A stretch of 64,000 nucleotides of DNA from the human T2T-CHM13v2.0 reference genome, Homo sapiens. The position numbers and the translations under genes are program-made. Below, piece after piece: positions 1-64,000 of the stretch. How positions within the stretch are numbered: the first letter of the stretch is position 1; the number at the start of each line of letters is the position of its first letter. The notes under the pieces are model-generated. The model was not told where the DNA came from. It saw only the letters and a list, made by a program, of their open reading frames with translations, and did not search any database. Location: assembly GCA_009914755.4 (NCBI GenBank), contig CP086569.2, positions 23,136,001-23,200,000 on the forward strand. Direction: 5' to 3'.

Positions 1-3000
1 AAAATTCCTTGAAAGCAGCAGTGGGGACCGGGAAATTTTAAAGCAGTTACTTCACAAGGTGATTCCAATTTATGCGGAATATTGTTCATTATAAAATTAT
101 TTTGTTTTTGAGCAAAACTAAAAAAATACAAATACAAAATAACATAATAAACACCATTTTAACCCCACTTAAAAATAACAGCTATTAATACATTCCTTGT
201 TCTATTTACATTATCTCTGGTTGTAATTGGAATACACCCCATCTGGTTCATTTGCTTTTCTCTATTTCTAGAGGCACCGTAATCATGAACCTGGTATTAT
301 CTTCATATATTTTATAAATTTATTAAAATCTTTATTTCTAAACAATACTGGTGTTTTGTGCATTTCTAATGTTTTTATGAATATTATAAGCTGTGCATTA
401 TTTCACTTTTTTTGTTAACATTCTTGTTGAGAGCTGCCATTATGATAGCATAGTTCTTATTCTACTGAATTTCATTATGTTCTATTATGTGTTTATTGAA
501 ATGCGACAATGAAAAACCTTCCCTATGCCTCTGGGTACACATGTGTGAGAGTTTATAATGAACATACTAGAAGAATGGCTGGACTGCAGTGTGCATACAG
601 TTTTAACTTTGAGGGGATAAAATATTCTCATTAGTTCCCAGGGCTACCACTTTATTACTATTGCTCATCCATGCTAATCAGCTTAGCATATGTCTCAGAT
701 TTTCCATTTTTAATGAAGTATTATTATAAGTTACATTGATTAGGACCAGCATGTGTTTGTCAAATGTTCATTTTGTTTAATAATTATACCTATTGTCAGG
801 GCTCTATCAGTATGTGAGGAAAATAAAATATTAACAGAACGATGAGTTGGGGGATAAGTATGAAGATCAACTTTATTTTCCTAACACAGTTTGTACAAAA
901 CATAGATAATGCTTCTTTTTCAAGAACAGCATGCAGCAGAGTGCTTGATAATAAATCAATATTCAATGAGTCAGTATTGACTAGAAATGGCCAGCTTTTT
1001 CCAGTCTTGCCTGGTGATGGAAGAAGTATTTTACATAGTTTTTTTCTATGTTGCTCACTTACATGACACTACCAGATCATCATATGGTGGGTTTGGGGAA
1101 AGTGAAGGAAATAATAGGCTAGGTATACATTAATTATGTGCTGGAAATAGAAGTTAGCTCACAGAGAATACTTAATTTGTCTGGCCACAGTGGTTTTGTC
1201 ATCTCTCATATACCTACAACTGCTTATTTATTGGCTGTTTGCTAATGACTTTTTTTAAGAACTCTGTTTCAGCAGCAATGGCCTAAAAGTGCAAGAAGAT
1301 ATTTAATTAAAAACTACCCGATTTCTCTTTCAATCAAATTATGGGTTGAAAAGTGCCAATAAACACATGGTATAATCATAAAGCCTTGTAGTCCATGTTG
1401 GGAACACAGGCTAAAAGTGATATCCTGAAATCCAGAACATGGAGGGCTTAGGGGAAAAACCAGCTGCTATTCCAAAAGGTAATACTTAGTTACATTAAGA
1501 AAACTATGCCTGAAGATGATATTTTCACAGGTTTAATATGTGAATTTGGAAAAATTGAGCATGTAATTCTGAGATGCTTGGCTTTTTATTTAAATCAGAT
1601 TGCAATTTTTTAAAATCAATTGTGTACATTTTTAACTCAATTTTTCTGCACTTAAGAAATATGCATCAATAATTGCTAGTATGTTAGCTCCATTGCCTAA
1701 AGAAGACATTCCAAAAGAGTTGAATAATGCCATTTAGATGTTTCAAACAGAAAATTAGATTAAAAAGTGGTTTGAATTTTTAGTCAATCATTGGGACCAA
1801 AGTAAAGCTGTGGGAATATTATTGTGCCAAAATAAAAAACATTGAAAAATATGATAAATGGTTTTTTAAATTTCGCTTAAAAAGCTAAACATTGTTAATA
1901 ACCTTTATTGGTGACAAGAAGCAGCAACTTTGGAAAAGCTTGCAAGAAACTTTATTTAAAAATCAATATAATATTAAAACAAATGGATTTTGCAGAAAAG
2001 AACTAGAGATAATTATGTTAAGAAACAGATTAATTCATATAAATATGTTCTGGAATAATTATTCTGCCTACTTTTAAATATTTAAATAATAAATATAAAG
2101 AAGTTATTTTCCTATTTTGCCTCAAAATATGTAATTGTGGCATTAAATTTTTGAAGGGATTTCATTTTCAAAAATAGTTAGAAGATAACTATTTCATAGA
2201 TCCACTGATATAATAAAAAATTGCCTGCAAGGAAATAATATAATAAATATTAAATAATTTTATGTATGTTAGTACTGTTTATTCTAAAAAAAGTTTCCGT
2301 TGGAACAATAAAAGTTTCAGTCACCCTAATTTTACTAAATATCATTAGATAGTCCTGTGATTGATGGAAGCAAATTACTATTCCTTACACCCTTGACTAC
2401 ACTCGGTATTATTAATTTAATAGTTACCAAGCTAATGAGCAAAAGTTGGAACGTAATGTGGTTTTGATTTATATCCTGTATTACTAATGAGCTCAAGCAT
2501 CTAGCCATTTTCCGTTGCTCATTTGACTTTCCTATTTTCTAAAATGGATCTATTTACCTGTCCTGCTTTCTTCTACTGGGCTAGATTGTCTATATATTTT
2601 CTTATCTATTTGTAAGTTATTTTGATTTTTTTGGATACTGGTATTTTTATGTATATTTTTCTTAGTAATTTTCTGGAGTTTTATAATACCACAAGGTAAT
2701 TTTTAGAATTTACAACCTGAAGATTTTCAAAAAGCTAACTCAGAAGTCATTCGTGGCCATAATGCTAACTTCTAATGAAAAAATAATTTTGCCATTTTAG
2801 CAAAACATTCTTTAAAGATACAAATTAGAAAGCACTAAAGTGCTGAATTCTATCTTTTTCATAAAACTTGCATGTAAAGAGTTATTTCAATAAAATCCTT
2901 TACCCTTACAGCAAGAACCAATTATTAAATGTTGATTACCTAGTTCCTGAATGGTTTTCTAAATATTTCACAATAGTCATTTTGGTAACAATCAATTAGC

Positions 3001-6000
3001 ATACTTGTTAGAATTACTGGTTCTCCAGGTCTCATTTCAAATGATTGAACCAGGATTTTGAAGGAAAATAAAAAGAAGTATCTGGATATATTTTTATGAC
3101 CCTTGTAATTATTTGGGGATGTTTGTGAAACTCTGGTCTAACACGTAAGATAAAGTAAAACAACAAAAACAACAACAAAAGAAAAAGAATCAAAGAACAT
3201 CAAGTCAGGAGTCAGGAATAAATACCTTATCTTTTCCTCACTCCTGCCTTCTCAAGTCATATGCCCCTGTCTTCTTTCTCTTTCTTGGTAAATGCTACTC
3301 CAACTATCTAGCACTGCATAGGAGTAATTGACCTATTAGTTTGCAATTTAGCAAAAAGTAAGAAAACTATTTCTGAACATTTTCTTTTATGAACCTGTTT
3401 CCAGCTATACACTGTGTGTCAGTTAATGCTATGTATTGCTATAAAATAGCAGTATTTAACAAAAATATTTGACCATTGTGGCAAAATTGTCTTCTGTAAA
3501 TGATCCACTGCTACTAAGATTACATTGATATTTTGGAGACTATACTGACATTTTGAATTTCACATATTCATGGAATATTAGAAAGCGTCTTCAGATGTCA
3601 GCGTCTATAATGATAAGAGTTAATACTTGTATTAACTTCCAAATTTTTCTGTGTTAAAGCAGGTGTGCAGGTATTGAATAAACAGGTAGGCCACTGAGGC
3701 ATAACTGTGGTTAAATTTGTAAAAGTCTTGGTGAAATTGCCCATGACAACATCTCCACAGAAAATTTAGATTTTTGGCTCACCTTGGAGATGTTCAAGAA
3801 AAGGACATTTTTTGTTCCTAATGATTCACCAGCTGGTTCTTAAACGGAGATAGCACAATATTGTGGAAAGAGGCAGTTCTGTAATCTGACATTAGACTTT
3901 AAGATAAGATAATTATTTTGAGACCCAAATTTCAGATGTATGAAGTGGGGTCCAAAATATCTATTACCTGTGTGTGTAGTTATAAAGATCATATAATAAC
4001 AAATTATTCTGTTTACCTTGTACTTTTCTGTAAAACAAGAGCATCATTTAACTTTGTTACTTAGTATAGCTTTGTGTGAACATTTTACAGGAATATTTAT
4101 CTCTTGACAAAGAAAATAGTGATACTGGCAGAGAATGGTACTTACGCCAACATTGACATTGCAGAGCTCCAGCTGTTCTGTAGAGAAACTGGCGTGAATT
4201 GAAAAAAAAAAAAAACTGGACGATTGAAGGTTACTTGTGGGCCACTCTTTATTTACTAAGACTATGTAATTCTCGGAGAGGACACACAACCTGTGAAAAG
4301 TTGGATGTAAATGATGAAGAGTCATTGAGAAAAGGCTGCCTCAAGGATCATCCTCTACATTTCTAGCTTGAAATACAGGGTATTTTGTGCTGTGAATTTC
4401 TGAAATAGTGGAATATCGTAGGAGGAAACATGTTTTGGGCATGAAATGAAGGGCTGGTTTTGGTATGTGGAGATGTAAGACATGCAGTTGGATATGCCAA
4501 GTCTGAAGGTAGAACAAAGATCTGGCCTGAAGTTGGGAATTTCTTAATGGTCAGCATAGAAAGGGTGTTTTAGCCTTGAGAAAACGCAAGAGGATCCATG
4601 ACTGAGATCTGAACAACTTCAACACCTGTAGATTTAGTAAAGATGCCAACAAAATACACAACAAATTCATATTAAAAGTAACAGGAAAAGACAAACAACT
4701 TAGTGAGAGGCATTCAGGCAACTAGCATTTAGCTAGCTATTAGCTAGGAAATTTGGGAAAAAATAAAATGTCTAAAGAACCTTGATCAGGTTTCCAAATA
4801 TACAAAATAAATCCACTTACATGTTAGAAGTCAATATACAAAATCATATTATTGTAATGGTACTATTTAATGGTAATAGACAAAAAAAATTATTCTGAAT
4901 TAAATCAATAGTATATTTTCTATCACTGTGTTTCTTTTCTTCTCAATTTATTTGTGTGTCATTTTAACTCACTAAGCAATGACTCCTCTTAATCCCATCA
5001 CTTTTCATTTAACGCTCCATTTGTTTTTCATATGGGCAATATTTCACTGCCCAGTAGAGCAGAAAGGCAGAATTTGTGCTTTTATATTAGAACCACCTTT
5101 GCTTTTCAGATCTGGGCTTCTGGAGTGTGCTAAATTTAAGTATTCTCATCAGATTTTTCAGATTTCTGTAATCACTTCTCCAACATAAACAGTCTCTGCA
5201 GGTGACGACTACAATAAAATTAAAATTACGCTGGCTTAAAAAAAAGTATGTTTATGTAAATTTGACGCTTTTAAGTTTGAGGCCTATGTTAACCATTGCT
5301 TTCATCAGAGTTCTCTATTCACTTTCCCCAGAATCTCGATCATTTTTTCCCTTCAGACCAGGTCTTACAATGAAGAATATTGCAGATCTTGATACTCTTA
5401 TCTGTAGAAATAAGGACTGCAAGAAATCTTTCAAGAGTTTTAAGATCATTCGGTGACATCTCAACCTGAAATTTTGTTGTCAGACCAAAATCGTGACTGA
5501 GGAAGTATCAGCGTCTTTGGCTCACCTTCTTCTTTCCAGGTTTCTCCTTTCCTTTTCCTGGCACCCAGTGTCTTTAGTCCAGAGAATTATGGTTTGAAAA
5601 TCCAATTCTCCTTTTTACATTAATTTACTGATGACATCATGTGGTATACTTTCATGAGGATGGATTCTATTGAAGAATATCCCAATGCACATGCCACTGC
5701 TAAAACCAAAGGAAAAAAGTCACTTGTGAAAGGATCTGAAAGCCATTTGACAACATTTCAGAAGACATATTTTTAGGCTAGGATTCTCTGATTCATTCTA
5801 CATTTTAACTAGTATTTTTAAGTTGTAAATGCATAAAGGATATGAAAGAAAAAAAAATTAGACAACACCACAGAGTACGTAAGCCCAGATGTATAATTCT
5901 CCATTCTGAAGTTATCCCTAAGAGAAGTTTGTTCAATTTCTCAGAAATATATATCAAAACATATAATTTTTAAGTTAAAATGAGTGTATACTCTATGTGC

Positions 6001-6667
6001 TGTTCCGTACCTACCTTATTTATCCTAATACTACTTTATCAACAAAGAGCAAATATGTTCTCTTTAATAGCACTAAGGCTATTGCATACCATTTTCTGGA
6101 GGCAATATACTGTAATAAAGAAGTTCTTTATTTCATGATGAACAGTTCTGTCATTCCAAGGCTTTTGCTACAACAACAACAACAAGATCTTACACAGACA
6201 TCTTTCTATACATATGTGAGTATATTTGAATATTTTTATTTTTGTTTGATGTATAGATCCAAAAGATTCATTAGAATTGCTTTCTTGTGTTTTTTTCATT
6301 TTTCCAATAAATGGTGACTGAAACAAATCATTTGTAGACGACTTCAACCTAATTGCCTGAGGTCAAAGAACTTGTGGCATTTATGACACTGATTATTTGA
6401 CATTTGTTAAGATTTGCTTACATACTATCATGTGACCAAATGTAAAATGGTAATAATGAAGTTTCATTTGTGTTTGAGAATATTGTTTCTCTCTAATTAT
6501 AGTAATTAGAAATTGATATATATCTATTAGAATGTTTAATTTTTCAAAACTTGTTTTTAATATTTTTTATAAACCTGACATATCAATCTCCAAGAAATTT
6601 TTATTGAAGTCACCCATTTTGGGTGTTGTAATATTATGGATTTGCCACAGTACTGGAAATAAATACG

Positions 6668-6865
6668 ATGCATATATGTATGTGTATACACACCTATACC
6701 CACAAATATATATATACACACACACACACACATATATACATATATATATACACACATGCATGCATGTGTATATTTGCACATATATACACGGTGTTTATAT
6801 GTGCATATGTGTATGTGCACATATATTTATGTGTGTGTATGTATATATACACACAAATATATGGA
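6668..6865. repeat. compound alternating purine/pyrimidine microsatellite: (CA/TG)n, (TA)n, (CATG)n
   Basis: Runs acacacacacacacaca, atatatatata and catgcatgcatgtgtat are read directly. The overlapping ORFs 6532-6906 (H/Y/T/C-rich) are repeat artefacts. Confidence 0.85.
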
Positions 6866-8862
6866 GAAAGAAATCGATTATAAATAGTTGGTTCCTGCAG
6901 TTATGAAGGCTGGCAAGTTCTAATACAGTTGGCATTTTGGACACCCAGGAGGATTGATAGTATAGTTATAGTCTGAGTCCAAAGGCCAGAGACCCAGGGT
7001 GGCCAATGGTGTGTTTCCAGTTTGAAGGCTGGTAACCTTGAGATCTGGGAAGAGCCAAGGTTTTAGTTTGAATCTAAAGGCAGAAAAATTCAAAGCCCTA
7101 GCTCAAATACAGTCAGGAAGGAAGTATACCCTTATATTTTATCCTTTTTGTTCCACTCAAATCTTATATCTTTCTTATTCATTAATGAAAAGGTTAATCT
7201 CATCCAGAAACACCCTCTCAGACACAACAGAATAATGCTTGACCACACATCTGGGCACATAGTGGCCCAAACTGACACATAAAATAACCATATGGGTGGA
7301 TTAAAAAATACATATCCCTGAAATGTAATCCTTTTTGAGCATATACGTGTGCTTATTTTATTAGGTGCACACACATTTTAAGTAACTTCTTGTTGAAGAA
7401 AGACTTCCATGAGGAAACGGCCTTCTCTATCCTTAAAAATATGTATTTTCTTGTATTAAAGCTCACTTTTTATAAAATTAATATAAAGATATCATCTTTC
7501 TATTGATTAGTATTTACCTAGTTTATTTCTTTCTATCCTTTTATTTTCAGTCCCCATTTGTTTGATGCATTAGGCTTCTCTCTTGTTAAGTATTATTTAG
7601 CTTATATTTAATGAATGAGTTTAGATCATTTACATTTATTATGATTGTAAGAAATAAAGAGAGAGGAAAGAAACACAAAAAGTGGCTCACCAGTAATGAC
7701 AGATTTATTTTAGAGAAAACAAACCTGAGAGGGCACCTTCTGGCTGAGTTAGGTCAGAGGCACACTTTCTTAGAGACTAAGAGTTCTTAAGGATTCAGGG
7801 TGGGAGAGTTTATCAGAGGCTTGGACTGCTTCTGTGTTTCTTTGCTGTGCTTGTCTGGGAGGGAGAGTTTTGTGTCTTCCCATACATCTTTCTGCAGCTG
7901 CATGCTTGTCCCCCCAGTCTGCTTTTAGCTTCCCTAACATAGAGCACCTGAAGGGAAAGGAATGTGCTTAATAAGGACCACTGTTTTACTGGGGTCCATT
8001 GTATGAGGGGAAGTTTGGCAGTTACTCAAGGGACTTTCCCTTCATCTCCCTCTGTGCTGAGTTGTCTCATTTGTGTTTTACTGCCTGCTCTTTTGAGCCA
8101 CTTGTAGTCAGAAGAGAAGTGATTTCCTTGAAATATATATGGCCAGAAAAGGAGATGGAATTTAAAAGTGGTGGTTTGTCCGAGATGCCACTGCTCCTGC
8201 TCTATCAATAATTATTGTTATGTTGGGACTTACTTCTAGCAGCTGGCTTTCTGCATATATATGTTCCTTTTGTCACCTAATAGTGGCAAGCAGCATTTCC
8301 TTGATTTTTAAGTGTTTGATATTAATATGATAATTTTCAGGTAATCCCAAACTCTGAAAAAATATATTGTAAATATCTTTTACATGTACTACAGATGTTG
8401 AAGAAATGAGCCATTCAAGAAAGGGCACCATATCAATAGACAATAGACATACCTAGCTTCAAATCTAGCTCTATGTGAATTTGTGCAAGCCATTGAAACT
8501 TTCTTTGCCTTAGTCTTTTGATCTAGGAAATAAGTGTTATAATAATACTATCTCATACACTTTACCATTAAAATTAAATCAAGTAATATTTGTAAAGCAT
8601 GTACAACAGTGACTGTTGCATACTAAGTAAGGTATGCCTTTATTGAATATAATCCAGTAATTAAATGTTAACATTTTCCCATATCAGTTAATCTCTCTTA
8701 GGAGTTGGAAAAGTAAATAAATATTATGAGAGTGTTGAAGGCTGTACAACACCTCCCATCCTTTCTTCCTTCTTTCTTTCCACAGGTAATCATTATCCTG
8801 AATTTTATGTGTAATTCTCCCACATACATGTATTATAGAGTAAATATTTATCCATATATATA

Positions 8863-8898
8863 TATCTATATATTTATATATATATATGCATATGCTAT
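8863..8898. repeat. short imperfect (TA)n microsatellite
   Basis: The run tatatatatatctatatatttatatatatatatgcatatgc is read directly. Confidence 0.7.
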
Positions 8899-9394
8899 TG
8901 CTTTGGAGGCATTTAAAGAGTATATAAATATTTCATACCAAATGTATCCCTTTGCAATTTAGTTTTCAAATTTGTTATTATAGTTTTGAAATTGCAAATG
9001 TTTATACTGACAGTTCTATTTCATTCGTTTTAACCACTGTATTACATTTCATTATGTGAAAGAAAAGCCATTTTTTACACATACTCTCCATTGAAGGAGA
9101 GTTGATATCTTTCCACAATTTCTTCTTAACCCCAAAACATTTTGTCCTGTTTTTTTAATAAACATATAGAAGTGTTTTTATAGTGTATATCAAAAAATAA
9201 AAGTTCCTGGCAATTTGGTGTGCCTGTCTTCAAATCTACCAAGCATAACTAAAGAACTCTCTGAAGTTACCGTAACAGTGTATTAAGTACTAAGGTTCCT
9301 GCTTCCCTATAGCCTTGTCAACACTTGATCATATTTGACTTTTCAATTTTAGTCAGTATCGTGGATAGAAAATGGCCTTTTATAGTGGTTTTAA

Positions 9395-9732
<338 letters not shown>

Positions 9733-9979
9733 GAATATTCAGCTTTTTTTCCTCTGTGAAGTGCCTGCTCATATGCTTCACTCTTTTTCTATATTTTGCC
9801 CTTTATCTGACAGATTTACATGTGTTATTTTATTTTATACTAACGCTTTGTGCTACAGCTCTCTTCAGTCAGTCAAATGACTAACTTATTTTTTCATGAT
9901 GTCTTATGTCAAAAAGATTTTTATTTTATTATGTGTTCTTTAAAAATTTTTATTTTTACTACTATTATTACATTTTTAA

Positions 9980-10270
<291 letters not shown>

Positions 10271-10882
10271 TCTAAAATTTTTATTTTTATTAAAGCTTTT
10301 TAAACCTTATCAACGGTATTTTTCTGATACTATAAATTATTCTCTAATATTTTCTCCTAGCAATTTGGCAGTTTGGTTTTTACATGTATTTTTAAAGTCA
10401 TCATCCATTTACTCTTGTGTACACTGTGACATAAAGATTTATTTTTATATGTCATTAACAAATGTGTTTAGCCCACTTGCCTTCAATTTTTTTCTTAGGA
10501 TATTATTGAATAGTGCATTACTTCAGCATTGCTTAGACTGTAACTTCTGTTATAATAGTGTGCTTACTTCCGGGTTACTTCCATTTGCAATAGATTTTTT
10601 CCATGCTATAATACTTAGAAATAGCTGTATAAAAGTGTTCACTGTTAAACAGAGCCCTCGCCCGAATGCAGTGGCTTGCAGGGACAACCAGTGGCCCTCT
10701 TCGCACTTCTGGCCCAATGTATCACATATAAAGTAAGTGAAAACAGTGTGCTTACATTGCAAATACTGCTTTAAGACATATCTCTCAGTATCTTATGTAT
10801 ATTCATTTAAGTTTAGCCCTCGTAGATTTTCCAGTGTCATCATCCAGACTTATTCTCTACTTCTGTTAAAAAAAATTTCATG

Positions 10883-11213
<331 letters not shown>

Positions 11214-12025
11214 TTTCATTTTGTTTAGTTCTTATTCTACCTGTGCTTATTCTTTATTTTTAAAGAGAAAAACAAGACACAAGATTAAAATATTTTTATG
11301 CAATCTACATAGAAGTAACCCTCTATGTCACTTAGAATGCATGTGTGTGTGTGTAGAAATATTTGAGTTCCTTTTTATTACTTTGCCACTACGTCAATAG
11401 GTAGAATTTGTGTTCTTTTCCATTAATTAACAAAAATAATGTGTGGGTATGGTTGTGTGACTTTAAAACTCAAAACAAGTTTATTTTATTATAAAACAAT
11501 TTAATTTTGTGAAATCAGGCATAGATTTTAAAATATCTTTAAATAAATTTGAAGTCATCAAACTTCTTTTAAATTCAATAAAGTACCTTTTTTTGTTTGT
11601 TTTTTGATGGTCTCAAATCTTGCTCCATGTCATTTTCTCAGAGAAAATGAATAACATAACATCATCTTTACCAATTCAAAATTATCACTGCCTTACCTCT
11701 GCTTGATCTTAGTCTTAGCTCATTTTATTGGGAAACTTCATGGTCTTTATATCAACTAAGTTATTGAAGGCTTCAAAATTGAGTTGTTAAATAAACTGAT
11801 TATCACCTATTTCTGTGGTGGTACTACTCGTACTCAGGGTGCTGGAGATGATACCATTTCATGGACTTAAGTTTCAAATCAAAGACAACTAAATCAGGTT
11901 GAATTATTCACTGCTTTTCCTTGGCCAACTGACATTACGGTCTATTCAGTAACATTTTAATGCCTGTACATTAGGTCAAAAAAAGCACAAGGCATGGTTC
12001 AATTGGACTTCTAATTTAAAATGAG

Positions 12026-12129
12026 GAAAGAAGGAGGGAAGGAGGGAAGGAGGGAAAGAAGGAAGGAAGGGAGGGAGGAAGGAAGGAAGGGAGGGAGGGA
12101 GGGAGGAAGGGAGGGAGGGAGGAAGGAAG
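12026..12129. repeat. (GGAA)n/(GGGA)n purine microsatellite
   Basis: The run gaaggagggaaggagggaaggagggaaagaaggaaggaagggagggagg is read directly. Confidence 0.9.
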
Positions 12130-13490
12130 AGGCCACAAAAAGCTAAACATAAAGCTTATCATCAGCATGAACTCTGTTACGTATTATTTCACTAAATAAG
12201 AAAGCCAAAATTTGTGCCATGTAGAAAGTGTAAATGGAAGTGGATCTCTGTTATCCATACATTATTTGTAGGTTCTGGCTTCAACTGAACCAGTCAAACC
12301 CAGCTTGCACCGTATGGCATGACCTGGTCATGTTCCTGCAGCTTTTTAAACATGGTTCATTTTTTCTGTTTATGCCTTTATTTCTTCAGTGAGTTCCAGA
12401 GAGTCTTATTGACCGTCAGTCTCTTATTCACTGTCAGTCCCTCGGTTTATTATTTCTATGTTTATTTATTTATTTCTTTTGGAACTTTGTATTTTAGGAA
12501 AGACCCAGTGGCACGCATCTCCTTTTGTTTTACTCTGGCACTAAGCTTGATGTAGGGCCATCAATCGTCTGTCTTTAGAATTATACATAACCTATGATTT
12601 ACACACAGTTTGTCATCAAAAATTTGCATACATTTTCATTCAACATCTCTTTCCACTTCGCTAATTCACCTTCTTGTCTTCTGAATGCTTTTCCAGTTGG
12701 ACCCTGCCAGCCACTTCCCATTGCTAGCAAGAACTTTCTTTTTCAACAATGTAGATGAGACTGCTTTTCTAACTGCAGTGATGGATCTAATCAGAACTTC
12801 ATAAATCTTTACAAAATTACAGCTCAATACATTGATTGTCATCAGTGAAGTACCACTAGAACTATTTTTTGTCAAAATAAATCTTGTGGGATGGGCAGAG
12901 ATGTGGGGATGGACTCTTCCAAAAGAGTACCATCACTTTGTTTCACTTTTTAGAATACATTTTTGGGGGCGGTAGAAGGGAATAACTGGACCTTCAATGA
13001 GTTGGAATAAAACAAATCATCATCACTTCAATCTATAATTGAACTTTGGAAGAACCAGTAACCTGAGCTTAAACTATACTATCAGTTCATGAAATTCCTC
13101 CTTTTGATAATACAGCATATTTCCCAAAAGGAACATTCTTTAGTCAGATGGGTCCTGTGTTTACAAGTGGCTTTCGAGACTGGGGATTTTACACCAGCAC
13201 CTACAGTAACCAGAGCAGAATTATTGCTTCCCTAGCTTTGTGTCTTTCTATATGTCAACAAGGAAAAAAAAAGACTTAAAAAAAGTCAAAGCTGACGACT
13301 CTAGAGGGAATCCCTCTAATGCCTCGGCTGTTATTAAGGCACCCCAATGGGAACACTTTAATTGCTCATGACCATGGTCCTGCCTTCCTGGCCCATGTGC
13401 CCTCTGGATCTTCAGTAAGACCAGTATAGCCTCCATTAACTTTAACTGAGCAGCAAGGCACCTTTTTCTGGCTCCATAGTGCCTACTTAA

Positions 13491-13529
13491 ACAGAACAAA
13501 ACAAAACAAAAACAAAACAAAACAAAACC
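13491..13529. repeat. (AAAAC)n microsatellite
   Basis: The run aacaaaacaaaacaaaaacaaaacaaaacaaaacc is read directly. Confidence 0.85.
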
Positions 13530-14895
13530 AGACAATGCATATCTTGAATATCCTCAATTAAGGTCTCAGTTAAAACAGAAGACAAATAATGAGATCAATT
13601 CATACATCATTTTTTAATTCAGCAGAACTGTCTTCTATTTCTTAACAAGAAGTGATTAGTTGGCAATGAGAAACCCAGAAAAGTTGTGAAAATTAATTTG
13701 CTTCTCCAAGAACATGCAATACATCATCCTTTATAATTTTACTTAAAAGGCAGGAGCGTGTTGATCTGTATATCATCCATTATTCTCTTCATTGAAATGA
13801 GGTTAAAAGATAGCATAAGCAATAATGGCTAATACTATACTTACAATTTAACCAAAAAGTTAAGGTTTACAATGCGTTTTATTTTACCGAGAAGTGGGTA
13901 GCCAGTATTCCAACTGTATTCATCTGGAGGTGTTTGAGGATTAAATCCATAATGTCTGGAACACAGTATCCAGTCATATCTTATTCTCCCTGTCTTGTGG
14001 GTAGCTGATCCGCAGCATTTTGAAGAGTTGTGTCACAGATTCATGGGTATAAATGTGAAATAAGTGAAACTAGTATGTATCTTGAGTATCCCTTGTTATT
14101 GCTAGATGCGATGTCACAGATGCAGTACCTGCCACAAAGTTTTATGGATCTCTGCATCACTAATAAACTATGGCAGAGCTCCAAATTACAATACCTCCTA
14201 GGAGGATTTCTACTTTGGGATTCCTGGAGCCTAAGTTTCTGTTCTTCCTACAAATTACAGATTCCATTATTTGGTGACAAATCATCTATTTAGTAGCAGT
14301 GTGTACTGGATGGTTGTGTAAAGTAAAACTAATAAGCTTTGTAGGATTGAAAGTTTAAAAAAAAGATTGTCAAGAGTCTATTTTTAACAATGGTAACAGA
14401 AACTAGCAAGTGCATATGCTGAAGGCAGAATAACATTCAGAGCCTCTTTGTTGTTTCAGAGGAAAAGGTGGCAACCCAATCTCAGAATGATTGTATGTGC
14501 ACCTTCAGTAGGACAGTGTTTATATTTTTAGATACAGTATGATTTTAACTATGCTGGGTTGGTAATTACAATTAAGGTAGGTGCATGAATAATCCATGAT
14601 GAATGAAAATAAATCTCTTATATATAAAAATGATACTACTAGTCAGGTATTTAGGAATTACAAAATTTGTTCTCTACTGTCAGATATTTATTACCTCCAA
14701 TGAAACCATACAAGAGCACACTTTTCAAAGCAAATGTAAGTCTGTCTCTGGAAATATTTGTATGATTGAAACTCAATGATTCCTTCTCTCCTAGAGGCTT
14801 CTAATGGAGAGATCATTATTGAAGCACACATTAAAGTATACTCCTGAGATGTCATTATTTATGTCGACATTAAGAAGAATTTTGGGACATGTTTG

Positions 14896-15008
14896 TTCTT
14901 TCTTTCTCTTTCTTTCTTCCCTTTCTTTCTTTCCTTCTTTCTTTCTTTTTTCTTTCTTTCTTTCTTTCTGTCTCTTTCTTTCTTTCTTCCTTCCTTCCTC
15001 TTTCTTTC

Positions 15009-15084
<76 letters not shown>

Positions 15085-15112
15085 TTTCTTCCTTTCTGCT
15101 TTTTTTTTCTTT
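14896..15112. repeat. (TTTC)n polypyrimidine microsatellite (about 50 units, with ttcc/tctc variants), derived from the A-rich tail of the adjacent minus-strand Alu
   Basis: ctttctttctttc is read continuously. The ORFs 14804-15279 (SFFLSFFL) and 14870-15178 (KKERKKER) are artefacts of this tract. Confidence 0.9.
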
Positions 15113-15391
15113 TGCTATGGGGTCTTGCACTCTGTCACCCAGGCTGGAGTGCCATGGTGCAATCTCAGCTCTCTGCAAGATCTGTCTCCCAGGTTCACGC
15201 CATTCTCTTCCTCAGCTTCCTGAGTAGCTGGGAATACAGGTGCCTGCCACCATGCCTGGCTAATTTTTTGTATTTTTAGTAGAGATAGGGTTTCACCATA
15301 GCCAGAATGGTCTCAATCTCCTGACCTCGTGATCCACCCACCTCAGCCTCCCAGAGTGCTGGGATTACAGGCGTGAGCCACTGTGCCAGAC
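15113..15391 (-). mobile_element. Alu (AluS/Y-like); its tail has expanded into the (TTTC)n tract
   Basis: The reverse-complement Alu is visible: gggtcttgcactctgtcacccaggctggagtgccatggtgcaatctcagc through gctgggattacaggcgtgagccactgtgccagac. Confidence 0.88.
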
Positions 15392-16020
15392 TGTAGCTAT
15401 TTCAATATCCCTAAACAATTTTAACTTAAGGTAACTTCGTATTTCTTTGCAACATTAAAGGGTCTTTGGATTCAATTTTAAATCTTGAATGCAGTGGATT
15501 TAACAATTTAGAGTAAGGACAGATATATTTAAGGTAATAAGTTTGGTTGAAATATCTAATTTATGACAGAAGATATGCTGTCTACACTGATCATTTCACA
15601 GTTACCTTGTGAAAGATCATAAGGCACCATAGGCAAATCCAGGATGCTCTCCTTATGCCCTGATTGTTCTTGCTGGGCCTTCCTCCAAATTCTGACTGCC
15701 TCACTGCCATTCAAGTTTGAGACGGGTGCTGTATGTGGTTTAAGCAATGAGAGCTGACCGGCAACCGCAACAAAACATTAATCATATAAAGTTATTCAGT
15801 GCCTTTACCACATTATGATACTAATCCCGCTGAGCATAGTTCAGTTTCTGCAATCCTCTTGAGTAAGGCCTTTGTTAGTAATTTTCCAAGGTAACTTACT
15901 TGATCTTGGAAATATATTCCTCTCAGAAATTTAGTTGTATATGTCTATGATGTGTTGATGAATTCCTGTCTCTTTCACTGCAAGCAATTATGCATAAGAT
16001 AGAAACAAAATTAGCAAAAC

Positions 16021-16301
16021 GCCAAGTGCAATGGCTCACATCTGTAATCCCAGCACTTTGTGAGGCTGAGTTGGATCGATCACTTGAAGTCAGGAGTTCA
16101 AGACCAGCCTAGGTAATATGGCGAAACCCCAACTCTACTACAAATGAAAAAATTAGCCAGGCATGGTAGTGAATGCCTTTTTTCCACATACTCAGGAGGC
16201 TGAGAAAGAGGAATCACTTGAACCCAAAGTTGGAGATTGCAGTGAGCCGGGATCATGCCACTGCACTCCTGCCTGGGTAACAGTGAGACTCTGTCTCAAA
16301 A

Positions 16302-16302
<1 letters not shown>
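16021..16302 (+). mobile_element. Alu, older and diverged (AluS/J-like); its tail has been replaced by (TA)n
   Basis: Alu left-arm consensus gccaagtgcaatggctcacatctgtaatcccagcactttgtgaggctgag is present and the element ends in gcctgggtaacagtgagactctgtctcaaaa. Confidence 0.88.

Positions 16303-16362
<60 letters not shown>
16303..16362. repeat. (TA)n microsatellite, about 30 units
   Basis: An uninterrupted atatatat run is read directly. The ORFs 16163-16419 (YIYIYI) are artefacts. Confidence 0.92.
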
Positions 16363-16368
<6 letters not shown>

Positions 16369-17668
16369 AAATATAAAAACTCCAGGATATCCTGTTGCCT
16401 GTGTATTATACATCATCATTTAAAGAACAGAACCCCTATTTATAAAAATGAGACTATGCCAGCAATGATATTAATATTAAAGTTTAATTTTTAAGTTCAT
16501 TATTAAAAGGAGCCTTAAAAAGATGCAGAATGGATAAAGTTCCAATGTGTATCTTTAGTAAAGTAGGAAGAAGTTTTTGGATCAAAAGATGAATTAATGT
16601 CAAAATTTGTCATATGGAATCTCATATGTATGATACTGTGTATTAATGCTTTAGCACATGTGTTTGGCAATTTTGTGATAAAATGAGAAAAAAATCTTAA
16701 CATATCAACTTACCTTGTATTTAACAAAAAACAATCTCTACTAACCATATAAATTAAATTTAATATTTCATGTTTATTTGAATTATAATAAATTTGTCAT
16801 GGAGAATAAGTGTGTGTGTGTTTGAGAGAAGGAATTTCTTCTCATAAAATGGATTATGTTACAAAATTATTTCAAATTAGATATTTTGCAAAAGGTATAC
16901 ATTTTCCCATAGTAATAATGCCAAAAGAACTATAAAGATACATAACAATCTTTATAACTGCAGGATCCAATATTAATAAAGACTGCCAGGCAAGACATAA
17001 TTCACTTTGATTCCAAAATAAGTAGGAGGGTGGTTAGAAGAGGGGAGGAATACAGCCAGTGGAAGTGAGGAAAAGATCTGACAACTGAACATCTCTAAAT
17101 CAGGAGCAAGGGTTAAAACTTTCTAGGTATGGATTTCTAGTAGAAAGGTAACATGTACAAGTCAATTGCAATCTAATTGTTCACAGAATAAAAAACACCT
17201 AACAGCTTATTATTTAAAATTAATAGTCCTGTTGTTTAGCACATATTCATACTTTCCATGGCAGAATTGTGCTTTCCTTTTGCTTGTTTCCTGTTAGGGG
17301 CCAATGGGATGCTCAGACATGGGAAACAAGGAAGGTCTTGAAATGTATTTGGCAACTGAACTTACACTCTTGCCTTCCTGCTTTTCTTTATAAGGAGAAA
17401 ATAACTTAACTGCAGGCTTAAAGAGAACACATTAGAGTAGACCGAGACAAAATCAAGTCCAACTAAGCTTAGAAGAGTAAAAAAATCCCTCTTTATCTTC
17501 AATTACAAGGGCAAAAAGTACATGCTTACTGTAAAATGCCACAAGTTTTGGTATGGGTAATTAGGCAGCATTATTGATACACTAACTTTTACACTCTTTA
17601 CCTAAAAAAAATAGTTTTGCCAAACAAGCATTTGGTACAGAAAGTGTTAGACTAAGGCCTATACAGGA

Positions 17669-17801
17669 AAATTAAAAGCAATATTAACAAGAGCAGTGAT
17701 GATAACCTCAGTAGCAATAACAATTAAAACAGAAAATTAAAAGTAAGTAACATTAACAAGAATAGGGATGATAACCTCAATAGCAATAACAATTAAAACA
17801 G
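17669..17801. repeat. tandem duplication, 2 copies of about 66 bp (aaaattaaaag...gataacctca(g/a)tagcaataacaattaaaacag)
   Basis: The two adjacent copies are about 80% identical and are read directly. Confidence 0.75.
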
Positions 17802-18182
17802 AAGGGTCTTACTTACATTATCTCATTTTATATAAAAAGACAATTCACAATGTGAATTGGAATGCTTATAACTTCAGCTTTTTTATTTTAAAATACCATA
17901 TTCCCATGTAAATGGGGTCCTGCAATTTTCACCCAAATCAATGTAGACATCCCTTTATTGTGGTTAAGCTGTTCTTACCTGTATATGTGTGAATAAATCT
18001 TGTCCTAGTTTTGAGTTTCTTGAATGAAACAGCAGTAATAACAAAAATAAGATGTCCTCATCACTGATGCTATATTTGGCTTTGTTTAAAAAAAATCAGT
18101 CCTTAGCTTTTCAAACAGGCAATATCTGTCTTTAGAGAACATCTATTCTTGCCTCATCCTTTTGCTATCATATAACATGAAG

Positions 18183-18185
18183 TGG

Positions 18186-18217
<32 letters not shown>

Positions 18218-18345
18218 AGCAGATAAACAAAGAGAGACAGAACAGAGAGAGAGAAACAGGGAGAGAGAGAGAGAAAAGCAGATAAACAGAGAGAGGAAAA
18301 CAGAGAGAGAGAGACAGAGAGAGAGAGACAGAGATTCTTCAAAAA
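18183..18345. repeat. compound (GA)n/(GAGAGACA)n purine-rich repeat with a higher-order period of about 57 bp (gagagagaagcagataaaca...)
   Basis: Read directly. The minus-strand ORF 18154-18378 (LSLSLS) is an artefact. Confidence 0.85.
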
Positions 18346-18810
18346 CAAGTAATTATTTCTGCATCTTAAAGAAAGCAAAATTTACTTGTGAGTTTGAACT
18401 AGGGAATGAAAATTTTGGTTCTATATGTTTAATTAGTTTTTAATTTCTCTGTAACCTCATCATGAGTCTCTAACAGGAAATAATATTGATCATACATTTG
18501 GTAAAATTAGGTGCACATATCTTAGATCATTCTCAAGGGGCTCACTAAATTATTTACTAAGCCTAATGTGTTACTAATACAAGTTAAACTCCACCTCTAG
18601 TGTAACTGTAAAATTCATTGAGTAAATAGTGCCCTGTGACCATCATGGTCTTGGTATTAGAGATAAGTGAATCGAGTGCCTAGCACAATGTCTATAAGGA
18701 AATACTGTATCACTTTACCCTGCTCCATTAAAGGAATAAGGTTTACATCATATTCCACACAAGGAAAAAACATTTTAAATGCTTCATTTTCCCTAAGGTA
18801 AACCACAATG

Positions 18811-18836
18811 ACAACAACAACAACAACAACAACAAA
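18811..18836. repeat. (CAA)n microsatellite
   Basis: The run caacaacaacaacaacaacaacaaaaac is read directly. Confidence 0.8.
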
Positions 18837-19689
18837 AACAGACTCATTCTGTCTAGTTCTAATCCAAAAATTAAATAAAACCCTGAGCTTTTCTGTAAGT
18901 TACTGAAAACTATCCTGGCCTTTGAAATGTTGATATATAGAAATGGAAAAATATAATCTGATTTGACAATAATTCAAAGAAGTTATTAATTGTCCATCAT
19001 GAATGTTACAAATTTGATAAATTAAATATCTAGTCATATTTTTTAAAATTTTAGAGCAAGTTCTGTTAAAACCTGTACTCCAATTAATAGTTTTCTGCAA
19101 ATGAATTTATTTTCTTTTCTAAATGACTTGGTCTCTGATTCTACCTTTGACATTTGATTTCCAGCAAGTGCCCAGAAACTGTTTTATATTACTGTTGTTA
19201 TTAATATGGCAGTCATTTTCATAGTTCATAAATATGCATAGATTCAAATATATACTGTCTATGACAACGTTTTAAACTGCAATTATTCTGGGGACTTTAG
19301 CAGAGCCAAGAGACACAAAACAAACAATTTACTTCAGTTACGTTTTGCTTTATAAACAGTGATGTATGTTTCCCCCAAGGTTCAACTGAGCATTCAACTG
19401 AGTATTCTTATGACTACTCCATGAAGAAATGAAGTGATCACATGAAAACAAACCCAGGTGGAACCTGGGGGAAACACTAATTTTGAATATATGGTTATCA
19501 TTTATTGCATATTTATTCAGCAAGCACTGTCTTGATAAAAACCGTAAGACACATCAAATCAACCTTAATAGACTAACTTTACAGCAGTGACTAATCACTC
19601 CCCATAGGTAGCCCCTTTTTATCTGGACACACTGTTTGTTCTAGATATGCTAACCACGTTAAAGACTTTGATGATTCTAAACATTGACT

Positions 19690-20230
19690 CGGTTACCCCA
19701 GACCAGGGTACCAGTGCATGGCCTGTTAGGAAAGGCTGTATAGCAAGAGGTGAGTGGCTGGCAGGTCAGCAAAGCTTCATCTGTATTTACAGCCACTCCT
19801 CATCGCTTGCATTACCACCTTAGCTCCACCTCTTGTCAGATCAGAAGTGGCATTAGATTTTTGTATGCCATGGTGAACTGCCCATGCAAGGGGTTTAAGT
19901 TGTGCACTCCTTATGATTATCTAATGCCTGGTGATCTGTCACTGTCTGCCATCACCCCAGGATGGAAAACAAGTTCAGGCCTCCCATAGATTCTACATTA
20001 TGGTGAGTTATATAATTATTTAATTACATGTTACAACGTTTTAATAATAGAAATACAGGACAAAATAAATGTAATGTCCTTGAATCATCCTGCAAGCATC
20101 ACCTCTCCACTCATGATCTGTGGAAAAATTGTCTTCCATGAAACCAGTCCCTGCCGCCAGAAAGGTTGGGAACATCTGCCCCAGACCAACCACTCCAGAG
20201 AAAACATAATGACTGAGCCATAGTAGTGGC
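19690..20230. repeat. probable ancient interspersed repeat, unclassified
   Basis: It contains motifs I recognise from a medium-reiteration human repeat consensus: gtcagatcagaagtggcattagattt and gtggaaaaattgtcttccatgaaaccagtccctgccgccagaaaggttggg. I cannot name the family. Confidence 0.3.
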
Positions 20231-22699
20231 CTGAGAAAAATAAAAATTCTAAAAACATGAACCAATCTGCAAAAAAGACTATTCCCACAACATCCCAGGA
20301 GAACTTGACCTGCCCCATATTCTAATAGGGTGAAAGGGCCCATACAAGTAGAAATTTCAAAGAATCTCTAAGTAGGTTACCTACTATCTTTTGTGTACAT
20401 AAAATCTGTACATTTTCTTGAGGTTTATTTAGGCATTGTTTCACATAATAAATCCCAGTGAGTACTCAACCACCCTCTGACCTGGTAAAAATGCTGCTGG
20501 TTAACTTATCGATGCTGTTGCTAACTAATGAAAGATAACTAATAATTGTTTATACAATTTTAATACTTGTCTTAGTGCTTCTTTATTTAATTTTTAATAA
20601 TTCAGTAGGCTAATGTTTATAATGTGTGCTATTAATATATCCTCTCTTTGGAACCTCATAAAAAAAACTGCACATAAGAATGCATTTACTACTATGGTTT
20701 TCATAAGGATAAACTTGGACAGAAACTATTAATACATTCTAAAGCATAAATTTAGTAAAATAATATGCTATCACCATTAATTTTATTACTGAACTAATTA
20801 AGTTTTTTTGTCTAAGATGAATGGGATCATTTGAAATTAATTACTTGAAAAACTTGAATGCATTCATGTTTTAGTATGAACTTTAGTATGCCAATTTTCT
20901 AAAGAGTACAGTTAATATTACTCATTCCTCATTCTGTTCAACAGTTTATTAAGCATGTACTGCACATTTGGAACTTGGAGATCCATAGGTTGATGCATAA
21001 TATATGAAAACTACCTTCTCTGACATAAAAAAATTATGTGTTTTTATGTCAAACACAAGCAAGATATGAAAGCATACTTTTAATAACACTTTCAATTCTA
21101 AACTCTTCTGAAACTGACATTCATTCAAATTTCTCAATAAGCTTACAAACACAATCTTTATCCTAGTATCCTAGTATTGTTCTCTATACTATTCTGCAAT
21201 TAAAATATTTCATTGCAAAATCTACTCTATATTTTATTTTCCCCTACATTATTTTCTTAATACCAGTGAAAATAAAGTAATGTAAAGACAAGACGCAGAA
21301 GATCAGCGAGAAAATGTGGCATGAGCTGAGACCTGAGAGAAGAATGAAACTCCAATCAATTGCAGAAGGGACTTGACTATCAGGCAAAGGAAATTAGAAC
21401 TGATTTCATGGTAATCTCAGAACCTTCATATTTTCTCTCTCTGTCTTACTTTCTTCTATGCAAGTTCTTTCTTAGTTTCCGGGTGTGGGTACCTTGTTTA
21501 CATGGTTACTTTGATTCAGATGTCATCAAGAAATTTAAAAAAGAGTTTCAATCCAGCAGTTAATAGATGTAATATGAACAAGAAACCAGCAATTATTTTA
21601 TTTCATTATTTTATTTTTTCTCACTTTCATAAAGCTAAGTGAAACACTTCAGATTTAAGAAATTCTCCACTTTCCTGGGGCAAAATTAAGCTCTAAAGTT
21701 CAGAGGTTAGTAGAAAAGCAAGCATCACTTCCCATCTGACTACAAACAAAAGAAAACTAACCTTGCAGCCAGGACAGCAGGAATCTGGCTGGGTACAACC
21801 ACAATCAAAGCTGCTGTGTAGATCAGCTGGCAATGCATCTTGAGTGGTAATCTGGGAGCATGCCACCACCACAATGCTTTGAACCCTAGTTAGCAAATAC
21901 CAACTTCTAAGATAAAGTCTGTCTTCTATGAGTAACGATTAGGGCCATAATGTTGTCAAACCCAAAGGAAAGCATCTTTTCTTATCCTATTCCCATTATA
22001 AATTAGACGTACTTTGTAAATAAATACTGCTTAACATTACCTAGTTTTTCAGCAAATACAAAAGTTTTATAAGTTCAAAAGTTATGTGTATTCTGAGGTA
22101 GGTATATTAACAGGAAATATAACATGATATGCTCTTCACCTTTTCAAAGGTAAAATGAATATATAATTACAGAACCATATATTAAACTTTCAGAGGAATA
22201 CAGAGAAATGTAGAGACATGCAACTAATCCCATGATGAATATAAATAAATGAAAAATAGGAAGAAAAATCACAGACTGTAATGATAAAATAAGAGTCATA
22301 GTTGTTTTCTTTTTCTTTCATGTTTGTAAAAACGTAATAATTGTTTGACACCTGAAAATGTGATACTAATTCTCTTAATTAACATGATACTAAATATTTT
22401 CCTCCAAGGTTTTTGTAGCCTTTAGTTTAGACAAAATTAAGTTTAGCTGATGCAACATTTTAAGGGATAATTTACTTAGCAAATACTACTTTGGAATTGT
22501 AGGAAAACTTTTTTTATTACAATTTGTATAGTTTTATCAATTTTAAAACTAATGGAAATTTTGAATAAAGACAAAAGCTGTGAAAAAAGAAAACAGCTCA
22601 GTGTGTATTATATCTAAAATGCTACTAACTTTCTTCTCCTTCTAAAAGAAATAAATTTTAATCATGACAAAGAATTTCTAAATATACTCTTAAGAAGTA

Positions 22700-22818
22700 C
22701 GAAAACGGTGTTGGGAAAACAGGCTAGCCATGTGCAGAAAACTGAAACCGGACCCATTACTTACACAATTTACAAAAATCAATTCAAGATGGATCAAAGA
22801 CTTAAATGTAAGACCTAG
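22700..22818 (+). mobile_element. L1 ORF2 3'-region fragment, left part of an old L1 interrupted by the ERV9 provirus
   Basis: The string ggtgttgggaaaacaggctagccatgtgcagaaaactgaaaccggacccattacttacacaatttacaaaaatcaattcaagatggatcaaagacttaaatgtaagacctag matches the L1 ORF2 C-terminal region (..[35 protein letters not shown]..). Confidence 0.85.
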
Positions 22819-23551
22819 TGAGAGGTGAAGCCAGCTGAGCTTCTGGGCAGGGTGGGAACTTGGAGAACTTTTGTGCCTAGCTAAAGGATTGTAAATGCAC
22901 CAATCAGCACTCTGTGTCTAGCTAAAGGATTGTAAACACATCAGTCAGCACTCTGTAAAATGCACCAGTCAGCAATCTGTAAAATGCACCAATCAGCACT
23001 CTTTAAAAGGGACCAATCAGCACTCTGTAAAAGGGACCAATCAGCCCTCTGTCAAATGGACCAGTCAGCAGGATATGGGGGGGGGGGGGGGTCAAATAAG
23101 GGTTGGCCACTCAGCCAACAATGGTAATCTGCTGGGGTCCCCTTCCATGCTGTGTAAGCTTTGTTCTTTCACTCTTCACAATAAATCTTGCTGCCGCTCA
23201 CTCTTTGAGTCCTCACTACCTTTTTGAGCTGTAACACTCCCCACAAGCATCTGTGGCTTCATTCCTGAAGTCAGTGAGACCATGAACCCACCAGGAGGAA
23301 CAAACGACTCCAGACCCACTACCTTTAAGAGCTGTAACACTCACTGCGAAGGTCTGTGGCTTCACTCCCAAAGTCAGTGAGACCACAAACCAACCAGAAG
23401 GAAGAAACTTTGGACACATCTGAACATCTGAAGGAAAAAACGCTGGACACACCATCTTTAAGAGCTGTAACACTCACCGTGAGGGTCCGTGGCTTCATTC
23501 TTCAAGTCAGCATGACCAAGAACCCACCAGAAGGAATAAATTCCAGACCCA
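22819..23551 (+). mobile_element. 5' LTR (LTR12 family). U3 carries about 6 tandem CCAAT-box repeats (ccaatcagcactctgtaaaa), a G15 homopolymer, an aataaa and three R/U5 repeats of gagctgtaacactcac..gtggcttcat
   Basis: The characteristic LTR12 tandem-repeat architecture is read directly. The LTR starts tgagaggtgaagccagctg and ends ..aattccagaccca. Confidence 0.75.
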
Positions 23552-23554
23552 TTT

Positions 23555-23572
23555 TGGCAACCATGAAGGCAT
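23555..23572 (+). other. PBS, tRNA-Arg-like (tggcaaccatgaaggcat, about 14/18 to TGGCGACCACGAAGGGAC)
   Basis: It lies 3 nt downstream of the LTR end and begins TGG. The match to the tRNA-Arg 3'-end complement fits ERV9. Confidence 0.5.
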
Positions 23573-24433
23573 TATTGACTATTACTAAGTGGTGAGTGCC
23601 ATTGGACCCTTTTCACCTGCTATTCCATCCTACTTTTCCTTAGAATTCTGGGGCTAAATACTGGGCTCTTAAAAGTGGCTAGCATGGCCACTGGACTAAA
23701 GACAGAGGTGTCAGAGTTTCTGAGAAAGCGCTCTCTAACAACTGCTGACTCTTTGGAGTTGGAAGCATTGGTTTGCCTGGAACCAGCTTCACTTTTTCTG
23801 TACTTCTGGGCTGAGCCAAGAGTCGACAGAGGGGAAAGCCATTCAGCTCCGAGGTCCAACAACAAGTTGGTTGACCCTGTAGTCATGAGTGGAACTCTCA
23901 AAGTTACATTGCCCAAGAAAGACTCGCCCATCTATCCTATCTATCCTGACCCATGCCTCCTGGGTCCTAATGTCTGTTAGACAAACTTCCTTGCCCCTCT
24001 CTTCTCTGAGGCTAGTCTTGCTTCTAAAAACCATTCCCTGTTTATTTTGCTATTCTAGTTTCTTCAATAAGAATGATTTCTAGTATAAACTCTAGGACTC
24101 TATTCCCTTCGTTAGGCACCTGGACTCACCAATCCGAAAGACATAATTTTTGCTGAAAGCCCCATGATAGTGGGGACTATCTGGAATTTAAGGATCCCTC
24201 CTCAGACAAGCAGACCTAACAAAAACTATTCCTGAAGCTAGGATATGAGGAACCTCAGAAATGTTATCCTTCCTATTCAAGTGAGGACAAAAGATGTCAC
24301 TCTTCCAACCCTGGTGATCCTTTCCTTCCCTCAGGGTATGGCTCTCCACTTCATTTTTGGGGCATAACATCTTCATAGGAGAATGTGAAGGTCCTAATAC
24401 TAACAGGAGAATGCTTAGGACTCTAACACGTTT

Positions 24434-24760
24434 TTGATAATGCATCAGTATGGGCCACTAAATCCAATTTTTCTCAGTCCTCTTTGTGGTCTAGGACAGG
24501 CAAGGGTGCAGATTTTTGAGAATGCATCAGTAAGGGCCACTAAATCTGACATTGCTCAGTCCTCCTTGTGGTCTAGGAGGAAAACTAGTGTTTCTGCTGC
24601 TGCATCAGTGTGCACAACTATTCTGATCAGCAGGGTCCAGGGACCATTGCAGTTTCTTGGGCAGGAGTTGTTTCCACTACTGCATCAGTAAGAGCAACTA
24701 TTGTGATCATCAGTGTCCAGGGACCATTGTGGGTTCTTGGGCAGGGGGAGAAACAAACAA
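24434..24760 (+). repeat. ERV9 leader-region tandem repeats: two ~88-bp units, then two ~76-bp units, each starting tgcatcagt
   Basis: Directly visible repeats are ..gcatcagtatgggccactaaatcc.. and ..gcatcagtaagggccactaaatct.., then ..ctgcatcagtgtgcacaactattctgatcagcagggtccagggaccattgc.. and ..ctgcatcagtaagagcaactattgtgatcatcagtgtccagggaccattgt.. Confidence 0.8.
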
Positions 24761-24823
24761 ACCAAAACCACGGGTGGTTTTGTCTTTCAGATATGAAACA
24801 CTCAGGAATCAACAGGCTCACCC

Positions 24824-26140
24824 TTGAAATGCATCCTAAGCCATTGGGACCAATTTGACCCACAAGCCCTGAAAAAGAGGTGGCTCATTGTTTCTGCACT
24901 ACAGCTTGGCCCCAAAATTCTTTCTGATGGGGAAAAATGGCCACCTGAGGGAAGTATAAATTACCATACTATCCGGCAGCTTGACCTTTTCTGTAAGAGG
25001 GAAGACAAATGGAGTGAAATACCTTATGTCCAAACTTTCTTTTCACTAAAGGAGAATCCACAACTATGCAAAGCTTGCAATTTAAATCCTGCAGGAGGAC
25101 CTCTCAGTTTACCCCCATATACTAGCCTCCCTATAGCTCCCCTTCTATTAATGATAAGCCTCCTCTAATCTCCCCTGCCCACAAGGAAACAAGCAAAGAA
25201 ATCCCCAAAGGACCACACAAACCCCTGGGCTATCAATTATGTCCCCTTCAAGCTGTAGGGGATGGGAATTTGGCCCAAACTGGGTACATGTCCCCTTCTC
25301 CCTCTCTGATTTAAAGCAGATCAAGGCAGACCTGGGGAAGTTTTCAGATGATCCTAATACATATAAAGATGTCCTACAGGGTCTAGGGCAAGCCTTCAAT
25401 CTCACTTGGAGAGATGTCATGCTATTGTTAGATCAAACCCTGGCCTTTAATGAAAATAAGGTGGTCAAGTAAATGATAGAATGGCAACTGAAGAAAGGGA
25501 CAAATTCCCTACTGGTCAGCAAGCCATCCCCAGTATGGATTCCCCTTGGGATCTAGACTCAGATCATGGGGACTGGAGTCATAAACAGCTGTTGGCCTGT
25601 GTTCTAGAAGGACTAAGGAAAATGAGGAAAAATCCCATTAATTATTCAGTGATGTCCATCATAACTCAGGGGAAGGAAGAAAATACTCCTGCCTTCCTCA
25701 AGCAGCTATGGGAGGCCTTAAGAAAATATACTCTCCTGTCACCCATCTCCCTCAAGGGTCAATTGATACTAAAAGATAAGTTCATTACCCAATCAGCAGC
25801 AGATATCAGGAGAAAGCCCCAAAAGTGAGCCCCAGGCCTTCAACAAAGTCTGGAGGCATTATTAAACCTGGAAATGTTGGTGTTCTATAATAGGGACCAA
25901 GAGGAACAGGCCAAAAAGGAAAAGTGAGATCAGTAAAAGGTCACAGCTTTAGTCTTGGCCCTCAGACAAACAAACCTTGGTGGTTCAGAGGGGACAGAAA
26001 ATGGAGCAGGCCAATCACCAAGTAGGGCTTTTTATCTGTGTGCTTTGCAAGGACACTTTAAAAAAGATTGTCCAATGAGAAACAAGCTGTCACCTTGCCC
26101 ATGTCCACTATGCTGAGGCAATCATTGGAAGGCACACTGC
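24824..26140 (+). pseudogene. gag: ERV9 gag (MA-p12-CA-NC), disrupted by stops and frameshifts
   Basis: ORF 24824-25168 is MA-like and carries a PPY late-domain motif. ORFs 25239-25828 are CA-like (..DPNTYKDVLQGLGQAFNLTWRDVMLLLDQTL.. and ..ITQGKEENTPAFLKQLWEALRKYT..). An NC zinc-knuckle remnant lies near 26030-26140. Confidence 0.8.
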
Positions 26141-26219
26141 CCCAGATGACAAAGGTTCTTTGGGCCACAAGCCCCCAAGCAGACAATCCAGCAACAAGAC
26201 TGAGGGTATGTAGGGCAAG

Positions 26220-28350
26220 CGCCAGCTCGTGTCATCATCCTCACTGAGCCCCAGGTACATTTAACCATTGATGGCCAGGAAATTGGCTCCCTCCTGGACA
26301 CTGATGTGGCTTTCTCAGTGTCAATCTCCTGTCCTGGACAGCTGTCCTCAAGGTCCACTACCATCTGAGGAATCCTGGGACAACATGTAACCAGGTATTT
26401 CACCCACCACCTCAGTTGTAATTGGGAGAATTTGCTCTTTTCCCACACCTTTCTCATTATGCCTGAAAGTCCCACACCCTTATTAGGGAGGGGTATATTA
26501 GCCAAAGCTGGAGCTATTATCTACATAAATATAGGAAACAAGGTACCCATTTGTTGTCCCCTACTTGAGGAGGGAATCAACCCTGAAGTCTGGGCATTGG
26601 AAGGACAATTTGGAAGGGCAAAAAAATGCCCACCAAATCCAAATCAGAATAAAAGTCCCCATAACTTTTCCTTATCAAAGGCAATATCCCTTAAGGCTTG
26701 AAGCTCATAAAGGATTACAGGATATTGTTAAACATTTAATAGCAAAAGGCTTAGTAAGCAAAGGCAGCAGTCCCTGCAACACCCCAATTCTAGGCATTCA
26801 AAAACCGAATGATCAGTGGAGAATAGTGCAAGATCTTAGACTCATAAATCAGGCAGTAATTCCTGTATATCCAGTTGTACCAAAACCGTATACCCTGCTC
26901 TCTCAAATGCCAGAGGAAGCAGAATTGTTCGCTGTTTTAGACCTCAAGGATGCCTTCTTCTGTATTGCCCTGCACTCTCATTCCCAGTTTCTCTTTGCCT
27001 TTGAGGATCCCACAGACCACACATCCCAACTTACGTGGACGGTCTTGCCCCAACGGTTTAGGGATAGCCCTCATCTTTTGGTCAGGCACTGGCCCAAGAT
27101 CTAGGCAACTTCTCAAGTCCAGGCACTGTGATCCTTCAGTATGTGATTACTTTTGGCTACCAGTTCAGCTATTCTAAATCTCTTGAACTTTCTAGCTAAT
27201 CAAGGGTATAATGTGTCTAGGTCAAAGGACCAGCTTTGCATACAGCAGGTCAAATATCTAGGCCTAATCTTAGCCATTGGGACCAGGGCCCTCAGCAAGG
27301 AATGAATGCAGCCTATACCGGCTTATCCTCACCTTAAGACATTAAAACAGTTGTGGGGGTTCCTTGGAATCACTGGCTGTTGCTAACTATGTATCCCCAG
27401 ATACAGCGAGGTGACCAGATCATGCATACGCTAATCAAGGAGACCCAGAGGGCAAACACTCATCTAGTAGAAGAAGAACCAGAGGCAGAAACAGCCTTCA
27501 AAAACTTAAAGCAGGCCCTAGTACAAGCTACAGCTTTAAGCCTTCCCACAGGGAAAAAACTTATCTTTATACATCACAGAGAGAGGAGGAATAGCTCTTG
27601 GAGTCCTTACTCAGACAAGTGGGACAACCCCACAACCAGTGGCATACTTAAGTAAGGAAATTGCTATAGTAACAAAAGTCTGGCCTCACTGTTTATGGGT
27701 AGTTGTGGTGGTGGACAGCTTAGTGTGAGAGGCTATCAAAATAATACAAGGAGAGGATCTCACTGTTCTGACTACTCATGATGTAAATGGCATACTAGGT
27801 GCCAAAGGAAGTTTATGGCTATCAGACGACTGCCTACTTAGATACCAGCCACTAGTCCTTGAGGGACCAGTGCTTCAGATACATACGTGTGTTGCTTTCA
27901 ACCCCGCCACTTTTCTCCCGGAGGATGGGGAACCAATTGAGCATGACTGCCAACAAATTACAGTCCAGATTTATGCTGCCTGAGAGGATCTCTTAGAAGT
28001 CCCCTTAGCTATTCCTGACTTTAACCTATATACTGATGGAAGTTCATTTGTGGAGAATGGGATACAAAGAGTAGGTTATGCCATAGTTAGTGATGTAACA
28101 GGATTTGAAAGTAAGCCTCTTCTCCCAGGGAGAAGTGGCCAGTTAGCAGAAATAGTGGTGCTTAGCCAAACCTTAGAACTGGGAGGGAAGAAGCATACAA
28201 GTGTATACAGACAGTAAGTATGCTTATCTAATCTTACATGCCCATGCTGCAATATGGAAAGAAAGGGAGTTTCTAACCTCTGGAGGAATGCCCATTAAAT
28301 ATCACAAGGAAATCATGGAGTTATTTCATTCAGTGCAAAAACCCAAGGAG
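26220..28350 (+). pseudogene. pol: ERV9 pro-pol (protease with a mutated LLDTDV active site, RT, RNase H), with multiple stops
   Basis: ORF 26565-27104 carries the RT motifs LDLKDAFF and QLTWTVLPQRFRDSPHL. Downstream, ..VAYLSKEIAIVTKVWP.. and YTDGSSFVENGIQRVGYAIV (RNase H) are visible. The frame is repeatedly broken. Confidence 0.8.
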
Positions 28351-29150
28351 GTGGTAGTCTTACACTGATGAAGCCATCAAAAGGGGAAGGAGAGGGGAAA
28401 ACAGCAGCATAAGCAGCTGGCAGAAGCAAGAAAGACCAGCAAAAAGGAAAGAGAGAAAGAGACAGAAAGTCAGCGAGAAAGAGAGAGACAAAGGAGTCAA
28501 AGAAAGAGACAAAGGGAAGTAGTAAAGAAAAAACAGTGGACCCTATTCCTTTAAAAGCCAGGGTAAATTTAAAACCTATCATTGATAATTGAAGGTCTTC
28601 TCCATTACCCTATAACACTCCAATACCATCTTGTTATCAGTGTAAACAAGGGCATAACCCAAAAGTACTAAGTCCACTGACAATCCATAGGCTTCCTATC
28701 AAAAATCCTTAACCCAGCAGTTTTCCTAACAGGGGATCTAAATCTTAATTAATTACCATACAAAGGTCTGATCAGACCTAGGAGGAACTCCCTTCAGGAC
28801 AGGACAAGAGATGGTTCCTCCCAGGCAATTAAGGGAAAAAGACACAATGGGTATTCAGTAAGTGATAAGGAAACTCCCGTAGAAGCGGAGTTAGGAAAAT
28901 TGCCTAATAATTGGTCTGCTGAAACATGTGGGCCGTTTGCACTCAGCCAAATGTTAAAGTACTTAACAGAATCAGGAAGGAGCCATCTATACCAATTCTA
29001 AGTTAATATGGACTGAATGAGGTCTTATTAATAGCAAAGAATAATTGAAATCCCAAACTTAAAAGGTTTTCAACAACAGTAAAATTTGCTAAAACTTAAC
29101 AGTATAATGTCTATTATCCTAACTTCTCATCTTGAGGAAATCAGACCCTA

Positions 29151-29343
29151 TTGGCACCACTCAAACCTCAAGTCCAACAGCACAGAGCCATACAACTAAT
29201 TACCCTATGTATAGGGTTAGGAATGGCTACTGCTACAGGAACTGGAATACCCAGTTTATCTACTTCATTATCCTACATTATCCTACTACACACACTTTCA
29301 AATGATTTATCAGATAGTTTGCAAGAAATAGTGAAATCTATTC
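29151..29343 (+). pseudogene. env: ERV9 env TM N-terminal remnant (fusion-peptide region)
   Basis: ORF 29151-29354 ..LITLCIGLGMATATGTGIPSLSTSLSYIILLHTLSNDLSDSLQEIVKS aligns by eye with gammaretroviral/HERV-W TM N-terminus. No SU-length ORF lies upstream of it. Confidence 0.55.
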
Positions 29344-29496
29344 TTACACATTAAAACAGTTGTGGGGGTTCCTTGGAATCACTGGCTGTTGCTAACTATG
29401 TATCCCTAGATACAGCGAGGTGACCAGATCATGCATACGCTAATCAAGGAGACCCAGAGGGCAAATACTCATCTAGTAGAAGAACCAGAGGCAGAA

Positions 29497-29578
29497 ACAC
29501 TCACTGCGAGGGTCCACAGCTTCATTCTTGAAGTCAGTGAGACCAAGAACCCACTGGAAGGAATACATTCCAGACACA
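29497..29578 (+). mobile_element. truncated 3' LTR12: only the last ~82 bp of U5 are present
   Basis: The string aacactcactgcgagggtccacagcttcattcttgaagtcagtgagaccaagaacccactggaaggaatacattccagacaca matches the last ~85 bp of the 5' LTR (23468-23551). U3 is absent. Confidence 0.75.
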
Positions 29579-29582
29579 CTAG

Positions 29583-30288
29583 GGCCATTAGAATCCTAGA
29601 AGAAAACCTTGGCAGTAGTATTCATGACATAGGCATGGGCAAAGACTTCATGTAGAAACACAAAAAGCAACGGCAACAAAAGACAAAATTGACAAATGGG
29701 ATCTAATTAAACTAAAGAGCTACTGCGCAGCAAAAGAAACTACCATCAGAGTAAACAGCCAACCTACAGAATGGGAGAAAATTTTTGCAATCTAACCATC
29801 TGACAATGGGCTAATATCCAGAATCTATGAAGAACTTAAACAAATTTACAAGAATAAAACAAACAACCCCATCAAAAAATGGGCAAAGGATATGAACAGA
29901 CACTACTCAAAAGAAGACATTTGTGCAGCCAACAGAAATATGAAAAAATACTCATCATCACTCGTCATGAGAGAAATGCAAATAAAAACCACAATGAGAT
30001 ACCATCTCACTCCAGTTAGAATGGCAATCATTAAAATGTCAGGAAACAACAGATCCTGGAGAGATTGTAGAAAAATAGGAATGCTTTTATGCTGTCAGTG
30101 GGAGTGTAAATTAGTTCAACCACTGTGGAAGGCCGTGTAGTGATTCCTCAAGTGTCTAGAATGGGAAATTCCATTTGACCCAGCAACCCCATTACTGGGC
30201 ATATACCAAAGGATTATAAATCATTCTGTGATAAAGACACATGCACATGTATGTTTATCGCAGCACTATTCACAATAGCAAAGACTTG
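29583..30288 (+). mobile_element. L1 ORF2 C-terminal fragment, right part of the L1 interrupted by ERV9, 3'-truncated at 30288
   Basis: It is contiguous in L1 coordinates with 22700-22818. ORF 29892-30140 (..[47 protein letters not shown]..) is L1 ORF2p C-terminus. L1 similarity stops at ..caatagcaaagacttg. Confidence 0.85.
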
Positions 30289-30413
30289 CACTCCCAAAAA
30301 AGAAGGGGAAGAAAGGAACCACACTGTCAAATCAGCAAGTAATCAGTAAGACCTTGGTCTGCACTCGAGGTCAACACGTTCTGGGGAAAGCTGGTTCAAG
30401 CTGCATTTTCATT

Positions 30414-31951
30414 ATGGGACAAAAGTTATCAGCACAGCAGAAACAGTATATAAAAGTATTGAAACAGTTGCTTATGACTAGCAGAGCTTCAATCTCACAG
30501 GTTCAATTAAAGAAATTAATATTAACTGTGGTCTCATATAATCCATGGTTCCCAGAAGAAGGAACACTAGATGTTGAACTGTGGGAATGAGTAGGAATGA
30601 ATCTTAAACAATATTATGCACAGGGGCATCAGGTCCCAGCATCAGCTTTAACATGACAGGCTTTACTAAGGATGGCTTTAGTCCCATTATACACAGAAGA
30701 ACATGAAAAGAAGGAGGGAGAAACATCACCTGCCTTATCGCCTCCTTTTCCCTCAGTCCCACTATCACTGGGCCAAAATAACAAAGATAAAATGGGAGGT
30801 TTGCCTAAGCCCCCTCGTACTATAATTGGAAAAAATGATACAAAATATGCTTCAGCTATGGGAACTTGTCTTAAACAAGTGGCATTAGAAGGAGAGTTCT
30901 TAGTCTGTGCAGTAAGGCAAGACTGAGAGGGTCATCAAGTACATGAACCCATTTCCTTTCACACTTACAAAGAACTAAGAAAAAGCATTAAAGAAAATGG
31001 ATCTGCTAGAACATTTACAAAAGGAATGATTGAGGCCTTAGCAGACCACTTCTGTATGGCCCAATGGGACTGGTCAATGCTGGGTAAAGCAACTCTGGAG
31101 CATAGCCCATTCCTCCTCTGGAAGGCAGAATATGACGAGTAGTGCAAACCACAAGCCAACCAGAATCAGGCAGCCAGGCAAAATATAACAGCTGATAAAC
31201 TCTGGGGGAGGGATCCTCATGCTGATGTACAAAAACAACTAAATTTTGATCCCCCGGCTTATGCTCAAGTGTCTTTGTGCACTCTCAGAGCTTGGGACCA
31301 AATTGCCAAGAGCAGAGTTTAGCAGGGGTCTTATGTAAATGTTTGACAAAGGCCTCATGAGCCATTCGTTGAGTTTATGGATTGGTTAACTCAGGCAATT
31401 AAGAGGCAAATTGGTCGCACCCAGGTCACTCCTATCTTATTTTTGCAATTGGCTTTTGAAAACGCTAATGCCAGCAGTCAATGCAGGCAATCAAGGGAAA
31501 GGCAAACAACATCGGGGAGATGATATAAGCGTGTCACTTGGTAGGAACTGAAACAAACAAGGCCAGAATATTAGCCATGACATTAAGACCTCCTAAAGTG
31601 AGAAGGGAGGGAAACCAAAATTGTTTTCTACGTGGAGTGAAAGGTCATGTGAAGAGGCAATGCCCCTATAGTGAAAACCAAGCTAACTCAGGGAAAGAAC
31701 CCTCTTCTATATGTCCCAGCTGTACGAAAGGGAAACATTGGGCAAATCAATGCAGGTCTAAATTTTATAAGAATGGCAAACTCATAGGAAATCACTTGGG
31801 AAACTTCATGAGGAGCCAGCCTCAGACCCCGCTCCCAACTGGGGCAATGCCAATGGCTTTCCTCAGTCAGCTGAAAAGCCCACAGTCCTCTCTCTCAGAG
31901 CAGCCACTACTGGGAGTACAGGACTGTACTTTCTCTGCCCCAATGAATTAG
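30414..31951 (+). pseudogene. gag: HERV-K-like gag (MA through NC), with stops and frameshifts
   Basis: The ATG lies at 30414 (MGQKLS..). ORFs 30354-30590, 30672-30926 and 31538-31951 form a gag-like series. A C-terminal zinc knuckle is intact (C-X2-C-X4-H-X4-C) and the first knuckle is degenerate. Confidence 0.7.
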
Positions 31952-32562
31952 TGCTAAAGGAGGGAGAAGGCCCTAAAAGGGTTGCAACTGGGATCCCTGG
32001 CCTGCTGCCTCTGGGAACAGTAGGATTAGTCCTGGGGCGGTCTAGCCTAACCAGTAAAGGAATGAATGTGCTCCCTGGGGTAATTGATAGTGATTACCAA
32101 GGTGAGATATTGGTTATGATGGAATGTAAAAGTCTGCATATTCTTCACCTTGGATCAAAAATAGCTTAGTTAAAGATTGTACCATACTGGGTCCCTAAGG
32201 CCCATGGGTAGGAAAGGGGAAAGGGAAGTTTTGGAAGCACAGGAGCTACAGGAGTGTATTGGAATCAATTAATCACTCTTCAGAGACCCAAGATTACCTT
32301 AAAAATTGGTAATAATAATTTTACTGGCTTATTGGACACAGGGGCAGACATTTCAATCATTAGTGATCAGAACTGGCCAGAAACTTGGCCTTGGGTGACT
32401 CAAAAACAGAAAATTGTCAGCACCAGGGATGCACACACTGCCAAACAGAGCATGCACCCCCAAACATACTGTGATTCAGAAGGAAGAAAGGCAGTTATAC
32501 AACCTCTGATCATGCCCATCCCTGTTAATCTTTGGGAAGGGGGCCTGTTAGCCCAATGGTGA
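31951..32562 (+). pseudogene. pro: HERV-K-like pro region (dUTPase-like segment and aspartic protease with an intact DTGAD)
   Basis: ORF 31951-32169 is ..GIPGLLPLGTVGLVLGRSSLTSKGMNVLPGVIDSDYQGEILVMM, comparable to HERV-K GRSS..KGI.V..GVIDSDYKGEI. ORF 32254-32562 carries ..LLDTGADISIISDQNWP...LWGRDLL-like LWEGGLLAQW. Confidence 0.7.
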
Positions 32563-32599
32563 GGGGGGTGCATTCTGCACACCCTTTTCTAACAATGGC

Positions 32600-35100
32600 C
32601 ACTGTTGTCATTCCTCCACTACCTCTGACTTGACTCTTCCAACATCTGTTCTGGGTAGAACAGTGGCCTCTGAAGGGAGAGAAATTACAGAGAACTCATG
32701 AGTTAGTTGGGGAGCAGTTAAAGGCTGGGCATCTTGAACATTCTACCAGCCCCTGGAATTCGCCTATCTTCCTCATTCTCAAAAAGTCTGGGAAATGGAG
32801 GCTTTTACATGACTTACATGATATTAATGCTAATTTACAGCCCATGGGGCCCCTTCAAAGAGCCTCCCTTGCCTTGCGGTGATTCCTGGAGATTGGCCTA
32901 TAATTGTTATTGGCTTAAAATATTGTCTTTATACCATTCCTCCAGCAGAACAGGAGAGAGAAATATTTGCATTTACAATAACAGCTATCAATAATGAAAA
33001 GCCAGCTTGTTGATTTCATTGGAAAATGTGTCCTCAAGGAATGCTAAATAGTCCTACCATGTATCAATATCATGTAAATCAAGCCTTGCTCCCTACTAGA
33101 AAAAAATTGCCTGACTGTAAAAATTATTCATCCTATGAATGATACTCTACTAGCAGCCCCAATGGAGCCAATACTTTTAAATTTGTTTACTTCTGTCCTA
33201 AAGAACACACAGCTGAGAAGTTTAGTAATTGCACTTGTAAATGTACAGATGTCCAGTGTCCTCTCCTTGGAAATACCTTGGATACCTGTTAACCTCCCAG
33301 TCAGTAAGACCTCAGAAGTTTAAACTAAGTACTAGCAGCGTATACACCTTAATGATTATCAGAAATTACTGGGTGATATTACCCGGCTCCATCCCATTTT
33401 GGGAATTCCTACTAATAAACTACAAAACCTGTATTCTATCTTAAAGGGCAATCCAGCTCTTGATTCTCCCAGATATTTAATCCCTGCAGCAAAAAGAGAA
33501 ATCAAGGAAATCAAGCAAGCCATCTCTCAGAGGCAGCTAGATCGCATTGATCTATGGTATTCAATTCAGTTTTTATCTTTCCCAACAAACACTCCCCTAC
33601 AGAGTTACTAGGACAAATGACCCCTGGGCTATGATTCCTACAATGGTTTTTTGCTCACATACTGAGGCTAAAACACTGTCTCCCTATACTCAGTTAATTA
33701 CTAAAATCATCTATTTAGGTCGCAAACATTGCAATCAATTACTAGGTTATGACTCTGATGTCATCAGGATCCCTTTAAATAAAAAGCAATTCGATGCAGC
33801 ATTAGCTTTGTCAATAGAGCTGCAAACAGCTTTCTCTGATTACACAGGGCAAATAGAGATTGTCCTCTCTACTGATAAACTCCTTGTTTTCTTATCTCAC
33901 ACTCTTATAATATTGCCTATAAAAATAATTTAGTCCCCCATGCATAATCCTTTAACACTGTTTACAGATGGGTCTGCTAAACATGGAAAAGCAGCAGCCT
34001 GGAGACCCCAGAATTCAATCACTCAATCTGGGTTTACTAGCACAGAGCTGCAATTGGGGCTCTGATTTTGGCCTTAGAAACTTTTTTCCACTCAGTCCAT
34101 AAATATAATTAGCGATTCTGCAAACTCTCTTAATTTATTACAAAAGTTTTAAACAGCACTGATTAAGTCCACTCTGGAGCCAGGCCTGTTTACTCTTTTC
34201 TTCTGACTTCAGCAATTGCTAGACCAATGCACACATCCTATTGTTATTACCCACATTCAAACCCACAGCTCACTGCCTGGTCCATTGGCTTATGGCAATG
34301 AGCAAGCAGAACTTCAGGTTATGACATCACTGCTAGACCAAGCCACCCAACTGCATCAATTTTACCATCAAAATTGGAGAAACTTATCTAAACAATTTCA
34401 ACTAGCCCAGAGACTGGCTAAACAGATTATCCTATAATTCCCAGATTGCCAGTTCACAGGCATGTCCCCTCCTTTTAGAGGTTTGAACCCTAGAGGATTG
34501 GAACCTAATCATTTGTGGCAAACAGATGTTACAGGCATTCCCTGAATTTGGGAAACTAAGAGATGTGCATGTATCCATTGATACCAACGCTCATTTAATG
34601 GAGAGCCTCAGTATGGAGAGCCTACTCAATATGTCATTAAACATCTTTTTTTAAGTTTTGCATTCATGGGGTGACCCACAAAAATTAAGACTGATAATGG
34701 TCCAGCTTATACCAGTTCACAATTTCAACAATTTTGTTGCAAGTGGAATATCCAACATTCCACAGGCATCCCACAAAACACCCAAGGACAGGCAATAGTA
34801 GAACGCACACACTTCACCCTTAAAAATATGCACAAAGAACAGAAGAAGGAGAATATAGATAAGGATGCTGCAACACTACTAGCACAAGACTTATTTACAA
34901 TTAATGTTTAAAATTTAGATGTCAAATTTCAATCAGCTGTAGAAAAGCACTTTGCTAAAACCTCTCAAGGCATAAAACCTGCAGTTTTACAGAAAGATGT
35001 AAACAGTAACAAATGGTGTGGTCCTAGAGAATTATTAACGTGGGTGTGAGGGTATGCTTGTGTTTGCTCCCCCTCAGGTCCTCTTTGGATTCCATCATGA
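32600..35100 (+). pseudogene. pol: HERV-K-like pol (RT/RNase H/integrase), heavily degenerate
   Basis: Only short ORFs remain, for example 33547-33933 and 34216-34437. Fragmentary RT/RNase H/IN similarity is visible (..FTDGSAKHGKAAAW.., ..KTDNGPAYTSSQFQQF..). Confidence 0.55.
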
Positions 35101-35190
35101 GGCATCAAACCATCCCATGGTGTAGCTAGGATCCAACCCAGTACCAGAATTGAAAGAGTTAACCCTGCAAGACCCACAGTTCCAGAGGAC

Positions 35191-36568
35191 ATGGCTTTGG
35201 CATACAACACAGCCCTGGACATTAGCTGGAGTACGCTGAAGAGGACAACTCAGGAGGCTGAACAAATCCTGCTCTGGACGCAGACACAATTTACTCCAGA
35301 TAATGTGTTTCTTGCTGTGCTTTCTATTGTACATTGTGACTCACATAGGGTATTGATACTTTTTATACTCTTGCTTTGTCTGCAATCTGTACCTTCTACA
35401 CTCTATTGGGCCCATATCTTAGGCCCACATTTTTTTCACCATGTCACCTGAGCAGACACTCCTTTCCCAGCCTAAAATAATGTGACTGCTTGGCAAGGAG
35501 GGATAGAATACCCCCAGTGGGGTCCCTCAATAATGGCACATATTGGACTAAGGTGCCAGATAACACTATATTTCACTCCACTGTCTTGCTACTGCCTATA
35601 AGTTATAAAGGTTCTAACCTTACTGTGAACCTGCCCAAAGACAAGTATGGCTACATCATGGCAAAGAAAAAGTCTTAACATTTTTAGCGGCAGGTAGCCT
35701 CAAACCAGACAATAAAATCCATGCTACTTTCCTAAATATCCCTTCTTGTGCTAAACAACAGAATTGAGGAAGTAATGGATTTCACTTTAGTTGGGAAGTC
35801 TGTCATGGGAAACAAGCCCATAGCCTCTGGTTGAGCAATTAAAACATCTTAGACTGGAGTCCTCATGGCCGATTGCAGGGCAGCCTTACAAATGTCTTTG
35901 TCTATCATAGCATTAATCACAGTTTCATAGCCATGTCTCCTTCCCCTATAATTTGGGCTGATGGGGGGCTGGGATATCCCTAGACCCCAAGAAAAGTCAA
36001 CGCCAACCCAAGGCACCTTATAGTGCCTGGGACATCTTAGCACCTCCCTTAACACCTGCCATGGGAGATATAATAATTCCAGTTGCAACTACACTATAGC
36101 CTTTATTCATATTCACACTGATCTGTGCCTGGTTTGCACTACTCATCCATATGTTTTCCTTATGGGAACTAACATTTCCATTACACCTGGAAACTCCACG
36201 TTTGTGAACTGGGTAAAGGGACAGGGTTGGTTTGCCTCATGTATCACTAGTCACAATATATCTAATTTAAAAACTTCTAGTGTCAAAGTATTAAGGAGAC
36301 AATCTGAGGCATTTGGACTAGTCAATTTGACACATGATTGGCAAGGTTCCTTTGCCCTTACTGCCTTAGAACGTGTCCTGTCCCAGGTCAGACACAAAAG
36401 ATTTATAGTTACATTATGGCCTTTATATTCTCAGCCATAGTTGATCTGGCAACTGCTAGCATTGCTGTTGCATCTATTGCTGAACCAGTACAAACAGCTG
36501 CTTTTGTAGATAATCTGGCCAAAAAGGTATCTAATGAACTTCTATTACAGCAAGGGAACAATATGTGA
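35191..36568 (+). pseudogene. env: HERV-K-like env (SU/TM), degenerate
   Basis: The position after pol fits env. ORF 36338-36568 contains a TM fusion-peptide-like IAVASIAEPVQTAAFVDNLAKKVSNELLLQQ, comparable to HERV-K [30 protein letters not shown]. Confidence 0.55.
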
Positions 36569-37065
36569 GAGAGCAACAAGATGCACTAGCATTCTCTCAA
36601 CAGTAAAACTGTGACTGGGAACATAAGCATACCTGTGTCACTTCTCTACCATGAAATCAATCAATGCATAGCTGGGATGAGGTGAAACAATACCTCTGGG
36701 GAATCTTTCATAACAATTTAACAGCAGACGTGAAGCAACTTAAGACTAAATTTTTAGAATCCATTCACACCATAGATCTGCACACCCAATATACAGTCAC
36801 ATGGAAGGGTGTATAAGTTCATCTCTCCTAATTAGACCCTCACTGGGGGGGGTCTCCTAGTTAGAGCATGACTGGGGGGTCACCCTTTGACTAGAAAATA
36901 ATGTTGCTAAATATGCTCATGTTTGTCTTATGTTATTTGCTAATCCTAGGATGAAAAGTCTTCCGGAATAAGAGCAGAGACCGCCTCATCTGAAAATCCT
37001 GTGGCTGCCCATATCTGCATTCTGCAATCAAAAACCCTAATAAAGAAAGAAAAAAAATGGGAAAA

Positions 37066-37627
37066 TGTTGGGATTCACTCAGGATGGTGGCAGAAATATT
37101 AAAGGGAAATATTAGGGAAAGATCTAGGGAATAGTCACAAAACTTTTGGAAGGCTAAAAGGTTACGTAGCTTGTAATTGAACAGGCTGAAGGCAGCCAGT
37201 TCTTCCCTTAGAACATTAGGTCATAGGGTAAATATAAGAGACAATAGGGGCTTCCCTAGTTAAGTCTGTTTATCTTACCTCCATTAACTAACTTTTTAGC
37301 CAGAAGGCCCTCTCAGGAGGTCGACCAAGAATATTTTCCCGAATGGTATTCACTTTAGACCAGGGTACCTGAGCTTTAATTATTCATAGAACTACTGTCT
37401 TAACCATGTTCATTATCCTCAAGCGTATTTCCACAAAGCTTCTGTTTGTAATTGCTTACTAAATAAATGCCTGGAGTGCCTGCTGCTTAGGGCCGGCCAC
37501 AGTGAGAAACCTCTTTTAGTGTGCAGGCAGTTGGACACAGCAGGACTGGCAAAACAGAATATCTGTGTGTCAGTTTACATTTTATTCATCCATCATTTGG
37601 GTCAGGGTCCACGGGCAGACCCCTGCA
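37066..37627 (+). mobile_element. probable 3' LTR of the HERV-K-like provirus; the 3' boundary is uncertain
   Basis: A polypurine tract aaagaaagaaaaaaaatggg is immediately followed by tgttgggattcac.. (a TG start). aataaatgcc lies about 360 bp in. The proposed end ..gcagacccctgca resembles HERV-K LTR ends (..ccccTACA). There is no 5' LTR to compare against. Confidence 0.4.
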
Positions 37628-39059
37628 GCTAATGCCCTTGTGTGAGGAGAAATACCGCAGTTAGGAAACTCAAACTACTGGTAGTTCAACTCAGGGTAGT
37701 TGAGTTTGAGTCCCACTAAGTTAGAGAGAGTAGACAAAAATCTTTGGCTTCCTATTGAAATTGCAGAAAGAATACACTTTAGGAAGAAAATCTATATGCC
37801 AGGAATAAAGAATTCACATGAGAATAAGGATAAAATCCGAACAGTCTCATCCTAATAAAGTATAAGACAAAGGTTGTACAACATCAGTATGAGTAGCCAA
37901 CAATTTCTAATAGAACAAATGCTATCCTTCTTCAGAGAAAGAAAACAAATCCATTCTCTAAACATGCAACTGCAGTTCACAGATAAATGTTATTAGGCGT
38001 ATAAAGAAACAGGAGCATATTGACATAGGAGAGATAAATAAGAAGTCAGACTCCTCCATCACCCAGATACTGGAATTAACACACCAGGACCTTAAAACTG
38101 TTCTTTAAAATGGTTCAAGGACTTAACAGAAAAGATAAAAAGGCTGTATTAGCAGAGGTAATTCAACATCTGAGAAATTTAAAAAGTGGGTGTTTTTAGC
38201 AAGACTTGGAGAAGAAAATAAAGTCAGTGTTCAAGAATGTGGTAGGCAGTATGGCTTCTAGATGCTAAAAACAATAAAGGCAACAGACTATATGCTAAAA
38301 ACAATAAAGGCAACTGGTAGAGACTGTAGAAGAAATTCCGCCTTGCCTAAACCTTCATTATAGTTTACTGAACCCATTTCAGTCTTCTGACACCCAGAAC
38401 TGTGAGAAAATACAGGGTAATCTAAGACCTGAAGAAGAAGAAAGTGTCAGCTCTGAAAAAGACTAACAGAAAATGGCATGGGCAAAAGCAAAGGGGAAAA
38501 GCTCTGAACCAAGACAGAGCTTGAAAACATGGGCAACTTGAATGAAATATTATTGACTCTGGAATAAGGGGGTGGGCCTGAGATATGAGGGTGGAGCATT
38601 GGACAGGAGCCACATCATGAGGGCCTTGTGGATGCTAGTAAAGCAAGTAGTTACTTTCTGAGACATATCCTCCACACACATCCCTTAAGAAGAGTGACTT
38701 AATGTAGTGTATATTCTTTTGAAAAGGGAGTATTATAAAGAATAAGTTTGAGAAGGCAAAACTGAGTAGGTGTTAAACTTTAGGGAAGCTATTGCAGTAG
38801 ATGAAGCAAAATATAATAGTGGCTTGGATTTACAGTGGATATGGAAAGCACAGCATAGTCTGATTGGAAATATTAAACTAAATTTAGCAGAACTTAATTT
38901 AGATTTGATGTAAAGTTTTAAGAAAGGAAGAAATTTAGGATAAACCTTTGGTGTTTTGTCTTGATTGGTTGATAGTGGCTTACAGATACTTAGCAATGAA
39001 TACCACTGTTAATAAAAGACTCAGTTAGAAACTGATGCTGGGACTGCCTGAATGCAAAG

Positions 39060-39112
39060 CTCTTGTGTTTTTGTTTGTTTGTTTTTTGTTTTTGTTTTGT
39101 TTTGTTTTACTA
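39060..39112. repeat. (GTTTT)n/(GTTT)n microsatellite
   Basis: The run gtttttgtttgtttgttttttgtttttgttttgttttgtttt is read directly. Confidence 0.85.
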
Positions 39113-41565
39113 CAGTAGGCTTAAAAATCATCTCTACTTGGTCCCAGGTTTTCTTAAAAAAAAAAAAGAAGTTGTGAAACTGATGATTTCTGTCACCATT
39201 GTGATTCTCTGAGATATATAAGACTTTTACTCAATTCCTTGGTCTGCACATCAAAAACATGAACTGAACTAATGTATATCCAATTTGTTACCCAAATGTG
39301 TTCGTCGGAAAAATTCAACATTCAGACACATATTTACATACACACATCCAAGAAATAATGAGATACACTCGAAGTACTTGAACTTGGAACCACAACAATT
39401 GTTTTTGAGTCTTGGCACTAGCACTTTCTGATATGTGTCATTATATATGTCATGTAATCTTATGAAACTCAATATTTTATAAGAAAAAGCATACATTAAT
39501 ACTCATAATATTGTTGTAAACATACTAACCAAATTACATTTTACTGTAAAATTAGAAACTAGATGTACTTGTTGGTTTTTCAGTGCTCTTACAAAAAACT
39601 AATAATTGTAACATATTAATATAAGTAGATGTGTGAAAAATAAGTTAATAATTTTCTTCTTCCAATTTCATACATAAGCACTAATAGCATTTTCCCAGTA
39701 ATTTTCATGAAGATTAATTTTGCATATAAAATATTTGCAAAGATTATGTTGACATTTATAAAAGTGAAACTGCTATACAGACATCCATGTACACACAGTA
39801 TACATGCATATTCTATAATTCACCTTTGCTAAAATATGTGTTTTAGATTTTTTCTGAAGCAACACATATATCAATCTTATTTGCATTAATAGCTACATTA
39901 CAATCAACATTATATTTATACCAGAGTTTCAATGGATGTACCATTTAATCTTTCCAATTTTGAGGAAAATTCTATCATTCCAAAGATTTAGTATTAATAA
40001 ATATTTAATAAGTGGTACAAAATGTGAAAACTGGGCCAAGTGTTGTAAGTACTTTGTACTGAAATTACTTAAATACCGAATTTATGTAATATTAAATAAA
40101 ATTATAACTATTTAAATACCAAATTACTTTCCAAAAACCTTGGAGCAATCATGTTTCTTCTAGTACCTACAATGTCATCAACAATGGATGCTACTATTAG
40201 TTTTTATTTTTGTAAACTAATGAATGTATTATCTGTTACCTTAAGTTCATTTTTTGTTCTTGTTGTTGAGAACTAGAAATTCTGTTTAATTGTTACCAAT
40301 CTCTAGGGTGTCGGTTTTTTTCTAGCCAGAAACATCTGTGGCTATGATGCCTTTGTCCAAGATATTGTCTTGTGTCAGGAAGAATGAGGTAGAATGAGGT
40401 ACGCAGACAAGTGAATGGTGAACAAGAAGAAAAATTTTATTTAGTGTTAGTACAGCTCAGAGTAATGGTTTGCTCCTCTCTGTAGGCAGGTTGTCCAGTC
40501 AAGTGTTTAGCTCTTAGCAGAGAGGAGGCCCTGGAGGGGGCAGCTCCTCTCTATGGCAAAGTCATTTGGAGGTCTCTGCAGGCCTCTGAAGCTGTCAGCA
40601 GAGATAGTAGCTCCTCTCTGTGTCCTATGTGTAACGTTAAGAAAATACTGATGTTGAGCTTTAAAGCAGTATTTCACTATCTCTCTACACTGGCAATGCT
40701 CTTATTAAAATATAAGTAATCATTTGGCTTATATAGTATCATATTATGAAATGTAATAAGAGGCACTTACAATTTTTAGATTGCAATTTTGGTAATTAAT
40801 ATGGGCTTTGTCAGACACTCATGTAAGATATACATCTAAAGTTTAATTTATGTTATTTGGATATTATTTTATTAAATATCTAAATTCGGGAAAGGATTAA
40901 TCAATATGGTTGACTTCAGAAATGCCTGCCATATATCTCTCATATTTGTTAATCAAATGAAGTGTTGGCAGATTAAAATTTTTGCAGCTTAGAAATTTTC
41001 AAAGAAAATACAACGCACAAATTCATAAATGGTGATATTATTCCAAATCTTAAGTCAAGTAATATGTCATTAAGAAACACATAAACTCTTCTCTCAGAAA
41101 AATATTTTAAGTAATGAAATGTCAAAAGATATCTTAGAAAGCAAGTTAACTATTGTGTACTAATTTGATGTAGAAATACAGAATAGTAGAAATAAGAGTA
41201 ACAATGACTCACTTTTTCATCGAACAAAAATATAGGAAATCATCTTTAGATACAGAAACCTTTTTATAACTAAAAACACTGAGTTTTTAATTGGCAGAAG
41301 TATATTGAACCATCCAGATGGCAGGACTGGGCTGAATATTAGACCAAAGACACTGATGTTTAATGAAAACAGTGCATGGATGCTGTGAAATGTGACAATG
41401 TAAGCCGTAAACAGAAGGAATCTTGCTTTCCCCATTTGCTCTTCTGCTTCTCTCCTTTAACCTCATGTAGCCTGACATTTGATGGCTGGAAGATACTTCA
41501 TTGCAAGTAGCGAGGCCAGCGAGGCCAAATCTTGGATTTGAATTAGCACACAGAAACTGGTTCAC

Positions 41566-41688
41566 TTTTTTTTTTTGAGACAGTCTCGCTCTGTCGCCCA
41601 GACTGGAGGGCATTGGCATGATTTCAGCTCACTGCAAGCTGCACTTCCTGGGTTCATGACATTCTCCTGCCTCAGCCTCCCAAGTAGC
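41566..41688 (-). mobile_element. partial Alu, about 123 bp, reverse complement of the right arm plus T-run
   Basis: The string tttttttttttgagacagtctcgctctgtcgcccagactggagggcattggcatgatttcagctcactgcaagctgcacttcctgggttcatgacattctcctgcctcagcctcccaagtagc is present. The flanks gaaactggttcac and gaagctggttgac look like an imperfect 13-bp TSD (11/13). Confidence 0.8.
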
Positions 41689-41791
41689 ATGGAAGCTGGT
41701 TGACTTTAATGCCCATGACAAATTTATTTGCACTTTCTATTTCTTAGATTATGTGAAAATGTAAAATCAATTGGAAATTTGGATGCTATTA

Positions 41792-42188
<397 letters not shown>

Positions 42189-42346
42189 GTTAGCTGGATG
42201 TGGTGGCATGCAACCAGATTTCCAGTTACTCTTGAGGCTGAGGGAGGAGAATCACTTGAACCCAGGAGGCAGTTGTTGTAGTGAGCCAAAGCCATTGCAG
42301 TCCAGACTGGGAAACAGAGTGAAACTCTGTTGCAAAAAAAAAAAAA
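42189..42346 (+). mobile_element. old, diverged Alu right arm with poly-A, right half of the split older Alu
   Basis: The string gttagctggatgtggtggcatgcaaccagatttccagttactcttgaggctgagggaggagaatcacttgaacccaggaggcag..ccattgcagtccagactgggaaacagagtgaaactctgttgc is followed by an A-run. Confidence 0.7.
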
Positions 42347-42349
42347 ACC

Positions 42350-43506
<1,157 letters not shown>

Positions 43507-46170
43507 AGATATATATATATCATATATATATATGATATATATATATAGGTATATATATAGGATATGTATATATGATATATATATAGGATATATATAAAGG
43601 ATATATATAGGATATATATATAGGATATATATAGGATATATATATAGGATATATATAGGATATATATAGGATATATACAGGATATGTATATAGGATATAT
43701 ACAGGATATGTATATAGGATATATATACAGGATATATACAGGATATATATACAGGATATATATACAGGATATATATAGGATATATATACAGGATATATAT
43801 ATAGGATATATATAGGAGATATATATATAGGATATATATATAGGAGATATATATATAGGATATATATATAGGAGATATATATATAGGATATATATAGGAG
43901 ATATATATAGGATGTATATATAGGATATATATATAGGATGTATATATAGGATATATATATAGGATGTATATATACGAGATATATATAGGAGATATATATA
44001 TATGATATACAGGAGATATATATATGGGATATATATAGGAGATATACAGGAGATATTTATAGGAGATATATATAGGAGATATACAGGATATATATATAGG
44101 ATATATATACAGGATATATATATAGGATATATATACAGGATATATATATAGGATATATATACAGGATATATATATAGGATATATATACAGGAGATATATA
44201 TAGGATATATATACAGGAGATATATATAGGATATATATACAGGAGATATATATAGGATATATATACAGGAGATATATATAGGATATATATACAGGAGATA
44301 TATATAGGATATATATAGGAGATATATATAGGAGATATATATAGGAGATATATATAGGATATATATATAGGAGATATATAGGATATATATATAGAGGATA
44401 TATATATAGGATATATATATAGAGGATATATATATAGGATATATATATAGGATATATATATAGGATATATATATATAGGATATATATATAGGATATATAT
44501 ATATGGGATATATATATAGGATATATATATATGGGATATATATATAGGATATATATATATGGGATATATATATAGGATATATATATATGGGATATATATA
44601 TAGGATATATATATATGGGATATATATATAGGATATATATATATGGGATATATATATAGGATATATATATATGGGATATATATATATGGGATATATATAT
44701 ATGGGATATATATATATGGGATATATATATGGGATATATATATATGGGATATATATATGGGATATATATATATGGGATATATATATGGGATATATATAGG
44801 ATATATATATATGGGATATATATATGTGGGATATATATGGGATATATATATGGGATATATATGGGTATATATAAGGGATATATATGGGATATATATATGG
44901 GATATATATAGGGGATGTATATATATGGGATATATATAGGGGATGTATATATATGGGATATATATAGGGGGTATATATATGGGATATATATAGTGGATAT
45001 ATATAGGATATATATAGGGGATATATATATAGGGGATATATATAGGATAGATATATAGGATATATATAGGGGATATATATAGGGGATATATATAGGATAT
45101 ATATATATAGGAGATATATATATAGGATATATATAGGAGATATATATATAGGATATATATAGGAGATATATATATAGGATATATATAGGAGATATATATA
45201 TAGGATATATATAGGAGATATATATATAGAGGATATATATATAGGGGATATATATATGGGATATATATAGGGGATATATATATAGGGGATATATGTATGG
45301 GATATATATATAGCGGATATATGTATAGGATATATATATAGAGGATATATATATCGGATATATATATAGAGGACTTGTATATAGGATATATATATAGGAC
45401 GTGTATACAGGATATATATATATATAGGACGTGTATACAGGATATATATATAGGACGTGTATACATAGTATATATATATAGGACGTGTATACATAGGATA
45501 TATATATAGGACGTGTATACATAGGACATATATATAGGACGTATATACATAGGATATATATATAGGACGTGTATACATAGGATATATATATAGGACGTGT
45601 ATACATAGGATATATATATATAGGACGTGTATACATAGGTTATATATATAGGACGTGTATACATAGGATATATATATAGGACGTGTATATATAGGATATA
45701 TATATAGGACGTGTATATATAGGATATATATATAGGACGTGTATATATAGGATATATATATGCATTGGTATATGTGTCTATACAGCATTGTAATTGTACC
45801 AAAACAGATATATATATAAAATATATATAGGATATATATAAAATATATATAGGATATATATATAAAATATATATAGGATATATATATAAAATATATATAG
45901 GATATATATATAAAATATATATAGGATATATATATAAAATATATATAGGATATATATATAAAATATATATAGGATATATATAAAATATATGCAGGATATA
46001 TATATAAAATATATATAGGATATATATAATATATATAGGTTATATAAAATATATATAGGATATATATAATATATATAGGATATATATATTATATATAGGA
46101 TATATATATTATATATAGGATATATATATAATATATATATAGGCTATACATATATGCATTGGTATATCTA
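43507..46170. repeat. AT-rich minisatellite array, about 2.66 kb (about 240 units). The core unit is GGATATATATA (11-13 bp) with sub-domains carrying distinct variants and higher-order units. It sits inside the L1 ORF2.
   Basis: Read directly. Successive blocks are (tatataggatatg)n, (caggatatatata)n, (ggagatatatata)n, (gggatatatatata)n, a 28-bp ggacgtgtatacataggatatatatata higher-order unit (45395-45745) and a 23-bp aaatatatataggatatatatat unit (45800-46010). The L1 junction string gtaattgtaccaaaacagatatatat occurs at 43488 and again at 45785. Confidence 0.95.
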
Positions 46171-47525
46171 TATACCAATGCAACAGATCAGTGGGCTCAG
46201 AAATAACACCACACTTCTACAAACATCTGATCTTCAACAAACCTTACAAGCAAAGCAATGTGGAGATCATTCCCTATTTAATAAATTTTGATGGGAAAAC
46301 TGGCTAGTCGTATGCAGAAAATAGTAACTGGACCCCTTCCTAACACGTTATACAAAAATTAACTCAAGATGGATTAAAGACTTAAATATAAGACCTAAAA
46401 CCATAAAAAGCCTAGAAGAAAACCTAGGCAATACTATTCAGGACATAGGCATTGGAAAAGACTTTATTACTAAAACACCAAAAGCAATGGCAACAAAAGC
46501 CAAATTTGACAAACGAGACCTAATTAAATAAAAAAACTTCTGCAGAGCAAAAGAAACTATCATCAGGTTGAACAGGCAACATGCAGAATGGGAGAAAATT
46601 TTTGCAATCTATCCATCTCACAAAGAACTAATACCCAGGATCTACAAAAAATTTAAACAAATTTAGAAGAAAAAAAAACAAGCTCATCAAAAAGTGGGAG
46701 AAGTATATGAACAGATACCACTCAAAAGAAGACACTTTTGCAGCCAACAGACATGGGAAGAAAAGCTCATCATCACTGATCATTAGAGTAATGCTAATGG
46801 AAACTACAGTGAGATACCATCTCATGCCAGTTAGAATGGCGATCACTAAAAAGTCAAGAAACAACAGATGCTGGAGAGATGTGGAGAAAAACAATGCTTT
46901 TCCACTGTTGGTAGCACTGTAAATTAGTTCAACCATTGTGGAAGATAGTGTGGTGATTCTTCAAGGATCTATAACTAGAAATACCATTTGACCCAGCAAT
47001 CCCATTACTGGGTATATACCCAAAGGGTTATAAATCATTCTACTATTAAGACACATGCACATGTATGTTTATCTTGGTACTGTTCACAATAGCAAAGACT
47101 TGCAACCAACCCAAATGCCCATCAATGTTAGACTGCATAAAGAAAATACAGCATATATACACCATGGAATACTATGCAGCCATAAAAATGATGAGTTTAT
47201 ATGCTTTGCAGAGACATGGATGAAGCTGGAAGCCATCATTCTCAGCAAACTAACACAATAACAGAATACCAAACACCCAATGTTCTCACTCATAAGTGTG
47301 AGTTGAACAATGAGAACACATGGACACAGCAAGGGGAACATTACACCAGGGAGCCAGCCTGTCAGTGGTGGGGGATAGGGAGGGAGAGCATTAGGATAAA
47401 TACCTAATGTAGATGATGGGTTGATGGGTGCAGCAAGCCACCATTGCATGTGTATACCTGTGTAAGTAACCTGCATGTATTGCACATGTACCCCAGAACT
47501 TAAAGTATTATAATAATTTTTAAAA
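46171..47525 (+). mobile_element. old L1, segment 2 (ORF2 C-terminus and 3' UTR), continuing the L1 from 43506
   Basis: It resumes exactly where segment 1 stopped in L1 coordinates (..ccaatgcaacagatcagtgggctcagaaataacaccacac..). ORF 46707-46922 MNRYHSKEDTFAANRHGKKSSSSLIIRVMLMETTVRYHLMPVRMAITKKS is ORF2p C-terminus. The L1 3' UTR ends ..gtaccccagaacttaaagtattataataat. Confidence 0.85.
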
Positions 47526-48626
47526 TGACCTTGTTGAGAAAATTAAACTTTGAGAATTGTTGCCTTATTTGTGGTTTTGGCTTTTGAACAATCTCTAAAT
47601 GTAATCTTATTACACTTTCTGCACATGGTTAGTATTGGATATAATGCTTGTCTTTAGTATGGAGGGCGGATATTCCCAATTTATAATCAAATAATTTAAC
47701 ATTATGCATTTGGGCCATATCATATCCATTTTAGGATGAAAAGACACTGTTGCTAAGGACTTATTGTTTGAAGTCACAAGAAGGAGCAAACACAAAATAC
47801 AGAAATGAGTTTTCTGGACGTGTATGTATATATGGTCCTACAAAATTTTCTTTCTTTGGTTCAACAAAGTTGTATTTGGCATACATATCCTATTCAGTGT
47901 TGTGGATACAATAAGGATTGAGGAGTTAGTCCTTTACCCAAAAGACTTATAGTAAAATGGGAATAGTGGAGGCCATCTCCCATGTCATTTCTCTATATCA
48001 GTAAAGAAAATTTGAAAAATAAAATTCTAAAAATATGGAATTTATATTATTATACAAATTATGTAATATATAGATTTAAATGTAATTACAAGATGTTTTA
48101 CCAAAATTACATGTTATTTAGATAAATTAGAAAATATTTAATAATAGGAGAAATATAACATATTCCAGATTAAAAGCAATATTTTTAAGATTTAAAATTT
48201 TGCTAAATTTATTTATAGATTCAATACACTCTTAATCAACATATCCTCATTTGCCTGTATTGTTTGTAAAGCCCATCTCATACCTGAGATACCATCTTGG
48301 ATAAGAAAAGGGAGAGAGAAGTGAAATGAGTAAACTGAGCATTTGAGCATTGTGCTTAAGTGACTATTTTTATTATCGCATTGAGCTAAGACTACTTGAT
48401 TTGTTTTTTATTTTTAATTTTTTGTGAATACAGTCATTGTATGTATTAACTTGATTTATTGAATACAGTTTTTCCCTATCTTGAGGTTCCAGATGCTCAG
48501 GAGGAATGTCACATAACTTGAATACAAAATAAAGAAGTTATGATTTATTTATACCTCTGTGTATAATGCATATACATGTAAGCCTTCATAAAAAGTTCTT
48601 AAAACATATATCTAATTTGCTTATAA

Positions 48627-48937
<311 letters not shown>

Positions 48938-50041
48938 TGCGGAAAGATTTTTAGTCTTTTTAAAATCAGTGCTCAATTCATCATCATTCTTCATTTTTGG
49001 TATTTCTGTTATAAAATTTCACTAACTTTAACTTGGGCATTGAAACACTAGAACAGTATCATAAATTATATGGCATCATGCACGCCATTATCTCATGTGA
49101 TACCATTAGAAAAGAAGTGCAGTGCATAAACAAGTTTATTTAATATGTTATTTTCATTTATGTGTTTTGATCTAGATTAAAATTGATGAATATAAGCAAG
49201 AATCCAAGACAAGGATGCAAAATTTTGACGAATTGATGAACATTGCTAACATTTTAATCTTTATTATTTTGAGATACAAATTATGGATTTTAAATTTGTA
49301 ACCTCAATAATTTGTAAAAATTCATGTGTGTGTTGATATCTATCTACCATCTATCTATATATACAAATTAACAATAAAACTATAGATAAAAGAACTGAAG
49401 TTTATATTTTCTTTGCAGTATGCAATATTTTCCTGGGCGCTATAGGCTTTATCTAGTCCATTTCATACACTATGATTTCACAGTAATATGCAAATATATT
49501 TCTTAATAAACTACTTTACATTACTAATCAGCTATATACTTGAACACAAACGTGGAGATAAGGACGAAATATAGCCATTTTTAATAAAATAGTCCAAGGC
49601 ATCACCATATTCTATGTTCTAATGAGAAGCTACTCTGGATTTAAAATTATTTTTAATTTCAAATATAAAGTATTTTTGAAGCTAATTAAATTCTGTAGTT
49701 TCCTAGAGACAAGAAGTCTTATTCTTTTTGCTTAGCAGGTGTGTGTATGTCTTAGGGAAGAATTTAGCTGAGGTTGTATTTAATTAGATTGATTAAATAT
49801 GCAGTTGGCTCTATAAAGACAATTTTATGGGTATTGGTTAGATATCTATTTCTAAAAACGTAGAGCTTCTCTTTATTTCATGCTGTTTGCTCCTGTCTGC
49901 CAGGGATTTAAATAGGGAAACTAGCTGTGTTCATGAAAATGTGAATATATTCCTAAACGTGTTCTTTACCTCATCTATGTTATTTTGCACCAAGAGTCAA
50001 TGCATTGCCCATTTCGTTGTGAATATATACATATTTTTTGA

Positions 50042-50500
<459 letters not shown>

Positions 50501-50770
50501 TAATACTACTATACCTCTGTATCTCCCTCACAGCACCATTCACTTTCTACTTTCTAGCATGTTTAATCAGCTTTACAAACATTCCTTGAGGGGGGATTTT
50601 TATCTAATTTATTAATTTTTTTTCTTCCCATAAAACTAATAGTTTGTGTACAATTAGTGCTCAATAAACACTTTAAAGAGTTATTTGTTCGAGACACAGA
50701 ACATAAATAAAAAAGTAACAGTAAATAAATTATTAAATGAGTGAATGAATTTTCCTTTCTCTTTAAGCTT

Positions 50771-51086
50771 TATTTTATTTATTTATTTATTTTTTTTTTT
50801 GAGATGGAGACTTGCTCTGTGGCCCAGGCTGGAGAGCAGTGGCGAGATCTGGGCTCAGTGCAAGCTCTGTCTCCCGGGTTCACGCCATTCTCCTGCCTCA
50901 GCCTCCTCAGTAGCTGTGATTACAGGAGCCCGCCACCACGCTCAGCTAATTTTTTTTTTGTATTTTTTAGTAGAGACGGGCTTTCACCATGTTAGCCAGG
51001 ATGGTCTTGATCTCCTGATCTCATGATCTGCCCACCTCTGCCTCCCAAAGTGCTGGGATTACAGGCGTGGGCCACCGTGCCCGGCC
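50771..51086 (-). mobile_element. Alu (AluY-like), full length, with a (TTTA)n-modified tail; 13-bp TSD ctctttaagcttt
   Basis: The string tattttatttatttatttattttttttttgagatggagacttgctctgtggcccaggctggagagcagtggcgagatc runs through ..gggattacaggcgtgggccaccgtgcccggcc. Perfect direct repeats lie at 50758-50770 and 51087-51099. Confidence 0.9.
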
Positions 51087-54000
51087 CTCTTTAAGCTTTT
51101 TAACCAAGGGTCTTGAATATATTCTGGGTTCTTATTTGCAAATAGGAGAATCTAGTCTGATTAGATTATACAAAAAAAAAAAATAAAGTATATAATCTCA
51201 CAGAATCTCTGAAAAGTCTAGAGAGCCCTAGTTCCCTTGTCAGGAACAAAGCCCAGGCATACAGCAGATGCCGACGTATGGAAAATACCATCCATCCCTA
51301 CCAATTGCTCAGCACTTACGAGATGCAAAGCAGGATCACAAGACTCTGTTAATGTCATCCCTTGAGCTGAACACAAGTTTTAGCTACATTCTACAGAATT
51401 AATGTGTGTATCTTCTAGAACCACTATGAATACCTCTCCTTCAAAAACTTATTGCTTGTGAAAAACCAACTATGTTTAGCAAGTCATGAAACAACTGTAG
51501 TCATTTATCAGTGGTCACAGACTCACATTTAAGCATAACTTTAAATGTGTCATAGACCTGACACTTATCATTATGAATCAACATTAATCTCATGAAGATG
51601 AACTGGAGGTTGAAAGCCTGCAATTACCCACCAGCTAGGTACACCATTATTAGCCATGATGAAAATGCATCTGGGTTTTCATGTCAGGGCATATTGCCCA
51701 CCTGAGAAGGTAATAATCCTGAGAAATGACACTTCAACTTCCATGTCTTCATAGTCCCCAACAATCACTCAATCACATCAAGCACATGCCAAACTATTCT
51801 TGTGTTTCAAGGCTGACTTAGCAAACTGGTGGACTGAGAGAAATAACAATTCAAATTAAAGATGAGTGCAGTGGCTGTTAAGCAATATGACTTGCCAGTC
51901 ATAAAATGAGTAGGAAATAGTGTGACAAGGATAACCTCCAGTAGAAAGAACCAAAGTATTTCATTTTGACACCATCCACTTAGAAAAAATATGCTGATTT
52001 AGTTTCCATGAACATCTGATGTAATTTTATACAGTTTCTCACTGCAGTACAAGAAGTCAGGTAGATATGCTAGTATTTTCCTTAAAAAACACAAAGATTC
52101 TGAAAAGACTAGAGAGCCCAAGTTCCCTTGTCAGGAACAAAACCCAAGCATACAGCAAGAGAAAACTCCAAAAAACTTGAAATACCACAGCCTGAGCATC
52201 ATTCAACTGGCATGGGGGGTAAATCATTTAATTACCACTGAGTCTTAGGTTCATTGACTCTTTTTTTAATTCCTGAATATATTAGACATCAATTTTCTTC
52301 ATAAAATCATACACTTCATAAGAATTAACAATTATTCCTAATTTTTGGCTACCCATGATATCCCTTGTCCCCCATGTCTATTCTTATTTTTTCATACAAC
52401 AGAATTTTTGGCTTATCGGATAGCTGCACAGAGCAATACATTATATTCTAGCTTTGCCTGAAGTCAGATATGACCATGTGATAAATTTCTGTCTGGTGCA
52501 GTATATTAGAAAAGGTTTGTGCAACTTCTGGGGTGTGCATTTCAAAGGAGGGAGCGGTCATACCATTGTCCTTGTAAGTCATCTGGCTGGCCAGAATGTG
52601 GTCATGCCTGCAGGAGTCAGAACAGCCTCCTTGCACCACAAGATGTCTGTTGAGGATAGCAGAACAACAAAATAGAGGGAATGTAGGTCTCTGAAAATGT
52701 TGAAGATTACAGCAACCACATCAGCTTAGAATTGTATATAAGAGAAAAATTAGCTTCTGTCTCATTTAAAACTACAATTATATTTTAATGATGAGCAACT
52801 CATTGATTGCACTGTTGGTACTATACCTATCCCTATTGTATGGGCAAACTTTACTACAGAATCAAATAACGTTATCATGACAGGTTATCAGAAACCAACT
52901 GGATGAGTATCTTCCCATCCTCATCTCATATTTGTCAACTTAGATGACAAATGGATGAATGCTAGAATTTAAAATATATCTCAAATTAAAATTTAACACA
53001 ATTTCATCTGAACCATGCCTAGGTTTTGGTTTTTGCTTTGATTCTCCATTCAGCAGTGAAAGGAAAGGGAATATTTCAATAATTATTATATTATATAATA
53101 TCTATATTACTTATTCTAATGATTTACTTTTAAAATAATTTAAGAATATACATATTTGTAAAATTATTAACTTTAAAACTTTGGTTTAACAAAAATATGT
53201 ATTCTATGATATAGTTTTTGCTTAGAAATATACATTTATATATTCATGCATATTTGCATGACTGTGTCAATATTTATTCAAAGAAAAATCATGAAAGTTT
53301 ACACAATGACTTCTCAGTTATGCCCTCTGAGACAGTAATTAAAGATGGTAAGTGAATAAGTTTGTCTTTTTTATTATATACTCAAGTATTAATTAAACTT
53401 TTCAATGAGCTTTGGTCTTGATCGGCACATGAAAACAGACTAATACAGTAAATTTTTACAAAGAGTGAGGTGCTGCTGAAAAGATACCTGAAAATGTGGA
53501 AGTGACTTTGAAACTGGGTAATAGGCAGATATTGGGATAGTTTGGAGGGCTCAGAAAAAGAGAGAAAATGTGAGAAAGTTTGGAACTTCCTAGAGACTTG
53601 TTGAACGGCTTTGACAGAAATACTGATAGTGATATGAACAATAGGTCTGGACTGGGGTGGTCTCAGATGGAGAGGAGTAACTTGTTGGAACTGCAGCAAA
53701 GGTGACTCTTGTTATCTTTTAGCAAAGAGACTGGCAGCATATTGCCCCTGCCCTGAAGATTTGTGAAACTTTGAACTTGAGAGAGATGATACAGGGTAGC
53801 ATTCTCAGGGGGTATGCTTGCAGCTACAGGAAGATGTATGGGAATAGACACACAACTCTCCCTCCCAGATAAGCACAACAAAGTGACACAGAAGCAGTCC
53901 AAGCCTCTGATATACTCTTCCGGACTGAATTCTTAGAATCTATTTGTGTGAAAGAGATTGTTTCTTGAACTAACTCGACCAGAAAACCCTCTCAGGTTTG

Positions 54001-54390
54001 CTTTCTTTAAAATAAACTTGCCCTTCACTGTGAAGCCACCTTTCATTTTTGTCTTGTCTTCCTTCAATTCTTACACTTAGTGCCAAAACCTGTGACTGGT
54101 GTTGAGAGCATAGGCTGTCTTGCAACCCAGGAGGCAGTAGGCAATGACAGCTCATCCTGAGTTAACTCCTGTATCCTAAAGTTCTCTGACTACATGTCCC
54201 ATCTTTTCTCTTGCTTAACTTTTCAAGTGATTTGTGTGAAGAGGACAACTAACTTGAACAGGCTGTGAGGCTCAGGTAGAGGCTACTCCCTGGTGGGATC
54301 TCAAAACACTCAGGTCTCAGGAATCCACCTCTGACCATGCACAATGGGTATTTTGCTCCCCAACCCTCCCTTGCCCCTTCTTCCTCCATC

Positions 54391-54468
54391 TTCTCTCTCT
54401 CTCTCTCTTTCTCTCTTTCTTTCTCTCTCTCCCTCTCCCCCACTCTCTCTCTCTCTTCCTCAAATGGC
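54391..54468. repeat. (CT)n/(TC)n polypyrimidine microsatellite with interruptions
   Basis: The run tctctctctctctctctttctctctttctttctctctctccctctcccccactctctctctctcttcc is read directly. The ORFs 54249-54525 (REREKE and SLSLS) are artefacts. Confidence 0.9.
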
Positions 54469-55856
54469 TACAGCCTGGGAGGCCCTTTTCCAACCATAGC
54501 CAGAACATCCAACATCAGATACTAATTCAGATGACTAGTGAGATCTGCCTTCTCCCAGCTTTCTCTCAGTACCAGAGAAAGTCTGCCTGCTGTCCAGGTC
54601 CTGGGAGGTCCAATCAGACTAACAGGGCTGAGCTAGAGGAAATCTTGGCACCCAGTTCCTTCTCAGCTTAATGGTCCCCTTTTGGAAAGAGGAATCTGGG
54701 TCTCTGTCTTTTGTCTGGGGATGCCTAGAACACAACGGACACCCCCAGCTTCTTCTTACCAGTCCACATAAGTGCCAAACAATCTCACATCCCTACATCC
54801 TCCCCACTGGACTGCCGTATTTGGGACCTAGCCAAACTTGGCTTATGGTTGACCTTAAAGCCAAAACATTTAATTTTCTACTGGAACATGGTCTTAACAA
54901 CTTTTTTATGAGAAATGGCAAATGACAAGAGATTTCCCCATGTTCAGACTTTCTTCTATTGTCAACCTCAGCCCTCATCCTTCTCTACCTGTTCAAAAAC
55001 TACTCCAGCCAGTTAAAACTTCTCTGCCATTCTCCCTCTCTGGGAAGTGGTTAGGGTTAAAGGTAGTCCTCACATTCATGCCCCCTTCTCCATGTCTAAT
55101 TTGTGACAAATTGAACAGCTTCTGGGACTTTTCTCTAAAAATCCCTCTCATTATCACAGGAAATTCCTGCACATAACCCAATTCTTTCATTTAAGTTGGC
55201 ATTACATTTACATAATTCTAACCTCCACCTTTACCCTTAATAAAAAAGAGTGCTCAGCTTTATTAAAATGGACATCTTAGCTATAACAATACTCAAAAGG
55301 CCTTTAGGTTTTTTTCTTCCCAAATTGTGTTTTCCTGAAAAGGGGTTTTTCTCAGTCAAAACTACTTTTCTTCACTCTGCCTTGCCACTCTTGCTGCATG
55401 CATAAAAGATCCCAGAATAACTACTGGTGGCCTAGGACTCCCCAGGAAGACAGAAAACTTGCCACAAGTCCCATCTTGAAAAAAATAACTATTTTCCTTA
55501 TGGAACCACTACAATTAAAGGTGAATAAGTACCTCTCAAAAATCTTTCTTTGTCTTCCAGATATGCTTGTTTGTTAGGCCCTAAAATTTGTTTACCTAGT
55601 TCTTCTCTTAAAGGGCCTGACCCTGAGGCCAATAATCCAATCTGGAAATTAGCAAATGGAAATCTTACAACTACTGGGTCTTCTTCTGGTTGTCTGTGTG
55701 GCTATATATGTGTTATGTATATTATCTAAATTAAAAAGAACTTTAATAAATTAATTGTCCTAAGAAAAGAAAGTACTTAAATCAAGTATTTTTAAGAAAA
55801 TGCTAAGCAAAGTAATACTATGTACATTGCCTCCTGAATGACTACTGGGTACATAA

Positions 55857-59118
<3,262 letters not shown>

Positions 59119-60250
59119 AAACACAGCATTCACAGTTGATACTATTAATACCAATGTTAAATTTAAGCTACTTATATTAAATTGCATACAAATGCAGTAA
59201 AAGTATATGGACATTCACGGTAATAAAAATGACCAAATTTTTCTTCGTTTTACTTTGAAATGTAGAAGCTAATGTGGTAGTTTTCTTTACTTTAAATTGT
59301 ATATACTGTAAACAAGCAAGTTCAGCTTTGTTACTGAAAATAGCAATAATGCTGAGATAAGTAAATTCTAACAGGTTAGAAAATAAAACAAAGCTGAGAA
59401 GGTTAAAATCCATCATCTCAATCCATCATGCTGAGGGGAGAAGCACTGAAAAGCCATCTCCTGACTTAATGGAAATCGATATTTCTGCCAAAGTCTGGGT
59501 ACAGCTGTAAAGGTTCACAAAAATTACTGTACCTGAATGACTTCTGCTTTCTTACTAACTGAGAAACTTTATGTTCTAAAATTACAAACAGAGTGTTTGC
59601 TGTTTGAAATGTTATCAGTGAAGATAAAACTTAGCAGTCTTTTCCAGCTGATTAATGTCACTTTCCACAGAAGAAAAACTGATTTCCAGTCTAGCTGCAT
59701 AGCTTCAAATAACAAGCATGTGCACTCAAAATTCCACACAAATGTCAACTTGTGATCTACAAGGAATAAAGACACTGGGTTCTCTCACAGTCTAAACATG
59801 ATGTTTTGGCCTTTCATACATAGGAGTACTTTACCTTGAACTTGTAGAAATTCTACTCTGTTTAAATATCTACTCACCTCCTTTCCCATAAATCCTACAG
59901 TACCAAGTTTTATTACTTTAGTTGCCCCACAGGCATGGTTGACCTTACTGTAACAAGTCAATGCAATTTTATTAGATTATAGGGTTGTCCTATGTAGTCA
60001 GAGACTAGCTGGATTAAGTCACAGAATTTCTCTGTCTAGCTGTTTTCCCCATAGTAAATGCAACTGGCAAAAATGTCTAATATGCCTTGAATCCCTAGAT
60101 ATAAAACACATTTTCTGATTTTGCTAAATTGATTCCTGCATACAATACTCATTTGAGAGAAGTGTCATTTTTCAAGTGACTAATATAAAAATGGTAATGT
60201 CCATAATAATTTGTATTCTATTTTATTTTAAAATGTGGATTTTTTTCTCC

Positions 60251-60520
60251 AGGCAAGATGGCTCACACCTGTAATCCCAGCACTTCAGGAGGCTGAGGCA
60301 GGTGTATCTCAAATGAGACCAACATGGCGAAAGCCCATCTTTACTAAAAATACAAAAAAACTTTGCCAGGTCTGACAGCATATGCCTGTAGTACTAGCTA
60401 TTCGGAAGGCAAGAGAATCACCTCCTGGTGAAGATTGCAGAGAGCCAAGATCGTGCCATTGCACTCCAGCATGGGCCAGAGAACTGGACTCTTTAAAAAA
60501 AGTAAAATAAAATAAAATAT
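60251..60520 (+). mobile_element. old, diverged Alu (AluJ/S-like) with an (AAAATA)n-type tail
   Basis: The string aggcaagatggctcacacctgtaatcccagcacttcaggaggctgaggcaggtgtatctc runs through ..caagatcgtgccattgcactccagcatgggccagagaactggactctttaaaaaaagtaaaataaaataaaat. Confidence 0.8.
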
Positions 60521-62449
60521 ATGTGGATTTTTTCAAAAACATAAGCAACTTTTTATGTTCTTTTGGAAATTTGTGTCTGTATGCGTTTTTTTGACACAGA
60601 AAGTAGTACATAGAGAAGCTTTTACAAATGTTTCAACTATATTTGAATTTTATTTTAATACCCCATATTAAATTACCCTCTGATCTGGTTTTTTAATGCT
60701 TTTAAGTCTGAGCATAATAACTCACTAAAAAGATTTCTGTAGGGCTTGGGTTCTGCTAACATTATTTTCTTGGCTGTATTTTATCTAAGTTCATTATGCA
60801 AACAATTTGCATTGTGTCATCAAAAATGACTTCTGAAAGCCTTCTGTGGCCCCTGTTATGCCACTAACCATAATGGGGTAACGGGGACCATATTTACCCT
60901 CCCAGGTTAAATAACTATAAAACTAGACAGAAATATGAAACAAAGACTGTTCTACATTCAATTACAGGCAGCATCAAACAGTAATTTCTCAGAAAAGATG
61001 AACAAAGACAGTGTAAGGATGAACCTTGCTTTTCACCAGGCCATAACTTAGTGGGTGTTACTATATTGAGAAGACTAAAATCAGAGTTCAACTATATCAA
61101 GAAAGCTAGAATGTGTAGAGCAAAATGCCAGGAAAAAAAGAGGACTTACACAAAAAGAAAACCCCAGAGATGCAAGAGAGTTGATGCAGGTCTTCTGCTG
61201 GCTGTTAATCTGCATATCCCTGTGAGAAAATTGTCTGAAGCTTAAAAGAAAGCACTGGAACAAAACTATTCCCTGTACATGCATCTATAATGCCGATTGG
61301 GCAGAATACTTTGACTTTGGTTCTGGGTAAGTAGCATAGCATGATCTTCATATTATTTCTTTAGCTATGTTCAATATCTGAAATGTATGAGAGTGCCTTA
61401 ATGGCTTAGGTTGTAGTTGTTTTAAGAGCCTGTGATGAGACTTTGCTGAGGTTTGGTGTGCTGGTCAGGCCTGAAATCAGGCTCCTTGGTAGCATCAGAA
61501 AACAGCAGCTGTGGCAGCTGCATTGGGCAGGTAAGTCCTAGGGGTCCCAGGCATCATGGGAGGGCCCCACTGTGGTGGCTGTGGACTAGGTGGGCCAGAT
61601 TTTGGTCCCCCATGTGGTACATGTGGGTGCCTATAATGGCAGTAACAGCTTAGGTTCTGGGTTGTGGGTCCTGACATGACACTCAGCAGTGTCTGGTTGT
61701 CTTGCTGCTGAGAGGTTGGGAGGAGTTGGTGCCTCAGTGGCAGCAACCTTAGGCAGGTATTTCCCACGCTCTATGGGTCACACATTTTTGTTCCCTATGT
61801 TTTGGAGCAGCCTCTCAAATATGCTAGAATGCCTATTCCCTGGGGTATAGGATGCTGCATCATTTCCATTACCATGGACCCAGACACACTGCTGCACCCA
61901 GCTGACATCGTGACACTGAGGCCTTTGGGTGGACAAGAGGGCATGTCAGCAAGGACCCAGGATATGGAGATGCAGGGGATATTGGAGCCCTGGGCAAAAG
62001 CTGTCTAGAACCTACATCAGCCTCAATATTGGGCCACACACCAGCAATGTGGGCCTCTGTGGGCATGGGGTCTTGTGTGAGTTCCCTCCCTGGGACAATG
62101 TAGTTGGGTGGCGATCAGGCATGTCTCTGTATTAGTCTTAGGACATGTCCTCACAGGCCAAGGGGATTCTCTGCATCTAGGATTGCAAATGTGGTCTTTC
62201 TTTCTCCTCCAGCAGAGAATTCCTTTTGGTTTTGAGCCAATTCCAGCTGGCTGCTTTGGTCCCTCTCTATACTGCTGCCATCCTGAGTTTTTATGCCTCA
62301 GAGAGTCACAGTCACTTCCTTGCTGAATTCCAGCATTCTCCCAAAGATGTTCAATTCAATGCATAGTCATCTATTTGCTATTTTGGACCTTCTTTATGGA
62401 GGAGGTGAGTCTTGAGTGACTCTAGCAGCCATCTTTATCCTTTTGTTGT

Positions 62450-62739
62450 TGTTATTTTATTATTTATTTGTTTATTGAGATGGAGTCTTGATCTGTTGCC
62501 CAGGCTGGAGTGCAGTGGAGCGATTTCAGCCCACTGCCACCTCCACCTTCTTCTGTCAGCCTCCCAAGTACCTGGGATTACAGGCCCCCACCACCAAGTG
62601 TGGCTAATTTTTTGTATTTTTAGTAAAGATGGGGTTTTGCATATTGGCCAGGCTGGTCTCAAACTCCTGGCCTCAGATGATCTACCCACCTCGGCCTCCC
62701 AAAGTGCTGGATTATAGGCGTGACCCACCACACCCAGCC
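62450..62739 (-). mobile_element. Alu (AluS-like) with a (TTTA/TTTG)n-modified T-rich tail
   Basis: The string tttattatttatttgtttattgagatggagtcttgatctgttgcccaggctggagtgcagtggagcgatttcagcc runs through ..gctggattataggcgtgacccaccacacccagcc. Confidence 0.85.
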
Positions 62740-62749
62740 TTTTATTTTT

Positions 62750-63480
62750 TATTTGTTTAAAAATATATGTCAATTATTTTTCTCTCCTTTTATCTTTGTC
62801 TTCTCCTTATAGTACTCCATACATTATCATCCTGCTTCATAATTTTCCATAAGTTCCTTAGGCTGTCTTCATGATTCCTTATCTTTCTCTTGCATTTTTA
62901 TCCTCCATTTTGATTGTTTTCAAGGACTTTGCTTAATTTTTCTTATCCTTTGTTCTGCTTGATCCAGTTTACTGTTCGGCCCCTGTATCTAATTTTTGAC
63001 TTAGGTTCCTGTATTTTTCACTTCTTTGATTTCTGTTTGATGCTTTGAAATATTTTCTACCTCTTTGTTAAACTTCTCAGTTTTTAAATGCATTGCTCTC
63101 TTGACTTCTGTTAATACCTTAGTGCTTCTTGTTTTGATTTCCTTGTCATGGACATTACATACTTTTATCAGATTCTGATTCTGTTTATTTCTTTTGTTCT
63201 TTACCTCAGAACATATTTTCCCCTCCACTGCACTCCCTCACCACCCTGCTCTCCCGTACCCACTACCACCAGCCCCGTTTTTCCTGACTATGAGTTGGTT
63301 TCTGCAAGTCAGTGGACAACCATCTTTCTTTGTTTTCCTGAACTCATCCTACATAGGAAATTTCATTTCCTTATCAGTGCAACCAGAGATTCCAGTTGCT
63401 TCTCAATTCTGTGATTGTCCAACTCACTGTCTTTCTTCCTATGCCCCACTGGATTGTTGAGTGTGTGAAATCATATTATT
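62750..63480 (-). mobile_element. old L1 ORF1 fragment on the minus strand
   Basis: ORF 63001-63228 (-) carries coiled-coil-like ..KEVENISKHQTEIKE.., compare L1 ORF1p ..KEVENFEKN... The minus-strand translation of 62790-62860 gives DSLRNLWKIMKQDDNVWSTIR, compare L1 ORF1p QSLRDLWDNIKRTNIRIIGVPE. Confidence 0.45.
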
Positions 63481-64000
63481 CCTTTGACATAGGCAAGATA
63501 GTAGCCAGCCCCAAGACATGCAGGTAAAGTTTTGGGATTAGATGTATATTATTTGTGGACAAGCTTAGATTCAGAGTCTATGTCCAACTAGTTCTGCCCT
63601 GTGCCAAGAATAGTGTCCATGACTGACACTGCGCAGTCATTCATTATGCTCACTCTGAATCTGGACAGATAGCCACTGAATATTTACAACTTTGACAATC
63701 TTGTTCTCTGTGATATAGGAGACTCAGGAATACAGAGTCCCATTCACTTCCAGAAGTAGATAATTTAGGACAAGTCCTTTAGGTACAGACTGTAAAATTT
63801 GTGATGCATGATGTATGCAGAAGCTACTTCCAGGGAGGTTCTACAGACCTTGATTTCTCACCAGAGCAAGCCAGGGAGAAGGTAGTGCAGACTGCCTGCT
63901 TTCTCATTCTGCATTGCCAAAGTCGCACAAGCTTCTTCCAGGAAGAAACTGCAAGGCAGATTTCTTGCTGTGGCAAGGCAGATAAGAAGACAAGAAGGCC

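What the first reader, a model, noticed from the sequence alone, without database searches (positions are those of the whole stretch)
43507..46170. 2.66-kb AT-rich minisatellite expanded from a 9-bp seed inside an L1 ORF2
The canonical L1 sequence ..ccaaaacagAGATATAGAtcaatggaacag.. is replaced by about 240 tandem units of GGATATATATA-type repeats, sandwiched exactly between the two halves of an otherwise collinear old L1. The array is internally structured. Successive domains have their own variant unit, including a 28-bp higher-order unit ggacgtgtatacataggatatatatata (about 45395-45745) and a 23-bp unit aaatatatataggatatatatat (about 45800-46010). The L1 junction string gtaattgtaccaaaacagatatatat is duplicated (43488 and 45785). 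This means the array grew by several rounds of unequal exchange or slippage that also copied flank sequence. Arrays of this size and AT-richness resemble the expanded AT-rich minisatellites underlying rare fragile sites (FRA16B and FRA10B types). They are prone to hairpin or cruciform formation, replication stalling and length polymorphism. This is the single most unusual structure in the window.
Basis: partly seen in the sequence, partly recalled or inferred. Interest (0 to 1): 0.6.

Follow-up and report, generated by a model that had tools for sequence, protein, structure and literature searches.

The report
AT-rich minisatellite inside a dead L1
A 2.66-kb run of about 200 TA-rich 13-bp repeats has grown inside a dead L1 retrotransposon in a primate genome; it is real and large, but it belongs to a known class of AT-rich repeat DNA, and its suspected instability could not be tested here.

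Summary
TRF finds one array at 43508-46154: period 13, about 202 copies, or 28-bp dimers at 87% match. It is by far the largest tandem repeat in the window.

The flanks are one collinear, dead L1. Joined, they align ungapped to human ORF2p 778-1147, and the junction falls at residues R894/D895. A second L1 in the window keeps the uninterrupted site, ccaaaacagAGATATAGAtcaatgg.

- There are about 200 monomers, not 240.
- The "23-bp" unit is really 24 bp, followed by 20-bp units.
- The internal flank copy carries both junctions. The locus is therefore two tandem modules, each [L1 left flank – array – inverted copy of L1 right flank].
- In-register unequal exchange cannot produce that arrangement. 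It needs a tandem duplication with breakpoints outside the array.

Physically the array is a flexibility island of 2.77 kb with 66% AT/TA dinucleotides. That equals the published FRA16C AT-dinucleotide-rich sequence. It falls short of every fragility threshold I could apply:
- It is shorter than 3 kb.
- At most 2 consecutive segments fold below −40 kcal/mol, where 7 are required.
- The longest pure TA run is 15 bp.
- The body folds no better than dinucleotide shuffles.

Polymorphism and orthology could not be tested. Verdict: a new member of a known kind, of modest interest.

The parts
42348..43506 (+). 5' part of the old, dead L1: ORF2 from the reverse-transcriptase domain up to codon R894.
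   Evidence: It is 80% identical to the in-window L1 at 56550-57749. RVT_1 hits have E = 5e-13 and 4e-10. It aligns to human ORF2p from residue 778 to 894. It has many stop codons and frameshifts and almost no CpG, with obs/exp 0.03.
43507..45756 (+). Array A (module 1): about 2.25 kb of GGA(TA)n monomers, 11-15 bp long, arranged in successive variant and dimer domains.
   Evidence: TRF results, the unit list and map and the period map. AT/TA dinucleotides are 65.5%.
43509..43546 (.). Perfect 38-bp palindrome at the left edge of the array: ATATATATATATCATATAT|ATATATGATATATATATAT.
   Evidence: Scan for perfect inverted repeats: 19-nt arms with no loop.
44086..44306 (+). 26-bp dimer domains: GGATATATATATA+GGATATATATACA, then GGAGATATATATA+GGATATATATACA.
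   Evidence: Unit list. Identity at lag 26 is 0.99-1.00. The map shows ACACACAC DCDCDCDCD.
44491..44672 (+). 28-bp dimer domain, GGATATATATATAT+GGGATATATATATA, 6.5 copies with no mismatch.
   Evidence: Unit list. Identity at lag 28 is 0.99-1.00.
44673..45300 (+). Domains in which the G separator is GGG or GGGG. Relaxed G-quadruplex motifs (loops up to 12 nt) lie at 44673-44957 and 45244-45288.
   Evidence: G-run length table and motif scan; unit list.
45397..45749 (+). 28-bp higher-order domain, GGACGTGTATACATA+GGATATATATATA, about 13 copies, each carrying a CpG.
   Evidence: TRF gives period 28, 13.2 copies, 93% match. There are 13 CpG in 353 bp, obs/exp 2.6, all at the same monomer position.
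45757..45806 (+). Internal junction block. It holds a copy of the right junction (ATATGCATTGGTATAT..CTATAC, 45757-45783) joined to a copy of the left L1 junction (AGCATtGTAATTGTACCAAAACAG, 45784-45806). This marks the boundary between module 1 and module 2.
   Evidence: Three-way alignment and pairwise alignments. The best-fitting predicted duplication junction is 46175|43485. The 12-mer GCATTGGTATAT and the left-junction string AGCAT[G/T]GTAATTGTACCAAAACAG each occur only at these places in the 64-kb window.
45807..46154 (+). Array B (module 2): 24-bp units GGATATATATATA+AAATATATATA, grading into 20-bp units. It is 90% A+T.
   Evidence: TRF gives period 24, 15.5 copies, 89% match. See also the unit list, the period map and composition.
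46061..46140 (.). Two adjacent near-perfect hairpin or cruciform-capable palindromes inside array B: 46061-46097 (17-bp arms) and 46100-46140 (18-bp arms).
   Evidence: Perfect inverted-repeat scan. The DNA fold of 45990-46200 has z = -5.58 against dinucleotide shuffles, and none of 200 shuffles folds as well.
46155..46182 (.). 28-bp palindrome at the right junction, TGCATTGGTATAT-CT-ATATACCAATGCA. The right arm is L1 sequence. The left arm (46155-46167) is an inverted copy of it.
   Evidence: 26 of 28 bases are self-complementary. Among perfect inverted repeats of 12 nt or more (loop up to 6 nt), it is the only one in the window with more than one G/C per arm. It forms a 12-bp stem in the fold. 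The right arm aligns to L1 ATAGATCAATGGA.
46169..47517 (+). 3' part of the old L1: ORF2 from about codon D895 onward, then the 3' end.
   Evidence: It is 82% identical to the in-window L1 at 57743-59098. It aligns to ORF2p 895-1147. CpG obs/exp is 0.09.
57731..57762 (+). Comparator, not part of the array: a paralogous L1 in the same window with the uninterrupted site ccaaaacagAGATATAGAtcaatggaacag.
   Evidence: Sequence read, self-BLAST and alignment.

Best explanation
This is a transposon-derived, complex AT-dinucleotide-rich minisatellite. It arose in place at the short TA-rich string (C)AGAGATATAGA in the ORF2 remnant of an old, inactive L1. It most likely has no function and is a neutral by-product of repeat instability.

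**Shown.**
- The array interrupts a collinear L1 at ORF2p codons 894/895, with a 2-bp gap.
- It consists of about 200 monomers of the form GGA(TA)n.
- It shows four nested levels of duplication: (i) +/-2-bp TA slippage inside monomers, which are 11, 13 or 15 bp long; (ii) monomer duplication; (iii) amplification of 24-28-bp dimers into locally homogeneous blocks; (iv) one tandem duplication of the whole module, so the locus reads L-flank/array A/inverted-R // L-flank/array B/inverted-R/R-flank.
- An inverted 13-bp copy of the L1 right flank sits at the end of both modules. It therefore predates the module duplication.

**Inferred.**
- Levels i-iii arose by replication slippage and unequal sister-chromatid or meiotic exchange.
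- The inverted flank copy arose by a fold-back or template-switch event at a TA hairpin.
- The module duplication was a non-homologous tandem duplication, by replication template switch or end joining, with breakpoints near 43485 and 46175.
- Turnover is much more recent than the L1 insertion. Some blocks are perfect, and all 13 GGACGT monomers of one block keep a CpG that the L1 flanks have lost.

**Predicted, not shown.** The locus varies in length between haplotypes and is moderately hard to replicate. It is flexible, hairpin-prone DNA, most of all at its palindromic edges. In this allele it lies below the sizes and energies tied to cytogenetic fragility.
For: - **Array statistics:**
- **Monomer and variant map, showing dimer blocks:**
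- **L1 identity and exact collinearity:**
- **Module duplication:** the internal block equals the right junction plus the left junction, and the informative strings occur nowhere else in the 64 kb.
- **Inverted flank copy and edge palindromes:**
- **Recent turnover:** lag identity reaches 1.00 in blocks. CpG obs/exp is 2.6 in the 28-bp block against 0.03-0.09 in the L1 flanks.
- **Physical class:** a continuous 2767-bp stretch lies above the 13.7 degree flexibility threshold (threshold from PMC6765107). AT/TA dinucleotides are 66% against 16% in the rest of the window. PMC6765107 gives the same two figures for the FRA16C AT-dinucleotide-rich sequence and for a stable control locus.
- **Precedent:** 23% of human minisatellites and satellites derive from transposable elements (PMC3389668).
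Against: - No orthologous or allelic sequence could be obtained. The ancestral state, the order of events and any polymorphism are therefore inferred from a single haplotype.
- The seed origin rests on position and on a 6-bp shared core only.
- The hairpin potential of the array body is entirely compositional, with z = +0.75 and -1.15 against dinucleotide shuffles.
- In absolute terms the array body is unremarkable. With 200-nt windows, 8% of windows outside the array fold at least as well as the array average.
- The flexibility table was recalled from memory, although the threshold was checked in a paper.
- ViennaRNA DNA parameters only approximate Mfold.
Confidence: 0.75

Rival explanations
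1. The locus is a true fragile-site sequence of the FRA16B/FRA10B (rare) or FRA16C (common) type. On this reading its AT-rich array stalls forks and causes breaks or gaps under distamycin A/BrdU or aphidicolin.
For: AT/TA dinucleotides are 66% and there is a 2.77-kb flexibility island. This matches the 2.2-3.4-kb FRA16C sequence, which by itself created a fragile site when moved to HPRT. Only 31 such sequences of 3 kb or more exist in the human genome, and 45% of them lie in fragile-site bands. The 300-nt fold energies average about -39 kcal/mol. That compares with -48 for nine FRA16B units and -27 for the window mean. In vitro, 14 FRA16B units are enough to stall forks.
Against: The array is below 3 kb, and below the >5 kb reported for FRA10B expression. 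At most 2 consecutive segments fall below -40 kcal/mol, where the published criterion needs 7. TA runs are interrupted every 11-15 bp by G runs on one strand, and the longest pure run is 15 bp. The array body folds no better than shuffles. The FRA16B unit is absent from the window. The chromosomal position is unknown.
Confidence: 0.08
2. The array did not grow from the L1 seed. On this reading a pre-formed AT-rich satellite or minisatellite fragment was captured into a break in the L1, and the nearness to AGATATAGA is coincidence.
For: No ancestral state is available. The monomer has a GG(A) separator that the seed lacks. The rearranged junctions (an inverted flank copy and a duplicated flank) show that breakage and repair did happen here.
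Against: The L1 is collinear, with only a 2-bp gap and no target-site duplication. The array begins and ends in the TA-rich seed itself. The GGAGATATATA variants resemble the seed context CAGAGATATA. No other copy of the repeat exists in the window. The leftmost units are plain TA runs separated by single bases, as an early microsatellite stage would look.
Confidence: 0.1
3. The array, or its two-module structure, is an assembly or sequencing artefact in a region that is hard to sequence.
For: Long AT-rich repeats are classic sites of mis-assembly. The published FRA16C sequence differs between reference builds, 3.4 kb against 2.2 kb.
Against: The array has an ordered, non-random variant map with 59 distinct unit types in discrete blocks. 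The two modules have entirely different unit types, so neither is a collapsed or duplicated read of the other. Both junctions with the L1 are clean.
Confidence: 0.04
4. The array is a functional element, such as a scaffold/matrix attachment region, a DNA-unwinding element of a replication origin, or a nucleosome-excluding boundary.
For: It is very AT-rich, flexible DNA. AT-rich minisatellites can exclude nucleosomes in the presence of ligands.
Against: Nothing in the sequence points to selection. The array sits in a dead L1 within AT-poor-to-average, repeat-filled surroundings. Its internal structure is what neutral turnover predicts. There are no Rfam hits and no conserved partner element.
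Confidence: 0.03

Closest known systems
FRA16C AT-dinucleotide-rich sequence (AT-DRS), the flexibility island of Irony-Tur Sinai et al. 2019 (PMC6765107)
   Same: Both are complex mixtures of several AT-rich minisatellite types. Both have 66% AT/TA dinucleotides. The sizes are comparable: 2.2-3.4 kb between individuals and builds, against 2.66 kb here. Both form a continuous stretch above the 13.7 degree TwistFlex threshold.
   Different: The units are 32, 33 and 37 bp there and 13 bp (24-28 bp dimers) here. This array carries G runs on one strand only (79% A+T). It fails the fold criterion of at least 7 consecutive segments below -40 kcal/mol. It is under the 3-kb cut-off used for the genome-wide list. 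No experimental data exist for it.
Rare fragile-site minisatellites FRA16B (33 bp) and FRA10B (about 42 bp)
   Same: All are AT-rich minisatellites with internal variant structure. All can form multiple hairpins, and expansion occurs by unit duplication.
   Different: The unit length and sequence differ, and the FRA16B unit is absent from the window. Expressed alleles exceed 5 kb (FRA10B) or reach up to 2000 copies (FRA16B), against 2.66 kb here. FRA10B is 91% A+T, against 79% here.
Transposon-derived minisatellites (Ahmed & Liang 2012, PMC3389668)
   Same: A tandem repeat initiated inside a transposable element and expanded by local unit duplication. Older elements carry more units.
   Different: Most such repeats have very few units. 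In that study even the oldest Alu class was characterised by the share of its repeats exceeding 3 units. This array has about 200 units and a higher-order, two-module architecture.
Palindromic AT-rich repeats (PATRR11/22/17/8) that mediate recurrent translocations. Own knowledge; the t(11;22) case is mentioned in PMC6765107.
   Same: AT-rich sequence with cruciform-capable palindromes. Here these lie at the edges: 43509-43546, 46061-46140 and 46155-46182.
   Different: PATRRs are single near-perfect palindromes of several hundred bp. Here the body is a direct repeat. The long inverted matches are only 71-77% complementary, and the perfect arms are 19 bp or less.
Expanded (TA)n microsatellites that make MSI cancers dependent on WRN (PMC9890227 abstract)
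   Same: A TA-dinucleotide core able to fold back on itself.
   Different: Those are long uninterrupted (TA)n tracts. Here the pure TA runs are at most 15 bp. The window does hold a pure (TA)26 elsewhere, at 16311-16363.

Membership tests
Minisatellite / VNTR with higher-order structure | Head-to-tail tandem copies of a unit of about 10-100 bp | tested here: met
   TRF gives period 13 x 202 copies, with 24-, 26- and 28-bp dimers.
Minisatellite / VNTR with higher-order structure | Interspersed variant units arranged in blocks (a variant-repeat map) | tested here: met
   There are 59 unit types, arranged in blocks such as ACACACAC, DCDCDCDCD, EHEHEHEHEHEHE and AIAI. Lag identity reaches up to 1.00.
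Minisatellite / VNTR with higher-order structure | Length polymorphism between haplotypes | not testable with these tools
   No human or primate assemblies could be reached. Junction scans and exact-protein look-ups returned nothing.
Transposon-derived tandem repeat | The array is embedded in, and collinear with, a recognisable transposable element | tested here: met
   Alignment to ORF2p, RVT_1 hits, comparison with the paralogous L1.
Transposon-derived tandem repeat | The repeat unit is similar to the element's sequence at that position | tested here: inconclusive
   Only the GATATA core and the AGAGATATA-like variants are shared with the 9-bp seed. That is too short for a statistical test.
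AT-dinucleotide-rich flexibility island (AT-DRS, TwistFlex definition) | 100-bp windows with mean twist fluctuation above 13.7 degrees | tested here: met
   A continuous stretch at 43454-46220 (2767 bp), with mean 15.46 and minimum 14.13. The dinucleotide table was recalled from memory. The threshold was checked.
AT-dinucleotide-rich flexibility island (AT-DRS, TwistFlex definition) | Very high AT/TA dinucleotide share (66% in the reference example, against under 16% in a stable locus) | tested here: met
   66.0% in the array against 16.4% in the rest of the window (reference values).
Long AT-DRS class linked to fragile-site bands | Length of at least 3000 bp | tested here: not met
   The island is 2767 bp and the array 2661 bp.
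Sequence predicted fragile by the Mfold criterion (as used in PMC6765107) | At least 7 consecutive 300-nt segments (150-nt shift) with free energy below -40 kcal/mol | tested here: not met
   At most 2 consecutive segments qualify. The range is -29 to -51 on the + strand and weaker on the - strand. ViennaRNA DNA parameters were used in place of Mfold. The criterion is quoted.
FRA16B / FRA10B rare fragile-site minisatellite | 33-bp (FRA16B) or about 42-bp (FRA10B) AT-rich unit | tested here: not met
   The periods here are 13, 24, 26 and 28 bp. The FRA16B unit has no match at up to 3 mismatches.
FRA16B / FRA10B rare fragile-site minisatellite | Expansion to more than 5 kb (FRA10B), or up to about 2000 copies (FRA16B), in alleles that express the fragile site | tested here: not met
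   The array is 2.66 kb in this haplotype. Other alleles are unknown.
FRA16B / FRA10B rare fragile-site minisatellite | Cytogenetic gap inducible by distamycin A or BrdU | not testable with these tools
   This needs an experiment.
Palindromic AT-rich repeat (PATRR) | A single near-perfect palindrome of several hundred bp | tested here: not met
   The longest inverted pairs are 150-251 nt at 71-77% complementarity, which reflects TA self-complementarity. Perfect arms are 19 nt or less.
Long uninterrupted (TA)n cruciform-forming microsatellite | A long pure (TA)n tract | tested here: not met
   The longest pure TA/AT run in the array is 15 bp and the median is 10 bp.

The most novel reading that the evidence does not exclude
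This may be an unrecognised, highly length-polymorphic AT-dinucleotide-rich locus. On this reading its longer alleles (over 3-5 kb) would behave as a fragile site or fork-collapse hotspot. Its palindromic edges, namely the 38-bp perfect palindrome on the left and three stacked hairpins plus the L1-flank palindrome on the right, would be the points where breakage and template switching recur. The internal flank duplication and the inverted flank copy would then be fossil records of such events.
Probability: 0.12. Interest if true: 0.5.

Novelty: new member of a known kind. Interest (0 to 1): 0.3.

Why it matters
If the predictions hold, the locus would add one more natural test case to the class of long AT-dinucleotide-rich sequences, of which only 31 reach 3 kb in the human genome. 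At least one of that class is sufficient to create a fragile site. This locus has an unusually readable history. The dated L1 host gives an upper age limit and an exact empty-site reference. The nested duplication levels, the inverted flank copy and the whole-module duplication record distinct mutational mechanisms at a single site. For annotation, the G-free minus strand produces three stop-free ORFs of 581-780 aa, which naive gene callers could report as proteins. As it stands the array is an ordinary kind of sequence at an unusual size, with no evidence of function or disease relevance.

Tried and rejected
1. **Allelic or orthologous copies.** I ran exact scans of the metagenome and prokaryote-genome collections with the right junction and the left junction.
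2. **Exact-protein look-ups.** I looked up four ORFs from the flanks and the array, hoping to reach human or primate contigs. None is on record. I therefore judged the 13-CPU-hour homology search unlikely to help and did not run it.
3. **Full-text sequence search.** I searched the literature for four diagnostic strings. No papers matched.
4. **Supplementary table.** The list of 31 long AT-DRS in PMC6765107 is not held.
5. **Rfam scan of the window.** No hits, so no landmark to identify the locus.
6. **GC-rich stretch at 61400-62300.** I checked it as a possible CpG island or exon that might reveal the gene. CpG obs/exp is about 0.08 and there is no convincing ORF, so I dropped it.
7. **Special arrangement of the array body.** I rejected the idea that the body has an arrangement favouring hairpins. 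Its fold energies match dinucleotide shuffles. Only the right end exceeds them.
8. **PATRR and pure-(TA)n readings.** Both rejected.
9. **In-register unequal exchange as the source of the internal flank copy.** Rejected, because both junctions are present in the internal block.
Full report

Yes. Reading 43300-46400 shows an uninterrupted run of GGATATATATA-type units. Tandem Repeats Finder reports a single array at 43508-46154. Its period is 13 with 201.9 copies at 78% match, or period 28 at 87% match, and it scores 2678. Over the whole 64-kb window the next best tandem repeat scores 277.

The array is 79% A+T. It is strongly strand-asymmetric, with 495 G against 59 C on the + strand. The window is primate DNA, since several Alu signatures are present.

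**2. The host element**

Three-frame translation of the flanks shows degenerate L1 ORF2 sequence with many stops and frameshifts.
- The upstream part hits Pfam RVT_1, with E = 5e-13 and 4e-10.
- I joined the left and right flank translations into one pseudo-protein. It aligns without a gap to human L1 ORF2p residues 778-1147 (8uw3_A, E = 2e-107). The junction falls at ...[13 protein letters not shown]..., that is at R894/D895.
- This places the site downstream of the reverse-transcriptase domain.

A second, younger-looking L1 lies in the same window at 56550-59098. It is 80-82% identical to both flanks and keeps the uninterrupted site ccaaaacagAGATATAGAtcaatggaacag at 57731-57762.

With 43507-46167 removed, the old L1 aligns to this paralogue with only a 2-bp gap at the junction. 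The old L1 occupies 42348-43506 and 46169-47517. "Sandwiched exactly between two halves of a collinear old L1" is therefore correct.

**3. Anatomy of the array**

Splitting at GG gives 180 pieces of 59 distinct types. The commonest are:
- GGATATATATATA (26 copies)
- GGATATATATA (15)
- GGATATATATACA (12)
- GGAGATATATATA (10)

Counting the fused pieces as dimers gives about 204 monomers.

Monomer lengths of 11, 13 and 15 bp differ by TA steps. The variant map is blockwise: BABAB, NSNS, FAFAF, ACACACAC, DCDCDCDCD, EHEHEHEHEHEHE, KKK/LKLKL, FBFBFBFB, AIAI..., ARARAR, JJJJJ.

Local autocorrelation shows these are dimer higher-order repeats:

| Region | Lag (bp) | Identity |
|---|---|---|
| 44110-44290 | 26 | 0.99-1.00 |
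| 44470-44650 | 28 | 0.99-1.00 |
| 45430-45700 | 28 | 0.87-0.96 |
| about 45850 | 24 | 0.97 |
| after 45970 | 20 | about 0.8 |

TRF on sub-ranges gives:
- 45390-45760: period 28 x 13.2 copies at 93% match, unit ATATATAGGACGTGTATACATAGGATAT.
- 45807-46154: period 24 x 15.5 copies at 89% match.

The "23-bp" unit is in fact 24 bp, made of a 13-mer plus an 11-mer whose GG has become AA. It decays to 20-bp units.

The G separator also changes by domain, from GG to GGG to GGGG and back to GG.

**4. The flank copy is a module boundary**

It does: AGCAT[G/T]GTAATTGTACCAAAACAG occurs at 43485 and 45784, matching 21 of 22 bases by BLAST, and nowhere else in the window.

The bases just before the internal copy (ATATGCATTGGTATAT..CTATAC, 45757-45783) are in turn a copy of the right end of the array (ATATGCATTGGTATAT-CTATATAC, 46151-46175). 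The 12-mer GCATTGGTATAT occurs only at those two places, plus once as its reverse complement at 46170.

I modelled the internal block as a right-junction segment joined to a left-junction segment. The best fit has breakpoints at 46175 and 43485. It differs from the observed sequence only by a 4-bp GTGT insertion, a 2-bp TA loss and one G-to-T change.

The locus is therefore two tandem modules:
- 43485-45783, containing array A of 2.25 kb
- 45784-46175, containing array B of 0.35 kb

Each module has the form [22-24 bp of L1 left flank – array – TGCATTGGTATAT – CTATA].

Unequal exchange or slippage within an array cannot copy sequence from outside it. This feature needs a tandem duplication whose two breakpoints lay in the flanks. 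After that event the two arrays evolved independently, and they now share no derived unit type.

**5. Palindromic edges**

TGCATTGGTATAT is the reverse complement of the L1 sequence that follows it. The right junction is thus a 28-bp palindrome, TGCATTGGTATAT-CT-ATATACCAATGCA, at 46155-46182, with 26 of 28 bases self-complementary. Its right arm aligns to L1 ATAGATCAATGGA. The left arm is therefore an inverted duplication of the flank. Both modules carry it, so it predates the module duplication.

I scanned the whole window for perfect inverted repeats with arms of at least 12 nt and loops of at most 6 nt. Such repeats occur in only two places:
- a pure (TA)26 microsatellite at 16311-16363
- this locus

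At this locus they are:
- a perfect 38-bp palindrome at the left edge (43509-43546)
- three 12-nt cases in the GGG domain
- 46061-46097 (17-nt arms)
- 46100-46140 (18-nt arms)
- the flank palindrome, the only one with more than one G/C base per arm

I infer that the inverted copy arose by fold-back or template switching at a TA hairpin. That step is not shown.

**6. Age and turnover**

The L1 flanks have almost no CpG left: 5 in 2,508 bp, obs/exp 0.03-0.09. The 28-bp block has 13 CpG in 353 bp, obs/exp 2.6. All 13 GGACGT monomers carry it at the same position.

Some blocks are also perfect: 6.5 copies of 28 bp and about 4 copies of 26 bp have no mismatch.

Together these show that the current blocks were amplified or homogenised long after the L1 inserted. 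This fits a dynamic array but does not prove present-day polymorphism.

**7. Physical properties**

*Flexibility.* I used the twist-fluctuation table recalled from memory and the 100-bp window with the 13.7 degree threshold, which I confirmed in PMC6765107. The array forms one continuous flexibility island at 43454-46220. It is 2,767 bp long, with mean 15.46 degrees against a window mean of 11.18. The other peaks in the window are 262 bp or shorter.

*Dinucleotide content.* AT/TA dinucleotides make up 66.0% of the array and 16.4% of the rest of the window. PMC6765107 reports the same pair of values, 66% and under 16%, for the 3.4-kb FRA16C AT-dinucleotide-rich sequence and the stable HPRT locus.

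*Single-strand DNA folding* (ViennaRNA, DNA parameters):
- 200-nt windows average -24.5 kcal/mol inside the array and -16.6 +/- 5.6 outside. Even so, 8% of outside windows fold at least as well as the array average.
- With the published scheme (300 nt, 150-nt shift), the array ranges from -29 to -51 on the + strand, mean about -39. The window mean is -27 +/- 7.8.
- In the same model, nine FRA16B units give -48.4 and (AT)150 gives -107.
- The published fragility criterion needs at least 7 consecutive segments below -40 kcal/mol. Here at most 2 consecutive segments qualify.

*Comparison with shuffles.* Against dinucleotide-preserving shuffles the array body is not special, with z = +0.75 for 44400-44699 and -1.15 for 45400-45699. 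Its hairpin potential comes purely from composition. Only the right end, 45990-46200, with its palindromes, stands out: z = -5.58, and none of 200 shuffles folds as well.

*Other measures.* Pure TA runs are at most 15 bp. Long inverted matches are only 71-77% complementary.

**8. Comparison with what is known**

- **Origin.** This is a transposon-derived minisatellite, a documented class. 23% of human minisatellites and satellites derive from transposable elements, and they expand by local unit duplication (PMC3389668). This one has far more units than is typical.
- **Physical class.** It meets the operational definition of an AT-dinucleotide-rich flexibility island. It closely resembles the FRA16C sequence in composition and size. 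That sequence is 2.2-3.4 kb depending on build and individual, and was sufficient to create a fragile site at an ectopic locus.
- **Size.** It falls just short of the 3-kb class, of which only 31 exist in the human genome, 45% of them in fragile-site bands.
- **FRA16B or FRA10B.** It is not a member. The units differ (33 or about 42 bp), and the FRA16B unit is absent from the window. Alleles that express the fragile site exceed 5 kb or reach up to 2000 copies.
- **Other classes.** It is not a PATRR and not a long pure (TA)n tract of the WRN-dependent kind.

**9. What could not be done**

No human or primate assembly is reachable with these tools.
- Junction scans of the metagenome and prokaryote-genome collections found nothing.
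- Exact-protein look-ups of four local ORFs found nothing.
- A full-text search for diagnostic strings found nothing.
- The supplementary list of long AT-DRS is not held.
- Rfam gave no landmark.

Chromosomal position, polymorphism, orthology and fragility therefore remain untested.

**10. Verdict**

- The structural interpretation is supported, and the two-module, inverted-flank architecture sharpens it.
- The fragile-site analogy holds for composition. It fails every size, energy and unit test I could apply.
- The most likely account is a neutral, in-place-born, recently turning-over AT-rich minisatellite in a dead L1.
- Interest is modest at 0.3, and the array is a new member of a known kind.

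Noticed in passing
window 43446-45802, minus strand: The minus strand of the array has almost no G, so TAG and TGA never occur. As a result three overlapping stop-free ORFs of 780, 726 and 581 aa run through the array (YIYI-type low-complexity 'proteins'). They are artefacts, but naive gene callers could report them. An exact look-up of the 780-aa product found no record.
   Followed up: partly
window 16302-16363: A pure (TA)26 microsatellite, with a 53-bp uninterrupted run. It is the only other perfect long palindrome in the window. It forms a separate flexibility peak at 16244-16434 and sits in the most stable 200-nt fold of the window. As a cruciform former it is a better candidate per base pair than the large array.
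   Followed up: partly
window 44673-44957 and 45244-45288, plus strand: GGG and GGGG runs spaced by 10-12 nt of TA satisfy a relaxed G-quadruplex motif (loops up to 12 nt) on the G-rich strand. Stability with such long AT loops is doubtful and was not evaluated.
   Followed up: no
window 45397-45749: All 13 GGACGT monomers of the 28-bp block keep a CpG at the same position (obs/exp 2.6), while the surrounding L1 has obs/exp 0.03-0.09. This implies recent amplification or homogenisation of the block. The methylation state is unknown.
   Followed up: yes
window 56550-59098: A second L1 3' fragment on the same strand. It is less decayed (CpG obs/exp 0.20) and has an intact AGATATAGA site. It served as the in-window empty-site reference.
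   Followed up: yes
window 41650-42347: Alu-like sequence with an A26 tract at 42163-42188 lies immediately upstream of the point where the old L1 alignment begins at 42348. I did not resolve whether the L1 is 5'-truncated there or interrupted by the Alus.
   Followed up: no
window 12024-12129, 14896-15112, 18186-18334: Purine/pyrimidine-asymmetric microsatellites: (AGGA)26, (TTCT)55 and (GA)75. They are potential triplex-forming tracts and lie within 7 kb of each other.
   Followed up: no
window 22872-23408: A cluster of 41-bp, 24-bp (5 copies) and 103-bp tandem repeats containing a CCAATCAGCAC motif. From memory it resembles the internal repeats of an LTR12-type element. I did not test this.
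   Followed up: no
window 61351-62550: The longest run of 300-nt segments folding below -40 kcal/mol in the window: five consecutive, then a sixth. GC content of 50-53% explains it. CpG obs/exp is about 0.08, so it is not a CpG island, and there is no convincing ORF. It is probably an old repeat.
   Followed up: partly
window 6627-6896 and 8779-8957: Two further short flexibility peaks, 262 bp or less, over TA/CA-rich simple repeats.
   Followed up: no
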